Source: Octopus vulgaris | Lineage: Eukaryota | DNA: 64,000 nt | NCBI GenBank assembly: GCA_951406725.2 | Contig: OX597818.1 | Location: forward strand, 57,040,001 to 57,104,000 | Direction: 5' to 3' | Part shown: piece after piece, positions 1-64,000 of the stretch | How positions within the stretch are numbered: the first letter of the stretch is position 1 | Layout of the letters: the number at the start of each line of letters is the position of its first letter | Translations under genes and position numbers: made by a program | The notes under the pieces: generated by a model | Seen by the model: only the letters and a program-made list of their open reading frames with translations | Databases searched by the model: none | Told to the model about the DNA's origin: nothing

Positions 1-48
1 ATATATGTTATCCCATGGAGGGTTGCACTTACAACCTCTATCTCAATT

Positions 49-83
<35 letters not shown>

Positions 84-144
84 CAGAATGAGATAACAAA
101 GCGAAGGCTGTGAGGAGATTTCAGGACATTTATAATGAAATAGT

Positions 145-188
145 CTTACAGCTGTTTCTGGGATATTATGGATATCCCTTCATCAGAG
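145..188 (-). ncRNA. Minimal type-I hammerhead ribozyme motif (PLE pLTR-type)
   Basis: Minus strand reads ct-CTGATGA-a-GGGATA-tccataa-TATCCC-a-GAAA-CAGCTG-TA-ag: canonical core, 6-bp stem II, palindromic stem III, GUA triplet; stem I only 2 bp. Element starts next to the (TA)n at 51-79. Confidence 0.6.
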
Positions 189-475
189 TTTGTCTGAGAA
201 AATATTTGAGTTTGAATTATAATGGAAAAGGAGGAGGTAGGGAATATAGAGGGAAATAAGAGAATGAAAGTAGAAATAATATATATAAAGATATTGTTGT
301 TACAGTTCCATTCTTCGAGGAAAATGGAGTGTAGAAGTGGTAAAAATGTTTCCTGTACAGGGTATGTAAGTTCCAATAGTAGGTCATGTTTAGTCATTTC
401 AAAGTATGGAGCTGTGGAATCGGTGTTGCTTGTTCAAAAGTGTTTTGTGGTGTCAATGAAAATTTGAGACTATAT

Positions 476-625
476 TGGCAGAAGCGTTGCACACCGGGCG
501 GAATGCATAGCCGTATTTTGTCTGCTGCTACGTTCTGAGTTCAAATTCTGCTGAGGTCGACTTTGCCTTTCATCCTTTCAGGGTCGGTAAATTAAGTACC
601 AGTTACGCACTGGGGTCGATGTAAA
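476..625 (+). mobile_element. tRNA-derived SINE with Meta-like domain (family A), 3'-truncated
   Basis: A-box TGGCAGAAGCG, B-box GAGTTCAAATTC, then gcctttcatcctttcagggtcggtaaattaagtaccag, shared with many copies in the window. Confidence 0.85.
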
Positions 626-779
626 TGGCCAATCATTAAATTATGTTTTCTTGAATAAATTTCAAAAGTAATAAATTAAAAAAAATATTATTGGATCATC
701 TTTGTTTACCAAAATTTTTGTTTGCAATTCTTCTTACCAATTTTTTGAGATTTCTTTTACTTTTTTTTCTAATTTCCAG

Positions 780-833
780 ACACCAAGATGGTTGTACTTG
801 CTATATAATGAAGATTAATAAAGGGCAAATAAG
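780..833 (+). CDS. Candidate 54-nt internal exon (HQDGCTCYIMKINKGQI-R), unknown gene
   Basis: Polypyrimidine tract and ttccAG acceptor, AAG|GTAACA donor, one open frame (phase 2/2). No homology recognised. Confidence 0.3.
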
Positions 834-1362
834 GTAACATCAAAATGTAAGTTGGCATGAAATTTGTAACACCCTAGTAAGAATGAAGGAATCCTACAAC
901 AAAAGAATTCTCTAGAAAACAGGATTTACCAAATTGTATCATATTGATGTTCACTCCAATACATACATACATACATAAACATACACACACACACACACAT
1001 ACACACACATATTTATATATACACATATATATGTATGTACGCATGTATATATATATGTATGCATAAATATATACATATATGCACATACATATCTATTCAG
1101 TGTTGACTGTTGGGAGAAAAAAGTACTCCATACAATAGTAGTGGTTATCATCTTTATTTTGGTCGAGTTATTTTCTTGCTAGTCCGAGTTTTACCTGTGG
1201 GTACATAAGATCTTAAAGGCAAGTGATGACATGGTGTAACTTGCCTGAAGACTCTGTGCACTGACAGCAAAACACAACAGCAAGAGACTGACTCGGCCAA
1301 AATAAATTATTTATGTATATAATAATAGTTTAAAAGAGCTTTACATGACTTAAAGTTTTGTG

Positions 1363-1463
1363 GGCATGTAGGATACGTCTGATCATCTGATGAGTGTTAT
1401 GATCCTAATGTGTACATGAAACTTTAAATTATGTGGAAGCGAGTCAAACTGTCAAACTGTTAT
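1363..1463 (+). repeat. ~100-bp local duplication (copy 1; copy 2 at 2970-3071) carrying a decayed HHR
   Basis: ggcatgtaggatacgtctgatcatCTGATGAgtgt...acatGAAActttaaattatg is near-identical at both sites. An older inverted copy at ~1337-1374 keeps ctttaagTCatg. Confidence 0.8.
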
Positions 1464-1528
1464 GTAAATGCATGTCACTCTAACCAAATGGGTTGATTGC
1501 TACTTTTTTCCTTTGTTCAATGACTTGT

Positions 1529-1603
<75 letters not shown>

Positions 1604-1774
1604 CACATATATGTGTATGTATATATGTGTGTATATGTTTGTGTATATATATATACATATACATATATATGTGTGTGCATATACATGAACATATATGCAT
1701 ATATATGAATATGAATATATATATATACATATGTAAATATGTATATATTTATATTTACATGTACATATATATAC

Positions 1775-1811
<37 letters not shown>

Positions 1812-2496
1812 CATACACACACAAAATGTATAATTTTAAAAATTGAAAATTATAAATTACCAAAAATATTGAAGAAAAACCCAACTGTAAATTACTCAAA
1901 TAATTGTGTCTTTTTTCCATACCTAAAGATATCCCAGCTATTTTTTCTTGTCTGGTGTAAATTTTTGGTTTTGAAATCCAATTTTTATATGGAATGTCAT
2001 TCTTTGTTTCTCAGGTATACGTTAGCTGTTGTATTAACTTGGAAGCAATTTTCAAACAGATTTGTGCAAAATATTTTTATCCCTGTTGTCAAAGTCAGAA
2101 AAAAAAAATTCTATTTATTGATGTACATTATATTTTGAAAACCCCATCCAAACCCTCCTCCAAAATTGTGACCTTGATATATATATATATATATATTTAT
2201 ATATACTCAGTGGATTAACAGGGATACCAATGGTTTCATGTAGGGCAATCTCTTAACAATTATCAACCCTGCCACACGAGAGAGTTGGTAATCGTTTCCA
2301 TTTTGATATTCTCATCCAAAACAGTGATGAACACCAATGTTTGCATATGCCAGGCTTGATAATTATTAAGAGATTTCTCTTTACCTGAAACTGTTGGTAG
2401 TCTTGTAAACCCACATATAAAGTGTATATATATATACATGCATATACTTACACATATGCATATATGTATATATATAACTGTATATATATATTTGCA

Positions 2497-2646
2497 CTCC
2501 TCTTTCCAAAGTGCACCCACCTCTGACACATACAAGTTTATTTTAGGGGACATTTGCTCACCCATATCCACATATTCACCTGCACATTTGAGGGATAAAA
2601 CCAAGCCATTAAAAATGCTTTCACCCAGGCTCACATCCATTAAAAG
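2497..2646 (-). pseudogene. Decayed Penelope-like RT fragment
   Basis: LLMDVSLGESIFNG...GEYVDMGEQMSPKINLYV resembles the PLE RT motif L..L....F.FNG..Y.Q..G.AMG.P.SP..ANLYM. Confidence 0.4.
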
Positions 2647-2674
2647 TTGCACTTACGTTATGTATATATGTAAG

Positions 2675-2726
<52 letters not shown>

Positions 2727-3254
2727 TGTGTGGGCGTGTGTATGCACATATGTGTGTGTGTGTGGGGGGGAATTTTGGTAACCCTGTGTGGTCGTCATAC
2801 TGATTGTTGCCCCCTTTTTAAGCCTTCTGTATCTTTGATTTCAACAATTTCAATTGTAAAAGCAGCCTCCTTGTGTGGTTGACACTACCCACACTCTCCA
2901 TGCTATACCACTGAAAGGAATTACATACATTCATACATAGATACATACATAACACAATGGAAAAAAACAGGCATGTAGGATACGTCTGATCATCTGATGA
3001 GTGTTATGATCCTAATGTTGTACATGAAACTTTAAATTATGTGGAAGCAAGTCAAACTGTCAAACTGTTATAGGAGTTTATTTGCCCTAATTTTAGGCTG
3101 ATTTCTATAGACAATAAATGGTGAGAGCTTATAAATCTATTTACAGAAATTTGACTCACCACTGCTTCCCAATTCACACACACACACACACATACAGAGT
3201 TGTCTAAGAATCCATAAGTCAGAAAAAAATATGTACTATATTTGTCAAAAGAAT

Positions 3255-4268
3255 GGGTATATTAATCAAAGTATACAATGTTATATCTATAGATTCATTT
3301 CAGCTGATCTTATCAATGAGTTTTGCACTTGGTATTAGATAACCAGGTATTAGATAACAGGGTAGTTATGTAACACCATGTGCTCTTCAGAGTTGACAGG
3401 TATGCAAAAAATATGGTGACTGCTCTGATTCATGGGTGCTGAAAATATATGCAGTAAGGTTTTAAGGGATTGGTATGTGTGTAAGGTTTGTGTAAGTGCA
3501 GGGATTCTTTGGGGATGGAATGACGACTTGGGGTTTTAGGCACATGTCTAAAAATTTAAGTCCTTGTTTGAGAACATGTGTATGTTTTAGTTAAAGGACT
3601 TTACTAGGCTCTCAGGGTGTGATGGTAGGAGGGGTTTTGGTGTAGAACCTAGGGAATGTAGTCATGGTGGGGCCCATAATTAAGGAAAATATGTACCTTC
3701 TCTCATGTGGGCATGGGCTGAAACTCTCATTTCTGTAGTTTAGGTAGATGTCCAGGTGCTGAGGAATTTTTATATGATTCTGTTTTTTTGGTTAAATGTA
3801 ACCTGCATTTTCAGCAGCTATTAAAATATGGCTTTACTTCTTTAAGATTTTCCACAAGATATTGTAGTCTGTAACACTTCTATTTACTGGCTTCACAAGC
3901 ATCTTTCCTGGATATTGATAGACTTATGGTTGTTGAATCTGGTCTTGAAAAGATCTTCTGTCGCACCTACATACTTCTGTACATTTGACTGCCTAGTGGT
4001 GCCCTCTCATGTTACCTCGACCTTATATACTACTATTTTTGTCTTGCAGTGACCATTATGTATCCACACTAACTGGATATGACATTTTTCACCTCCAATA
4101 TCAGAGAGCAGTCTCCATATTTTTTTCCTTACCTACCATCTCTGAAGATCATGTCGTCTTAGCTAATTGCCCTGTTTTCTTATATCTAATTAACTGATGC
4201 TCAGTGCAAAGACAAATTGGTAAGATTGGCAGAAATGGATCTATAATACTCTATACTTTGATCAATAT
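3255..4268 (-). mobile_element. 5'-truncated Penelope-like element: GIY-YIG endonuclease remnant between inverted pLTR-like ends
   Basis: Minus strand ~4060-3680 (stops, frameshifts): NGHCKTKIVVYKVEVT*...KYVGATEDLFKTRFNNHKS...YNILWKIL...KPYFNSC*KCRL...LNYRNESFSPCPHERRY. ~3255-3340 and ~4190-4268 are diverged inverted repeats with CTGATGC...GAAA remnants. Confidence 0.8.
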
Positions 4269-4271
4269 ATA

Positions 4272-4484
4272 TATCTGTAAATGTAATATATAAGAAATTA
4301 TTCGGTAGCCAAGATAAAACTCTGAGTTTCGGATGCCGAGGTGGAAATCCATGCCACCATCTCTTCAGTTATCCGATAGCCATATAACTGAAGAGATGGT
4401 GGTGTGGATTTCCACCTCGGCATCCGAAACTCAGAGTTTTATCTTGGCTACAGAATAATTTCTTATATATTACATTTACAGATA
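4272..4484. repeat. Near-perfect fold-back (~101-bp arms, 11-nt loop) with a full HHR in each arm
   Basis: tatctgtaaatgtaat...ctcttcagttat [ccgatagccat] ataactgaagag...attacatttacagata, followed by a short tail and (TA)n. Confidence 0.95.
4384..4442 (+). ncRNA. Minimal hammerhead ribozyme motif (mirror copy on minus strand ~4314-4372)
   Basis: ATAA-CTGAAGA-GATG(ggtgg/ccacc inner stem)CATC-c-GAAA-CTcagAG-TT-TTAT; stem I ATAA/TTAT. Confidence 0.7.
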
Positions 4485-5143
4485 AATTCCTCTATTTACA
4501 TAATATCGAGGTGTCTTTCTTTCTTTTGTTATCTTACCGTTTTTATAACTATATATATATATATACACACACACACACATATATGTATACATACATATAT
4601 GTATATATATATGTATATATATATATATATATACACAGACACATCTATTTATATGCACACACCCTCATGAACACATTATTTCCAATAAGAAACATTACCT
4701 GCATAAGGCTTATGTCTGTCAAAAGACGGTAACCAGTTCTGCTTTATTATAAGAAAGCCACCCCATGGTTTGTTCCAGCCATTCCATGAACAATTTACAG
4801 CAAGGTGTATGTTGTGTACCAGTGGTGACTGTCCCTCCATTCCTTAAACTACAGCATATTCAAATGAGAATTATAATGGAAGTTAGTCAAATTTTGTGTT
4901 TTTTTTACAGATGTTTTTTGTAAAATTGTAATGTTCTGCTCAGCTGAACTTGAAAGATGTCAAGTTTTTTTTTCTCATTTTTATAAACTACAAAAGTATA
5001 TTTTATCAAAATTGCTCCAGTATGGACTTTTGTGCTGAGACTGCTGGTTTTAAAATGTAAAAAAAACCCCCTAAAAAACCCAAATATGACAACAGAACAT
5101 TGAAACAATACTTCACTTTATTATTTTCAAAGTATTTCTGTTA

Positions 5144-5182
<39 letters not shown>

Positions 5183-5212
5183 TTATTATTGTTATTATTA
5201 TTATTATTATTA

Positions 5213-5275
<63 letters not shown>

Positions 5276-5432
5276 CATCATTATTATTATTATCATTATT
5301 ATTAATATATAAAGGATTGAGGTAACTCCTCCAGAAGATATAGAGTCAAAATTAAAAGAAGAGTGCCATCTAGTGAACGATATTACATCTTGTGTATCTT
5401 CATCATTATCATCATCATCATCATCATCATCA

Positions 5433-5475
<43 letters not shown>

Positions 5476-5691
5476 CATTATATTGGAGGCTGTTAGAATT
5501 GTTAGTACACCAGATGAAATGCTCAGCGGTATTTCTCCCGTTACTACGTATTAAGTTCATCTTCTGCTGAGGTTGACTTTGCCTTTCACCCTTTCGGGGT
5601 CAATTAAACAAGTACCAGTTAGACACTGGGGTCAATGCAATCGACTCATCCCCTCCACCAAAATGGCTGCCCTTGTGGCAAATTTAGAAAC

Positions 5692-5730
<39 letters not shown>

Positions 5731-6079
5731 TATTATTATATAAGGCGGGAGCTAGCAGAATCATTAGCAAACCAGGTGAGATGCCTAGTGGTATTTCTCC
5801 CGTTGCTACATTTTGAATTCAGGTTCCGCCGAGGTCGACTTTGCCTTTCATCCTTTTTGGGGTTGATAAATTAAGTACCAGTTGAATTCTGGGGTCGATG
5901 TAATTGACTTAACCCTTTCCCCACTTATTTCCGGCCTGGTGCCTATAATAGAAAGGATTATTATTATTATTACTATTATTATTATTGCTGTTATTATTAT
6001 TTATGGGTTTTTCTTCTTCTTTCAAATTTGCTTCCATTTCTTGCTGGGTGTCTTCCCGACTCCTAGGGCAAAGAAACTC

Positions 6080-6127
<48 letters not shown>

Positions 6128-6597
6128 GGTGGCAAACTGGCCAGAATCATTGGAAGCTGGAGAAACTGCTTAGTGACATTTCATCTGCCTTTACATTCTG
6201 AGTTCAAATTCTGCCGAGGTCAACTTTGCCTTTCATCCTTTCGGGGTTGATAAAATAAGTACCAGTTGAATACTGGGGTCGATGTAATCGACTTAGTCCC
6301 ACCTCTGAAATTGCTGTCCTTGTGCCAGAGTTTGAAACCATGATTATTTTTATGATTACATGAAGGTTGCGAGCTGACCAAGCAGCATTTCATCTGCTTT
6401 TACATCCCGAGTTCAAATTTCACCTTGGTGGACTTCACCTTTCATCCATTTGAGGTTGATAGAATAAATACCAGTTCAGCCCTGGGGGTCTGTGTAATTG
6501 ACTTACTCCCTTGCTTGAAATTCTGGCCTTGTGCCCCAAATTTGAAACCATGATTTTTATTATTATTATTATTATTGTTGTTATTATTATTATTATT

Positions 6598-7050
6598 GAG
6601 TGAGAGAGCAGTGCATGCCATCAAAGTGACACTGGGGTAAAATATACGAAGCCCAATATACCCATCATGACTACCCGTCTGATAAAGGTACACCAGGCAC
6701 ATGCATCACAACCATATATGCACGACATGGTGATCTCATATCAAGATAAACAGCACATGACCTTGCAGGTGCGGCCCAGTTAGAATTTTCTTCTGGTTGA
6801 GTAGCCCATCCCGCTCAAAAGGTCCCTGAATAAGGGTTGTTTAAGGGTGTTGAACGAAACACCCATCTTTCCAGAGGTGAATTATTCAAACCCCAAAGAA
6901 TCCCTCTCAACACATGGCTATGATGCTCCCCCACTACTTCTGCTCGTGATCAGAGATGCACATATCGTCAGCCACTAAGGGACATGCTCAACTGGTTAAG
7001 GTCAAACAACTGACAAGCAAATCTGTGGTATTGAGCAGAATATTTGCTGT
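6598..7050. mobile_element. Unclassified ~450-bp insertion within (ATT)n
   Basis: Complex, higher-GC block bounded on both sides by ATT repeats; no motif recognised. Confidence 0.4.
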
Positions 7051-7535
7051 TATTATTATTATTATTATTATTAAGGTGGTGAGCTGGCAGAATCGTTAGC
7101 ATGCTGGATGAAATGCTTAGCGGTGTCTCACCTGTCGCTACGTTCTGAGTTCAAATCCTGCTTAGACTGTGTTTGCCTTTCAGCCTTTCGGGGTCGATAA
7201 ATTAAGTACCAGGTGCGTACTGGAGTCGATCTAACCCACTGGACCTCGTCCCCCAAAATTTCAAGCCTTGTGCCTAGAATAGAAAAAATTATTGTTATTA
7301 TTATTATTATTATTATTATATGAGGTGGTGAGCTGGCAGAATTGTTAGCACACTGGATGAAATGCTTAGTGATATTTCGTTCGTCACTACATTCTGGGCC
7401 CAAATTCCGCCGAGGTCAACTTTGCCTTTCAGCCTTTCGGGGTCGATAAATTAAGTACCAGTTGCGTACTGGGTTCGATCTAATTGACAGGCCCCATCCC
7501 CTAAAATTTCAGGCCTTGTATCTATAGTAGAAAGG

Positions 7536-7568
<33 letters not shown>

Positions 7569-7609
7569 TATTATTATTATTATTATTATTTATTATTATT
7601 ATTATTATA

Positions 7610-8015
7610 GGCGCAGGAGTGGGTGTGTGGTAAGTAGCTTGCTAACCAACCACATGGTTCCGGGTTCAGTCCCACTGCGTGGCATCTTGGGAAAGTGTCT
7701 TCTGCTATAGCCCCGGGCTGACCAATGCCTTGTGAGTAGATTTGGTAGACGGAAACTGAAAGAAGCCTGTCGTATATATGTATATATATATATGTGTGTG
7801 TGTTTGTGTGTCTGTGTTTGTCCCCCTAGCATTGCTTGACAACCGATGCTGGTGTGTTTATGTCCCCGTCACTTAGCGGTTCGGCAAAAGAGACCGATTG
7901 AATAAGTACTGGGCTTACAAAGAATAAGTCCCGGGGTCGATTTGCTCGACTAAAGGCGGTGCTCCAGGATGGCCGCAGTCAAATGACTGAAACAAGTAAA
8001 AGAGTAAAAGAGAGA
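7610..8015 (+). mobile_element. tRNA-derived SINE family B (CORE-like box, internal TA/TG microsatellite), full length
   Basis: ggcgcaggagtgggtgtgtggtaag...gggttcagtccc...cttgggaaagtgtctt...ggtagacggaaactgaaagaagc...tail aagtaaaagag. Related copies: 19070-19490(+), 24720-25085(-), 33707-33940(-), 35762-36232(-), 41270-41815(-), 43893-44315(+), 45980-46420(-), 54682-55502(-), 58800-59138(-). Confidence 0.9.
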
Positions 8016-8542
8016 GTAAGGTGGCAAGCTGGCAGAATCGTTAGCAGGTTGGACAAAATGCTTAGCAGTATCTCACCTGTTGCTACGTTCTGAGTTCAAA
8101 TTCCATCGAGGTTGACTTTACCTTTCATCCTTTCAGGGTTGATAAAATAAGCACCAGTTGAACACTGGGGTCGATGTAATTGACTCATCCCCTCGCCTCA
8201 AATTACTGCCCTTGTGGCAAAATTTGAACCCTTATTATTATTATTATTATTATTATTATCATTATTATTATTATTATTATTGTTATTATTATCATTATTG
8301 CTATTATCATTATCATTATCATTATGAAAAAGGTGGTCTAGCTGACAGAATCGCTTGTGCGCCAGGCAAAATGCTTAGTGGAATTTCGTCTGCCCTTACG
8401 TTCTGAGTTCAAATTCTGCTGAGGTCAACTTTGTCTTTCATCCTTTCGGGGTCGATAAATTAAGTACCAGTTGAAGACTGGGGTCAATGTAATCGACTCA
8501 TCCCCAGCTACCCCAAGCTGTCCTTGTGGCAAAATTTGAAAC

Positions 8543-8618
<76 letters not shown>

Positions 8619-9001
8619 TTGAAGGTGGCGAGCTGGCCAAAATCATTAACATATTAGACATCTATCTTTATGTTCTGAGTTCAAACTCCACTGAGGTCGA
8701 CTTTGCCTTTCATCCTTTCAGGGTCAGTTAAATAAGTACCAGTTACGCACTGGGGTTGATGTAATCGACTAGTCTCCTCCCCAAAATTTCAGGCCTTGTG
8801 CCCTTAGTAAAAAGGATTATTATTACTATCATTATTATTATCATTGTTATTGTTATTATTATTATTATCATTATCATTATTATTATTATTCATTATTATT
8901 ATTATATGAGGTGATGAGCTGGTAGAATCGTTAGCACACCGGATGAACTGCTTAGTGGTATTTCGTTCGTTGCTATGTTCTGAGCTCAAATTCACCTGAG
9001 G

Positions 9002-9035
<34 letters not shown>

Positions 9036-10643
9036 CATTATTATTATGTTCTTTTTTAAAAATTTTTTTGTATATATTCTTGATTTCTGCAAGTCTACAA
9101 AGATTTCTCTTTCTAATCTACTGGTATCTCCTAACATTCAAAAGAATCAACTCTTTTGAAATTCCATGATTGGAAAAAAAACATGATTCACTTTAACGTT
9201 TGAAGAAAAAAAAAAATTCAGCAGAATATAAAAACAAATACTATTATATTGTTTTTCATTTTTTTATTTTTTACTTTTGTTGTTCTGTTACAGTCTATTG
9301 GTATTTTTTTCCTCAATCTTCCCCCCCCCCCATCTTGGTTAAGCAGAGCCTAGATTGATTTGGTAAAGTTCCAATTTTTATTTTGATAGTGAAATATCAC
9401 TATACAACAAACACCCCCCCCATCCACACCAAAAAAAAATTTATAAAAATGCCAAAAAAAAAAAAAATCCCCCACAAATAACAAAACCAGATTTTTTGAA
9501 TTTGATGTTTGTAATTATGTTTTGGTAATGTTACCTTTGCAAATTCTTTGAGAATTCATACGAATGTGTGTTTCAGAAATCAAATCTGAGAGATTTAAAA
9601 TCATATTTAAAACTGGATTCTTTCATTTTATTGTATTTTTTTCTTAAAACTATTTTTCTTTATGATTTACTAAATTTAAAAAAAAACAAAATAATGATAT
9701 TGTTTTCTGTAATTCTAAATCATTTTTCTATTTCTTAAATAATATTTGCTTATTGTTTTTTTGATAATTAATTTCATTCCCTATCTTCCCCACACCCGAA
9801 TGTTAATATTTAATTACAACAATTTCAGTTTAATAAATATTCTTTATCTTATCATTTAAAAAAATAATTAATATTGATCCCAAAAAGTCACTTTATTTCA
9901 ACAAAATTTATCACAACCAGAAAAAAACCTCCAGGGTATTTACATAGTTGTTGATATTCATCTAAAATAAACAAACACACACACACACACACACAACACA
10001 CATTATATATATGTATAAATATATAATATGTATATCATATGTATATATATATGATATGCACCAGATGGCATTTGCTAAAAAGCATTCGTGAAGTAAAATC
10101 ATGTAGCAACACCAAATGGCGGTGCCCCAGCATGGCCACAGCTTGTGAGCTGAAACTAAATAAAATAAAAATAAAATAACATGGTCACACACACACACAT
10201 ATATATATACATATATACACATACACACACACATCATTTAATGAATTTCAAAAGACCTGCCATCAGCTTAAGGTGTTTCTTGTGCAAGAAGCATTTGGTA
10301 TCAAGCTGAGTGACTTCATTTAAATGGCTCTGAGGAAGCTATTGGATGTCACATAAGCACTCATCTTTGAACGTTAGGCTTCTTAAAGCTGAAACAGCTG
10401 TAAGCCAATGAAACTGATTTCTTAACTCTTGTTCTTTTGTCATTCATTAAATGATATTACACTGTATACTTACCTGATGCATTATTCTAATGCATAAGTG
10501 TATTGAGTTCTAACAACTGGTTATATATATATCAAAGTGCAGGTGAGGATATAAACCTCAGAAGGATAAAAATACCCAAGATTAGACTGGTTGAATATCT
10601 AACAATATAGGCACATACATATATACATATATATTATTAATAT

Positions 10644-11341
10644 TATAAAAAACCAAGAGAGAAGATGGAAATAAGATTAATGAAAGTTTATTAAAACATT
10701 GGCAAGATCAGACCTACAATTGTTTCAATATATCACTTCCAGCATAAAATCAACCAAATTAATTTAATTTAACTAAACAATTATCCATATTTTTGCATGG
10801 GTCTGTCTGCATAATCATTATTGTTATTTATATTAATTTATGAATATAACTATTTTTTTTTCGTAACTGTATCTGTTTTTATTGATGTATATATTTTTAA
10901 CTTTAATGGTACACCGTATTCTTCCTTTTTAATGATTTCATTATTTTTTAAATATGATAAATTTCTTTGTACATCATTCACTGAAGATATTCTCCCTTGT
11001 AGTAAGTAATTAACTATATTGATTTACGGAGATGTACTTGCATAGCGAGTGACTCGATCTGAGATCGTGTGCAGCACGAAGTTTTGTCAGTGAACAGGTT
11101 GCGGTCTCAAAGCGACAAAAATATTTTGACAAATTAAATTTAAATGTTGAAGTGAATCCAACGGTTCTTGTGTGTTTCTTAAATGGCTTATAAACACCTT
11201 CCACGCTAAATTGATTTAGTTAAATTAAATTAATTTTGGTTGAATTTTATGCTGCAAGTGATGAGTTGAAACAATTGTAGGTCTGGTCTTATCAATGTAT
11301 TAATAAACTTCTAATAATCTTATCTCCATTTTCTCCCTTGG

Positions 11342-11350
<9 letters not shown>
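10644..11350. repeat. Inverted repeat, ~140-bp arms (10644-10783 / 11209-11350), each with an HHR-like half GAAA-CAATTG-TA-ggtc
   Basis: The arms are diverged reverse complements and the unit abuts TA-rich tracts on both sides. No CTGANGA core visible. Confidence 0.75.
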
Positions 11351-12017
<667 letters not shown>

Positions 12018-12150
12018 AATGCTATTTTTATGGAACAAACAAACTACTCCTGGGATTAATTTTAAATTTGCCAGGAATAAAAATTAAAAAAAAAGAGAGA
12101 AAGAAAAGAAAAGAAAAGAAGAAGATGGAACCTTTTGTGTTCTGTTTCAG

Positions 12151-12181
12151 ATGTGACAATAAAGCTGTTGAAACTATTTAA
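12151..12181 (+). CDS. Candidate terminal coding exon (R-CDNKAVETI*) followed by an A/T-run-rich putative 3'UTR
   Basis: Acceptor ccttttgtgttctgtttcAG; phase 2 is compatible with the 780-833 exon; AATAAA motifs lie downstream. Unverified. Confidence 0.25.
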
Positions 12182-13094
12182 TGCTTATACTTATATATAA
12201 ATAAATAAAACACAGGTTTCTGTATATTGTTGAACGGATGAGTATGTTGGAAGTAACTGTTTTTACAAACGAAATGAAAGAAAAAAAAACAAAAAAAACG
12301 GCAGCTTCATGGAAACTGCATGTTTGAACCAACTCTGGGCTGAGCTGATTTCAAGTAGCAACAATTTTGCAGGAATTTACAACTTTGATAAAATAAACTT
12401 TGCTCCTAAAAGCACCATTGGTACCTGTTGCTCTGTTTTCTTTTTTTTTTTCTTTTCTTTCCAATTTTTCTTTTTTTTTTTTTTGAGACATCTTGAGAAA
12501 CTCTAAGACCAAACTGAACAGCAAGTGACAAAAAAAAAAGAAAAAAAAAATTTAAAAAATAATAAATAATTTAATTTAGAAAATTTATACAAAGGGTCCA
12601 TACAAAACATTTACTGCATTTCATAAAATATTTCGTTTGAATAGTGATTTTTTTTCCATGGTTCACAAAGAATATTACCATACGTGCCAATTTCACCCAT
12701 GATTGTGGTTGTTTTCAAGCATTTTTCTAAATATCTTCACGATTCCAGAAGTTGTTTATGTGTTTAGTTTGTTTGTTTTTTTAATTTTTTTTTCTTAAGT
12801 TATGCTTTTTCCATTCCTTAATGTTTCAAGACTATGTCAGAATTGCTATTGATTAAGAAATTAAAAAAAAAAAACAAATTATAAAAATAAAAATGAAGAA
12901 ACTGTATTTTCAGCATAAATATCAAATGATTTTTAAATTATGAGAAAAAAAAAAAAAAAATGGTACTCTAAAAAATTCTATTAATTTTGACATTTGATAG
13001 AATTATCATTCCGCTATTTGATTTTCTTTTCCAAATGTATAAATAATTTTTAATACAACTGGTTCATATTAGCTGTATACAAAGTTGCTTTTGA

Positions 13095-13124
13095 TATGTA
13101 TATATATATATATATGTGTATATA

Positions 13125-13212
<88 letters not shown>

Positions 13213-13310
13213 TATATATGTGTGTGTATATATATATATATAAATATATATATATAAATATATATGTGTGTGTGTGTATATATATATATAAATATATATA
13301 TATAAATATA

Positions 13311-13361
<51 letters not shown>

Positions 13362-13377
13362 GTATATATATATGTAT

Positions 13378-13411
<34 letters not shown>

Positions 13412-13506
13412 ATACATATACGTATACAGACATGTATATATACATATATACATATATATGTATATATATGTACATATATATGTATGTATATACATATATG
13501 TATATG

Positions 13507-13549
<43 letters not shown>

Positions 13550-13620
13550 GTACATGTACATATATATAAAAGATATATAAATACATACACACACAAACAC
13601 ACACACACATACACATATAC
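13095..13620. repeat. Compound (TA)n microsatellite
   Basis: Read directly. Confidence 0.97.
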
Positions 13621-14312
13621 ATTTCAAGCTAAGCTGGGTGATGGGTATGAAATCTAATAAACACTGTATATGAATATTTTCCTTATATTTATTATTCTTG
13701 CATGGAACTACTGGCTGCAATATCTTGAAATCTATTAAAATATAAGAAAAATGGTGGAGTGAACTGCTTACTCAAACATTTCTTCACAAACAACCTCTTT
13801 TATTAGGCATCTACTCGAGAATTCTTGTGAATTCTGAAGATACAAAGATGACCAATAAAATGCCAAAGAGTCAAAGATTTAAATGATACCACTAGAATTA
13901 GTGTTTCCTCTGAGAAGTGTATTTTATCCTCATTAGATGAATCCACTGTGAAGTAGAGATAACCATTCAATGAGTTAGTATTTTCCTAGTTTGCTGTGTT
14001 GAATTCATACTTAATAGAACTAGTAATGAGCCTCAGGCAAGAGAGGCAATCCTTTTGATAAGGTTTTATGATCAGATATAGAGCTTATGTTATGATTCTG
14101 TGCTATGTCTGATAGCTGATGTGTACCACCATCTCTCATCTCATACAGGCAGACAATTGATATACTCTTTCCCAAGATAGAGCTAGGATGATCAGATAAT
14201 ACAAATCATTGAGAGATCATTCTATATTGATTTTGATCTTGATAATAAACTGAGAGCATTTAGTCATTATGAAAGGAGAGAAGTCAGTCTCAAATCAACG
14301 TCAAAACAAATA

Positions 14313-14878
14313 TTGGGTTGTCTGGAAAGTTTGTGCCGATTTATAGTAGCTTACCTTTCGACTTATGTTAGAACATGGTTGAGTCCATAAAATAGGATTT
14401 GACTACACCTCCATTTAGAACACAGTTTAAGCTATCTTTTCGTGGAAGAAGATTTATGTTCCTATAACCTGTGTTAATTCTGTAACCCTTTAAAATGGAA
14501 GATAAGAAAGTTCATTTTTGGCACTTGATGCTTTGGGAACCAGACAAAAATTGCTGCAGCTCAGCTGGGATGTGTTACCTCACCCTCCATATTCACCAGA
14601 TATTGCTCCTTCGGATTTCCACTTATTCAGGTCTCTGCAGAATAGTCTTAATGGTAAAAATTTCAATTCCTTGGAGGACGTAAAAAGATACCTTGATGAT
14701 TTCTTTGCCCTTAAACCACCTCAAATCTGGGAAGAGGGTATTTTCAAGTTAAAGGAAAGATGGAGACGCATTGTGCAACAAAATGGTTCATATTTGGTTG
14801 ATTAAAGATGCAATGGCAAGTATTTATTGACCTTTTTCTTTCCTTTAAAAATCAGCACGAACTTTCCGGACAACTCAA
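14313..14878 (+). mobile_element. Internally deleted mariner transposon (mellifera-like), 566 bp
   Basis: TA at 14311-12 and 14879-80. 30-bp TIRs ttgggttgtctggaaagtttgtgccgattt / aaatcagcacgaactttccggacaactcaa (4 mismatches). N-terminus MEDKKVHFWHLML is fused to a C-terminus with HPPYSPDIAPSDFHLFRSLQNSL...KLKERWRRIVQQNGSY. Confidence 0.95.
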
Positions 14879-16301
14879 TATATTCTTATCATTTGAATTA
14901 CTCAAGAAACTCAAAATTTCTATGTCTACTAAAAGAAACATCAATTTTTAAAGTATATCTCAATAAAGTGTTATTCATAGTGAATCTGTACATGAGGAAT
15001 CTCTATAGTGTGTCTGCCAATAAGTTTAATAATTCCTAGAATTGTCTAATAACGTTTTATAGTTTTAAAATATTTACTAGTGTTGTGACTTGGAATGATG
15101 TTTCTACCAATAATCTATTAGAAGTCTCGATATTGTGTCCATGAAAAAAAAAAGTAGTGGCTAGTGACATTGACAATATGGCGCTTCCAAATACTTTGTG
15201 TTATCTAATTGCCTCGCATTCTGAGGTCAGTCGATGACGAAATGGACTTTGACTTTTATCTTTTCAAGGTCAATAAAACCAGGTCCTAATCAACTGATTT
15301 TGCTGACGATACATCAAAGAGACCAGGGAACAGAAGAAAGAAGACATGCACCCAACACCAGAGCTGAAGACACCTCCGAAAGGGTGGGGTGGGGGCCCAC
15401 CACGTCAAAACGGTAGAGGAGTAGGGGCCGAAACCGGACGTGGTTCCTCCTGATGATGTCTTGAGCTAATTGGATCCTATAAAGGAGCTGTTGTGGTAGC
15501 AGACTACGAAACATGGTTGTAATCCCTCCCCTCACCCAAATGTGGTCCATCGATGATAAAAAATGAATAATGTATCTGTCAATGCGTCAACTACTGGTTT
15601 GTGTATCAAAGAAGTGCTTTTCATTTGAAGAGTTTCCTCAAATTAGATTTCTACCAAAAAAGGTGTCTCCTCAAAGACGTGTCTACCAGAGAGGTGTGTC
15701 ATTTTTTATAGCAAGGACATATTTTCCTGGTGTCCATGCATCATATATGATACTTATTTCCATTCTCTTTCCAACCACCAATGTAACTTGGAACTTACGA
15801 AAGGAAAACTTTGTATTACTCAGAATGTTTGGAACAAAGACTAGCTACAAAGACTAGTTTCAAGGACTAACTTCAAGGACTAGTATGAAACAAGGACTAG
15901 CAACACGCAAGGTCGTTTAAGACAAACTTCTGAAAAGGATTTGGACAGGCAAAAGGTTAAAAGAAGATTTCTTTGAATTCAACAATCTCAAGTGAAGTCA
16001 TCAAACCAGACACCTATTAACAAAATGTTGAATAGTACAGTGTCTAAGAAGAAGATATATATTGTGGAAATGTCAATCTATGACACGTTTGTCATCCTCA
16101 AGTCTACAAGTAAAGTCTCTCCCAACAATGTATCTGTCAATTACTGCTATATAGATACTAATTAGGTGTCTAATTATGAAGTGTCTACTAGCTAGTTATC
16201 TGTCAAATACATGCCTATCACTAAAAATAATTATAAGTGTTTTACATGGATTCTCAATCTTTGAACAATTTACTCTATATATATGTAAGTATATCTATAT
16301 A

Positions 16302-16333
<32 letters not shown>

Positions 16334-16916
16334 CACACACACATGCATTTTTATATGTGTGAATATGTATATAAATATATTTACATATATGTATGTATGT
16401 ATATATATATATATATAAACATATATATATATGTATGTGTGTATGTATATATGCATATATATATATGTATATATATATATATATGTGTGTGTATGTGTGT
16501 GTATTGTCCTCTTGCCTCCAGACAATAAGCCTGTGCCATTTCTGAATGCCATGTCAGCTTTGGAGAAATTCTTGACTCTTGAGATTATCTCCCCTTGCCA
16601 AGTAGATCTGGTCTGTCATTACTATTTGGTAATTATGATATATCCATCCTCTAGAGGCAGATATAAATTTTAATAAAAATTTATTGTGTTGTATGATATT
16701 TGATACACCTGTATTTGTCTATGTCGTTTAAAATACCTGTGTGCAGGTCACTGAGTTATTTCTTTTCGCCCATTTTTGTTGAAATTACAAAACCTGCAAA
16801 ATGGTTCCTTGCATTAAAGATCCTATCACTGTCCTTTATGAAGAATTAAACCTTGCCACAAATGACTTGTATCACTGAACACACACACACACACACATGC
16901 TACCATACATCACAGG

Positions 16917-16947
<31 letters not shown>

Positions 16948-17199
16948 CAGACACACACTACCATACATCACAGACACACACATACATATATAATCACACG
17001 TAACATTTATATATACATAATATAAAGAATATATATTATGTATATAAGTGGTATATACATAATATATATACGTATATATTAAGTATATATACATACATAT
17101 ATATATATGCATATATACGCACATATATATATGTATACATATGTATATATATGTATACATATGTATATATATATGCATATACATTAAATTTATATATAC

Positions 17200-17233
<34 letters not shown>

Positions 17234-17333
17234 ATATATATGTGTGTATGTATGCGTATATATATGTGTGTGTTTATATATACATACATACATGTATATA
17301 TAAAACATATATATATTTATATGCAACATATAC

Positions 17334-17372
<39 letters not shown>

Positions 17373-17430
17373 ACATATATATATATATATATTTACACAC
17401 AACATATATATATATGTATATCTGTCCTAC

Positions 17431-17504
17431 CTGCTAAAAGTGATTTCCTTATCTTCGTTTTCCGGTTTAATAGTTTTACTGAAGCTGTGATGCGTTGTCG
17501 CCAT
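17431..17504 (-). CDS. Candidate first coding exon [25 protein letters not shown]
   Basis: aaaaATGGCG start context, open frame to a CAG|GTAGGA donor, located where CpG density rises. Alternative reading: a decayed HHR element on the plus strand (CTGAAGC-t-GTGA...TCAC-GAAA). Confidence 0.3.
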
Positions 17505-17842
17505 TTTTAGATGATTTAATCCTCACGAAAATCGTTATTCTTTCTTTTTCTCTCATGATCGTCACATTCACCATAATCCTCATAGTCCTCATAGTCATCC
17601 TCATCGCCTGCATTTTCGTGTCCTCTAATCCGCATTTGTTACCACTACTGTCACGAGACCAACGCTGCTAATCATTACACCGCCGCCGCCACCACCACCA
17701 CCACCACCACCATCAACAGCACCATTATCATCGTCATCATCAGATCGACTTCCACAATGACGATGACCACGGCCACGACCATCCCCATGTATCCGAAATG
17801 TATGTATGTGTATGCACGCGCGCGCGTTAACACACATACATG

Positions 17843-17879
<37 letters not shown>

Positions 17880-17966
17880 CGTGTGTGTGTGTGTGTGTGT
17901 GTGCTCCAACATGACCACACCCGCCTGGCTGAAACTCGTAAAAGAATAAAAGGTATATATATATCC

Positions 17967-18135
17967 ATGATAGATCGGTAGCCACTACACACATTTTTCT
18001 CTCTCCTTGTTTCTTTCTGTAGAAGAGCGTAGGCTCGAAACGTAAAAGACATTTTCTATTCCTGAGCGTTATACTAATACATCTGTTCGTTTCCTACACC
18101 ACCTGTCTTCATCTTTTGTTTTTTTAGTGAATTCT

Positions 18136-18138
<3 letters not shown>
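17967..18138 (+). mobile_element. Short (TA)n-embedded element with variant HHR (18012-18049); same family at 56428-56610 and 56711-56810
   Basis: TCTTT-CTGTAGA-a-GAG-cgtagg-CTC-GAAA-CG-TA-AAAGA; near-identical at 56484-56519. Confidence 0.7.
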
Positions 18139-18171
<33 letters not shown>

Positions 18172-18186
18172 GTAAGATCCACCCTT

Positions 18187-18269
18187 GGTCTGACGAGTAG
18201 CCTACTGTATAAACCTCATTTGGATATTTACTACTTCCGCGGTTCCGCTGCTATGAAACGTATGTAGCC
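18187..18269 (+). ncRNA. Hammerhead ribozyme motif with large stem-II loop
   Basis: GGT-CTGACGA-GTAGC-(~48 nt)-GCTAT-GAAA-CGTATG-TA-GCC, just after a (TA)n tract. Confidence 0.6.
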
Positions 18270-18284
18270 CGGATTTTGTGTACT

Positions 18285-18347
18285 CCATTCCTTAACTCTA
18301 AGTATCCATTCCTTAACTCTAAGTATCCATTCCTTAACTCTAAGTAC
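18285..18347 (+). repeat. 3 x 21-bp tandem repeat fused to a truncated SINE
   Basis: ccattccttaactctaagtat x3; the last copy runs into the SINE sequence taagtaccagttacgc. Confidence 0.9.
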
Positions 18348-18905
18348 CAGTTACGCACTGGGGTCGATGTAATCGACTTGATCCCTTTGTCTGTCCTTGT
18401 TTGTTCCCTCTATGTTTAGCCCCTTGTGGGTAATAAAGAAATAGGTATTTTGCTGGTGCTACGTTCTGAGTTCAAATTCTGCCGCGGTCGACTTTGCCAT
18501 TCATCCTTTCAGAGTCGATTAAATAAGTACCAGTTACGCACTGGGGTCGATGTAATCGACTTAATACCTATATCTGTCCTTGTTTGTTCCCTCTATGTTT
18601 AGCCCCTTGTGGGTAATAAAGAAATAGGTATTTTGCTGGTGTTACGTTCTGAGTTCAAATTCCGCCGAGGTCGACTTTGCCTTTCATCCTTTCGGAGTCG
18701 ATTAAATAAGTGCCAGTTACGCACTGGGGTCGATGTAATCGACTTAATCCGTTTGTCTGTCCTTGTTTGTCCTCTCTGTGTTTAGCCCCTTGTGGGTAGT
18801 AAAGAAATCGGAGTCGATAAATTAAGTACCTGTTGTATACTGGAGTCGATCTAATCGATTTACTCCTTTCTCTGAAGTTACTGACCTTGTGCCAAAATTT
18901 GAAAT
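18341..18905 (+). mobile_element. Family-A SINE multimer (183-bp units)
   Basis: Units restart at ggtattt (18444, 18627). Other arrays or copies: 22217-22620, 26100-26697, 38835-39222(-), 46726-47120(-), 47395-47640, 51757-52140, 59322-59960, 60562-61650, 62932-63322. Confidence 0.9.
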
Positions 18906-19232
18906 CAGTAAATGGAGAAGGACAAAATATGATAGCAGACTAAATTAAGTATTAAGTTCGATATGATCAGTTAAGCACCTGAGGGTGTTTCGCCACCATG
19001 GTCGCTGTTTAATGATTGAAACCAGTTAAATATTAAAATACTATATAAAAGATTAAAAAATATTTATAACCAGCAGGAGTGGCTGTGTGGTAAGTAGCTT
19101 GCTTCCCAACCACATGGTTCCGGGTTCAGTCCCACTGCGTGGCACCTCGGGCAAGTCTCTTCTACTATAGCCTCGGGCCGACCAATGCCTTGTGAGTGGA
19201 CTTGGTAGACGGAAACTGAAAGAATCCCGTCG

Positions 19233-19267
<35 letters not shown>

Positions 19268-19519
19268 TTGTGTGTGTGTGTTTGTCCCCCTAGCATTGCT
19301 TGACAACCGATGCTGGTGTGTTTACGTCCCCGTCACTTAGCGGTTCGGCAAAAAGAGACCGATAGAATAAGTACTGGGCTTACAAAAAGAACAAGTCCCG
19401 GGGTCGAGTTGCTCGACTAAAGGCGGTGCTCCAGCATGGCCGCAGTCGACTTAACAGTCGAAACAAGTAAAAGAGTAAAAGAGAAAAGAGTATATATATA
19501 ACCCTGAAACCTACATATA

Positions 19520-19741
19520 CAGGGTGAGGCAGAAAGGTTGCCCCCGATTTCATAGGTTAGTAAGAAACAAACACATGAAGATACAAGAAAAAAAAAAACG
19601 ATGCTCTCCACTCCTAAATCAGAAGAAAAAATGGCATTTAATGAACTTCATAGAAATACAAAGTTTTTTCATATATCTTTATGTGTTTTTTTTTATTTTT
19701 ATTAATCTTTGAAATCGGGGCTACCTTTCTGCTGCACCCTG
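19520..19741. mobile_element. Tc1/mariner-type MITE, 222 bp
   Basis: TA|cagggtgaggcagaaaggttgcccccgatttca ... tgaaatcggggctacctttctgctgcaccctg|TA; imperfect inverted similarity extends ~70 bp. Confidence 0.85.
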
Positions 19742-19768
19742 TATATACACACAAAACACACACATATA

Positions 19769-20669
19769 TCTATATATATAAAAGTGAAGTTGTGTGAGTG
19801 TCTGTCCCCTTCGATTTAGATTCCTAACTCCTCCCACATTTTGCGGTGCAGTTTAACCAAATTCGGGTATCTTATAGTCGTGATTCATATCGAGCCCGTC
19901 TGACTATTAGCGCGCGTCAAGGATGAGTCTACGATTTTAAAAATAATTTAACATCATTTTTTATTCCATTTTAATGCATAAAATGCATCGTGTGTCGATG
20001 GCGGCGGAGTTGGCGTCCACGCTCACAGCTGCACCTGTTTGCTTCTCCCCCTTCCCTCCCTCGTGAAGCTGTGGGGAAGGGAGTGTAAAGAAATCAATGT
20101 CGTAATGCGTTGTGAAGGAGACCAGCGTTCTTTTAGAACAACGACTTCATGGCTTGAAGACACCAAAACAAAAATGGCTAAGAAAGCCCGAATTTATAAG
20201 GGAAGTAACTCTCTAAAAATGCTTATATAGTTATTTCCCTTACAAACCCGAGCAACGCCGGGCGATACTGCTAGTCTTTATATATAAAAGTGAAGTTGTG
20301 TGTCTGTCTCCTACGATTTAGATTCCTAACTACTCCCACATTTTGCGGTGCAGTGTAACCAAAACCGGGTATCTTATAGTCATGATTCATATCGAGCCCT
20401 TCTGCGTATTAGCACGCGTCTACGATGAGTCTACGATTTAAAAAAAATTTAACATAATTTTTCCGTATTTTTAATGCATTTTCGCTCGGTTTATACAAGG
20501 GAAGTAACTCTCTAAAAATTTATTATTAAATCTCAGAATGTAAAAAGCTACAGTAACACCCCCCTTTGTGGTTAACCATACTGAGATGGCTATTATACTT
20601 TACTTCTCTAAAAATGCTTATATAGTTATTTCCCTTACAAACCCGAGCAACGCCGGGCGATACTGCTAG
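19769..20669 (+). mobile_element. Two head-to-tail non-autonomous Helitrons (19769-20274, 20275-20669)
   Basis: Each starts TC(T/A)...tatataaaagtgaagttgtg and ends cccgagcaacgccggg-cgatactg-CTAG. Array sits between host A and T, with an exact CTAG|TC junction. Confidence 0.9.
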
Positions 20670-20675
20670 TATTTA

Positions 20676-21206
20676 TCTATAATAATAGATGGCAATCTAT
20701 TTGTTATTTTAACTCCTCCGAGTCTATCCAACAGACCTTGATGAAACTTGACACGCGTGGGTGGCTTATGCCATTGCGGTCACTTACGCACTTGGAATTT
20801 TAAAAAAAAATCGATTTTAAATCAGCATCGATTTTTCAAAAATCCTAAAATTCCGGCATTTTTTGCACTAGCCATCGTGACATCAATTTGTCGAAAAATG
20901 CCGAAATTTGACGAAAAACGCTTCAAACAGACAGCTTAATAACGCTAATCTATTTAGCATTTGCTAATTCTTCATTCCAATGCGAATTGTTTTGATTTGT
21001 TAAAACTTATTATTTCAATTCGTTGTTTTAATTCCCCAGCGTTTCAGATTTTGATCAGGTAAGTACATTTTATTTCTCAAGCAAAACTTAGGCATTTTGC
21101 GCACTAGCCATCGTGGTATCAATTTGACGAAATCTGGCCCAAAGCGTAAAATTTCGCCATTTTACACGCATGCACAAAAATGACGACAACACGGGTTCGC
21201 TACTCG
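20676..21206 (+). mobile_element. Third, different and more decayed Helitron-like element
   Basis: a|TCtataataatag start 6 bp after the previous Helitron; end acaacacgggttcgcta-CTCG|t resembles a decayed hairpin plus CTAG. Confidence 0.5.
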
Positions 21207-21540
21207 TCAAATTGGTCCTACCCATTACTTTTTTACTCTTTTACTCTTTTACTTGTTTCAGTCATTTGACTAGAAATGTTTTATAGCTATAAACAGACAT
21301 CTTGTTAACGGTAATTTTTTACCGGTACTTCAGCTATACCGGTATATATATATATATATATTGGAGCAATCTTAAAATTAATTAGCCGAAATTGCAAGGA
21401 TGATCCGGTTCTTGACTGAAGATAAAAGGCTCCGAATGGCCCGTCCTTGTTTTTGTATCGTCTATCTGGATGTTTTGCTGTCCCCTTTTGTATCACCTAG
21501 TTGTCCGGATGTTTTGCGTCCTTGTCCCATTTTGTATTTC

Positions 21541-21681
<141 letters not shown>

Positions 21682-23014
21682 CAGTCAACATCCTCGCTAC
21701 AAATCAAAACCAGTGGAACCGCGCCAGTGACGTGGTCGCAGATGTTGCGACGAAAATTCTGACACCAAATTACAAAACTTTTAAGTTAAAATAACAGTTG
21801 TGAATTCTTGAATGGTTGATGTGTGTCTTCTGCGCTGTAATTGATTTTGTTCCAACTAAAAGTACATTTCCGAAGTTTTATTCTAATTATGATTTACAAC
21901 AGAAATTTCCTAACTCAAGGAACGTGTTATATTCGTTGTGATCGCACACTAGTGGATTCAGAACTTGTTGTTCATGTAGTTTAGTTCAAGTCAGACCTGT
22001 TGGAGAAGTCATCTATGAAAGCAAAATCTAATTATAACTATCCCATCGAGGATTGCATTGTGCAATGTGCACTTCCATGTTCTAAGATGGTGAAGTTCAA
22101 ATGAGATTTTGTTGTTAAAATTTATGTGTAATAAATTGGTTAAACTTCTTCTATACACAAAATATTTTGATTTTTAAATACAATTTCTAATAATATTTTA
22201 TTATGGAAATATTATGCGGCGAGCTGGCAGAAACGTTAAAATGCCGGGCGAAATGCTTAGCGGTATTTCGTCTGCCGTTACGTTCAGAGTTCAAATTCCG
22301 CCGAGGTCGACTTTGCCTTTTATCCTTTCGGGGTCGATAAATTAAGTACCAGTTACACACTGGGCTCGATGTAATCGACTTAATACCTATGTCTGTCCTT
22401 GTTTGTCCCCTCTATGTTTAGCCCCTTGTGGGTAATAAAGAAATAGGTATTTCGTCTGCTGCTACGTTCTGAGTTCAAATTTCGCCGAGGTCGACTTTGC
22501 CTTTCATCCATTCGGGGTCGATAAATTTAGTACCAGTTACGCACTGGGGTCGATGTAATCGACTTAATCTCCTTGCTTGTCCCCTCTATGTTTAGCCCCC
22601 TGTGGGCAATAAAGAAATAAACATTTTATTATGGAAATATTATAGGATTTTTTATGAGGGTCCACCCGAGTAGAATAGGAATCAAAGAGGTCTATAGTTA
22701 AGAAAAATAAACAACGGCCAGGTCTGGGAGTCGAAACCGCGATCCTTTGACTGCGAGTCCGCTGTCCTAACCGCTGGACCAGTAGTACAGTAACAATAGA
22801 ATGAAATAACATTTCTGGTCCCGTCATAGTATCATTCGTAGCCTGTTATAACACGTAACCTTTTTTTACAACTTGTCGGCTCACCTTTATTATTATTTTT
22901 TAGATACTGTCTAAAATATTTGGATGTATAGTAGTAGACTCATTGTGTCTAAATATTTCTGCAGTAATAGTCTAATATGAACTTTAATCATGTTGGGCTT
23001 GTTGTTGTTTAGTT

Positions 23015-23328
23015 CAGTGGTTCCCAAGGTGGGCGGCATTGCCCCCTGTGGGGGCGGTGAAAAGTTCCAAGTGGGCATTGAAGAAAAGTTGGGCGATAAT
23101 AGGTTAGCGATTCGTGTAAAAAGGGGAGCGATAATGGGGTAGCGATTCATGTAAAAAAAAAATACAAAATAACGGATTCATTAGATCAAGTTTTATTTGT
23201 GAAATAAAGTTGCTTTGAATTTGTTTCAGAAAGGGGTCTATGTTTGTAATGGTTAGTTGGGGTGGGGCGCTAGGAATGTGGCCTGGGTGTCAAGGGGGCG
23301 ACAGCCCGAAAAAGTTTGGGAACCACTG
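23015..23328. mobile_element. hAT (Charlie-like) MITE, 314 bp
   Basis: Perfect 8-bp TSD gtttagtt (23007-14, 23329-36); TIR cagtggttcccaa / ttgggaaccactg. Confidence 0.93.
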
Positions 23329-23980
23329 GTTTAGTTCCAATGACTAAAAAAAAGAAAGATACATTTGACTATATTATACACCTGTCCTCGTTTATCACAA
23401 ACTGAATCATCACTGAGTCAGGATAATGCGGTTCACTCATTGTAAACTGTGTTACACTTATTACGAATCGATCTCTGATAACACCGGTCTACGATCAGTC
23501 AAAGATTCCTTTTGGACCATAAAAGCTCTCCTTCTCACTAGCATTATCCACAATGGTCAGCATGACTTGGGGGTCTCAGAACGAAACCTATTTCCCCCAT
23601 ATGTTCTATCATTCATTTGTCTGATTTATTCAACACGGTGTTATATTTTGGAACCAAACACCCGTGAAAAACGAAGCTAGATGTATCATGTGTCCAAACC
23701 TTTTATAAGACAATACAATAAAATTCAAATGGGTTATTATTTCTAGCAGACTGAATGTTCACATTTGTTGGCGCTAATTCCTGTTTTGTAGCGTTCCGAA
23801 ATGGAGTAATCTCTGGCAGTGAAGAACAAGGAAACCCAGATTTTCGTGTGGAATTTTGGCTATCGTTTAACAAAATTAATAACAGAGGAAAGCTGTAATT
23901 ATAAAGCCGACATTTAACTCCAACTACATTATCTGTAGCTGCAGACGTGAGTTGTAATTACAGAGACTAAAGTTGTACTC

Positions 23981-24196
23981 ACCGAGACAGTGTTGCAAAT
24001 AACGATTTATTAAATGGTTCGGTTTAAAAAGTAAAAAAAGAGAAACGATTCTGGCTTTACTGTTTGAACCGTTCGTTGCTGAAGTGATGAGAGGGTCAAA
24101 GTTTAGTTGTACATTGTGAGACTGATCTGTTACAGACGTCAAGTAACGACAGAAACTAACCAATTGGCTGAAGTCACGATCAGGAATATGGGCGGG
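23981..24196 (-). promoter_or_regulatory. Candidate Pol II promoter plus non-coding first exon
   Basis: GC box gggcggg 24190-96, ccaattgg 24160-67, CRE-like gacgtca 24135-41, then a strong minus-strand donor TCG|GTGAGTA at 23982, all in CpG-retaining unique DNA. Confidence 0.25.
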
Positions 24197-25621
24197 TTAA
24201 TTATTTGGCCAGGATGTTAGGATATTAATTAACTGTGAGAATAATAATAATAATAATAACACACACACACACACACACACTTCTGTGTGTGTGTGTGTGT
24301 CTACTTGAATATGTTCATGAAGTGATAATACTACTGGTACTCCGTCGCTTACGACGACGAGGGTTCCAGTTGGTACGATCAACGGAACAGCTTGTTCTCG
24401 AGATTAAACTTGCAAGTGGCTGAGTACTCCACAGACACCTATGCTTTCACCTTTCTAGCATGGATGGGGGAGGGGCTCTTTCAGGAGCTTGCGCTTTGCT
24501 AGCACAGTTTTCAGTGTCGTTGAGGAATACAGACCACTTACATCGTGATAAGGACTGAATCACGTGGTGGATGGTTACTGACTGCCAAATTAAAATTTAC
24601 AGATTTCCCATTTACTTATGGGCAGATATGCAAATAACAAAAAAATATTTAAGGCTACTTTCCCTGTCATTCAGACCACAAGACTTAAGCCTTGTAACCT
24701 TCACCATTTTTATCTATTACAATGCGGCCATTCTGGGGCAGTGCCTTGAAGAATTTTAGTGGAACGAAACGACTCCAGTACTTAATTTTTTAAAGCCTGG
24801 TACTTATTCTATCGGTCTCTTTTGCCAAACCTCTAAGTTAGGGGGACGTAAACACACTAACACCGGTTGTCAAGCAGTGATAGGGGACAAACACAATCAT
24901 CAGGACACACAAACACATGCACACACACATACAAATACAACAGGTTTCTTTCTGTTTCCATTTACCAAATACACTTTGGTCAACCCGAAGCCATAGTAGA
25001 AGACACTTGCCCAAGGTGCCACGCAGTGGAACTGAACCTGGAGCAATGTTGTTGGGAAGCAAGCTTCTTACTACACAGCCACACCCCCACCTTGATAGTT
25101 TTCTAATCTCAGCTCATCAAAATTACCACTTTGGGGGCAATGTTTTACGATCGGAGGCCCACCTGTTGCCAAACATTTTTAGTCATTTGTTACAGCACAC
25201 AAGAAATAAGGTATACCAAAATCAGGCCACACAGAATATATTATCGTTTTTTGTGGTCAAGAGGGAAGGCAACGCTCATGACCCTTTACAAGGTTTCTGA
25301 AACTGGTCATTGTAACAGAGGAAGGTATCTTGAAGGCGAAGACGTGACCCGAATGCTTGATAATAGGGTGGACTCTGCCAAGGGCATTCATGATATAAGG
25401 ATGAAGCGTTGAAGCGAGCGAAAAATTAAGTCTAACAACCATGCAGACTTGAATGTGGATTTGAACTCAGAACATAAAGAGTCGGAACAAATATCGCAAG
25501 GCATTCTTATAATTCGGTCAATTCACTGCCTTGGATTGGTACTTTATCTATCGACCCAGAAAGAGTGAAAGGCAACGTTGGCTTCGGCTGTATTTGAACC
25601 CAGAGAGTCGGTAGAGTCGGA

Positions 25622-25925
25622 ATGTTTGTTCCTTCTCGAGCCACGCCTAGCTTATAAGGGCCGGTTTCCCGGTTTCCTTGGCGTATAGGTTACCCACCTG
25701 GACGGGACGCCGGTTCGTTGCAGGAGAGCTGCAAGATGCAGGAGGAAAGAGTGAGAGAAAGTTGTGGCGAAAGAGTCAGCAGAAGTTCGCCATTAAATTC
25801 TGCCGGAGCCGCGTGGAGCTTAGGTGTTTCGCTCATAAACACACATATCGCACGGTCTGAGATTCGAACCCGCGATTCCTCGACCGCGAGTCCGCTGCTC
25901 TAACCACAAGGCCATGTGCCTCCAC
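25622..25925 (-). mobile_element. tRNA-derived SINE, head C plus V-domain-like tail
   Basis: Minus strand gtggaggcacatggcc...gttcgaatc...ggcgtcccgtccaggtggg. Relatives at 49330-49640(+) and 52286-52600(+); head fragment at 22710-22780(-). Confidence 0.8.
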
Positions 25926-27108
25926 AGAGTCGGAATAAATACCCCGAGACGCCTAAACTACTCTGCCAGTTGGCCGTTATGTATTGCATCGATAGATTTG
26001 GTCTTAGCTGTCATCAACTATGCATAAATTCGCCATGTCCGATGTCATTTCTTTTCCTGCAAACTTGACACTAACGTTTTTGATATATGAACAAAGAAAG
26101 GCGGCGAGCTGGCAGAAACGTTAGCACGCCGGGCGAAATGCTTAGCGGTATTTCGTCTGCGTTACGTTGTGAGTTCAAATTCCGCCGAGGTCGACTTTGC
26201 CTTTCATCCTTTCGGGGTCGATAAATTAAGTACCAGTTGCGCACTGGGGTCGATGTAATCGACTTAATACCTATGTCTGTCATTGTTTGTCCCCTCTATG
26301 TTTAGCCCTTGTGGGTAAGTAAAGAAATAGGTATTTCGTCTGTCATTACATTGTGAGTTCAAATTCCACCGAGGTCGACTTTAACTTTCTTCCTTTCGAG
26401 GTCGATTTAATAAATACCAGTTACGCACTGGGGTCGATATAATCGACTTAATCCGTTTGTCTGTCCTTGTTTGTCCTTTCTGTGTTTAGCCCCTTGTGGG
26501 TAGTAAAGAAATAAATATTTCGTCTGTCGTTACGTTCTGAGTTCAATATTCCGCCGAGGTCGACTTTGCCATTCATCCATCGGGGTCGATTTAATAAGTA
26601 CGAGTTGCGCACTGGGGTCGATGTAATCGACTTAATCCGTTTGTCTGTCCTTGTTTGTCCTCTCTATGTTTAGCCCCTTGTAGGTAGTAAAGAAATATAT
26701 ATGGACAAATATATAGGAGAGTTTAAGAGTTTTGAATAAACTTCATCAACAAACGAAGGGGTGCCTTTTCAATAACACACATAAAGACACCCCCTACACA
26801 AAATAAACGTATATATATATATTTATATAAATGGTCTCTTCAATTTATAACAACTTGAATCTTTCTGTAAGGATTGAGTTGTTGCTAGCATGCGAAGTTC
26901 CGTTGTTAGGATGCAGGTAGCAAACGCATTGTTAAACTTGAGAAAAGTTTTGCATATTTTTAATGTTCCGCTTACGGATTGTATTTGTAACGTGCATGTC
27001 AGCTGGCGGACTACTTTTTCTGAAAATTCAAGGTATTTCAGATTGTTACTTAGGCCACACCATGTAAAATATGGAAGGATTTTTCTGACCCTCATATATA
27101 TATATATA

Positions 27109-27256
27109 AAATTATAATTAAGGATATCTAAGAGACGCCACCATGCTAGATATAGCTGCCAAAACTCGACTCTAAAACCAAATAGGGTTATAGAGTCAAG
27201 TTTTGGCTGCTATATCTAGCATGGTGGTATCTCTTAGATAGCCTTAATTATAATTT
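27109..27256. repeat. Fold-back element 1 (~71-bp arms) plus tail, in (TA)n
   Basis: aaattataattaaggatatctaagag...aaaacc [aaatag] ggttatagag...ccttaattataattt. Confidence 0.92.
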
Positions 27257-27337
27257 CAATAATAATATTACCTATGAGGTTTTTTATTCCTATGCTGGCC
27301 ACCTGATAAGATTGGTATTTTAAATAACGATCTTATC

Positions 27338-27375
<38 letters not shown>

Positions 27376-27408
27376 TGAGAAAGTTGGTGTGTGAAAGCAC
27401 GTGGTTGA

Positions 27409-27610
27409 ATATATAGAAAATGGTAAAAAGTGAAAAAAACTACAGAAGGCTTGTTTTAAAAGGTTAAAAAATATATATTTGAGTCAATATGTCAGAAACT
27501 ATGTCATTGTATGAAAAAAATTTATAACATTCTTCTGACATAATGACTCAAATATATATTTTTTAACCTTTTAAAACAAGCCTTCTGTAGTTTTTTCACT
27601 TTTTACTATT

Positions 27611-27620
<10 letters not shown>
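27409..27620. repeat. Fold-back element 2 (~90-bp arms), in (TA)n
   Basis: atatatagaaaatggtaaaaagtg...tgtcagaa / ttctgaca...cactttttactattttctatatat. Confidence 0.92.
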
Positions 27621-27659
<39 letters not shown>

Positions 27660-27840
27660 ATATATATTATTCAAAGAAATTCCTACCCTGTCTGTTTTTT
27701 ATGTTTTATTTATATTCTTTATAATATTAATGTAGAATATAGAATATATAGTATAAATAATATATATATATATATAGTAAAATGAAATGAAGTATTGATT
27801 GTCTTATTGAATAGATGAAATGTTGGATATAAAATATTAA

Positions 27841-27884
27841 GGGACTAGTATACTTTCATGCATTTTAGCAGTCTTCAAGGTCCC
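27841..27884 (-). ncRNA. Minimal HHR motif with an extra U in the core
   Basis: GGGAC-CTTGAAGA-c-TGC-taaaat-GCA-t-GAAA-GTATAC-TA-GTCCC: perfect 5-bp stem I, palindromic stem III. Confidence 0.65.
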
Positions 27885-27905
27885 AGGTTGTGACAGGAGT
27901 GTTTC

Positions 27906-27949
<44 letters not shown>

Positions 27950-27953
<4 letters not shown>

Positions 27954-28219
27954 TTAATAATTAGGGTTCAGCAAAGATTTGCTTTACCACATACCGAAGT
28001 TTAGAAATAGCAGCGAATAAACGTTAGCTATTTCTTCTACTTTAAAAAGGGACTCCCAGAAAAACCAAAATACTTGAAAAGTATTTCGTTTTGAAGTAAT
28101 TTGGTTTTTCTGGGAGTCCCTTTTTAAAGTAGAAGAAATAGCTAACGTTTTTTTGCTGCTATTTCTAAACTTCGGTATGTGGTAAAGTAAATCTTTGCTG
28201 AACCCTAATTATTAAGTAT
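27950..28219. repeat. Fold-back element 3 (~130-bp arms, 8-nt loop) plus tail, in (TA)n
   Basis: atacttaataattagggttcagc...cttgaaaa [gtatttcg] ttttgaag...gctgaaccctaattattaagtat. Confidence 0.95.
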
Positions 28220-28337
28220 TACTTAAGTTTACCATGAAATGGTCCTTTTTTCATGCCGAATTCTACTTGGTGAAATTATTGATTACTTCTTAATTAATTA
28301 ATTAATTTTCCCCTTTGTTATATATATATATATATAT

Positions 28338-28628
28338 ACAATTCATAAATAAGAGCAAACGAAAAAAATTCTAATGCCAAATATGCCGAAAAATTGGACA
28401 TATTGTCCATTAACCATATAATTTTTTCACAATACGCACGTGTCTCGAAAAAAGGTCGACAGAAATCGGTCCGATATGGTAATAATGGATTTTTTTAGAA
28501 ATTTCTGTCGACCTTTTTTCGAGTAGCGTGCGTATTGTGAAAAATTATATGGTTAATGGACAATATGTCTAATTTTTCGGCATATTTGGCATTAGAATTT
28601 TTTTCCTTTGCCCTCATTTATGAATTGT
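28338..28628. repeat. Fold-back element 4 (~130-bp arms) plus tail, in (TA)n
   Basis: acaattcataaat...gtcgacagaaat / atttctgtcgac...atttatgaattgt. The tail shares tatgctggcca with the tail of element 1. Confidence 0.95.
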
Positions 28629-28795
28629 TTATAAATTTAACCGTTAAAGGTATTTTTTAATATGCTGGCCATTGATAAAATTTTTTGGGAGAAAAGATTT
28701 TTTTTCGAAAAGAATTTTATCCTCACAAATATATATATATTTAGTGAAGAGAAGAAATGGAGCTGAACGAAGATTCTACAAAATTCCTTTTTATT

Positions 28796-28881
28796 ATTTT
28801 CTACACATGTTTCAAAGGCTGCAAATTTCCAAATTCGGATTGAATAAGGAGACCATTTTGCAGCTTTCTCTTCAGGAAAAT
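28796..28881 (-). ncRNA. Hammerhead ribozyme motif, well preserved
   Basis: ATTTTC-CTGAAGA-GAAAGCTGCAAA...TTTGCAGCCTTT-GAAA-CATGTG-TA-GAAAAT: 6-bp stem I, ~12-bp stem II, GUA site; element bounded by (TA)n. Confidence 0.8.
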
Positions 28882-28924
28882 CCAGGAATTTAAATCTCCG
28901 TAACAAGATAATTCATTTATCCAT

Positions 28925-28987
<63 letters not shown>

Positions 28988-29432
28988 GGACGGAAGCAAT
29001 TGAAGTGGGGCTTCCAAAGTAACTTACCGCCTGGACATAGGTGGCACCGCTCAAGGTTTTGTATTCTCCATAGCTAAGTTATTGGGAAAGTAGACAGTGG
29101 TAGAATGCTTCTTAAAAGAATATGCCAAGTCAATTCCTGTTGTTCTGTAGCTGTTGAAATTACACAGTTCTATTTGAACTCGTATATTTATTCGTATCTT
29201 ATTCGTATCCACGTTGCGAAGTTGAGGCAACATGTGATGTGTTGCCACGTCTTTAGGAAAGAAATGATCTGAAGGAAAACAAACAGACGGGCATTGCAGA
29301 AGTTAGCTAAAGTAATAACGATGTTGTTAGAAAGTCATGTGTCGCCCAACGAAATGGAAGAGAGCTGATGTCTGTGCGAATGGATTTTAAAAGAAGCTGT
29401 TGGTATTTGTGGTCAATCTGATGCACATGTGG

Positions 29433-30560
29433 TCATCATGGTCGTCATCATTGTCATCATCATCATCATCATCATCATCGTCGTTGTCGTCATCATCATC
29501 ATCAGACGCAGATACGGTCGCTACCATCGCTGCCGCCGCTTCCACCGATGTCACCGTTGCTACCATCCTCATCCCCACCAGCGCAACCATCATCGCCATC
29601 ACCATCACGACCACCAACACCACCGTCGTCGCCGCCGCCACCACCACCACAATCACCATCACCACCATAACTACTACCACCACCACAACCACCACCGTCA
29701 TCACCACTACCACCAACATCACCACCACAACCACCACCACCACCACCACCACCACCACAACCACCACTGTCATCATCACTACCACCAACATCACCACCAC
29801 AACCACCACCACCACCACCACAACCACCACTGTCATCATCACTACCACCAACATCACCACCACAACCACCACCACCACAACCACCACTGTCATCATCACT
29901 ACCACCAACATCACCACCACAACCACCACCACCACAACCACCACTGTCATCATCACTACCACCAACATCACCACCACAACCACCACCACCACGACCACCA
30001 CTGTCATCATCACTACCACCAACATCACCACCACAACCACCACCACCACAACCACCACTGTCATCATCATCACCACCACCAACACCACCACAACCACCAC
30101 CACCACAACCACCACCGTCATCACCACTACCACCAACATCACCACCACAACCACCACCACCACCAACATCACCACTACAACCACCACCACCACCATCATC
30201 ACCACCACCATCATCATCACCACAACCACCACCACCATCACCACCACAACCACAATCACCACCACCGCCACCATCACCACCACCACTACATCACTACGAT
30301 CGCCATGCGACAGTCTCCATCAGACGACGTCCACCACACCCTTCACAACACCGCCACAGTACCACTAATACCACCACCACAACTTGCAAGTACCATCACC
30401 ACCACCACCACCACCGGTCTCACCACCACTACCTCTCTCATTACTAGCACCTCTCTCACCACTACCAACGCAACCACAATAACCACAACCACCACCATCA
30501 CCACCACCACACTCACCCCACAACCTCAATCACTACCACCGACCACCGACCACCCCACCC
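29433..30560. repeat. (CAT)n to (CAC)n trinucleotide field with a 57-bp higher-order repeat
   Basis: The marker ccaccactgt recurs at 29761, 29824, 29881, 29938, 29995 and 30052. Confidence 0.9.
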
Positions 30561-31309
30561 CACAAATCGATAGATATATATATATATTTAGATAAATAAT
30601 ATGAAATATTCTAAAATACTATTTTTTATTGATAACTTAAAGTTTTATTATCACGAGCATCAAAAAAAAAAAAAAAATTAAAAAAACTTATTTCCATAAG
30701 GATTCCAACTATTTGAATTAAAATATAAATATAAATTCTTGATTTGGTAAAATTTTTCGACTTAAAATAATTTAAAAGTTATTGCAGAGTGTTTCTGTTA
30801 TTATTTGTTTATATATTTACTTATTTAATTTATAATTTCGAAATTGTATTTGTCTTTTAAATTCGTATTCACCCATGGTTTCAAATATGCTTTATTTATA
30901 TTCATTTAAAGTTATTTTTTTTTTCTACTTTCACTTTCACTTTCACTTTCATAGGAGTTAATAATATAAACTTTGAATATTCCTCTGGAAAAAAATAAAT
31001 AAAAGAATATGAGAAAAAAAAACCTAAAAAAAATCAAAAAAAAATTTGCGTAAATAATTTATTGGAATCCATTGTTGTTATTACAATTTTTCTACGATTT
31101 CTAAAAGGGTGTGTGTATATATTATGTATATAAGCACTTACATGCATACATATTCGCTAATATAAGTGTGTATATATATGCCTTAATATATGTCTGTCTC
31201 TGTATACATGTATATAAACACACATATTTACATATATATATGAATACACATATGCATATACATATGTATATTTATATACACACACATATAATATATGTAT
31301 ATATATATG

Positions 31310-31340
<31 letters not shown>

Positions 31341-31606
31341 GTAGATATATATGTAGATATATATATATATATATATATGTATATTTATTTATATGTGTAT
31401 ATGTATACCTATATGCCTCTTTGTCTATCCTCTGTGTGTGTGTGTACATATGTGTGTGTGTATATATGTGTGTGTGTATATATGTGCATATATATATGTG
31501 TATATATATATGTGTATATATATATGTATATACATATATATAGAGGTATGTATATATATATATAAATGTGTGTATATATGTGTATGTATGTATATATGTG
31601 TATATG

Positions 31607-31638
<32 letters not shown>

Positions 31639-31692
31639 TGTATATATATGTATATATATATATGTATATATATATATATGTATATATATATG

Positions 31693-31779
<87 letters not shown>

Positions 31780-32457
31780 GTATATATATGTATATATATA
31801 TATGTATATATATATATGTATATATATATATATGTATATATATGTATATATGTGTATGTGCATATATATGTGTATGTATATATATGTATATGTATATATA
31901 TATGTATATGTATATGTATATATATGTATATGTGTATATATGTATATGTATATATATATATGTATATGTATATGTATATATACATGTATATGTATATATA
32001 TACATACATACACACACACACATATATATATATATATGATATCTGTTATATATGTGTAGGTATGTATGAAGCGCTAGGATGAATTCGATTTTCCTAAAAA
32101 AAAAACAGCAGGAAGAACACAAGAACATAAAGAAAACACAAAACCTTGATTTCTTTCACACCTTTCCCCTCCCCTCCCCCTCCATTGCTTTTTTTTTCAT
32201 TTTATATATATTATTATTAATATTCAAAGTTTCAATTTTACATTCTCCGTCTCATGAGTTCCAACTAATTTGCAGTTTCAGACAAGATTTCATAGATTTT
32301 CAATGTCTCACCGCAAAGAATTATTATACAGAACTCTATAGGACACTACACACATATATGCAAATACACACACACACAGGTACAAATAATCGCATACATA
32401 TACACACATACATGCATGAAACTGACGTACTGCCTATAAGCGCGGCTGACACTACTT

Positions 32458-32585
<128 letters not shown>

Positions 32586-32746
32586 CCCTTCAGGTATATA
32601 TATTCTTTTCTAGTCTAAACACAAGGCCTAACAGTTTAGGGGAGGGGGCCAGCCAATTAGATCGACCCCAGTACACAACTGGTACTTAATTTATCGAATC
32701 CGAAAGGATGAAAAGCTAAGTTGACCTCGAGACAGACGAAATACTG

Positions 32747-32782
<36 letters not shown>

Positions 32783-32803
32783 AAGATCATTTGCCAACAT
32801 AGC

Positions 32804-32914
32804 GTGGCAGTCCTAGTTCAGGACGAACTCTATTGCTATTTAACCCCAGGAAACATGGTTGATGTTTTCTGGGGGTAAATAACAGTAACATTCGTCCTAA
32901 ACCAGGACTACCAC
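32804..32914. repeat. Imperfect fold-back (~53-bp arms) in (TA)n; duplicate at 34872-34982
   Basis: gtggcagtcctagttcaggacgaa...aaacat [ggttg] atgttt...ttcgtcctaaaccaggactaccac; homologous to 37061-37128. Confidence 0.8.
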
Positions 32915-32988
32915 AAATAATCTTTACTCTAGGGTACTGTTACTGAATGGAATGTCTCTCTTTGAAAGATTTACAAATAGAAATTGTC

Positions 32989-33047
<59 letters not shown>

Positions 33048-33049
33048 CA

Positions 33050-33695
33050 GGGTGTCATCATTCCACTTTTCTCCTCTTTTGTATGGTCACACCTCGAATA
33101 TTGCTGACCCTTGCGGTCTCCCCATACAAAACAAAACATCTCGAGGATTGAATCACCTCAGAGGGTACTCACTAAGCGAATTGAAGGCATGACTGATCTC
33201 GATCATTGGGACTGCTTTAAAGCCTTGAAACTCTACTCTCTCCAGCCCTGCGGCGAGCGGTACATCATTTGTACGATGTGGAGAATATACCGCCAACATT
33301 GCCCAAACAACATGAACATTAGTTTCAAGGTTCATCCAAGGCTTGGACCACGGACTATATGTCCCCTATCCAATTCAGGATCACAACATATAGGTACACT
33401 GCGACACAATTTCTTTTCCTCAACAGGCCCTGCCCTGTTTAACATTGTCCCAAAACTGATCAAAAAGGAAAAGGATCGCATCACCTTTAAACGGAGTCTG
33501 AACAGAATTCTTCAAAGAATACCAGAGAAGCCACCCATAATTGGATACAACTCACTCAACAAGAACTCACTACTTGAATGGACCATAAACAAAACTTAAA
33601 AAGGATTTAGATAATCCTATCAGGTGGTGCTATTGAGTTAGACATGGCCTGGACCACCTTTGGTCGAAACATGTCTAAGTTTATCTAAGTTTATA
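33050..33695 (+). mobile_element. 5'-truncated CR1-group LINE (ORF2 C-terminus plus 3'UTR), copy 1
   Basis: LFSSFVWSHLEYC*PLRSP...IESPQRVLTKRIEGM...LKLYSLQ...ERY...GPALFN...FKRSLNRIL...NSLLEW; 3' stem-loop and (ctaagtttat)2 tail. Confidence 0.85.
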
Positions 33696-33894
33696 TCTCT
33701 ATATATTCTTTTACTTGTTTCAGTTATTTGATTGGGGCCATGCTGGAGCACTGCCTTTAGTCGACCGCAGGACTTATTCATTGAAAACCTAGTACTTATT
33801 CTATCGATCTCTTACCAAACCACTACGTTTCGGGGACATAAACACACCAGCATCTGCTGTCAAGCGATGTTGGGGGCAGAAACACAGACACACA

Positions 33895-33936
<42 letters not shown>

Positions 33937-34083
33937 CTCTCTAATATGCATACATATTCGCTAATATAAGTGTGTATATATATGCCTATATATATATGTA
34001 TATATATGTATATGTGTATATATGTATATGTATATATATATATGTATATGTATATGTATATATACATGTATATGTATATATAT

Positions 34084-34160
<77 letters not shown>

Positions 34161-34576
34161 ATCTGTTATATATGTGTAGGTATGTATGAAGCGCTAGGAT
34201 GAATTCGATTTTCCTAAAAAAAAACAGCAGGAAGAACACAAGAACATAAAGAAAACACAAAACCTTGATTTCTTTCACACCTTTCCCCTCCCCTCCCCCT
34301 CCATTGCTTTTTTTTTCATTTTATATATATTATTATTAATATTCAAAGTTTCAATTTTACATTCTCCGTCTCATGAGTTCCAACTAATTTGCAGTTTCAG
34401 ACAAGATTTCATAGATTTTCAATGTCTCACCGCAAAGAATTATTATACAGAACTCTATAGGACACTACACACATATATGCAAATACACACACACACAGGT
34501 ACAAATAATCGCATACATATACACACATACATGCATGAAACTGACGTACTGCCTATAAGCGCGGCTGACACTACTT

Positions 34577-34640
<64 letters not shown>

Positions 34641-34798
34641 CCTTTCAGGTATATATATTCTTTTCTACTCTAAACACAAGGCCTAACAGTTTAGGGGAGG
34701 GGGCCAGCCAATTAGATCGACCCCAGTACATAACTGGTACTTAATTTATCGAATCCGAAAGGATGAAAAGCTAAGTTGACCTCGAGACAGACGAAATA

Positions 34799-34850
<52 letters not shown>

Positions 34851-35056
34851 AAGATCATTTGCCAACATAGCGTGGCAGTCCTAGTTCAGGACGAACTCTA
34901 TTGCTATTTAACCCCAGGAAACATGGTTGATGTTTTCTGGGGGTAAATAACAGTAACATTCGTCCTAAACCAGGACTACCACAAATAATCTTTACTCTAG
35001 GGTACTGTTACTGAATGGATGTCTCTCTTTGAAAGATTTACAAATAGAAATTGTCT

Positions 35057-35102
<46 letters not shown>

Positions 35103-35104
35103 CA

Positions 35105-35750
35105 GGGTGTCATCATTCCACTTTTCTCCTCTTTTGTATGGTCACACCTCGAATATTGCTGACCCTTGCGGTCTCCCCATACAAAACAAAACATCTCGAG
35201 GATTGAATCACCTCAGAGGGTACTCACTAAGCGAATTGAAGGCATGACTGATCTCGATCATTGGGACTGCTTTAAAGCCTTGAAACTCTACTCTCTCCAG
35301 CCCTGCGGCGAGCGGTACATCATTTGTACGATGTGGAGAATATACCGCCAACATTGCCCAAACAACATGAACATTAGTTTCAAGGTTCATCCAAGGCTTG
35401 GACCACGGACTATATGTCCCCTATCCAATTCAGGATCACAACATATAGGTACACTGCGACACAATTTCTTTTCCTCAACAGGCCCTGCCCTGTTTAACAT
35501 TGTCCCAAAACTGATCAAAGAGGAAAAGGATCGCATCACCTTTAAACGGAGTCTGAACAGAATTCTTCAAAGAATACCAGAGAAGCCACCCATAATTGGA
35601 TACAACTCACTCAACAAGAACTCACTACTTGAATGGACCATAAACAAAACTTAAAAAGGATTTAGATAATCCTATCAGGTGGTGCTATTGAGTTAGACAT
35701 GGCCTGGACCACCTTTGGTCGAAACATGTCTAAGTTTATCTAAGTTTATA
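35105..35750 (+). mobile_element. 5'-truncated CR1-group LINE, copy 2
   Basis: Same as 33050-33695; one amino-acid difference seen in the ORF track (KK/KE). Confidence 0.85.
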
Positions 35751-35975
35751 TCTCTATATATTCTTTTACTTGTTTCAGTTATTTGATTGGGGCCATGCTG
35801 GAGCACTGCCTTTAGTCGACCGCAGGACTTATTCATTGAAAACCTAGTACTTATTCTATCGATCTCTTACCAAACCACTACGTTTCGGGGACATAAACAC
35901 ACCAGCATCTGCTGTCAAGCGATGTTGGGGGCAGAAACACAGACACACAAACACGCACACACACACACACACACA

Positions 35976-36022
<47 letters not shown>

Positions 36023-36433
36023 ACACACACACACACACACACATATATACATATATACATACATATATACGACAGGCTTCTTTCAGTTTCCATCTACCAA
36101 ATCCACTCACAAGGCTTTGGTCGGCCCGAGGCTATAGTAGAGGACACTTGCCCAAGGTGCTACGCAGTGGGATTGAACCCGGAACCATGTGGTTGTTAAG
36201 CAAGCTACTTACTACTCAGCTACTGCTGCGCCTATATATTATATTACATATTTGTGGTTATATATGCATTTATGAATGAATATTATATATATAATATAAT
36301 ACATATAATATAATATATATATATATATAAACATATATGTGTGAGTGTGAATAGGTATGCATCTATATGTACATATGCATGTATGTGTATATATGCATCC
36401 ATGAATATATATATGTATAAACATACATATCCT

Positions 36434-36494
<61 letters not shown>

Positions 36495-36971
36495 TGTGAA
36501 CACACACAAACACATACGCGTGTAGACATTGTCTTGATAAAAGCCTGTAAGTCTAGAAAAGGAAAAGAAGAATTATTGAATATTTCGGCGGAGATTAAAA
36601 TATATTTTCTGAAAATTATTTGATCATATATCAAATAATTTTGGCTTCATTTTCCTAGAGATAAATATCTGATTTTTATCATGTACTTCTAGACAATATA
36701 CACTGTTTAAATACACGTATATGCTCACAGTCTATATGCACATATAAGCAACGCAAAATATGATGTATTTCAGGGAAATACATCATATATAACTCCAAAT
36801 ACCGAGATGTTCCATATGCAGGGCATGGCGTCCCAAACACATGGTTCCGGGTTCAAGTCTCACTGCGTGGCTCTTTGGACTAGTATCGTTTAATATAGCC
36901 TCGGGCCGACCAAAGCATTTTGCGAAGATTTGGTAGACAGAAACTGAAAGAAGCCTGGCGTATATATATAT

Positions 36972-37047
<76 letters not shown>

Positions 37048-37219
37048 TTATATAGTTATCGCCAAGCTAACATGGCAGTCCAGAAAAATAGGACGAAAGC
37101 TGCCGTTGATTAGCTCCAAGAGGCCATCGCATCTAGCTAGCTATGTGACACACAAACCTGTGTCCATTACAACCTCCGACCATGGGAGGTCATCAGCTTT
37201 CCCGTGCTGGTTCAAGCAT

Positions 37220-37260
37220 CCACAGACTAGTTTCAAGGTATTTGCCCTTTATCAATGTGG
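37220..37260 (-). ncRNA. Minimal HHR with compensatory U3-A8 core
   Basis: CCACA-TTGATAA-AGGG-caaata-CCTT-GAAA-CTAG-TC-TGTGG: perfect stem I, palindromic stem III, GUC site. Overlaps a 24-bp-arm terminal hairpin (37255-37306). Confidence 0.8.
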
Positions 37261-37449
37261 AGTAGTTGAACCCAGCAGACGCCTGCTAGGTTCGACTACT
37301 CCACATACATGTGTATATATATATATGTGTGTGTACGTATGTGCGTGTATATATATATGTGTGTGTGTATATATACAGATTTATATATATATACATACAG
37401 ATTAATATATATATATACAGATTAATATATATATATGTATTCATACATA

Positions 37450-37760
37450 CATATATATATATATATATCACCGTTACCGACCAGGCTATCAGATGTTGCT
37501 ACACATCGCTGGTCACAATGCGCTTCGCATTGTTGTAGCCTTCAAACGACGCCACCCTGGTGGCTAAGCGAGCAGGCCAACAGAAGAAAGAATGAGAGAA
37601 TGTTGTGGCGAAAGAGTATAGCAGGGATCGCCACCACCCGCCTCGTGGAGCTTTAGGTGTTTTCGCTCAATAAACACTTACAACGCCCGGTCTGTGGAGG
37701 TGCAATGGCCCAGTAGTTAGGGCAGCGGACTCGCGGTTTCAATTCCTAGACCTGGCGTCG
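37450..37760. mobile_element. Head-C SINE body with a different tail (minus strand, 37450-37692) abutting a plus-strand head fragment
   Basis: Shares the ...gtttattgagcgaaaacacctaaagctccacgagg body with 49330 and 54865. Confidence 0.7.
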
Positions 37761-37761
37761 T

Positions 37762-37813
<52 letters not shown>

Positions 37814-38390
37814 ATGTATTTGTACACATTCACAATTGTTGTGACTAGAAACAATTGTAGAAATTCAAATATTAGATTGTTTGAAAAAAAAGATACAATT
37901 TATTCGAATTTCAAAAGTGATAAATAATAGCGTAGAAGAAGAATAGAGATGCAACCCCCTCCCCCCATAAAATGGTATGGTAAAAATATTCAAGCAGCAT
38001 TGGAAAAGATTAAGTTAAAATAGAGGGACCCCTGGAAATTCCATGGAACGGAGAAAATTAAGTGGAACTATTTAAAAAAGAAGGGATGATGTGCATTTTT
38101 ATTGCATATAAATTTTATTGTTCTCTGTGCAATAAATGATATAAAAATTTACATTAACAATCTTATACAATAGTTCTTATGATTAGTATTGAATTTTATT
38201 AACAGTGCATGGTCTATAATTGCATGTTCTTTATTACGCAATATTTTATCATAGCTACTGTACATTACATAGAATTAATGTACAAAAACAATATAGAGAA
38301 TATACGCAATGTTTTTTATTTACATGGTTTGTTTGAATTTACGGCTAAATTATTATTTCCTTTCCAGCGACAATAATATTTGATTTTAAA

Positions 38391-38516
38391 ATTCACGTAC
38401 GATGTTGACTTTCCTGCTAATGGACTGATTATATCCACAAGGAAGCGGCTCAGTGGATGACATGCTGAACCTCTACAGCTCACTATAGGTCTTACTGGAA
38501 TACCATCCTTGTGAAT
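38391..38516 (-). pseudogene. Penelope-like RT fragment, inverted relative to the adjacent pLTR
   Basis: IHKDGIPVRPIVSCRGSACHPLSRFLVDIISPLAGKSTSYV matches the PLE RT motif K.HK...P.RPIVS..GS....LS..L..IL.PL. Confidence 0.88.
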
Positions 38517-38543
38517 GAGAACCCAGGTTCGAAATTTCCCCAA

Positions 38544-38589
38544 GACACCTGATGAAGGCTGGAAGGTATATCAGCCGAAACGTTGTGTT
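38544..38589 (+). ncRNA. Minimal HHR in a PLE pLTR
   Basis: GACAC-CTGATGA-a-GGCTG-gaaggtatat-CAGCC-GAAA-CG-TT-GTGTT, 27 bp from the RT fragment. Confidence 0.85.
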
Positions 38590-39524
38590 AACAACAAACA
38601 AGATGAGGACAAATATCCGTCGAATGTATATAATGTAAATAATTCCTCATCTCTTAAATATAGAACTGTATGATAGGCTTTATTGTTAGGATCAATAGTA
38701 AGTAAACTTGTTCTAGGTTAGGCTCAGACAGCCATCTTGGTAAAGACTGAACCGTTGGTGATCTGTTTTGAAAGTAAACTTCCATGAGGTATCAAGTTAG
38801 TAGCAAAAGGAGGGATTAATTGCACGCAGCAATTATGGTTTCAAACTTTAGTACAAGGCCAGCAAGTTTGAAGGGGTGGGGGCTAGTCGAAAATATCAAC
38901 TGGTACTAAATAAATTGACACCGAAAAGATGAAAGGCAAAGTCAACTTCGGAAGAATTTGAACTCAGAACGTAGCGGCAGACGAAATACCTATTTCTTTA
39001 CTACCCACAAAGGGCTAAACACAGAGGGGACAAACAAGGACAGACAAACGGATTAAGTCGATTAGATCGACCCCAGTGCATAACTGGTACTTAATTTATC
39101 GACCCCGAAAGGATGAAAGGCAAAGTCGACCTCGGTGGAATTTGAACTCAGAACGTAACGGCAGACGAAATACCGCTACGCATTTCGGCCGGCGTGCTAA
39201 CGTTTCTGCCAGCTCGCCTCCCTGTTGCATGCAGTCGTAATAGTCTCAAAACCTGACTCCGTTGTTTTGTTCAACGGCTTTCTTGAACGAATGGCAAGTG
39301 TTACTCTTCTTTATAAAACTCAATTCAGACGGTCACCTCGGTCAACTTGATCTTCTCTGTCATTTGGACTGTTTCTTGTCGAATGTTATGGAATTGTTTC
39401 AGTTTAGTAGGCCAAACAGCTGTATGGGTGGCCCCTTATTGACTTCCATTAAACTAATCCTCGTTTTAAAAATAGCTTCTTGCATAAAAGACAAATACTT
39501 TGGTAGGTTGTATATAGGTATTTG

Positions 39525-39862
39525 TGAAAGCGCATGGCTTAATGGTTGAGCGTCGGGTTCACAATCATGTGGTAGTGAGTTCGAATCCCGGAACGGTCTG
39601 CGTGTTGTGTTCTCGAGCAAGACACTTTATTTCACGTTGCTCCATTTCACTCAGCTGTAGAAAAGAGTTGTGACATCACTGGTGCCAAGCTGTATCGGCC
39701 CCTTTGCTTTTTCCTTGGATAACATCGGTGGTGTGGAGAGGAGAGGCCGGTATGCATGAGCTACTGCTGGTCTTTTACTAATAAGCTTGCCCGGACTTGT
39801 GCCCCGGAGGGTAACTTTCTAGGTGCAATCCCATGGCCACTCATGACCGAAAGAGGCCTTTA
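39525..39862 (+). mobile_element. tRNA-derived CORE-like SINE (head D type) with a distinct tail
   Basis: tggcttaatggtt...gagttcgaatccc...ttgtgttctcgagcaagacacttt. Relatives at 40107-40355(-), 45370-45668(+), 49074-49320(+), 60200-60495(-), 63616-63810(+). Confidence 0.8.
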
Positions 39863-40989
39863 CCTATATGGTTATTTAGTTTCTAACAAGATTGATAAGC
39901 TTTACGTCTTCCTGAAGTTTACGAAGTTGATATCTGTAGTATATTGGAACATTAGGGAAATTAAAAAAACAATTCCTTTTATTCACGATTTATTTCCCTT
40001 GCACGATCTCCTCCGAACACATCATTCAAATGCGAGGCATTTAAGAAGTGCTTATTCTTTTCTTTTCTCATCCCCCCCTTTTTTTAGTTTAATATAAAAA
40101 AAAATAAATGTTCCTTCTCGAGCCAGGCCAGGCTCATAAGGGCCGGTTTCCCGGTTTCAGTGGCGTAGAAATTACCCACCTGGACGGGACGCCAGTCTGT
40201 CGCAGGCTTACTCATTTTTGCCAGCTGAGTGGACTGGAGCAAAGTGAAATGAAGTGTTTTGCTCAAGAACACAACGCATCGCCCGGTCCAGGAATCGAAA
40301 CCGCAACCTTACGATCATGAGTTCAACACCTTAACCACTAAGCCATGCGCTTCCACAAAAAATTCATTTTATTCACGATTTAGTTTAATACCACCACCTG
40401 ACTCTTGGGTGCCTTTAATGGGACCCACTCAGCTGAAAACATTTGGGCCAGGCCCCTGGTTTGAGAATTCCTTCCTCCCACCCTTCCACAAGGATCGGGG
40501 GGGGGGGGGTCCTGTAGTCATACGTATTGCTCTTCTCTCCTGAGTAAGTCCATCAAAAGTCTATAAACACTTTGTGACATTAATTGTGATTCTCGATAAG
40601 AACAGATCTAAACTGGAACACCAAACACGTAAGAAAGCTATTTTGAAGATAGCAAACTCCTGTAGGAATTGTCATATAAGAACGAACCAGCACAAAGGGA
40701 AACCCTATCTAGTAAGCTAATACCACAAAATAAATATCGATAAAAGTTATCCAATTGCAGAAGGCATTCGAAGTTGATAGTGAAACGGTCAGATGGACTT
40801 GACAAAGCTTAAGTTTATCATGAGAAAGATGGATCGCATGCAACTGATTAATCCGTGATAATTTAATAGATATTTTAATCTTCCAAAGAAAATGGCAATT
40901 ATTTAGAAGTGACATATTGACATAGCCGTTTTTTCACAGGTCGATTCAACAGCTTATGAAGATCTGTGATTCCAGAAAATATTATAGAA

Positions 40990-41110
40990 GAGCATCCGAT
41001 AAGAACATCAATGGCTCCGTTATCTTTACCAGGTAAGTATCGGATGTCATAATTGCAGAGAAATATTTCCAAGTGCTTAAGAAAAATCTTATCATCCTTC
41101 GTTTTCCATT
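40990..41110 (-). pseudogene. Decayed Ty3/Gypsy-like pol fragment (end of RNase H)
   Basis: KHLEIFLCNYDIRYLPGKDNGAIDVL resembles the L..Y...I.Y.PGK.N..AD.LSR motif. Confidence 0.5.
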
Positions 41111-41911
41111 TATCTTTGTGACACAATATGAACGAGATGCTGTGAAAATAGATGCTAAGTAAAAATGATCGCCATTTTCATTAAAAACAATTTCTATGAT
41201 AGCCACGACCTCCTTTTCAAATGACATGTTATATGGTCTATCTTTTACTAGTTTCATTCATGAGACTACGGCCATGCTGGGGCAGCGCCCTGAAGAATTT
41301 TTAGTCCAACGACTCGACCCCAGTACTTAATTTTACAGCCTGGTACTTTTGGTATCGGATTCTTTTGATGAAACACTAGGTTACGAGGACGTAAACATAT
41401 CAATACTTATTTCTTTATTACCCACAAGGGGCTAAACATAGAGGGGACAAACAAGGACAGACATAAGTATTAAGTCGATTACATCGACCCCAGTGCGTAA
41501 CTGGTGCTTAATTTATCGACCCCAAAAGGATGAAAGGCAAAGTCGACCTCGGCGGAATTTGAACTCACAACGTAACGGTAGACGAAATACCGCAAAGCAT
41601 TTCGCCCGGTGTGCTAACGCTTCTCCCAGCTCGTCGCCGGTTGTCAATACCGGTTGTCAAGCGTGATGACACACACACGACGGATTACTTACAGATTCCG
41701 TCTACCAAATCCACCCACAAGGCTTTGGTCGGCCCGATGCTCTTGCTCAAAGTGCCACGCAGCGAGACTGAAACCGGAACCGTGTGACTGGCATGTAAAT
41801 CTCTTACCACACAACCATGATAAAACAGTTTTTTTTTTGTTTGAGATGGAAAATTAATTTTGGTGAAGAAAGTGAGTGATTTATCTTACAGTGAAAGGAG
41901 ACCCTCGAGAG

Positions 41912-42850
41912 ATTTCTTTATTTTGGCACTCGGGCCACTAACATAGAGAGGGACACTACAAGGACAGACACAACGCTACAGTGGGGACAATAAACATAAA
42001 ACGGATGAGAATGAATATTATACAATAATGAACAATGAAATGGCTGCATGGTCCCCACTCCTCATGCAGTACCATTGGAACGATTTTACACACTGTTATT
42101 ACAGTCTTGTTATTTTATCTGTTGTTTTTTCCATTAATTATCATTTTTTCCTTCAAAAATACTGTTTCCTTTCTCTTTTCCTTTTTTTTTAACGCCTCAT
42201 ACACAGCTCCAGTTCTAACAGATCAATTACTGGTGGCAGCTCATTGAACTCCACCATCGCTCCGGCCGGGTCAATTCTATTCCCGCACATGTCTTTAAGT
42301 TTTTCGTAGGTTACCTTATCGACCACCATGGCCTTCACTCTCTCAGGGTACGTGTCACTGGGTATTTTTACCCTTATGATGTGCTTGAACTTCACGATTT
42401 CCTTCTCCGCTTCCTTGTTTTTAGAATAAGTCCTCTAGGCTTTCTCCTTTACTACCTCTCCCAATATATATTTCTTTACTACCCACAAGGAGCTAAACAC
42501 AGGGGGGACAAACAAGGACAGACAAACGGATTAAGTCGATTACATCGACCCCAGTGCATAACTGGTACTTAATTTATCGACCCCGAAAGGATGAAAGGCA
42601 AAGTCGACCTCAGCGGACTTTGAACTCGGAACGTAACGACAGATGAAATACGGCTACGCATTTCGCCCGGCGCGCTAACGTTTCTGCCAGCTCGCCGCCT
42701 CTCCCAATATAGGTTCCTCTATACTCTTCTCTGAGTCTGGAACCTTCTTCTCTATCTCCAAGAAGGCCCTCGAGATTGATGCATGAAAAGCATCGGTTTC
42801 ATCATGCAGTGGAACTTCAGGTCGGGCAGAGGAGAGAAGAGAAACATCAA
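41912..42850 (-). mobile_element. LINE 3' end (L1/Tx1-like ORF2 C-terminus by inference) interrupted by a family-A SINE
   Basis: Removing the SINE (42469-42699; TSD tctcccaatata at 42457-68 and 42700-11) restores one frame ...EEPILGEVVKEKA*RTYSKN...VKFKHIIRVKIPSD...DKVTYEKL...GAMVEFNELPP...*. The 3'UTR ends tgtctgtccttgt...aaaataaagaaat. Confidence 0.6.
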
Positions 42851-43144
42851 TTATTGAAAGATTAAACCGTTTACTTGTCATGCGTGTCACATGTAATACA
42901 CAGGACACGCTCCGCTGGCGCCCATGCATCATATATGATTCATATTGCTCATTGATGGTTTGATTAATCTTTGATCAGTTAATCAGCCAGGTGTGTCAAA
43001 GTCATTTTCGTTGTTATTTCGCGATCTCGTCAATGACATACCGTCTCTGCTCCACGTCTGTCTGTCTCATATTAATATTTTCTTTTAAGACGGCAGAGTC
43101 ACAGAATCGTTAGAGCGTCAGAAAATAATTGCACGGTCACACAC

Positions 43145-43214
<70 letters not shown>

Positions 43215-44539
43215 GTATGAGATTCGGTATTTGTTCTGGCTTTTTTTACATTTTGAGTTGAGATTTCCTGAAGTTAGCCTTGCTATCCCTTCCCCCCTAG
43301 GGGGTCGATGCAATAAAGTACCAGTCAAGTCCTAGGGTTGATAGTATCGATTGACCCCTTCCTTAAAAAATGCTGGCTTTGTGCCTAAATTACAAATCAT
43401 TAGTACATCATTCACAACGTTTCTTTGCATTTTCTGTACTTCTTCGAGTCCATCTGACATTCGAGATGGCAGAATCGTTAGTTTTGAGTTCAAATTTCCG
43501 CCGAGGTCGACTTTGCTTTCATCCTTTCGGGGTCGGTTAAATAAGTGCCAGTTACGCACTGGGGTCGATGTAATCGACTTAATCCGTTTGTCTGTCCTTG
43601 TTTGTCCCCTCTGTGTTTAGCCCTCTGTGGGCAATAAAGAAATAAATTATTATTATTATTATTCTTAAAGTAGCGAGGTGGCAGAGTCGTTAACACGCCG
43701 GGCAAAATGCTTAGTGGCATTTACATTCTAAGTTCAAATTCCACCGAAATTCACTTTGCCTTTCATCCTTTCGGGGTCGATAAATTAAGTACCAGTGAAA
43801 CACTGGAGTCGATGTAATCGACTGGTCCCCTTCCCGAAAATTTCAGGCCCTGTGCCTTTAGTAGAAAGGATTATTATTATTATAATAAACATAGGCGCAG
43901 GAGTGGCTGTGTGGTAAGTAGCTTGTTTACCAACCACATGGTTCCGGGTTCAGTCCCACTGCGTGGCATCTTGGGCAAGTGTCTTCTGCTATAGCTTCGG
44001 GCTGACCAATCCCTTGTGAGTGGATTTGGTAGACGGAAACTGAAAGAAGCCTGTCGTATATATGTATATATATATGTATATGTGTGTGTGTGTGTGTGTG
44101 TTTGTGTGTCTGTGTTTGTCCCCCTAGCATTGCTTGACAACCGATGCTGGTGTGTTTATGTCCCCGTTACTTAGCGGTTCGGCAAAAGAGACCGATAGAA
44201 TAAGTACTGGTCTTACAAAAGAATAAGACCCGGGGTCGAGTTGCTCGACTAAAGGCGGTGCTCCAGCATGGCCGCAGTCAAAATGACTGAAACAAGTAAA
44301 AGAGTAAAAGAGAGAGTATAAATTAAAACCGTATCATTTAGCCAAAGATTAACAATTGGAGAATGGATATTTTGAAACTAATACACAGAAAAATTGAAAA
44401 ATGGCGCGTGTAAGAATGAACATCCCCAGAAACGAGTTAAGACGAAGGAAGCAAATATTTTCCCTTGTAAATTGTCATGAACATTACAATGTGAAGACGG
44501 AAATAATGAAAGAAACAAAATCAATAGATTTCCTGTGAA

Positions 44540-44990
44540 TCAACGGAAGTACCGCCCAAGGATAATTCCGAGTGATAAGATATTTTCATGAATAGAAAAC
44601 GGAAACCTGGTCGTCCAGGGTTTAATTAAAATGAACACGAACATCAATGCAGCCGAGATTAGCGATATAATATATGCAGCAACCACTGTGGTTAGAAATA
44701 ATGGTGGATACTCCCACAGATTTACTCGTATAGAGATAGCAGAACTTAAACAATCAACATGGAAATGCATGCAGAGAGGGGGAGATTTTTCTCTCAATCT
44801 TTAATGAATTGATAACGAAACGAAACTAGTGAAAAACGGAGAGACGAATACAGAAATGTAACATAACAAAAATAGTATCCGAAATTAAAGAATGCCTGCA
44901 ACAAGGGATTCAGAGAAGGGATTTTCTCTAAATTGCGAAGATTTTGTTGGCATGAAAAGCAGCAACGATATTTTTGGAGAAAATTAACAG
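44540..44990 (+). pseudogene. Decayed pre-RT region of an R4/Dong-like non-LTR element
   Basis: EISDIIYAATTVV...KQSTWK...GDFLSIFNEL...EIKECLQQGIQR...KLRRF resembles the N-terminal region of R4-clade ORFs. Confidence 0.45.
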
Positions 44991-45799
44991 TTTGCGAATA
45001 TTTAAGAGAAAATGGAACTAAAGAAAGAAAACGGGAAAGGAAGAAAAAAAATTAGAAAGGAGAACGACGGAAGAGTTGGACTCAGTGCAACAAATAAAAG
45101 ATAGAGAAAACCGGTCCTCCGTCGGTTACGACGAGGAGTGTTCTGGTTGATTCGATCAACAGAACAACCTGCTGGTTAAGTTAGCGTGCAAGTGGCTGAG
45201 CACTCCACAGACACGTGTACCCTTAACTTAGTTCTCGGGGAGATTCAGCGTAACACAGAATGTGACAAAGCTCACCTTTTAATTTTCTTCAGAACTTCAT
45301 AAAAATTATGTTCAGGTTATAATCTACAACTCGGGTAGCTTGTCCGTTTATTATAAGAAATATTCAATTCGGCGAGAGCCCCTGGTTAGAGTATTCTGCT
45401 CATGATCGTAAGGTTGTGAGTTCGATTCTCAGTGTGCGTTGTGTCCTTGACCAAAACTCTTTACTTCACGTTACTCCGGTCCATTCAGCTGGCAAAAAAT
45501 TATTAGCATCTCTATTTCAAAGGGTGAACCTTGTCATATTCTGTGTCACGCTGAATCTCCCCGAGAACTACGTTAAGGGTACACGTGTCTGCACGCTAAT
45601 TTAACCAGCTGGTTATTCTCTTGATCGAATCAACCAGACCACTCGTCGTCGTAACCGACGGAGTACCAGTTTTCTTTATCTTATATTTGTTGCACTGTCA
45701 TTAATATAAGTCCGACTCTTCCGTCGTTCCCCTTTCTAATTTTCCCTTTGTTTCCCCGTATTCTGTCTTCAGTTTCATTTTCTCTCAAATATTCACAAA
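44991..45799. repeat. Inverted duplication (44991-45279 / 45519-45799) of a SINE tail plus flank
   Basis: Both the SINE-tail block and ~120 bp of adjacent purine-rich flank are reverse-complement copies. Confidence 0.85.
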
Positions 45800-46181
45800 T
45801 CTGATTTGATTCTGGTCCGATTCTCTGGTTTGGGGCATAATTTAATGTTCACAGGTTTAATTAATCTACTTTTTCATATTTCAACTTTAGCTCATTAGTT
45901 TAATCAAATATTCATGTCAGGTCTTGACTGAGATTATGAGTAATTCTCAGTAATTTTTCAAATTAAGTATTGTTCTCGTTTACTCTTTTACTTGTTTCAG
46001 GCATTTGACTGTGGCCATGCTGGAGCACCACCTTTAGTCGAGCAAATCGACTCCAATACTTATTCTTTGTAAGCCTAGTACTTATTCTATCGGTCTCTTT
46101 TGCCGAACCGCTAAGTTACGGGGACGTAAACACAACAGCATCGGTTGTCAAGCGATGTTATGGGGGACAAACACAGACACA

Positions 46182-46265
<84 letters not shown>

Positions 46266-47759
46266 TACGACAGGCTTCTTTCAGTTTCCGTCCACCAAAT
46301 CCACTCACAAGGCTTTGGTCGACCCGAGGCTATAGTAGAAGACACTTGCCCAATGTGCCACGCAGTGAGACTGAACCCGGAACCATGTGGTTCGTAAGCA
46401 AGCTACTTACCACACAGCCACTTTCTGGAGCACTAAGGTTTGTAAAGCCGGTAACTCGGTCTCTAGGCGTATAAGTGATCAAGATTATAGCATTCTCCCT
46501 GAACGAGACGCCGGTACATTGTAGTTTAGGAACTGCTGCTCCTAACAAAGCTGAAATGTAGAAGGCAGACATTCTCCAAATACAAGAATAAAAAGACAAG
46601 AATTTGCAAATACGGCCGTCTGTCGTTTTCATCGTTACATTGCATGCAAATTACAGTATTTTTATTGAAAGAAATAAAGGCAATTTCCTTGCGTTCGTAT
46701 CTGTATACATAAGAAGTAGTTATCAATTTCTTTACTACCCACAAGGGGCTAAACACAGAGGGGACAAACAAGGACAGACAAACGGATTAAGTCGATTACA
46801 TCGACCCCAGTGCGTAACTGGTACTTAATTCATCGACCCCCGAAAGGATGAATGGCAAAGTCGACCTCGGCGGAATTTGAACTCAGAACGTAACAACAGA
46901 CGAAATACCTATTTCTTTACTACTCACATGGTACTAAACACAGAGAGGACAAACAAGGACAGACAAACGGATTAAGTCGATTACATCGACCCCAGTGCGT
47001 AACTGGTACTTAATTCATTGACCCCGAAATGATGAAAGGCAAAATCGACCTCGGCGGAATTTGAACTCAGAACGTAACGGCAAACGAAATATGGCTACGC
47101 ATTTCGCCCAGCTCGCTGCCTTCTATATACATAAGAAGTGGTTATCGCAGCAGGAAGAAAATACGTTTAATCACATTGGTTGCGCTGTCCAAAAGCTATA
47201 GATTTAAATCTCCCACAATGCAACACCACGACGTGCGCCATCCAGTGGCCGATAGATGAGACAACTGGTTTCAAGGGAGGTAACTGTCTACAGCAGGATT
47301 CAAGGCCATCATGTTTAAGGGTTGGGGGCAAGGTGGTTACATCAACCTCAGTACTTGCTTAGTATCCCGAACGGATGAAAAGAAAGGTTAACCTTGGCGG
47401 TAGCTGGCAGAAACGTTAGCACACCGGGCGAAATGCTTAGCAGTATTTCGTCTGCCGTTACCTTCTGAGTTCAAATTCCGCCGAGGTCGACTTTGCCTTT
47501 CATCCTTTCGGGGTCGATTAAATAAGTACCAGTTACGCACTGGGGTCAATATAATCGATTTAATCCGTTTGTCTGTCCTTGTTTGTCCCCTCTATGTTTA
47601 GCCCCTTGTGGGTAGTAAAGAAATAGGTATTTGAACCCAGAACGTAAAGGCCCATCAGAAAAACCGCTAATTCTCGCCGCCTTTTATAAATAGCTTAAGG
47701 CCACTTCTGTCGAGTTTATAGTTCGTCGGTAGCATCTCGTATCATTGGAACCCATATTG

Positions 47760-48340
47760 AAGGGATTTATTAATGGAGTCAGAGTAAAATACTTGTGGGT
47801 TAATGAATCTCCTTAGATTTTTCTTCTTGTAGTCAAATGGCCGATTTGAATTACTTTCTGTTTGTCCTGTGAAGTTATTGTTGTCTTCCGTTTCGACAAA
47901 ACATGATTGATGTATGTTGTGTTAATACGAAGGCTGCTTTATTTGAGTATCTCCAGTACCCAAGTGTAGCATGCTTTCAAATACTTCTCGGTAATTAATT
48001 AAAACTATGTTAATGCTTGTATACCTTTTTCCCTCGCCCTTCTATTTCCCTTTCCTCGTGGCTAAAGTGGAGAGCATTAAACCGTATACAAGAAACGAGA
48101 GGTTGAATAGAGTGAACAATGCGAAACGGTTCTGATCGATGGCCGCACGTTTTGATTAATGGACAGATGATGTAAACAAACTTCTAAATAATTGCGATCA
48201 TGAATCCTTTACTGCTATTCTTTCTGCTCCTATAGAATTTTTCTGTTTTTCTACCTTGTTGAGTATTTGAGTACCTTGTCAGTTGTAGACTAGAAAAACA
48301 AGGACTTTACAGCTGGCAGGCAAGATACAGACAACTACTT
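47760..48340 (-). pseudogene. Highly decayed RT of an R4-like non-LTR element
   Basis: SINIVLINYREVFESML(H)/WVLEILK resembles WIDYKKAFDSVPH.WI; RKTTIT...RRKI*GDSLT resembles RGIFQGDSLSP. Confidence 0.45.
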
Positions 48341-49688
48341 TTACTATTGAGAATTAATGTTGTTCCTTGTGCTCAGTAATCGTTTAGCGTTGATTCTGGT
48401 CTTCTCCGTAGTTCTGCCGCAACAAATCTATAATTAGTGCTCAACTAGTCCCGACCGTTACTCTAAGACAACCCCTGGCAGATTCTATGATAGGCAAGCA
48501 CCACCTCATGTGATGCATCGTAAAGGCTGCCAGAACTAGATCAGTCTTCGGCGCTATTCTGATAAATTTAGATTGGTCTAAAGCATTTGATTGGAGGCAA
48601 CCAATGCCGCTTTGTAACTAAACTTGGTAGAGGTGGTTTCGTTCTAGTATTCAGAGGTGAGCTAACGGCTTTGTTCGTTGGTTAAACCAAGTGGCTACCG
48701 AGCAAGACCGATTTGTAGCGCATACTCTTTTCATCAAGGACGAGCCTTCTCATCTCTTTTGTATGTTTTGGCAATTTCCTCTCTTCTCACTTTTCTTCAA
48801 GTGAAACTTGAACATATTAATGAGGGGGTAGTGGAAGAGGAAAGGGTCTGGCAATATGCTGAACGTGTGTAGTTGCTGTTTCTATTGGTATGTGGTTTTT
48901 GTTGTTGTTATTGCCGTTCATAACGGTGTTGGAGATCGTGTTAGAGCCTCGACTGGACACTAAAAGATGAAGAAAGTATTTGCTTGTGAACGCAGCGAAA
49001 CTGGAAGAGAGTTTGAGCGGTAAAATGGTGTCGGCTGCTTAAAACATCTTTTACTTCTTGCTTGCTTGCTAGTGTGGAGGCGCGTTGCTTAGTGGTTAGG
49101 GTGTCAGCATCATGATCGTAAGATTGTGGTTTCGATTCCTGGACCGGGCGACGCGTAGTGTTCTTGAGAAAAACACTTCATTTCACGTTGCTCAAGTCCA
49201 CTCAGCTGGCAAAAATGAGTAACGCTGCGATGGACTGGCGTCCCGTCCAGCTGGGGAACACATACGCCATAGAAACCGGGAAACCGAGCCCATGAGCCTG
49301 GCTAGGCTTTAAAAGGGCGCATTTATTTTGTGGAGGCGCAATGGCCCAGTGGCTAGGGCAGCGGACTCGCGGTCGGAGGATCGCGGTTTCGATTCCCAGA
49401 CCGCGTGTTGTGTGTGTTTATTGAACGAAAGCACCTAAAGCTCCACGAGGCTCCGGCAGGGGGTAGTGGCGACCCCTTTTGTACTCTTTCGCCCCAACTT
49501 TCTCTCACTCTTTCTTCCTGTTTCTTAGGAAACGCTGCGATGGACTGGCGTCCCGTCCAGCTGGGGGTGGGGGGAACACACACGCCACAGAAACCGGGAA
49601 ACCGGGCCCATGAGCCTGGTTAGGCTTGAAAAGGGCGCATAGATGAATAAATTGCTTTCTAGTAAAGACGACACAATCCTATGTTTAA

Positions 49689-49907
49689 CCCTTTAGCATT
49701 TAAACCAGCTATGTCGGGCCCAAATATTCTACCTATTTTCTGTTCAAACAGGCCAGATCCGACTTCTTAGACCTATCCGATAATGTTATTCTAAAAATAA
49801 ACAATCAATCACCAAAATCGTGAAGCTACAAGATAATGCATGATTAATTCAAAACAATGTGAATAAATAAGCATTACATTTGACAAAGAAATCTGAATGC
49901 CATAGGA
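49689..49907. mobile_element. piggyBac-type MITE
   Basis: TTAA|ccctttagcatt ... aatgccatagga|TTAA (right TIR decayed). Confidence 0.7.
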
Positions 49908-50051
49908 TTAATATTTTGAAAATATATGTCGGTTCTGGGTAGCTTCGACTGAAGAGACGCACAAGGTCGAAACATTGCTGTTCCTAGAATTTTCTTTACA
50001 TTGGTAAATCACGGGTGTTAGAACATACATAGTCTAAACAGAGGTTGTTTT

Positions 50052-50186
50052 CATATCCTTTTATTCTCATGTATAAACCCATCCGTTTTTAATTTGTGTT
50101 ATAGGCGCGTTTGACCCTTATATGTTCATTGTCTGTCCTTGTTCGTACGCTGTATGTAAACCTTTTATAGGTAAAATAAAGAAATC
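50052..50186 (+). mobile_element. Severely 5'-truncated LINE 3' end with ~20-bp TSD
   Basis: TSD agtctaaa(c/t)agagg(t)tgtttt at 50031-51 and 50187-206; tail catccgttt...tgtctgtccttgt...aaaataaagaaat. Confidence 0.65.
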
Positions 50187-53100
50187 AGTCTAAATAGAGG
50201 TGTTTTATAAAGGTAAATAACAGCAGCAATTAGAATCTGACAGAACTTATTAAAAATAGATATGTTTGCACGAAAAGTTTTCGTAAATATAGCCCCAAAA
50301 GATGAGAGAGAAAATAGGAACCAGGAAAATAGCTACCCACGCAGGATCATGGTTGGTTTTACAACAAAATAGTATTTAAAACTTAACACCAACAAATCAC
50401 CACTAAAACAAAACAAAAAAAAATTCTGGAATTTACAGAGCTTATTGAAAAACGTCTGAAAAATTAGTAGCTAATAATAAAAAATAATAATGATGATGAT
50501 GATGGGCGATAATTGTAGTAGTCGTAGTAGTAGTAGTTTCTTGTAAGACGACATTATTTGTGTTCCGGTTCTATGGGTTAAACTTTGTAGAGTTTTTCAA
50601 GAATTAGGTTACTATTCATGTGTTTAGCGCAGAAATATTGCTCAAGGAAAAAAGACATTTGGAATTCATTTCCTTTGCTAAGCAACGTTGAATACAAAAT
50701 GTCGACCAGACGGTTTCACACAACGAATTAAGAAAAAAAAGAAGAAAAAGAACATTTGCATTGAGAATAAACAAAAAAATCCCCCGTAAACTATTATAAA
50801 TAGAAAAATCGAACATGAAAAACAAGGATGTATTCGGTGTTTCTGACATAAATAACAAAGTAGAAGACTCGTGTAACACTGACAATAACAACGGCAACGA
50901 TAGCTAGACGATCTTTTCAGAAACACGTCTGCAAATGTTGCATTAAGTGGGAATGTTCTTCATGTGACCAAATTCCTACAGGAGTTACAAGTTTAGTAGA
51001 ACTGTTTTACGAAAATCTCTCTTCTTGGCCGAAGATTGTATCCAAGAACGAAAAGAATAAATATAAGAAATAAGTGGAGATTTTAGCGGTGAGTGTGTTA
51101 CGTTATAAGGTACAAAAAGAAAATGGCTCTCTCCAGATTCGAAAATACGAAGGAAGCTGACGTATTTTCGCCCCACGAAAACATGAGAGGTCTTTCGTGT
51201 GCCTTTTAAAAACGAATTGAAGTAGGCACTAACCGATGTATGGGGTAATATTTTGAACGAGGTAAAATATATGGTTACTGTATTCCTGCTTTTCAAGACA
51301 GTCTGATCTGCTAAGATTTGAACCCATCTATACACTTGCACCACTCTACATAGGTCAACATTACAGAACGATGAGGTTCAGAGAAGCGTTAATGACATCA
51401 ACCCCTGAATTTTCGTGGTGCAATATGACGAGAAATGACATGCGGTCGGAATAGATCAGTATGGATTTGCAAGTATTTATAAATCCGCAAAGCCAAAAGA
51501 CCGTTCCAGAGCCGCCTAGCGGTGGGCACAGAAATACAGCCAGTAACACTGATGGTACAGGGAGGAAGACAGCGATTTTATACTGTTGTTAGCAAGAATC
51601 ACTCGCGAGCTTTTCGTCCAAGCAGTTAAAGAAACAAAAAGGATAACAAGAAAAGCCAGATTTGTAATTTCATTATTGTTACCGACCAAAAATCAGGCAT
51701 ATGGCGTAGTGGTTAAGAGCGCGGGCTACTAATCCCAAGATTCCGAGTCCGATTCCAGAACCGTTAGCACGCCGGGCGAGATGCTTAGCGGTATTTCGTC
51801 TGACGTTACGTTCTGAGTTCAAATTCCGCCGAGATCGACTTTGCCTCTCATCCTTTCGGGGTCGATTAAATAAGTACCAGTTACGCACTGGGGTCGATAT
51901 AATCGACTTAATTCGTTTGTCTGTCCTTGTTTGTCCCCTCCGTGTGTAGCCCCTTGTGGGTAGTAAAGAAATAGGTATTTCGTCTGCCGTTACGTTCTGA
52001 GTTCAAATTCCGCCGAGGTCTCCTTTGCCTTTCATCCTTTCGAGGTCGATAGAATGAGTGGCAGTTGAGCACTGGGGTCGATGTAATCGACTAGCCCCCT
52101 CCTTCCAAATTTCTGGCCTTGTAGTAAAGTTTGAGATCAATATTAATCAATGAATTTGATTAATGAATTTGCATATAACCATTTAAAATTCTGATTACTT
52201 GATAATTAAATACAGAAAAAATGCCACCAACCACCGCATAATTGTCATTGTTTCCGTTCTTTTAAAGTGCATATGACAGCTGGTGAAGAGGCACATGGCC
52301 TAGTGGTTAGAGCAGCGGACTCGCGGTCAAAGGATCGCTGGTTCGAATCTCAGATCGGGCGATGTGTGTGTTTATGAGCGAAATACCTAAGCTCCACGCG
52401 GCTCCGGCAGAAGGTAATAGCGAACCTCTGCTGGCTCTTTCGCCACAACTTTCTCTCACTCTTTCCTCCAGCATCTTGCAGCTCACCTGCAACGGACCGG
52501 CGTCTCGTCCAGGTGGGGAACCTATACACCAAGGAAATCGGGGAAACTGGCCCTTATGAGCCAAGCGTGGCCCGAGAAGGAACAAACAACAAAACAACAA
52601 TGACAGCTGGTATCTCTTGTTTTGAAGCTCAGATTAACTGAGCTTGGACTAGCTTTTAAACGCATAGTGACTGGAAGTACGTTAGTTTTCAAGCTCATCT
52701 ACACATGTAGAGGCCGACTGCATGAGTCATAGAGGTCAGTTGCACTTGTATCTAAGGACGGTAATCCACCATATTGTAATTCATTGATTCAAATACTTTT
52801 TAAATTCAGCCTAAAGAAATGAAGACATCATAGAATGTTGTTCGACTTGCATACGCTCAGAAAACGGACGACTTTTCTTCAGATGTTCTGGACGTAGAAC
52901 TTTACAAAAACAAATATTTCTGGAAGCATTTAAAATGACTTTAAACGTAACATGAAAGGAAGACAAAGTGATTACAGAAGCCATGTCTCTGGTAAATGTA
53001 CCCAATATACATGTCAGTCTCTGTGTGGTACCATGTTAAAACAGATTCATTTGTACCAACCACAGCCGCACTCAGTGAAGTAAACGTTAAAGAGAATATT

Positions 53101-53330
53101 TTTATCCCTCCAAGCAAAAGCACTTTTGTTTTTCCAAAATTTTCAAGATTATTTTCTAGTTCTGAAACACAAGAAAAAAAAATCACGGAGGGAAGAAATG
53201 TAAAGAAGGAAACGTTATGGTAATATTGATTTCAAATTTTGGCACAAGGCCAGCAATTTCTTGGGAAGGAGTTAGTCGATTACATCAACCCCAGTACGCA
53301 ACTGGTACTCATTTTATCGACCTCCGACAC

Positions 53331-53364
<34 letters not shown>

Positions 53365-53880
53365 TTGGCCTACCGCTTCTGGACAACCGGTGTTGATTTG
53401 CTTATGTTTCAGTTACTAAGCGGTTCGGCAAAGGAGTCCAACAAAACAAGTACCAGACTTAAAAAAAAAAAAAGAAATACTAGGGGCAGTTTGTTCGCCC
53501 AAACCCTTCAAAATGGCGCCCCATCATTGTCGCAGTAAAAGGTGGAAAAAACAAAAAACAAAAGGGAGGTAATTTCACATTTGTTTCTGAACATGCGTTC
53601 TGTTATGCATTGTAGCATCTTATTATCGTTGTTGGAGTCGTCGATTCTTGCCGATGTCAGCAGCATCTATGGGGTTTCTAATAATTCAGTGTTTGGTTGA
53701 TGATATTGGAATCACTTGCGACAGTGACATTTATAACAAATATTTTCAATTAAGTCCTACATTAAAGATTTATTGCTAATTACTTTCTCTGCGAGATTCA
53801 GGTTGTTTTTTCCGAGTTTATCCTCGGGATGTTTATAAAGAACATTGGCAAACTCGCAAACTTCCGACAGCACCTATCTT

Positions 53881-53992
53881 TGTGTGTGTGTGTGTGTATG
53901 TATGTATGTGTGTATGTATGTATGTATGTATGTATGTATGTATGTATGTATGTGTGCGTGTGTATGTATGTATGTATGCATGTATGTGTGTG

Positions 53993-54023
<31 letters not shown>

Positions 54024-54038
54024 CTGACTGCATGTCTA

Positions 54039-54088
<50 letters not shown>

Positions 54089-54114
54089 AGACTGCATGTC
54101 TGTCTGTTTGTTTG

Positions 54115-54204
<90 letters not shown>

Positions 54205-54289
54205 CGTCCGTCCGTCCGTCCGTCCGTCCGTCCGTCCGTCCGTCCGTCCGTCCGTCTGTCTGTCTGTCTGTCCGTCCGTCCGTCCGTCC

Positions 54290-54321
<32 letters not shown>

Positions 54322-54421
54322 GGCCGTCCGTCCGTCCGTCCGTCCGTCCGTCCGTCCGTCTGTCTGTCTGTCTGTCTGTCTGACTGTCTGTCTGTCTATC
54401 TATCGATCTGTTTATCTGTCT
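53881..54421. repeat. Compound microsatellite (TG)-(TATG)-(TCTA)-(TCTG)-(TCCG)
   Basis: Read directly. Confidence 0.97.
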
Positions 54422-54864
54422 ACACGGTCCGAAATAAAAAAAAAACAAACAAAACAAAAAAAGGCACCCAAAGGAAGAGAAGAACAACAGACAGGGATAT
54501 TTTTCAGTTACTTAAGTCTATGGAATACATTTATACTATATTCCTTCAGATAAGCGTATAAATATTTGTGTGTGCGCGTGTATGGATATATATGAAAAAA
54601 AAACCCTCTTTGTATATGTATCTGTATGCATTACTTTTACACTTCACACGTACTTATAGCTGTACATATTTTCGAGTATCTCTCTTTTACTCTTTTACTT
54701 GTTTCAGTCATTTGACTGCGGCCATGCTGGAGCACTGCCTTTTAGTCGAGCAAATCGACCCCGGGACTTATTCTTTGTAAGCCCAGTACTTATTATATCG
54801 GTCTCTTTTGCCGAACCGCTAAGTGACGGGGACGTAAACACACCAGCATCGGTTGTCAAGCAAT

Positions 54865-55260
54865 AGAGAGAGAGAAGCACGCCGTCGGTTACGACGACGA
54901 GGGTTCCGGTTGATCCGAATCAACGGAACAGCCTCCTCGTGAAATTAACGTGTAAGTGGCTGAGCACTCCACAGACACGTGCACCCTTAACGTAGTTCTC
55001 GGGGATATTCAGCGTGATACAGAGAGTGACAAGGCCGGCCCCTTGAAATACAGGTACAACAGAAACAGGAAGTAAGAGTGAGAGAAAGTTGCAGTGAAAG
55101 AGTACAGCAGGGATCACCACCATACCCTGCCGGAGGATCGTGGAGCTTTTTTTAGGTGTTTTCGCTCAATAAACACTCACAACGCCCGGTCTGGGAATCG
55201 AAACCGCAATCCTATGACCGCGAGTCCGCTGCCCTAACCACTGGGCCATTGCGCCTCCAC
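54865..55260 (-). mobile_element. Full-length SINE (head C plus tail X) nested in a family-B SINE
   Basis: 11-bp TSD tgtcaagcaat at 54854-64 and 55261-71. Confidence 0.9.
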
Positions 55261-56606
55261 TGTCAAGCAATGCTAGGGGGACAAACACAAACACACAAAC
55301 ATATACACACACACTTATATATATATATATACATATATACGACAGGCTTCTTTCAGTTTCCGTCTACCAAATCCACTCACAAGGCGTTGGTCGGCCCGGG
55401 GCTATAGCAGAAGACACTTGCCCAAGATGCCACGCAGTGGGACTGAACCCGGAATCATGTGGTTGGTTAGCAAGCTACTTACCACACAGCCACTCCTGCG
55501 CCTATATTTATATTTTCGAGTACATCTATATTTTATACTTTAGATTTTATACTCTATATTTAATTATATCTCTGTATTACCATCATCTTATTATCCCGCT
55601 TGTGCTTCAAATCAATAGATAGTATATATATAAGTATTTCCAGATATTCCGTATGTAAGCGGCTTGGGTAGTCTTTATAGAAACCATCTAAACTTAATGA
55701 AGTAAAAGAAGCCGTATTAAACTGATTCTACAATAATAGTAATCTTTCTTTTAATGTTTATAATTGATACAAACACACTTTTTAGCTAATTTGGTTATGA
55801 TATCATTTTCTGGAACACTAAACTTTATTTCATTTTTATACAACATAACAATATTGTTTATAAACGTTTCCCCATCGTGCTCCTAATAAAAGTTTTCCCT
55901 TTATCAGCATCTCAAGTTTCTCAATTTCTTGCCCCTTTAACTGGTAATTAACATCATGATTTAAAGTCTACTCCTACCTGCCTCTTTTTTATAGACAGTT
56001 ACTTCTATCTAATTGACTCTTCCTAAAGTTTTTTTTCTTTTCTCTTGGGGGTGGGGGGAAGGGATACCTATGATAATATTTATAACCAATAGCTAGCCAT
56101 AAGCTGTCAACTCACGCTTGTTCTTTATTCTAAATATACACAGTCTTCTAATTTTAGAAGATTTTAGCAGATGATAAAGAGATAAATAAACTGGAAATGA
56201 ATAACAACCCTATGACCCCATTATGCTCCATGCTATTCCAAGAAATTGTAGTCTGTTTTTCTTAGCTACTTTTGCTACAATAGCGAAAGCATGAATTTCT
56301 TCCATCTTACTCTGTTAAAATATTTAGGAAAATTATATTAACGTGTCCTACCTGTTGAAATTCCACTTCGAGCTGTACCTAATTCAAATGAATCTTAATT
56401 ATTTCTTTTATATAATATATATATATATGATAGATAGTTAGCCACTACACACATTTTTTTCTCTCCTTGTTTTTTCTGTGTCCCTTTCTGTAGAAGAGCG
56501 TAGGCTCGAAACGTAAAAGACTTTTCTATTCCTGAGCGTTATACTAATACATCTGTTTGTTTTGTACACCACCTGCCCTCGTCTTTTGTTTTTTTTCGTA
56601 AACTCT

Positions 56607-56658
<52 letters not shown>

Positions 56659-57284
56659 GTGTATGTATAGTAGTGCGTGTAGATGAGGGTACTGAGGTGG
56701 GTGGTATGCAGAGCGTAGGCTCGAAACGTAAAAGACTTTTCTATTTTCCCGAGCGTCAAACTAATACACTTGCTTCTTGTTCCTACGTCTGTCTTCGTCT
56801 TTGTTTTTCTATAAATTTGAACTGCACACACACACACACATATATATATGTAGTTAAAAATCGTATAGGATACACCTGGTAGTTTGCCGGCAAAGCGCGT
56901 TCAGTAGCTTAGTGTTTGTTGAGTATTTGATTAATCAGAGTGACAGAAGATTGAAGATACAAGTATTTTTATTCACCACTACGATTGTTTCGACCCATCT
57001 AGCATCGATCCTCATACAAACATACATATACATACATGCGTGTGTGTTTGTGTGTGCATCTGTGTGTGGCCCAACACTTATTGACAACTGGTGTTGATTT
57101 GCTTATGTCCCCGTAACTTAGCGGTTCGGCAAGAGTGATCAAGAAGTACCAGATTTTAAAAAAAACACCCACTGGGGTCAATATGTTAGACTAAATCCTT
57201 TTACCTTTCGGTGGTTATCCTTTTTCTTCTTTTATTTTGGAAAAAAGAGAACATTTTGAACTTACCATTGGCACAAATGCCTAG

Positions 57285-57321
<37 letters not shown>

Positions 57322-57326
57322 TGTGT

Positions 57327-57374
<48 letters not shown>

Positions 57375-57952
57375 TTGTGTTTTGCGTAGGTTGAATAGTC
57401 CAGTTCCTTGACTTAGACCATCCATGTCTTCAACCAACAACCAGAAGCAATTTCTCTGCACTTTCTCCCATTTTCTCAATTCTTATCATCCATTTCAAAA
57501 TTTGTGTATTGAGCAACTGTAAGTAAATTAACCGCTCTTACCAAATTTTCCCCACAGATACTTCGACATTTCTTCCATTTTCGAGCATCTCTTGAACACG
57601 AATAGCTGTATGTTTGGTTCATTCTGTTTATTATTACTTGGCAGATGTACAATATTAATCTACAGCCATCTCCTCTAGCACGCCAAGTGTTATCTTCGTC
57701 ACCATACTCACTACCAAACCATAACCGTGTTTCGTTTACTGTATTTACTGACGGTTTTTTTAAAATACTTGAGGAAATTTTTTCTCCTATGTTATTTTAA
57801 TTAAAAATAATTTGATCTTTGTCCTGATATTTCCTCGCTAAGTTGTCAAATATCTCAAATTACAAACACGACTCTAAAGATTTGTTTTGCTAATCGCTTC
57901 CGACCGACCAAACATATTGATTGTACGTATGTCGAACTACGTTTGTAAAAAG

Positions 57953-58080
57953 CAACAACAACAACAACAACAACAACAACACACACATATATAAATATAT
58001 ACATGTATAAATATATATATATACTCACACACACACACACATATATATATACATATAAATATATCTATATCTATATATAT

Positions 58081-58122
<42 letters not shown>

Positions 58123-58181
58123 ATATATAAATATATACATGTATAAATATATATATATATACTCTCACACACACACACACG

Positions 58182-58234
<53 letters not shown>

Positions 58235-58326
58235 GTATATATACACACATATATATACACACATACATATATATATATTTATATATATATACATATACAG
58301 ACACACACATATATATACATATATAC

Positions 58327-58357
<31 letters not shown>

Positions 58358-58388
58358 CATATACACACACACACATATATATATATAT

Positions 58389-58465
<77 letters not shown>

Positions 58466-58667
58466 CACATATTCGTGTGTATTTAGACATATACGTATAT
58501 CTACACCTACGCCTATATAATTTCATATACGCAGACTCATATACACTTACATATTTAAGCATGTATGCATAGGCATACAGCTACACATTCATATACACGT
58601 TAACATATACACACGTACACAAATACGTAAACACACGCATATTCGGATGTACACTCATACTTTCATA

Positions 58668-58735
<68 letters not shown>

Positions 58736-58763
58736 TACACATACATACATTCACACACACACA
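57953..58763. repeat. Compound (CAA)/(TA)/(CA) microsatellite field
   Basis: Read directly. Confidence 0.95.
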
Positions 58764-61700
58764 CGTTATATTGATATTTATTATTATGTCTAGTTTATTC
58801 TTTTACTAGTTAGTCATTTGACTGCGGCCTTGCTGGAGCACCGCCTTTAGTCGAAGAAATCGACCACAGGACTTATTCTATCTGTCTCTTTTGCCGAACC
58901 GCTAAGTTACGGGGATGTAAACACACCAACATCGGCTGTGGGAGGACAAACACAAACACAAAAATACACAAATACATACGATGGGCTTCTTCCAGTTTCC
59001 GTCTACCAAATCCACTCACAAAGCTTTAATCGGACCGAGGATATAGAATAAGACACTTGCCCAAGGTGCCACGCAGTGGGACTGAACCTGAAACCATGTG
59101 GTTGGGCAGCAAGTATCTTACCACTCAGCCCGTCCTGCGTTATACATAAAAACACTAAAACTTCGATTATAAAACTTCGATTATTCGGTATGTATTAGTA
59201 CCGTATCACATTTTTACAGAGAAAAGGCTGACAGTGAGTTCGAAGTGTTGCCGTCTATGACATTCGAAAGCAGTCATCAATATACATATCATGCTGTTAT
59301 ATTTGGTATTATCGATCTAAAGGCGGCGAGGTGGCAGAAACGTTAGCACGCCGGGCGAAATGCGCAGCCGTATTTCGTCTGCCGTTACGTTCTGAGTTCA
59401 AATTCCGCCGAGGTCGACTTTGCCTTTCATCCTTTCGGGGTCGATTAATTAAGTACCAGTTACGCACTGGGGTCGATGTAATCGACTTAATAACTATGTC
59501 TGTCCTTGTTTGTTCCCTCTGTGTTTAGCCCTTTTGTGGGTAACAAAGAAATAGGTATTTCGTCTGCCGCTATGTTCTGAGTTCAAATTCCGCCGAGGTC
59601 GACTTTGCCTTTCAGCCTTTCGAGGTCGATTAAATAAGTACCAGTTATGCACTAGGGTTGATATAATCGACTTAATCCGTTTGTTTGTCCTTGTTTGTCC
59701 TCTGTGTTTAGCCCCCTGTGGGTAGTAAAGAAATAGGTATTTCGTCTACCGTTACGTTCTGAGTTCAAATTCCGCCGAGGTCGACTTTGCCTTTCATCCT
59801 TTCGGGGTCTCCGTTTGTCTGTCCTTGTTTGTCCCCTCTGTGTTTAGCCTCCTGAGGGTAGTAAAGAAATAATTATTATCGTTCCTTTCGGGGTCTCCGT
59901 TTGTCTGTCCTTGTTTGTCCCCTCTGTGTTTAGCCTCCTGAGGGTAGTAAAGAAATAATTATTATCGTTCTTAGCTATGGTTTAGCTTCGACAGTAATTC
60001 TTCTGTCTGATTAAATAAACATATTATTTGATTTTTTCTCTTTCCTTTTGGACATGTCGCTGCTTGCTCACACTTGCTTCTACAACATAAAATTCCTTTG
60101 ATTTTGTAAAGCAATAAAATTAAGTAATAGAGTCAATTATTGTTGTTGTCTCAACGAACAAATTTTTAATTTCCTGGAGTTTTCGCCGGAATAAAACTGG
60201 CACTCTGTCGGTTACGACGACGAGTTTTCCAGGGGATCCCATCAATGGAACAGCCTGTTCGTAATATTAACGTGAAAGTGGTTGAGGATTCCGCAGACGA
60301 GCGGAATCCTTAATGTAACTCTCAGGGAGTTTCAGCGTGTCACAGAATGATGTGATAAGGCTGGCCATTTTGAATTACTCCTACTACTCATTTTTGTCAG
60401 TTCTGTGAACTGCAGCAACGTGAATAAAATTGTCTTGCTCAAGTGCAAAATACGCCACCGAGAATCGAACCCGAACCACTAAGCCACGTGTCTTCACTTC
60501 ACAGGAATAACACTACCACTAGTAACAGTTGAATATATTCTTCATTATTGATAGTATATAAGGCGGCGACTGGCAGAATCGTTAGCACGTCGGGCGAAAT
60601 GCTTAGCAGTATTAGGTCTGCTGTTACGTTCTGAGTTCATATTCCGCCGAGGTCGACTTGGTCTTGCATCCTTTCGGGGTCGATAAATTAAGTACCAGTT
60701 ATGCACTGGGGTCGATATGGTCGACTTAATCCCTTTGTCTGTCCTTGTTTGTCCCCTCTGTGTTTAGCCCCTTGTGGGTAATAAAGAAATAGATATTTCG
60801 TCTGTCTTTACGTTCTGAGTTCAAATTCCGCCGAGGTCAACCTTGCCTTTCATCCTTTCGGGGTCGATAAATTAAGTACCAGTTACGCACTGGGGTCGAT
60901 GTAATCGACTTAATCCCTTTGTCTGTCCTTGTTTGTCCCCTCTATGTTTAGCCCCTTGTGGGTAGTAAAGAAATATATATTCTTTATTATTAATAGTTTA
61001 TAAAGCGGCGAGCTGGCAGAATCGTTAGCACGTCGGGCGAAATGCTTAGCAGTATTTCGTCTGCTGTTACGTTCTGAGTTCAAATTCCGCCGAGGTCGAC
61101 TTTGCCTCTCATCCTTTCGGGGTTGATAAATTAAGTACCAGTTACGCACTGGGGTCGATATGGTCGACTTAATCCGTCTATCTGTCCTTGTTTACTTCCT
61201 CTGTGTTTAGCCCCTTGTGGGTAGTAAAGAAATAGGTATTTCGTCTGTCTTAAAGGCGGCGAGCTGGCAGAAACGTTAGCACGCCGGGCGAAATGCTTTG
61301 TGGTATTTCGTCTGCCGCTACGTTCTGAGTTCAAATTCCGCCGAGGTTGACTTTGCCTTTCAGCCTTTCGGGGTCGATTAAATAAGTACTAGTTACGCAC
61401 TGGGGTCGATATAATCGACTTAATCCGTTTGTCTGTCCTTATTTGTCCTCTCTGTGTTTAGCTCCTTGTGAGTAGTAAAGAAATAGGTATTTCGTCGGCC
61501 GCTACGTTCTGAGTTCAAATGCTGCCGAGGTCGACTTTGCCTTTCATCCTTTCGGGGTCGATAAAATAAGTATCAGTTGAGCACCGGGGCGATGTAATCG
61601 ACTCATTCCCTGCCCCAAAATGGCTGCCTTAGTGGCAAAATTTGGAACCTTTATTATATTAAAAGTACGCATCCATCATTTAGTCTAAGTTCGATGGATG

Positions 61701-64000
61701 GACTTGACAACAGAAGGGCTGGTAGAATGACTATCATCGTCTTATTACGGCTCACTGCGTTCACAGTTCAAATCCCACCGCGGTCATCTTTGTCTTCTAT
61801 TCTTCAGGTATCAATAAAATAAAATATATCAAGTACAGACGTATAAATGACTAGGAACAATTTATTTATCTTTAAAGTATCATAAATAATAATGGAATTA
61901 TAAAAGAAGATACTTTAAAATTGGAAACTATTTTAAATCAAACAGATATTTATTTAGTTCGGTATTTTTAAAATGAGTGATATGTTTTTCTTCAAGTTTC
62001 GCTTCTTTATTTCAGAATTAAAATAATATTTCTTTGCATGCAATCTGTTATCAATTTACATACAAACTATGTCTGCAAGCTACTGTCCCTCATTCTATTC
62101 AAAGAAAAATTTTAATTTATTTTTCTGTTGAAACGACCGTCTCCTAAAAAAGCGTACTGATAGCTCGCCAGCCATTGCTATTAAAACTTTAGATAATTTA
62201 TCACAAAATAATTTACAAATTTCTGAGATGAGTACATACTGTAGATTTCGAGGCGAAATTTTAAAAATATGATAAAAATAAATTCATAGAAAAATATTTG
62301 TTCAAAAGAAACACGATATTTAAAAACACGAGACTATTTTGTTCATTTGCATGCCTAGATTTTGGCGCTAATGAAGTCTGGAAGCCTTGCATGCAACGTT
62401 TTGGTTATGTTTAGTGGCAGCCAGTTTTCAGCCATAAATCAATTACACGGAATTTCAATGGCTCTGCTATTAGAACCGGTGTCAAGGTCTTTTCAGTGAA
62501 AAGATATGGTTTTCAATAGACTTGGAATATTTTCGTCGTCTCTTTATTTAAAATCTGGGACATGCATGCCTTTTTGTCTCCGACCGAAACTTCACATCAT
62601 TTCAGAACTCAAACTTCCCCGAGAATAAGTCAGAACATAGAAATAAAATTTCACTATACTTAACGTAGTTGATTAAAGTTAGATGCACACTGTTTTTAAC
62701 AAAAGTTTACATTTTCTATAATTTTCTACCATGTTTATCAGCGATATTTGCCACCTACTTAATTCCGATAACGACTTTACTACGTATAAAAACCTATGCT
62801 TCTTTTGTAAACGAACACGAAAAATTCGACGCACCTGCATTTAGCAGGATGTCTTTGTGTTATGTGAGACATTATATAGCATACATACATTGACCATCAT
62901 GGTTTTGTGTTTTATATATATTCAGTTCAAAGGCGGCGAGCTGGCAGAAACGTTAGCAGTATTTCGTCTGCCGTTACGTTCTGAGTTCAAATTCCGCCGA
63001 GGTCGACTTTGCCTTTCATCCCTTTGGGGTCGATAAATTAAGTACCAGTTACGCACTGGGGTCGATATAATCGACTTAATCCCTTCGTCTGTCATTGTTT
63101 GTCTTCTCTGTGTTTAGCTCCTTGGGTAGTAAAGAAATAGGTATTTCGTCTGTCGTTACGTTCTGAGTTCAAATTCCGCCGAGGTCGACTTTGCCTTTCA
63201 TCCTTTCGGGGTCGATAAATAAAGTACCAGTTTCGCACTGGGGTCGATGTAATCGACTTAATCCGTTTTTCTGTCCTTGTTTGTCCCCTCTATGTTTAGC
63301 CCCTTGTGGGTAGTAAAGAAATATATATATATATATATATTCAGTTCATATATATTCAGTAATTTTGTTCTGAATTTTAAATGTATACTTAACAAATACA
63401 AAGATACTAATTATTGTCGTATGACGGAGCACAACGTAAGAGGAGACCTTATTTAGTATGTAAGCAATACAAATAAGGAATTCACCACAATTTAGGAATT
63501 CTGGTAAGATAGGTACAAATTGTAGTTTATATTAGGCTTATATGCGAAAGGAATTCTGTAAACAGTCCGAACGGTTTATCAGACGCGAGGTTTAGTTTCT
63601 GTTACCCAAGAGTTTGTGGAGGCGCGTGGCCCAGTGGTTACGGGTGTTGGACTCACGATCGCAAGATTGTAGTTTCGATTGCTGGACCGGGCGATGCATT
63701 GTGTTCTTGAGCAAAACACTTCATTTTATGTTGCTCCAGGCCACATTGTATGACGGACCTATGTTCCGTCCAGGGAGGAATATATACGCCAGAGAAACGG
63801 GGAAACCGGGGCTATGTTCCTTACAGAGTAATGTGGACTAATCAGTTGATCTAATTATGTTGTTTCACATGAAATGTCTCATTCTTAATTACTTGTTATT
63901 CCAGTAATTTAAAAACTCAATCAGGTATACCTTGCATTTATTTCGACTCTTATTCTCTCCCAACAAATATTGTTGAGATACAAAATTCGTATCCACAAAC

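What the first reader, a model, noticed from the sequence alone, without database searches (positions are those of the whole stretch)
27109..28930. Array of four different long fold-backs and two HHR units separated by (TA)n spacers
Seen: within 1.8 kb, four palindromes (70-130-bp arms, different sequences) and two HHR-bearing units alternate with TA tracts. Typical layout: TA tract, palindrome, unique tail, TA tract. Two tails share tatgctggcca. This asymmetry is not MITE-like. Inference: serial TA-targeted integration of PLE-type ends whose cDNA snapped back, building a dense cruciform/dsRNA-prone array.
Basis: partly seen in the sequence, partly recalled or inferred. Interest (0 to 1): 0.75.

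Follow-up and report, generated by a model that had tools for sequence, protein, structure and literature searches.

The report
Pile-up of Penelope retroelement ends
The array is six truncated copies from six common Penelope-type jumping-element families stacked in TA repeats, a known kind of genomic debris, and the mirror-image halves were likely made when both cut DNA strands started copying the element's RNA at two fixed points, a pattern that helps test how these elements insert.

Summary
Observation confirmed: four fold-backs and two hammerhead-like units alternate with TA tracts. Each unit belongs to its own dispersed family. Three are 3' ends of protein-coding Penelope-like elements (PLEs: GIY-YIG and/or RT frames upstream in longer copies). 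Three are pieces of non-coding tandem monomers (475-600 nt, retrozyme-like). All six parent families carry a type I hammerhead-like motif; cleavage is untested.

In five families, two-armed insertions follow one rule: one arm ends at fixed site A, the other at fixed site B (134 of 154), the A-B interval is the 'tail', and the inner junction varies. This excludes MITEs. It also argues against snap-back as the general route: in 28 of 134 the tail-less arm reaches further than the tailed arm, and in 5 (including one window unit) the arms do not overlap. Two cDNAs primed at A and B fit best (inferred).

Inverted copy plus tail is a published PLE footprint, and this scan already reported it, with twin priming, on other DNA of this genome. 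The density (4 fold-backs in 1.5 kb versus 13 per 400 kb) is rare but needs no special mechanism. Known kind; useful mechanistic data.

The parts
27109..27340 (+). Unit 1 (family F1): inverted arm ending at site A (27109-27183), forward arm plus about 85-nt tail to site B; piece of a roughly 550-nt non-coding tandem monomer whose hammerhead-like motif lies about 100 nt upstream of the piece kept here. Oldest unit (87-93% to reference copy).
27374..27613 (-). Unit 2 (family F2): 3' end of a Neptune-type PLE; tailed arm 27497-27374, tail-less arm 27492-27613 reaches 41 nt further 5' than the tailed arm; 6-nt overlap at the junction. Parent has a minimal hammerhead-like motif with U3-A8 core.
27660..27908 (-). 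Unit 3 (family H3): 5'-truncated, non-inverted 3' end of a Neptune-type PLE, including its tail (27660-27776) and the internal TA-rich site A.
27841..27884 (-). Deviant type I hammerhead-like motif of H3 (extra U in the core, mismatch at base of stem II; the same form in other copies); activity untested.
27953..28318 (+). Unit 4 (family F3): inverted arm to site A (27953-28079), forward arm plus about 97-nt tail; piece of a 597-nt non-coding tandem monomer with a canonical-core hammerhead-like motif (GUC site) about 60 nt upstream of the piece kept here.
28339..28728 (+). Unit 5 (family F4): inverted arm to site A (28339-28466), forward arm from 28462 plus about 100-nt tail; 5-nt microhomology junction; piece of a 475-nt non-coding tandem monomer; the forward arm starts inside the hammerhead-like motif and keeps only its 3' half.
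28741..28928 (-). Unit 6 (family H6): inverted arm ending at site A (28899-28741, minus) joined by 3-nt microhomology to only the last about 30 nt of the tail (28897-28928, plus); arms do not overlap. Parent is a coding PLE (RT plus C-terminal GIY-YIG-like frame, Hydra-like). Youngest unit (99%).
28797..28880 (-). Type I hammerhead-like motif of H6 (CUGAAGA core, long stem II, GUA site); activity untested.
27257..27340 (+). F1 tail module: small hairpin, T-run, ATGCTGGCCA, terminal TGATAA...TTATC hairpin; shared architecture with the F4 tail.
28640..28728 (+). F4 tail module, same architecture as F1 tail.
27094..28984 (.). (TA)n target tracts between elements: 27094-27108, 27341-27373, 27614-27656, 27909-27952, 28319-28338, 28729-28740, 28929-28984.

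Best explanation
The array is six truncated copies from six different dispersed families, three from protein-coding Penelope-like retroelements and three from hammerhead-bearing non-coding tandem repeats, lying in (TA)n tracts; each palindrome-plus-tail was likely made by twin priming, in which a Penelope enzyme would cut both strands of the TA target and each end would prime a cDNA at one of two fixed RNA sites. Shown: family membership, parent structure, two fixed outer ends (A and B) per family, variable inner junction, short microhomologies, TA flanks. Inferred: (1) the GIY-YIG endonuclease nicks both strands of (TA)n, which reads the same on both strands; (2) one 3' end primes at the distal site B, the other at the proximal site A, both of which are followed by AT-rich, often TATA-like sequence in the parent; (3) the two cDNAs run 5'-ward, stop at variable points and are joined head to head by microhomology; overlap gives a palindrome, and the A-B interval, copied once, is the tail; (4) both cDNAs usually come from one RNA or one source locus; (5) every insertion leaves TA on both sides, so later elements can land beside it; (6) the non-coding monomers borrow a PLE enzyme through a shared tail module. 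The copies here are most likely inert debris.
For: Each unit has 1,357-2,310 first-look candidates in G000 and 40 of 40 scored matched. F2 extends into a frame 52% identical over 172 aa to an RT + GIY-YIG ORF; H3 into a GIY-YIG frame over the Pfam cut-off; H6 into an RT frame with YRDD (Atlas neighbours at 0.93-0.96 carry HTH_animal/RVT_1 in part of their members) followed by a GIY-YIG-like frame. F1, F3, F4 occur as tandem monomers, periods 551, 597, 475, longest ATG frame 46-94 aa. Hammerhead descriptor hits in all six families, with a compensatory stem II pair in F2. Of 154 two-armed insertions in five families 134 are A+B, 6 B+B, 0 A+A, 14 with one end unassigned; A ends and B ends cluster within a few nt while inner ends take 27-43 different values per family. 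Tail-less arm reaches further in 28 of 134, tailed arm in 45, within 15 nt in 61; 5 have no overlap, all in the young H6 family (arms mostly 95-99% to reference). 78 of 134 junctions show overlap of the two alignments. Own arm closer than the median other arm in 32/35, 22/31, 33/35 insertions of F1, F2, F3. In vitro, a PLE protein cuts and extends both target strands and starts at two sites that bound the tail (PMC11167929).
Against: No biochemical test. No autonomous partner found for F1, F3, F4 (0 of 30 GIY-YIG loci and 0 of 30 tail-motif loci linked them). Arms of one insertion are more alike than arms of different insertions, which snap-back and gene conversion also predict; no such difference was detectable in F4 (10/15, p=0.09) or H6 (3/8). 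106 of 134 junctions are compatible with snap-back, and part of the sample was selected with palindromic queries. 47 of 134 junctions show a gap rather than overlap in BLAST terms. Asymmetric deletions after insertion could mimic long tail-less arms. In the published in vitro system initiation sites were not homologous to the cut DNA, unlike the TATA-like sites I see. P0001 and P0002 have no Pfam or PDB hit. Target-site duplications cannot be read inside (TA)n. Local pile-up is not clearly enriched: 34 other fold-backs in 613.6 kb of family flanks versus 13 in 400 kb, p=0.06.
Confidence: 0.7

Rival explanations
1. PLE origin as above, but the palindrome arises by snap-back or self-priming: one cDNA (or an antisense template) folds on itself and recopies its own sequence; asymmetric cases are later deletions.
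For: Published interpretation of head-to-head PLE repeats is self-priming (PMC3846280, passages). 106 of 134 junctions allow it; unit 5's 5-nt junction is exactly what a 3' fold-back would give. Arms of one insertion share variants.
Against: 28 of 134 tail-less arms hold sequence absent from the tailed arm; 5 young insertions have no overlap, each with a different junction, one with a 1.4-kb tail-less arm against a 100-nt tailed arm. It does not explain why the second arm ends at a fixed site A.
Confidence: 0.2
2. Four families of fixed-length MITEs or other non-autonomous DNA transposons that target (TA)n.
For: Palindromic queries return many near-full-length copies of similar size; all sit in TA.
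Against: One-arm queries show variable centres, many copies with no inversion (adjacent inverted arm in only 14/29, 16/29, 17/29, 16/24, 1/24 loci), one-sided tails, extension into RT/GIY-YIG frames or tandem hammerhead monomers.
Confidence: 0.02
3. Assembly or amplification chimeras.
For: Palindromes are a known artefact class (established knowledge); I have no read-level check.
Against: Arms differ by 2-9% within each window palindrome; the same A/B architecture recurs at well over a hundred dispersed loci with different junctions.
Confidence: 0.02
4. The array is a selected or functional cruciform/dsRNA element or a special insertion hotspot.
For: About 70-fold local density over background.
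Against: 0.06-6 such tiles are expected genome-wide by chance; units differ in age (87-99% to references); no host gene frame among the 20 frames of 170 aa or more in the window, which are all simple-repeat translations.
Confidence: 0.06

Closest known systems
Inverted 5'-truncated insertions with a one-sided tail of EN+ Penelope-like elements (Penelope/Poseidon, Neptune, Naiad, Hydra; PMC8557442 passages and section 11; PMC3846280 passages)
   Same: Head-to-head inverted copy at the 5' end, tail on one side only, (TA)n targets, hammerhead motif near the 3' end, RT plus C-terminal GIY-YIG.
   Different: Tails here are 41-153 nt rather than the 30-40 nt described; copies are so short that the whole insertion is a palindrome; non-overlapping arms contradict the self-priming reading in PMC3846280.
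Metazoan non-LTR retrozymes (PMC7229834 passages; bioRxiv 10.64898/2026.07.22.740005 parts 1-3 of 5)
   Same: F1, F3, F4: non-coding tandem monomers with a type I hammerhead-like motif, dispersed, linked to PLEs.
   Different: Monomers are 475-600 nt (within the 51-972 range of the preprint, above the roughly 300 nt typical); most sampled copies are sub-monomer fold-backs; circles and cleavage not shown; insertion ends lie 270-290 nt 3' of the predicted cut site, not at it.
Poseidon element of Anolis in vitro (PMC11167929, parts 1-2 of 4 read)
   Same: Two internal RT start sites bounding the tail; both target strands cut and extended; AT-rich target.
   Different: There the start sites are not homologous to the cut DNA; here sites A and B are followed by AT-rich, often TATA-like sequence resembling the target (seen, not statistically tested). 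The parts I read do not explain inverted copies.
LINE-1 twin priming (recalled, no call)
   Same: Second target strand primes a second cDNA; head-to-head junction with microhomology.
   Different: Second priming site is fixed, not variable, and the arms usually overlap, giving a palindrome.

Membership tests
EN+ Penelope-like element (F2, H3, H6 parents) | PLE-type RT and GIY-YIG endonuclease in the parent | tested here: met
   H3: GIY-YIG 28 bits over cut-off 22.6, RT not reached. F2: 52% identity to an ORF with RVT_1 and GIY-YIG. H6: RT motifs read directly and Atlas neighbours; no Pfam hit.
EN+ Penelope-like element (F2, H3, H6 parents) | Type I hammerhead motif near the 3' end | tested here: met
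   Descriptor hits: F2 U3-A8 minimal form (a variant described in PMC4209133), H6 canonical core, H3 deviant.
EN+ Penelope-like element (F2, H3, H6 parents) | Inverted 5'-truncated copy and one-sided tail | tested here: met
   F2 32 of 38 and H6 15 of 16 two-armed insertions are A+B; H3 only 1 of 24 loci inverted.
EN+ Penelope-like element (F2, H3, H6 parents) | RT phylogeny within PLE clades | not tested
   No reference PLE set was on hand; clade names rest on motifs.
Neptune clade (F2, H3) | CX2-5CxxC linker motif before GIY-YIG and CCHH inside it | tested here: met
   Read in P0003, P0004 (partly decayed) and L327; motif definitions from PMC8557442. Nematis not excluded without a tree.
Hydra clade (H6) | No CCHH; CxxC and CxH around conserved E and N | tested here: met
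   P0002 C-terminus read against section 11 of PMC8557442.
Hydra clade (H6) | CxCX5C linker motif | tested here: not met
   Not seen in P0002 (one copy only); so called Hydra-like, not filed as Hydra.
Non-LTR retrozyme (F1, F3, F4) | Non-coding tandem monomer | tested here: met
   Dimers or trimers at L128, L147, L050; longest ATG frame under 100 aa.
Non-LTR retrozyme (F1, F3, F4) | Type I hammerhead in the monomer | tested here: met
   F3 and F4 canonical core; F1 weaker (1 descriptor hit, A-A mismatch at stem II base).
Non-LTR retrozyme (F1, F3, F4) | Self-cleavage and circular RNA monomers | not testable with these tools
   Needs in vitro transcription and northern or divergent RT-PCR.
MITE | Fixed length, symmetric terminal inverted repeats | tested here: not met
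   Variable junctions, one-sided tails, non-inverted copies.
MITE | Defined target-site duplication | tested here: inconclusive
   Flanks are (TA)n, so a TA duplication cannot be read.

The most novel reading that the evidence does not exclude
Fixed-site twin priming on a self-complementary (TA)n target is the general origin of the inverted 5' copy and tail of Penelope-like elements, replacing the published self-priming model; a conserved roughly 100-nt two-hairpin tail module (over 3,200 exact motif matches) is the cis-signal by which several otherwise unalignable retrozyme families borrow one PLE enzyme; the result is on the order of 10^5 long hairpins in this genome.
Probability: 0.45. Interest if true: 0.65.

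Novelty: new member of a known kind. Interest (0 to 1): 0.4.

Why it matters
How PLEs make their tandem/inverted structures is called undefined in PMC8557442. The A+B rule in five unrelated families, coding and non-coding, and the non-overlapping arms give a genomic test between self-priming and twin priming and name exact RNA sites to mutate in the existing in vitro assay. It also ties retrozyme-like monomers to PLE machinery by insertion footprint rather than by co-occurrence. For annotation: these palindromes will be mis-called MITEs or miRNA precursors. About 90,000 fold-backs genome-wide (48,000-156,000; family origin of the background ones mostly not assigned) could be a large dsRNA source if transcribed, which is untested. 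The array itself is probably inert.

Tried and rejected
Rfam scan: no hammerhead family hit, only sub-threshold miRNA hairpins. Pfam and PDB searches of the H6 RT and EN frames: no hit. First hammerhead descriptor was too strict and missed F1, F4, H3; relaxed after seeing these motifs, so those three hits are not blind. Search for the autonomous partner of F1/F3/F4: none in 30 GIY-YIG loci or 30 tail-motif loci. BLAST between the six family references: no alignment at E<0.01. Clustering of fold-backs beside family copies: 1.7-fold, p=0.06, inconclusive. Sequencing runs: 20 runs hold part of the stretch, no RNA holder listed; no read or contig evidence was obtained, so empty-site alleles and expression remain open. 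Literature: 'Penelope + twin priming + inverted + retrotransposon' gave 2 papers, neither on PLE mechanism by listing; 'Penelope + pLTR + inverted + palindrom + tail' gave 2; 'octopus + Penelope + hammerhead' 4 listed; listings only. These searches cover only the open library. Supplements of PMC8557442 (family lists, hammerheads of Hydra elements) were not read and may already catalogue these families. Helitron/Helentron, Replitron and tyrosine-recombinase origins were considered from the hairpin tail and dropped once RT/GIY-YIG parents and hammerhead monomers appeared. No earlier notes near the locus or on the unit 5 sequence.

Full report
OBSERVATION. The window holds four fold-backs at 27109-27256, about 27409-27620, 27950-28219 and 28327-28639, separated by TA tracts. 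Arms are 92-98% complementary over their ungapped parts, not identical. Two hammerhead-like motifs lie on the minus strand with cores at 27879 and 28875. The genome G000 is 2.8 Gb in 227 contigs.

EACH UNIT IS A DISPERSED FAMILY. Searches of G000 with each unit gave 1,357-2,310 first-look candidates, of which 40 were scored each time and matched; these are not copy numbers. Flanks are nearly always TA-rich. The six family references do not align with each other at E<0.01. Window copies are 87-99% identical to their references, so they likely arrived at different times, unit 1 early and unit 6 last.

PARENTS. One-arm queries recover longer copies. F2 (unit 2) runs upstream into a frame 52% identical over 172 aa to an ORF with RVT_1 and GIY-YIG. 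H3 (unit 3) runs into a GIY-YIG frame above the Pfam cut-off. Both show the cysteine linker and CCHH pattern given for Neptune-type PLEs in PMC8557442 (passages). H6 (unit 6) is the end of a 3.6-kb insertion at L246 with an RT frame (YRDD; 463 aa) and an overlapping second frame ending in a GIY-YIG-like domain with CxxC-E and N-CxH but no CCHH. That fits part of the Hydra description (section 11), but the CxCX5C linker is missing, Pfam and PDB give no hit, and the RT aligns only weakly to the Neptune-type RT (22%, E=0.001); Atlas neighbours at 0.93-0.96 are eukaryotic clusters with HTH_animal or RVT_1 in part of their members. F1, F3 and F4 instead read through their 3' end into their own upstream sequence: tandem monomers of about 551, 597 and 475 nt at L128, L147 and L050, with no ATG frame over 94 aa. 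A type I hammerhead descriptor hits all six families: canonical core in F3, F4, H6; U3-A8 minimal form with a compensatory stem II pair in F2 (variant described in PMC4209133, part 1 of 4 read); deviant forms in F1 and H3 (descriptor relaxed after inspection; 1 hit in 836,700 shuffled bases, 8 in 400 kb of real genome). None was tested for cleavage.

THE A+B RULE. Mapping arms on single-locus references: of 154 two-armed insertions in F1, F2, F3, F4 and H6, 134 have one arm ending at a fixed site A and the other at a fixed site B, 6 are B+B, none A+A, 14 have one unassigned end. The A-B interval (41-153 nt) is the tail. Outer ends cluster within a few bases (H6: 15 of 15 A ends at one position); inner ends take 27-43 values per family. 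Identical loci from different searches were merged; five F4 loci failed anchoring but were mapped. Among loci found with one-arm queries an adjacent inverted arm was seen in 14/29 (F1), 16/29 (F2), 17/29 (F3), 16/24 (H6) and 1/24 (H3). This is the published PLE footprint (inverted 5'-truncated copy plus one-sided tail) and excludes MITEs.

SNAP-BACK OR TWO PRIMERS. A fold-back of the tailed cDNA can only recopy sequence it already has, so the tail-less arm should never reach further 5'. It does so by more than 15 nt in 28 of 134 insertions; the tailed arm reaches further in 45; 61 are within 15 nt, inflated by palindromic queries. In one-arm-query loci alone the counts are 11 and 27 of 48. Five H6 insertions (window unit 6, L170, L181, L182, L188) have no overlap, each with its own junction and about 1-4 nt of exact microhomology. 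Window unit 2 also has a tail-less arm 41 nt longer. Two cDNAs primed at A and B explain all cases and the fixed A end; a PLE protein does cut and extend both strands from two sites bounding the tail in vitro (PMC11167929). Against: later asymmetric deletion could produce such cases; the two arms of an insertion are more alike than arms of different insertions in F1 (7.7 vs 12.2%), F2 (1.2 vs 3.0%) and F3 (3.1 vs 6.0%), not detectably in F4 or H6, which fits one template RNA but also snap-back or conversion; 47 of 134 junctions show a gap instead of an overlap. The published reading is self-priming (PMC3846280). Sites A and B are followed in the parents by AT-rich, often TATA-like sequence; since (TA)n reads the same on both strands, both nicked ends could pair there. 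That step is inference and differs from the in vitro report of non-homologous starts.

SHARED TAIL. The pattern ATGCTGGCCA-N1-3-TGATAA-N20-45-TTATCC has 3,245 exact matches in G000 and 0 for the reversed control. The 30 loci examined show the same tail layout with variable hairpin interiors; 23 cluster with F1 or F4, 7 were too short or divergent to assign; none carried a frame matching five PLE protein queries. F1 and F4 tails align from site A to B while their bodies do not; the F3 tail looks built the same way by eye only. I read this as a cis-module for one PLE enzyme, which I did not find.

DENSITY. Forty arbitrarily placed 10-kb regions hold 13 fold-backs, at most 2 within 1.8 kb, or about 91,000 per genome (48,000-156,000). 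Four within 1.8 kb is expected 0.06-6 times per genome under a Poisson model. Flanks of 236 family loci are 1.7-fold enriched, p=0.06. The array is an extreme of a common process; feedback through regenerated TA tracts is plausible but not shown. No host coding frame was seen in the window, though exons were not searched. No read-level check was obtained.

COMPARISON AND VERDICT. Works like, and for F2, H3, H6 belongs to, EN+ PLEs; F1, F3, F4 meet the sequence criteria of non-LTR retrozymes (PMC7229834 passages; bioRxiv 10.64898/2026.07.22.740005 parts 1-3), with cleavage and circles untested. Earlier notes of this scan on other DNA of the same genome describe the same footprint and one proposes twin priming (seen after I had written my reading); they are not independent support. 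I found no paper applying twin priming to PLEs, which cover only the open library. New member of a known kind; PLE origin about 0.92, twin priming as main route about 0.7; interest 0.4.

Noticed in passing
window 4269-4487: Another TA-flanked fold-back (110-nt arms, 93%), probably the same kind of insertion.
   Followed up: no
L222-L245 (family H3): 18 of 24 copies begin within 7 nt of the same 5' point, about 60 nt upstream of the predicted hammerhead cut, as does the window copy; possibly an internal transcript start or strong RT stop. The query began at that point, so a selection effect is possible.
   Followed up: partly
L327, L332 and many rows: A young Neptune-type PLE family with many identical-scoring copies and intact 781-aa open frames: a candidate active element for in vitro work.
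   Followed up: partly
L246:3488-4624: The H6 PLE has an asparagine-rich stretch between RT thumb and endonuclease, like the N-rich inserts described for rotifer Penelope elements in PMC3846280.
   Followed up: no
L050/L249 (G000:C55), L141, L305, L312: Insertions whose arms exceed one monomer (up to about three monomers inverted against 1.5 forward), implying multimeric or circular templates.
   Followed up: partly
window 26147-26697, 18341-18808, 59370-63323: Tandem arrays of a 183-185-nt piece of an abundant SINE-like repeat.
   Followed up: no
window 29433-30600: Long (CAT)n/(CCA)n array reading as a Thr-rich mucin-like frame in one phase; probably simple repeat.
   Followed up: no
L251-L290: Type I hammerhead descriptor hits at about 1 per 50 kb of arbitrary genomic DNA against about 1 per 800 kb of shuffled sequence: tens of thousands of motifs genome-wide.
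   Followed up: no

What the first reader, a model, noticed from the sequence alone, without database searches (positions are those of the whole stretch)
37050..37306. Compact element linking the fold-back and ribozyme classes; HHR with U3-A8 covariation
Seen: a ~255-bp unit between microsatellites with a terminal 24-bp-arm hairpin, a clean minimal HHR whose core is UUGAUAA, several further hairpins, and a distal end homologous to the fold-back at 32793-32914. Established: C3-G8 pair in the active HHR, so U3-A8 is compensatory. Inference: this points to selection for catalysis and shows that fold-backs and HHR units can be parts of one family.
Basis: partly seen in the sequence, partly recalled or inferred. 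Interest (0 to 1): 0.75.

Follow-up and report, generated by a model that had tools for sequence, protein, structure and literature searches.

The report
Penelope-mobilised hammerhead retrozyme, truncated copy
This stretch is a shortened, probably inactive copy of a ~360-base repeat found at thousands of places in this animal genome; the repeat carries a predicted self-cutting hammerhead RNA and is likely copied from an RNA circle by Penelope-type retrotransposon enzymes, which is a known kind of element.

Summary
The observation mostly holds. 37052-37281 (minus strand) is a 5'-truncated copy of a 361-bp unit that also occurs head-to-tail (family A). It carries a type I hammerhead whose U3-A8 core is the family state: 68 exact U3-A8 cores, no C3-G8.

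The fold-back at 32783-32996 belongs to a collinear sister family B (354 bp, ~60% identical) whose hammerhead has C3-G8 (84 of 100 listed). The 3-8 pair therefore swaps between sisters, along with helix I pairs and four palindromic helix III variants.

The terminal hairpin is not a family structure. It is the stump of an inverted copy and is predicted to block this copy's ribozyme. Insertions show Penelope hallmarks: inverted 5'-truncated arms and a ~60-nt tail on one end. Their 3' ends are fixed at two sites (131 of 184), none at the cut site, and 38 exceed one unit.

Verdict: a new family pair of non-LTR retrozymes (non-autonomous Penelope-like elements). U3-A8 hammerheads are already published. 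Cleavage, circular RNA and the autonomous partner are not shown.

The parts
36974..37046 (.). (AC)n microsatellite flank
37052..37281 (-). 5'-truncated copy of family A unit (subfamily A1), unit positions ~133-361 of 361, 90% identical to natural full units; ends at the family's 'short' 3' end without the ~60-nt tail
37219..37261 (-). type I hammerhead: helix I 37261-37256/37224-37219; U3 37255, A8 37250; helix II 37248-37245/37238-37235; GAAA 37234-37231; palindromic ACUAGU (helix III only as a dimer); predicted cut between 37225 and 37224
37255..37306 (.). 24-bp-arm hairpin: junction with a ~28-34-nt stump of an inverted copy (37273-37306), cut off by the right-hand microsatellite; predicted to sequester helix I and U3
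   Evidence: similar junctions in L006, L009, L032
37052..37160 (-). 3' structured domain shared with family B (GACACAG hairpin, GAGGC/GCCUC stem-loop, GUCC/GGAC hairpin); candidate recognition site for the mobilising enzyme (inference)
37307..37468 (.). TA/TG-rich microsatellite flank
32783..32996 (.). fold-back of sister family B: antisense arm 32783-32856 ends at the short end, sense arm 32860-~32996 carries the tail; no hammerhead left
34851..35058 (.). second copy of that fold-back, inside a ~2.07-kb local tandem duplication

Best explanation
The unit is a 5'-truncated, likely inactive genomic copy of a non-coding ~361-bp repeat with a predicted type I hammerhead ribozyme (a non-LTR retrozyme), which likely spreads from a circular RNA using Penelope-like element (PLE) enzymes. 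Proposed cycle: (1) head-to-tail copies are transcribed (inferred). (2) Two hammerheads pair through the palindromic helix III and cut out a monomer (predicted), which is ligated to a circle (inferred by analogy with mussel and axolotl retrozymes). (3) A PLE reverse transcriptase-GIY-YIG enzyme starts at a fixed site ~175-235 nt downstream of the cut and copies round the template, through the cut site and often past one unit (the pattern is shown; the enzyme is inferred). (4) Integration, often at microsatellites, leaves a direct arm plus an inverted 5'-truncated arm with a ~60-nt tail on one end only (shown). Short two-armed insertions are the 'fold-backs'. Families A (U3-A8) and B (C3-G8) are sister lineages whose RNA fold was kept by compensatory change. 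This copy has one hammerhead, and the inversion stump is predicted to block it.
For: FAMILY AND UNIT: 2891 first-look candidates, 40 scored. Periods 361/362/365/343 bp in A and 354 bp in B; dimers and a perfect 362-bp trimer. CORE: 68 U3-A8, 0 C3-G8 in A1. 465 matches for A2/A3, the first 100 listed all U3-A8. B: 211 matches; of the first 100 listed, 84 C3-G8, 9 U3-G8, 5 C3-A8, 1 U3-A8, 1 A3-G8 (hand count). COVARIATION: helix I CCACA/UGUGG (A1), CUGCA/UGCAG (A2), CUGUG/CACAG (B). Helix III palindromes ACUAGU, ACAUGU, ACGCGU, AUCGCGAU; duplex -4.6 to -10.1 kcal/mol against about +6 as a monomer loop. Helix II pair 10.2-11.2 among the 68: G-C 44, A-U 18, G-U 5, A-C 1 (hand count). Whole-unit structure predicted from one group and tested on another keeps 5 of 5 and 8 of 9 (A1/A2) and 14-15 of 21-22 (A/B) doubly changed pairs. 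Circular folding z -2.0 to -11.6 in 46 unit-length pieces (3 duplicates; 12 shuffles each). INSERTION ANATOMY: 52 of 85 inversion junctions have one tail end and one short end; 1 tail/tail, 1 short/short, 31 with an internal end. 131 of 184 segments end at these two sites, 0 at the cut; 6 of 184 5' ends lie at the cut; 38 exceed one unit. These are the PLE hallmarks of PMC8557442. An intact 765-781-aa RT + GIY-YIG PLE family is in the genome. No A/B unit follows a PLE ORF as its 3' end in 124 loci. This copy's helix I probability is 0.00 with the hairpin and 0.80-1.00 without it.
Against: No cleavage or circular RNA is shown. No autonomous PLE homologous to A/B was found: the 30 GIY-YIG loci fetched (of 150 listed) share no sequence with A/B, apart from one A copy lying on the opposite strand beside a PLE. 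The tail is ~60 nt, against 30-40 nt described for PLEs. Family B has an atypical A.G at 10.1-11.1. Each between-family change is one event, inherited by many copies. Adjacent units in tandems are not more alike than the best other locus (6 of 29; medians 94.2 and 94.6%), nor are inverted arms (6 of 16), so a single circular template per insertion is not proven. In 8 of 9 Xenopus retrozyme dimers no cleavage was seen (10.64898/2026.07.22.740005).
Confidence: 0.7

Rival explanations
1. Same non-autonomous PLE-mobilised family, but copied from uncleaved linear multimeric transcripts; the hammerhead acts rarely or only trims precursors.
For: More-than-unit copies and read-through of the cut site fit multimers as well as circles. 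Tandem units are not more alike than other loci. Low in vitro activity is reported for PLE minimal hammerheads (PMC4209133).
Against: Strong covariation of the core and of four dimer-enabling palindromes. The whole unit folds as a conserved closed structure. Retrozymes of the same size in mussel accumulate as circles (PMC7229834).
Confidence: 0.15
2. The unit is the pseudo-LTR/3' end of an autonomous PLE that I did not find, and copies are merely its 5'-truncated insertions.
For: All PLE insertion hallmarks are present. The abundant autonomous PLE here has a 3'-UTR hammerhead that is also U3-A8 (8 of 8 regex hits), most with ACAUGU. Retrozymes are reported to be pLTR-derived.
Against: Units join head-to-tail with no ORF between. 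tblastn of the PLE protein on 124 A/B loci hit 4 loci (two are the same place), none with the unit directly behind an ORF on its strand. No BLAST homology between A/B and the PLE 3' UTRs.
Confidence: 0.1
3. One reading: a compact, hairpin-capped, catalytically active element whose terminal hairpin is part of its design.
For: The hairpin, hammerhead and further stems are present.
Against: Family copies continue past the hairpin position into ~130 further nt of unit. The arm is a reverse-complement duplicate of unit sequence. It is predicted to abolish helix I, and one hammerhead cannot form helix III.
Confidence: 0.03
4. A MITE or fold-back DNA transposon, or satellite DNA, with an incidental hammerhead-like motif.
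For: Many copies are long inverted repeats.
Against: Arms are asymmetric (tail on one side), centres vary, 5' ends are scattered, and covariation is at RNA level.
Confidence: 0.02

Closest known systems
Non-LTR retrozymes of metazoans (Cervera & de la Pena 2020, PMC7229834; read parts 2-3 of 6 plus passages)
   Same: Non-coding 350-390-bp unit as in mussel; one type I hammerhead per unit; tandem and solo copies; highly self-paired; weak palindromic helix III needing dimers as in newt/axolotl; mismatch at the base of helix II has a precedent (HHR_Amex2 U.U; here family B A.G).
   Different: U3-A8 core in family A. Mostly dispersed insertions with inverted arms and a one-sided tail; 'inverted' does not occur in that paper's main text. 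Cleavage and circles are untested here.
PLE pseudo-LTR hammerheads, incl. U3-A8 variant of S. mansoni Cercyon (Cervera & de la Pena 2014, PMC4209133; read parts 1-2 of 4)
   Same: U3-A8 core (~1,300 hits there); palindromic 15.2-16.2; nearby hammerheads on opposite strands; mostly single truncated motifs.
   Different: No RT-EN ORF in the unit; short 4-bp helix II, no extra nucleotide after A9 in family A; the unit itself is tandem.
EN+ Penelope-like elements, insertion structure (Craig et al. 2021, PMC8557442; passages only)
   Same: 5' truncation, partial tandems, inverted 5'-truncated copy, tail at one end only, microsatellite flanks.
   Different: Non-autonomous; tail ~60 nt rather than 30-40; partner not identified.
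Vertebrate retrozymes as non-autonomous PLE derivatives (bioRxiv 10.64898/2026.07.22.740005; read parts 1-3 of 5)
   Same: Same conclusion on dependence on PLEs.
   Different: That work rests on co-occurrence and pLTR homology, with no mollusc ('mollus' 0 hits; 'tail' and 'inversion' 0 hits). Here the evidence is the insertion anatomy, and no pLTR homologue was found.
Natural U3-A8 hammerheads (Perreault et al. 2011, PMC3088659; two passages)
   Same: C3-G8 to U3-A8 covariation in nature, stated there to be active in vitro.
   Different: Here the swap separates two collinear sister repeat families in one genome.

Membership tests
Type I hammerhead ribozyme | Core U4 G5 A6, A9, G12 A13 A14, A15.1-U16.1, H17 and a Watson-Crick 3-8 pair | tested here: met
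   (3-8 pair is U-A)
Type I hammerhead ribozyme | Helices I, II, III supported by covariation | tested here: met
   92% of cells paired, slid controls 29-53%; 15 rows, one (L081) given on the wrong strand and left in; related sequences inflate the shuffle test.
Type I hammerhead ribozyme | Self-cleavage | not testable with these tools
   needs an assay; this copy is predicted blocked
Non-LTR retrozyme | 150-450-bp unit in tandem, one type I hammerhead per unit | tested here: met
   361/354-bp units, dimers, trimer; the window copy itself is a truncated monomer
Non-LTR retrozyme | No protein-coding ORF | tested here: met
   head-to-tail junctions without ORF; PBS/PPT absence not tested separately
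Non-LTR retrozyme | Highly self-paired monomer RNA | tested here: met
   prediction only:
Non-LTR retrozyme | Accumulates as circular RNA | not testable with these tools
   no run on record as RNA; only contigs
Penelope-like element (autonomous) | ORF with RT and GIY-YIG endonuclease flanked by the repeat | tested here: not met
PLE-mobilised element | Inverted 5'-truncated copy and tail at one end | tested here: met
   52 of 85 junctions tail/short; 131 of 184 fixed 3' ends
PLE-mobilised element | Sequence link to an autonomous partner's pLTR | tested here: inconclusive
PLE-mobilised element | Microsatellite insertion bias | tested here: inconclusive
   frequent by eye, not counted against background in a microsatellite-rich genome
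MITE / fold-back DNA transposon | Symmetric fixed terminal inverted repeats | tested here: not met
   asymmetric ends and variable centres; target-site duplications not scored

The most novel reading that the evidence does not exclude
These sister families record in genomic DNA how retrozymes are copied: a PLE enzyme starts at a fixed internal site on a hammerhead-made RNA circle, runs through the ligation junction and past one unit, and leaves PLE-type inverted arms and a one-sided tail. That would be direct anatomical evidence for PLE mobilisation of retrozyme circles, so far argued from co-occurrence and pLTR homology. The families also give a natural matched series (C3-G8 against U3-A8; four helix III palindromes) for testing dimeric hammerheads.
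Probability: 0.5. Interest if true: 0.55.

Novelty: new member of a known kind. Interest (0 to 1): 0.36.

Why it matters
The locus itself is a decayed copy, and the U3-A8 core is known. The family is useful in three ways. It extends non-LTR retrozymes to a cephalopod-like genome: four literature searches listed no paper describing them there, judged from listings and the papers read; repeat databases were not available. Its insertion anatomy bears directly on the open question of which enzyme mobilises animal retrozymes and from what template. It also explains the genome's 'fold-backs' as inverted truncated insertions, not a separate class. Young subfamily A2 (units 96-98% alike, natural trimer) is ready for cleavage and circular-RNA tests.

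Tried and rejected
- Rfam gathering scan of the window: no match.
- One search used wrong coordinates (flank, not unit), so its single hit is void; corrected.
- Sequencing runs: no RNA holder listed. Contigs of runs guessed to be RNA, and of one unlabelled run, carry family sequence, one spanning a 358-nt unit junction. Contigs cannot show strand, ends or circularity, so this is not used as evidence.
- Idea that inversion junctions form at the unit's own RNA helices: enriched in A1 (5 of 19, null mean 1.2, p 0.003) but not in A2 (3 of 26, p 0.25). In B, 11 of 17 loci picked by the fold-back query (biased) against 2 of 23 picked by the hammerhead. A minority route, not the rule.
- Test for a single template per insertion (unit-to-unit and arm-to-arm identity): inconclusive.
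- A supposed third sister family from the shared-motif search: 5 of the first 100 listed were an unrelated repeat (looks like Tc1/mariner remnants, recalled and untested). The 2783 count therefore includes some false matches.
- A second hammerhead on the plus strand at GUCC..GGAC-GAAA (37077-37098): rejected; the last A is mostly T in the family, and there is no core 5' strand.
- Heterodimer between A2 and the PLE hammerhead: rejected by inspection, as helix I strands are incompatible.
- Grouping errors: one search misassigned five rows; redone, where one (L141) remained. Nine of 46 pieces (3 duplicates, 6 with deletions) were left out of that alignment.
- A paper on 3-8 pair tolerance (DOI recalled) was not held; PMC7151607, PMC3884650 and PMC11662667 were seen only in listings. 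No supplements were read; the supplementary figures of PMC4209133, PMC7229834, PMC8557442 and the preprint may list cephalopod elements.
- Earlier-findings look-ups by sequence and by words returned nothing.

Full report
1. OBSERVATION. The stretch lies between (AC)n and TA-rich repeats. On the minus strand my descriptor finds one type I hammerhead in the whole window: helix I UCCACA/UGUGGA, core UUGAUAA (U3 37255, A8 37250), a 4-bp helix II, GAAA, the palindrome ACUAGU and C17 at 37225. The terminal hairpin is real (arms 37255-37278 and 37283-37306). The whole piece folds better than all 200 shuffles on both strands (z -5.6, -7.0). Rfam reports nothing. The direct similarity to the fold-back is 17 of 21 nt, E 3.6-6.8.

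2. IT IS ONE COPY OF A LARGE FAMILY. The genome (2.8 Gb, 227 contigs; cephalopod-like by my recall of its SINEs and by earlier AI notes, not tested) gave 2891 first-look candidates; the best of the 40 scored were 88-93% identical over query 3-232. Flanks show a 361-bp unit joined head-to-tail; the window copy covers about positions 133-361. A younger subfamily A2/A3 has 465 pattern matches, with dimers and a perfect 362-bp trimer; units are 96-98% alike. A motif shared by families A and B has 2783 matches against 4 in the reversed control, 5 of the first 100 being unrelated.

3. THE 3-8 PAIR. In A1, 68 exact cores are U3-A8; of 5 with another base at position 3, four are C3-A8, one G3-A8, none C3-G8. 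All 100 listed A2/A3 cores are U3-A8. So there is no covariation inside family A; U3-A8 is its fixed state. The fold-back at 32783-32996 belongs to a second family B (1009 candidates; 354-bp unit). B aligns with A end to end, with the same tail and 3' end: 222 of 373 columns, score 229 against 68+/-11 in 200 shuffles; 205 of 346 majority columns. B's hammerhead sits at the same place and has C3-G8 in 84 of 100 listed of 211 matches. The swap is thus compensatory between sisters. It is one event, and its direction is unknown.

4. WIDER COVARIATION. Helix I differs by paired changes among A1, A2 and B, and helix III is a different palindrome in each: ACUAGU, ACAUGU, ACGCGU, AUCGCGAU. These can pair only between two hammerheads (duplex -4.6 to -10.1 kcal/mol; monomer loop about +6), the dimeric arrangement described in PMC4209133 and PMC7229834. 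On 15 rows, 92% of cells pair against 29-53% in slid controls; one row was on the wrong strand, so the true 3-8 count is 9 U-A and 5 C-G. Helix II pair 10.2-11.2 among the 68 A1 cores is G-C 44, A-U 18, G-U 5, A-C 1 (hand count). Beyond the ribozyme, the unit folds as a long rod with the hammerhead at its tip plus a branched 3' domain. Structures predicted from one group keep 5 of 5, 8 of 9 and 14-15 of 21-22 doubly changed pairs in another. Against this: B has A.G at 10.1-11.1, and the window copy's helix II is weak (0.13-0.26).

5. THE HAIRPIN AND THE FOLD-BACKS. Copies of both families often consist of an antisense arm and a sense arm with 3' ends outward. In 52 of 85 junctions one end stops at the short end and the other carries a ~60-nt tail; tail/tail and short/short occur once each, and 31 have an internal end. 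The window fold-back obeys this rule. This is the PLE pattern of an inverted 5'-truncated copy and a one-sided tail (PMC8557442, passages). The window hairpin is the start of such an inverted arm, cut off by the microsatellite; similar junctions continue into long arms in L006, L009 and L032. It is predicted to sequester helix I completely (0.00 against 0.80-1.00 without it). With only one hammerhead, this copy is likely dead. Most junctions lie at arbitrary positions; folding back at the unit's own helices is a minority route.

6. TEMPLATE. Of 184 segments in 98 loci, 131 end 3' at the two fixed sites and none at the cut site; 5' ends are scattered (6 at the cut); 38 exceed one unit. A cut linear monomer would give ends at the cut and never exceed one unit, so the template was a circle or an uncleaved multimer (inference). 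The identity test meant to separate these was inconclusive. Expression could not be assessed.

7. PARTNER. The genome holds an abundant PLE family with intact 765-781-aa ORFs (RVT_1, a CxxC linker that PMC8557442 ties to Neptune and Nematis, C-terminal GIY-YIG). Its 3'-UTR hammerhead is also U3-A8 (8 of 8 regex hits), mostly with ACAUGU. It shares no detectable sequence with A/B, and no A/B unit follows a PLE ORF in 124 loci. It is a candidate helper only.

8. KNOWN. Natural U3-A8 hammerheads are reported and stated to be active (PMC3088659), including ~1,300 in S. mansoni PLEs (PMC4209133). Non-LTR retrozymes of 350-390 bp in mussel form circles (PMC7229834). A 2026 preprint argues that retrozymes are non-autonomous PLE derivatives, and found 8 of 9 dimers inactive. 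Searches listed no description of these families; supplements were not read.

9. VERDICT. New member (a sister pair of families) of a known kind. It works like a non-LTR retrozyme mobilised by PLEs (0.7). The sequence-level membership features are met; cleavage and circles are untested. Interest 0.36.

Noticed in passing
window ~31855-36000: ~2.07-kb local tandem duplication (93-97% identical) that duplicates the family B fold-back exactly (32781-32925 = 34849-34993).
   Followed up: partly
L128:712-3009; G000 hits: Abundant, apparently young PLE family with many intact 781-aa frames; its 3' UTR has CCAAT/TGACGTC-rich tandem repeats followed by a U3-A8 minimal hammerhead.
   Followed up: partly
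L127:2199-2490 and 3098: An A2 unit lies ~600 bp beyond the 3' end of a PLE on the opposite strand; chance or co-insertion not determined.
   Followed up: partly
family B: Hammerhead with A.G at 10.1-11.1; CCCG varies to CCTG and CCCA as expected from CpG decay.
   Followed up: no
L164, L021, L163: 341-343-bp deletion variants; L164 tandem units are 98.9% alike but 89% to other loci, as expected from one template or local duplication.
   Followed up: partly
L100 minus strand ~690; L123 minus strand ~526: Two further unrelated type I hammerhead candidates (C3-G8 with CUCGAG palindrome; U3-A8) near GIY-YIG remnants.
   Followed up: no
window 7050-8890, 18341-18808, 26147-26697, 59370-63323: Tandem 182-272-bp arrays of a SINE-like repeat (recalled as the cephalopod Nin-domain SINE, untested).
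   Followed up: no
L169-L173: Unrelated repeat resembling Tc1/mariner transposase remnants (recalled, untested) that matches the shared motif by chance.
   Followed up: partly
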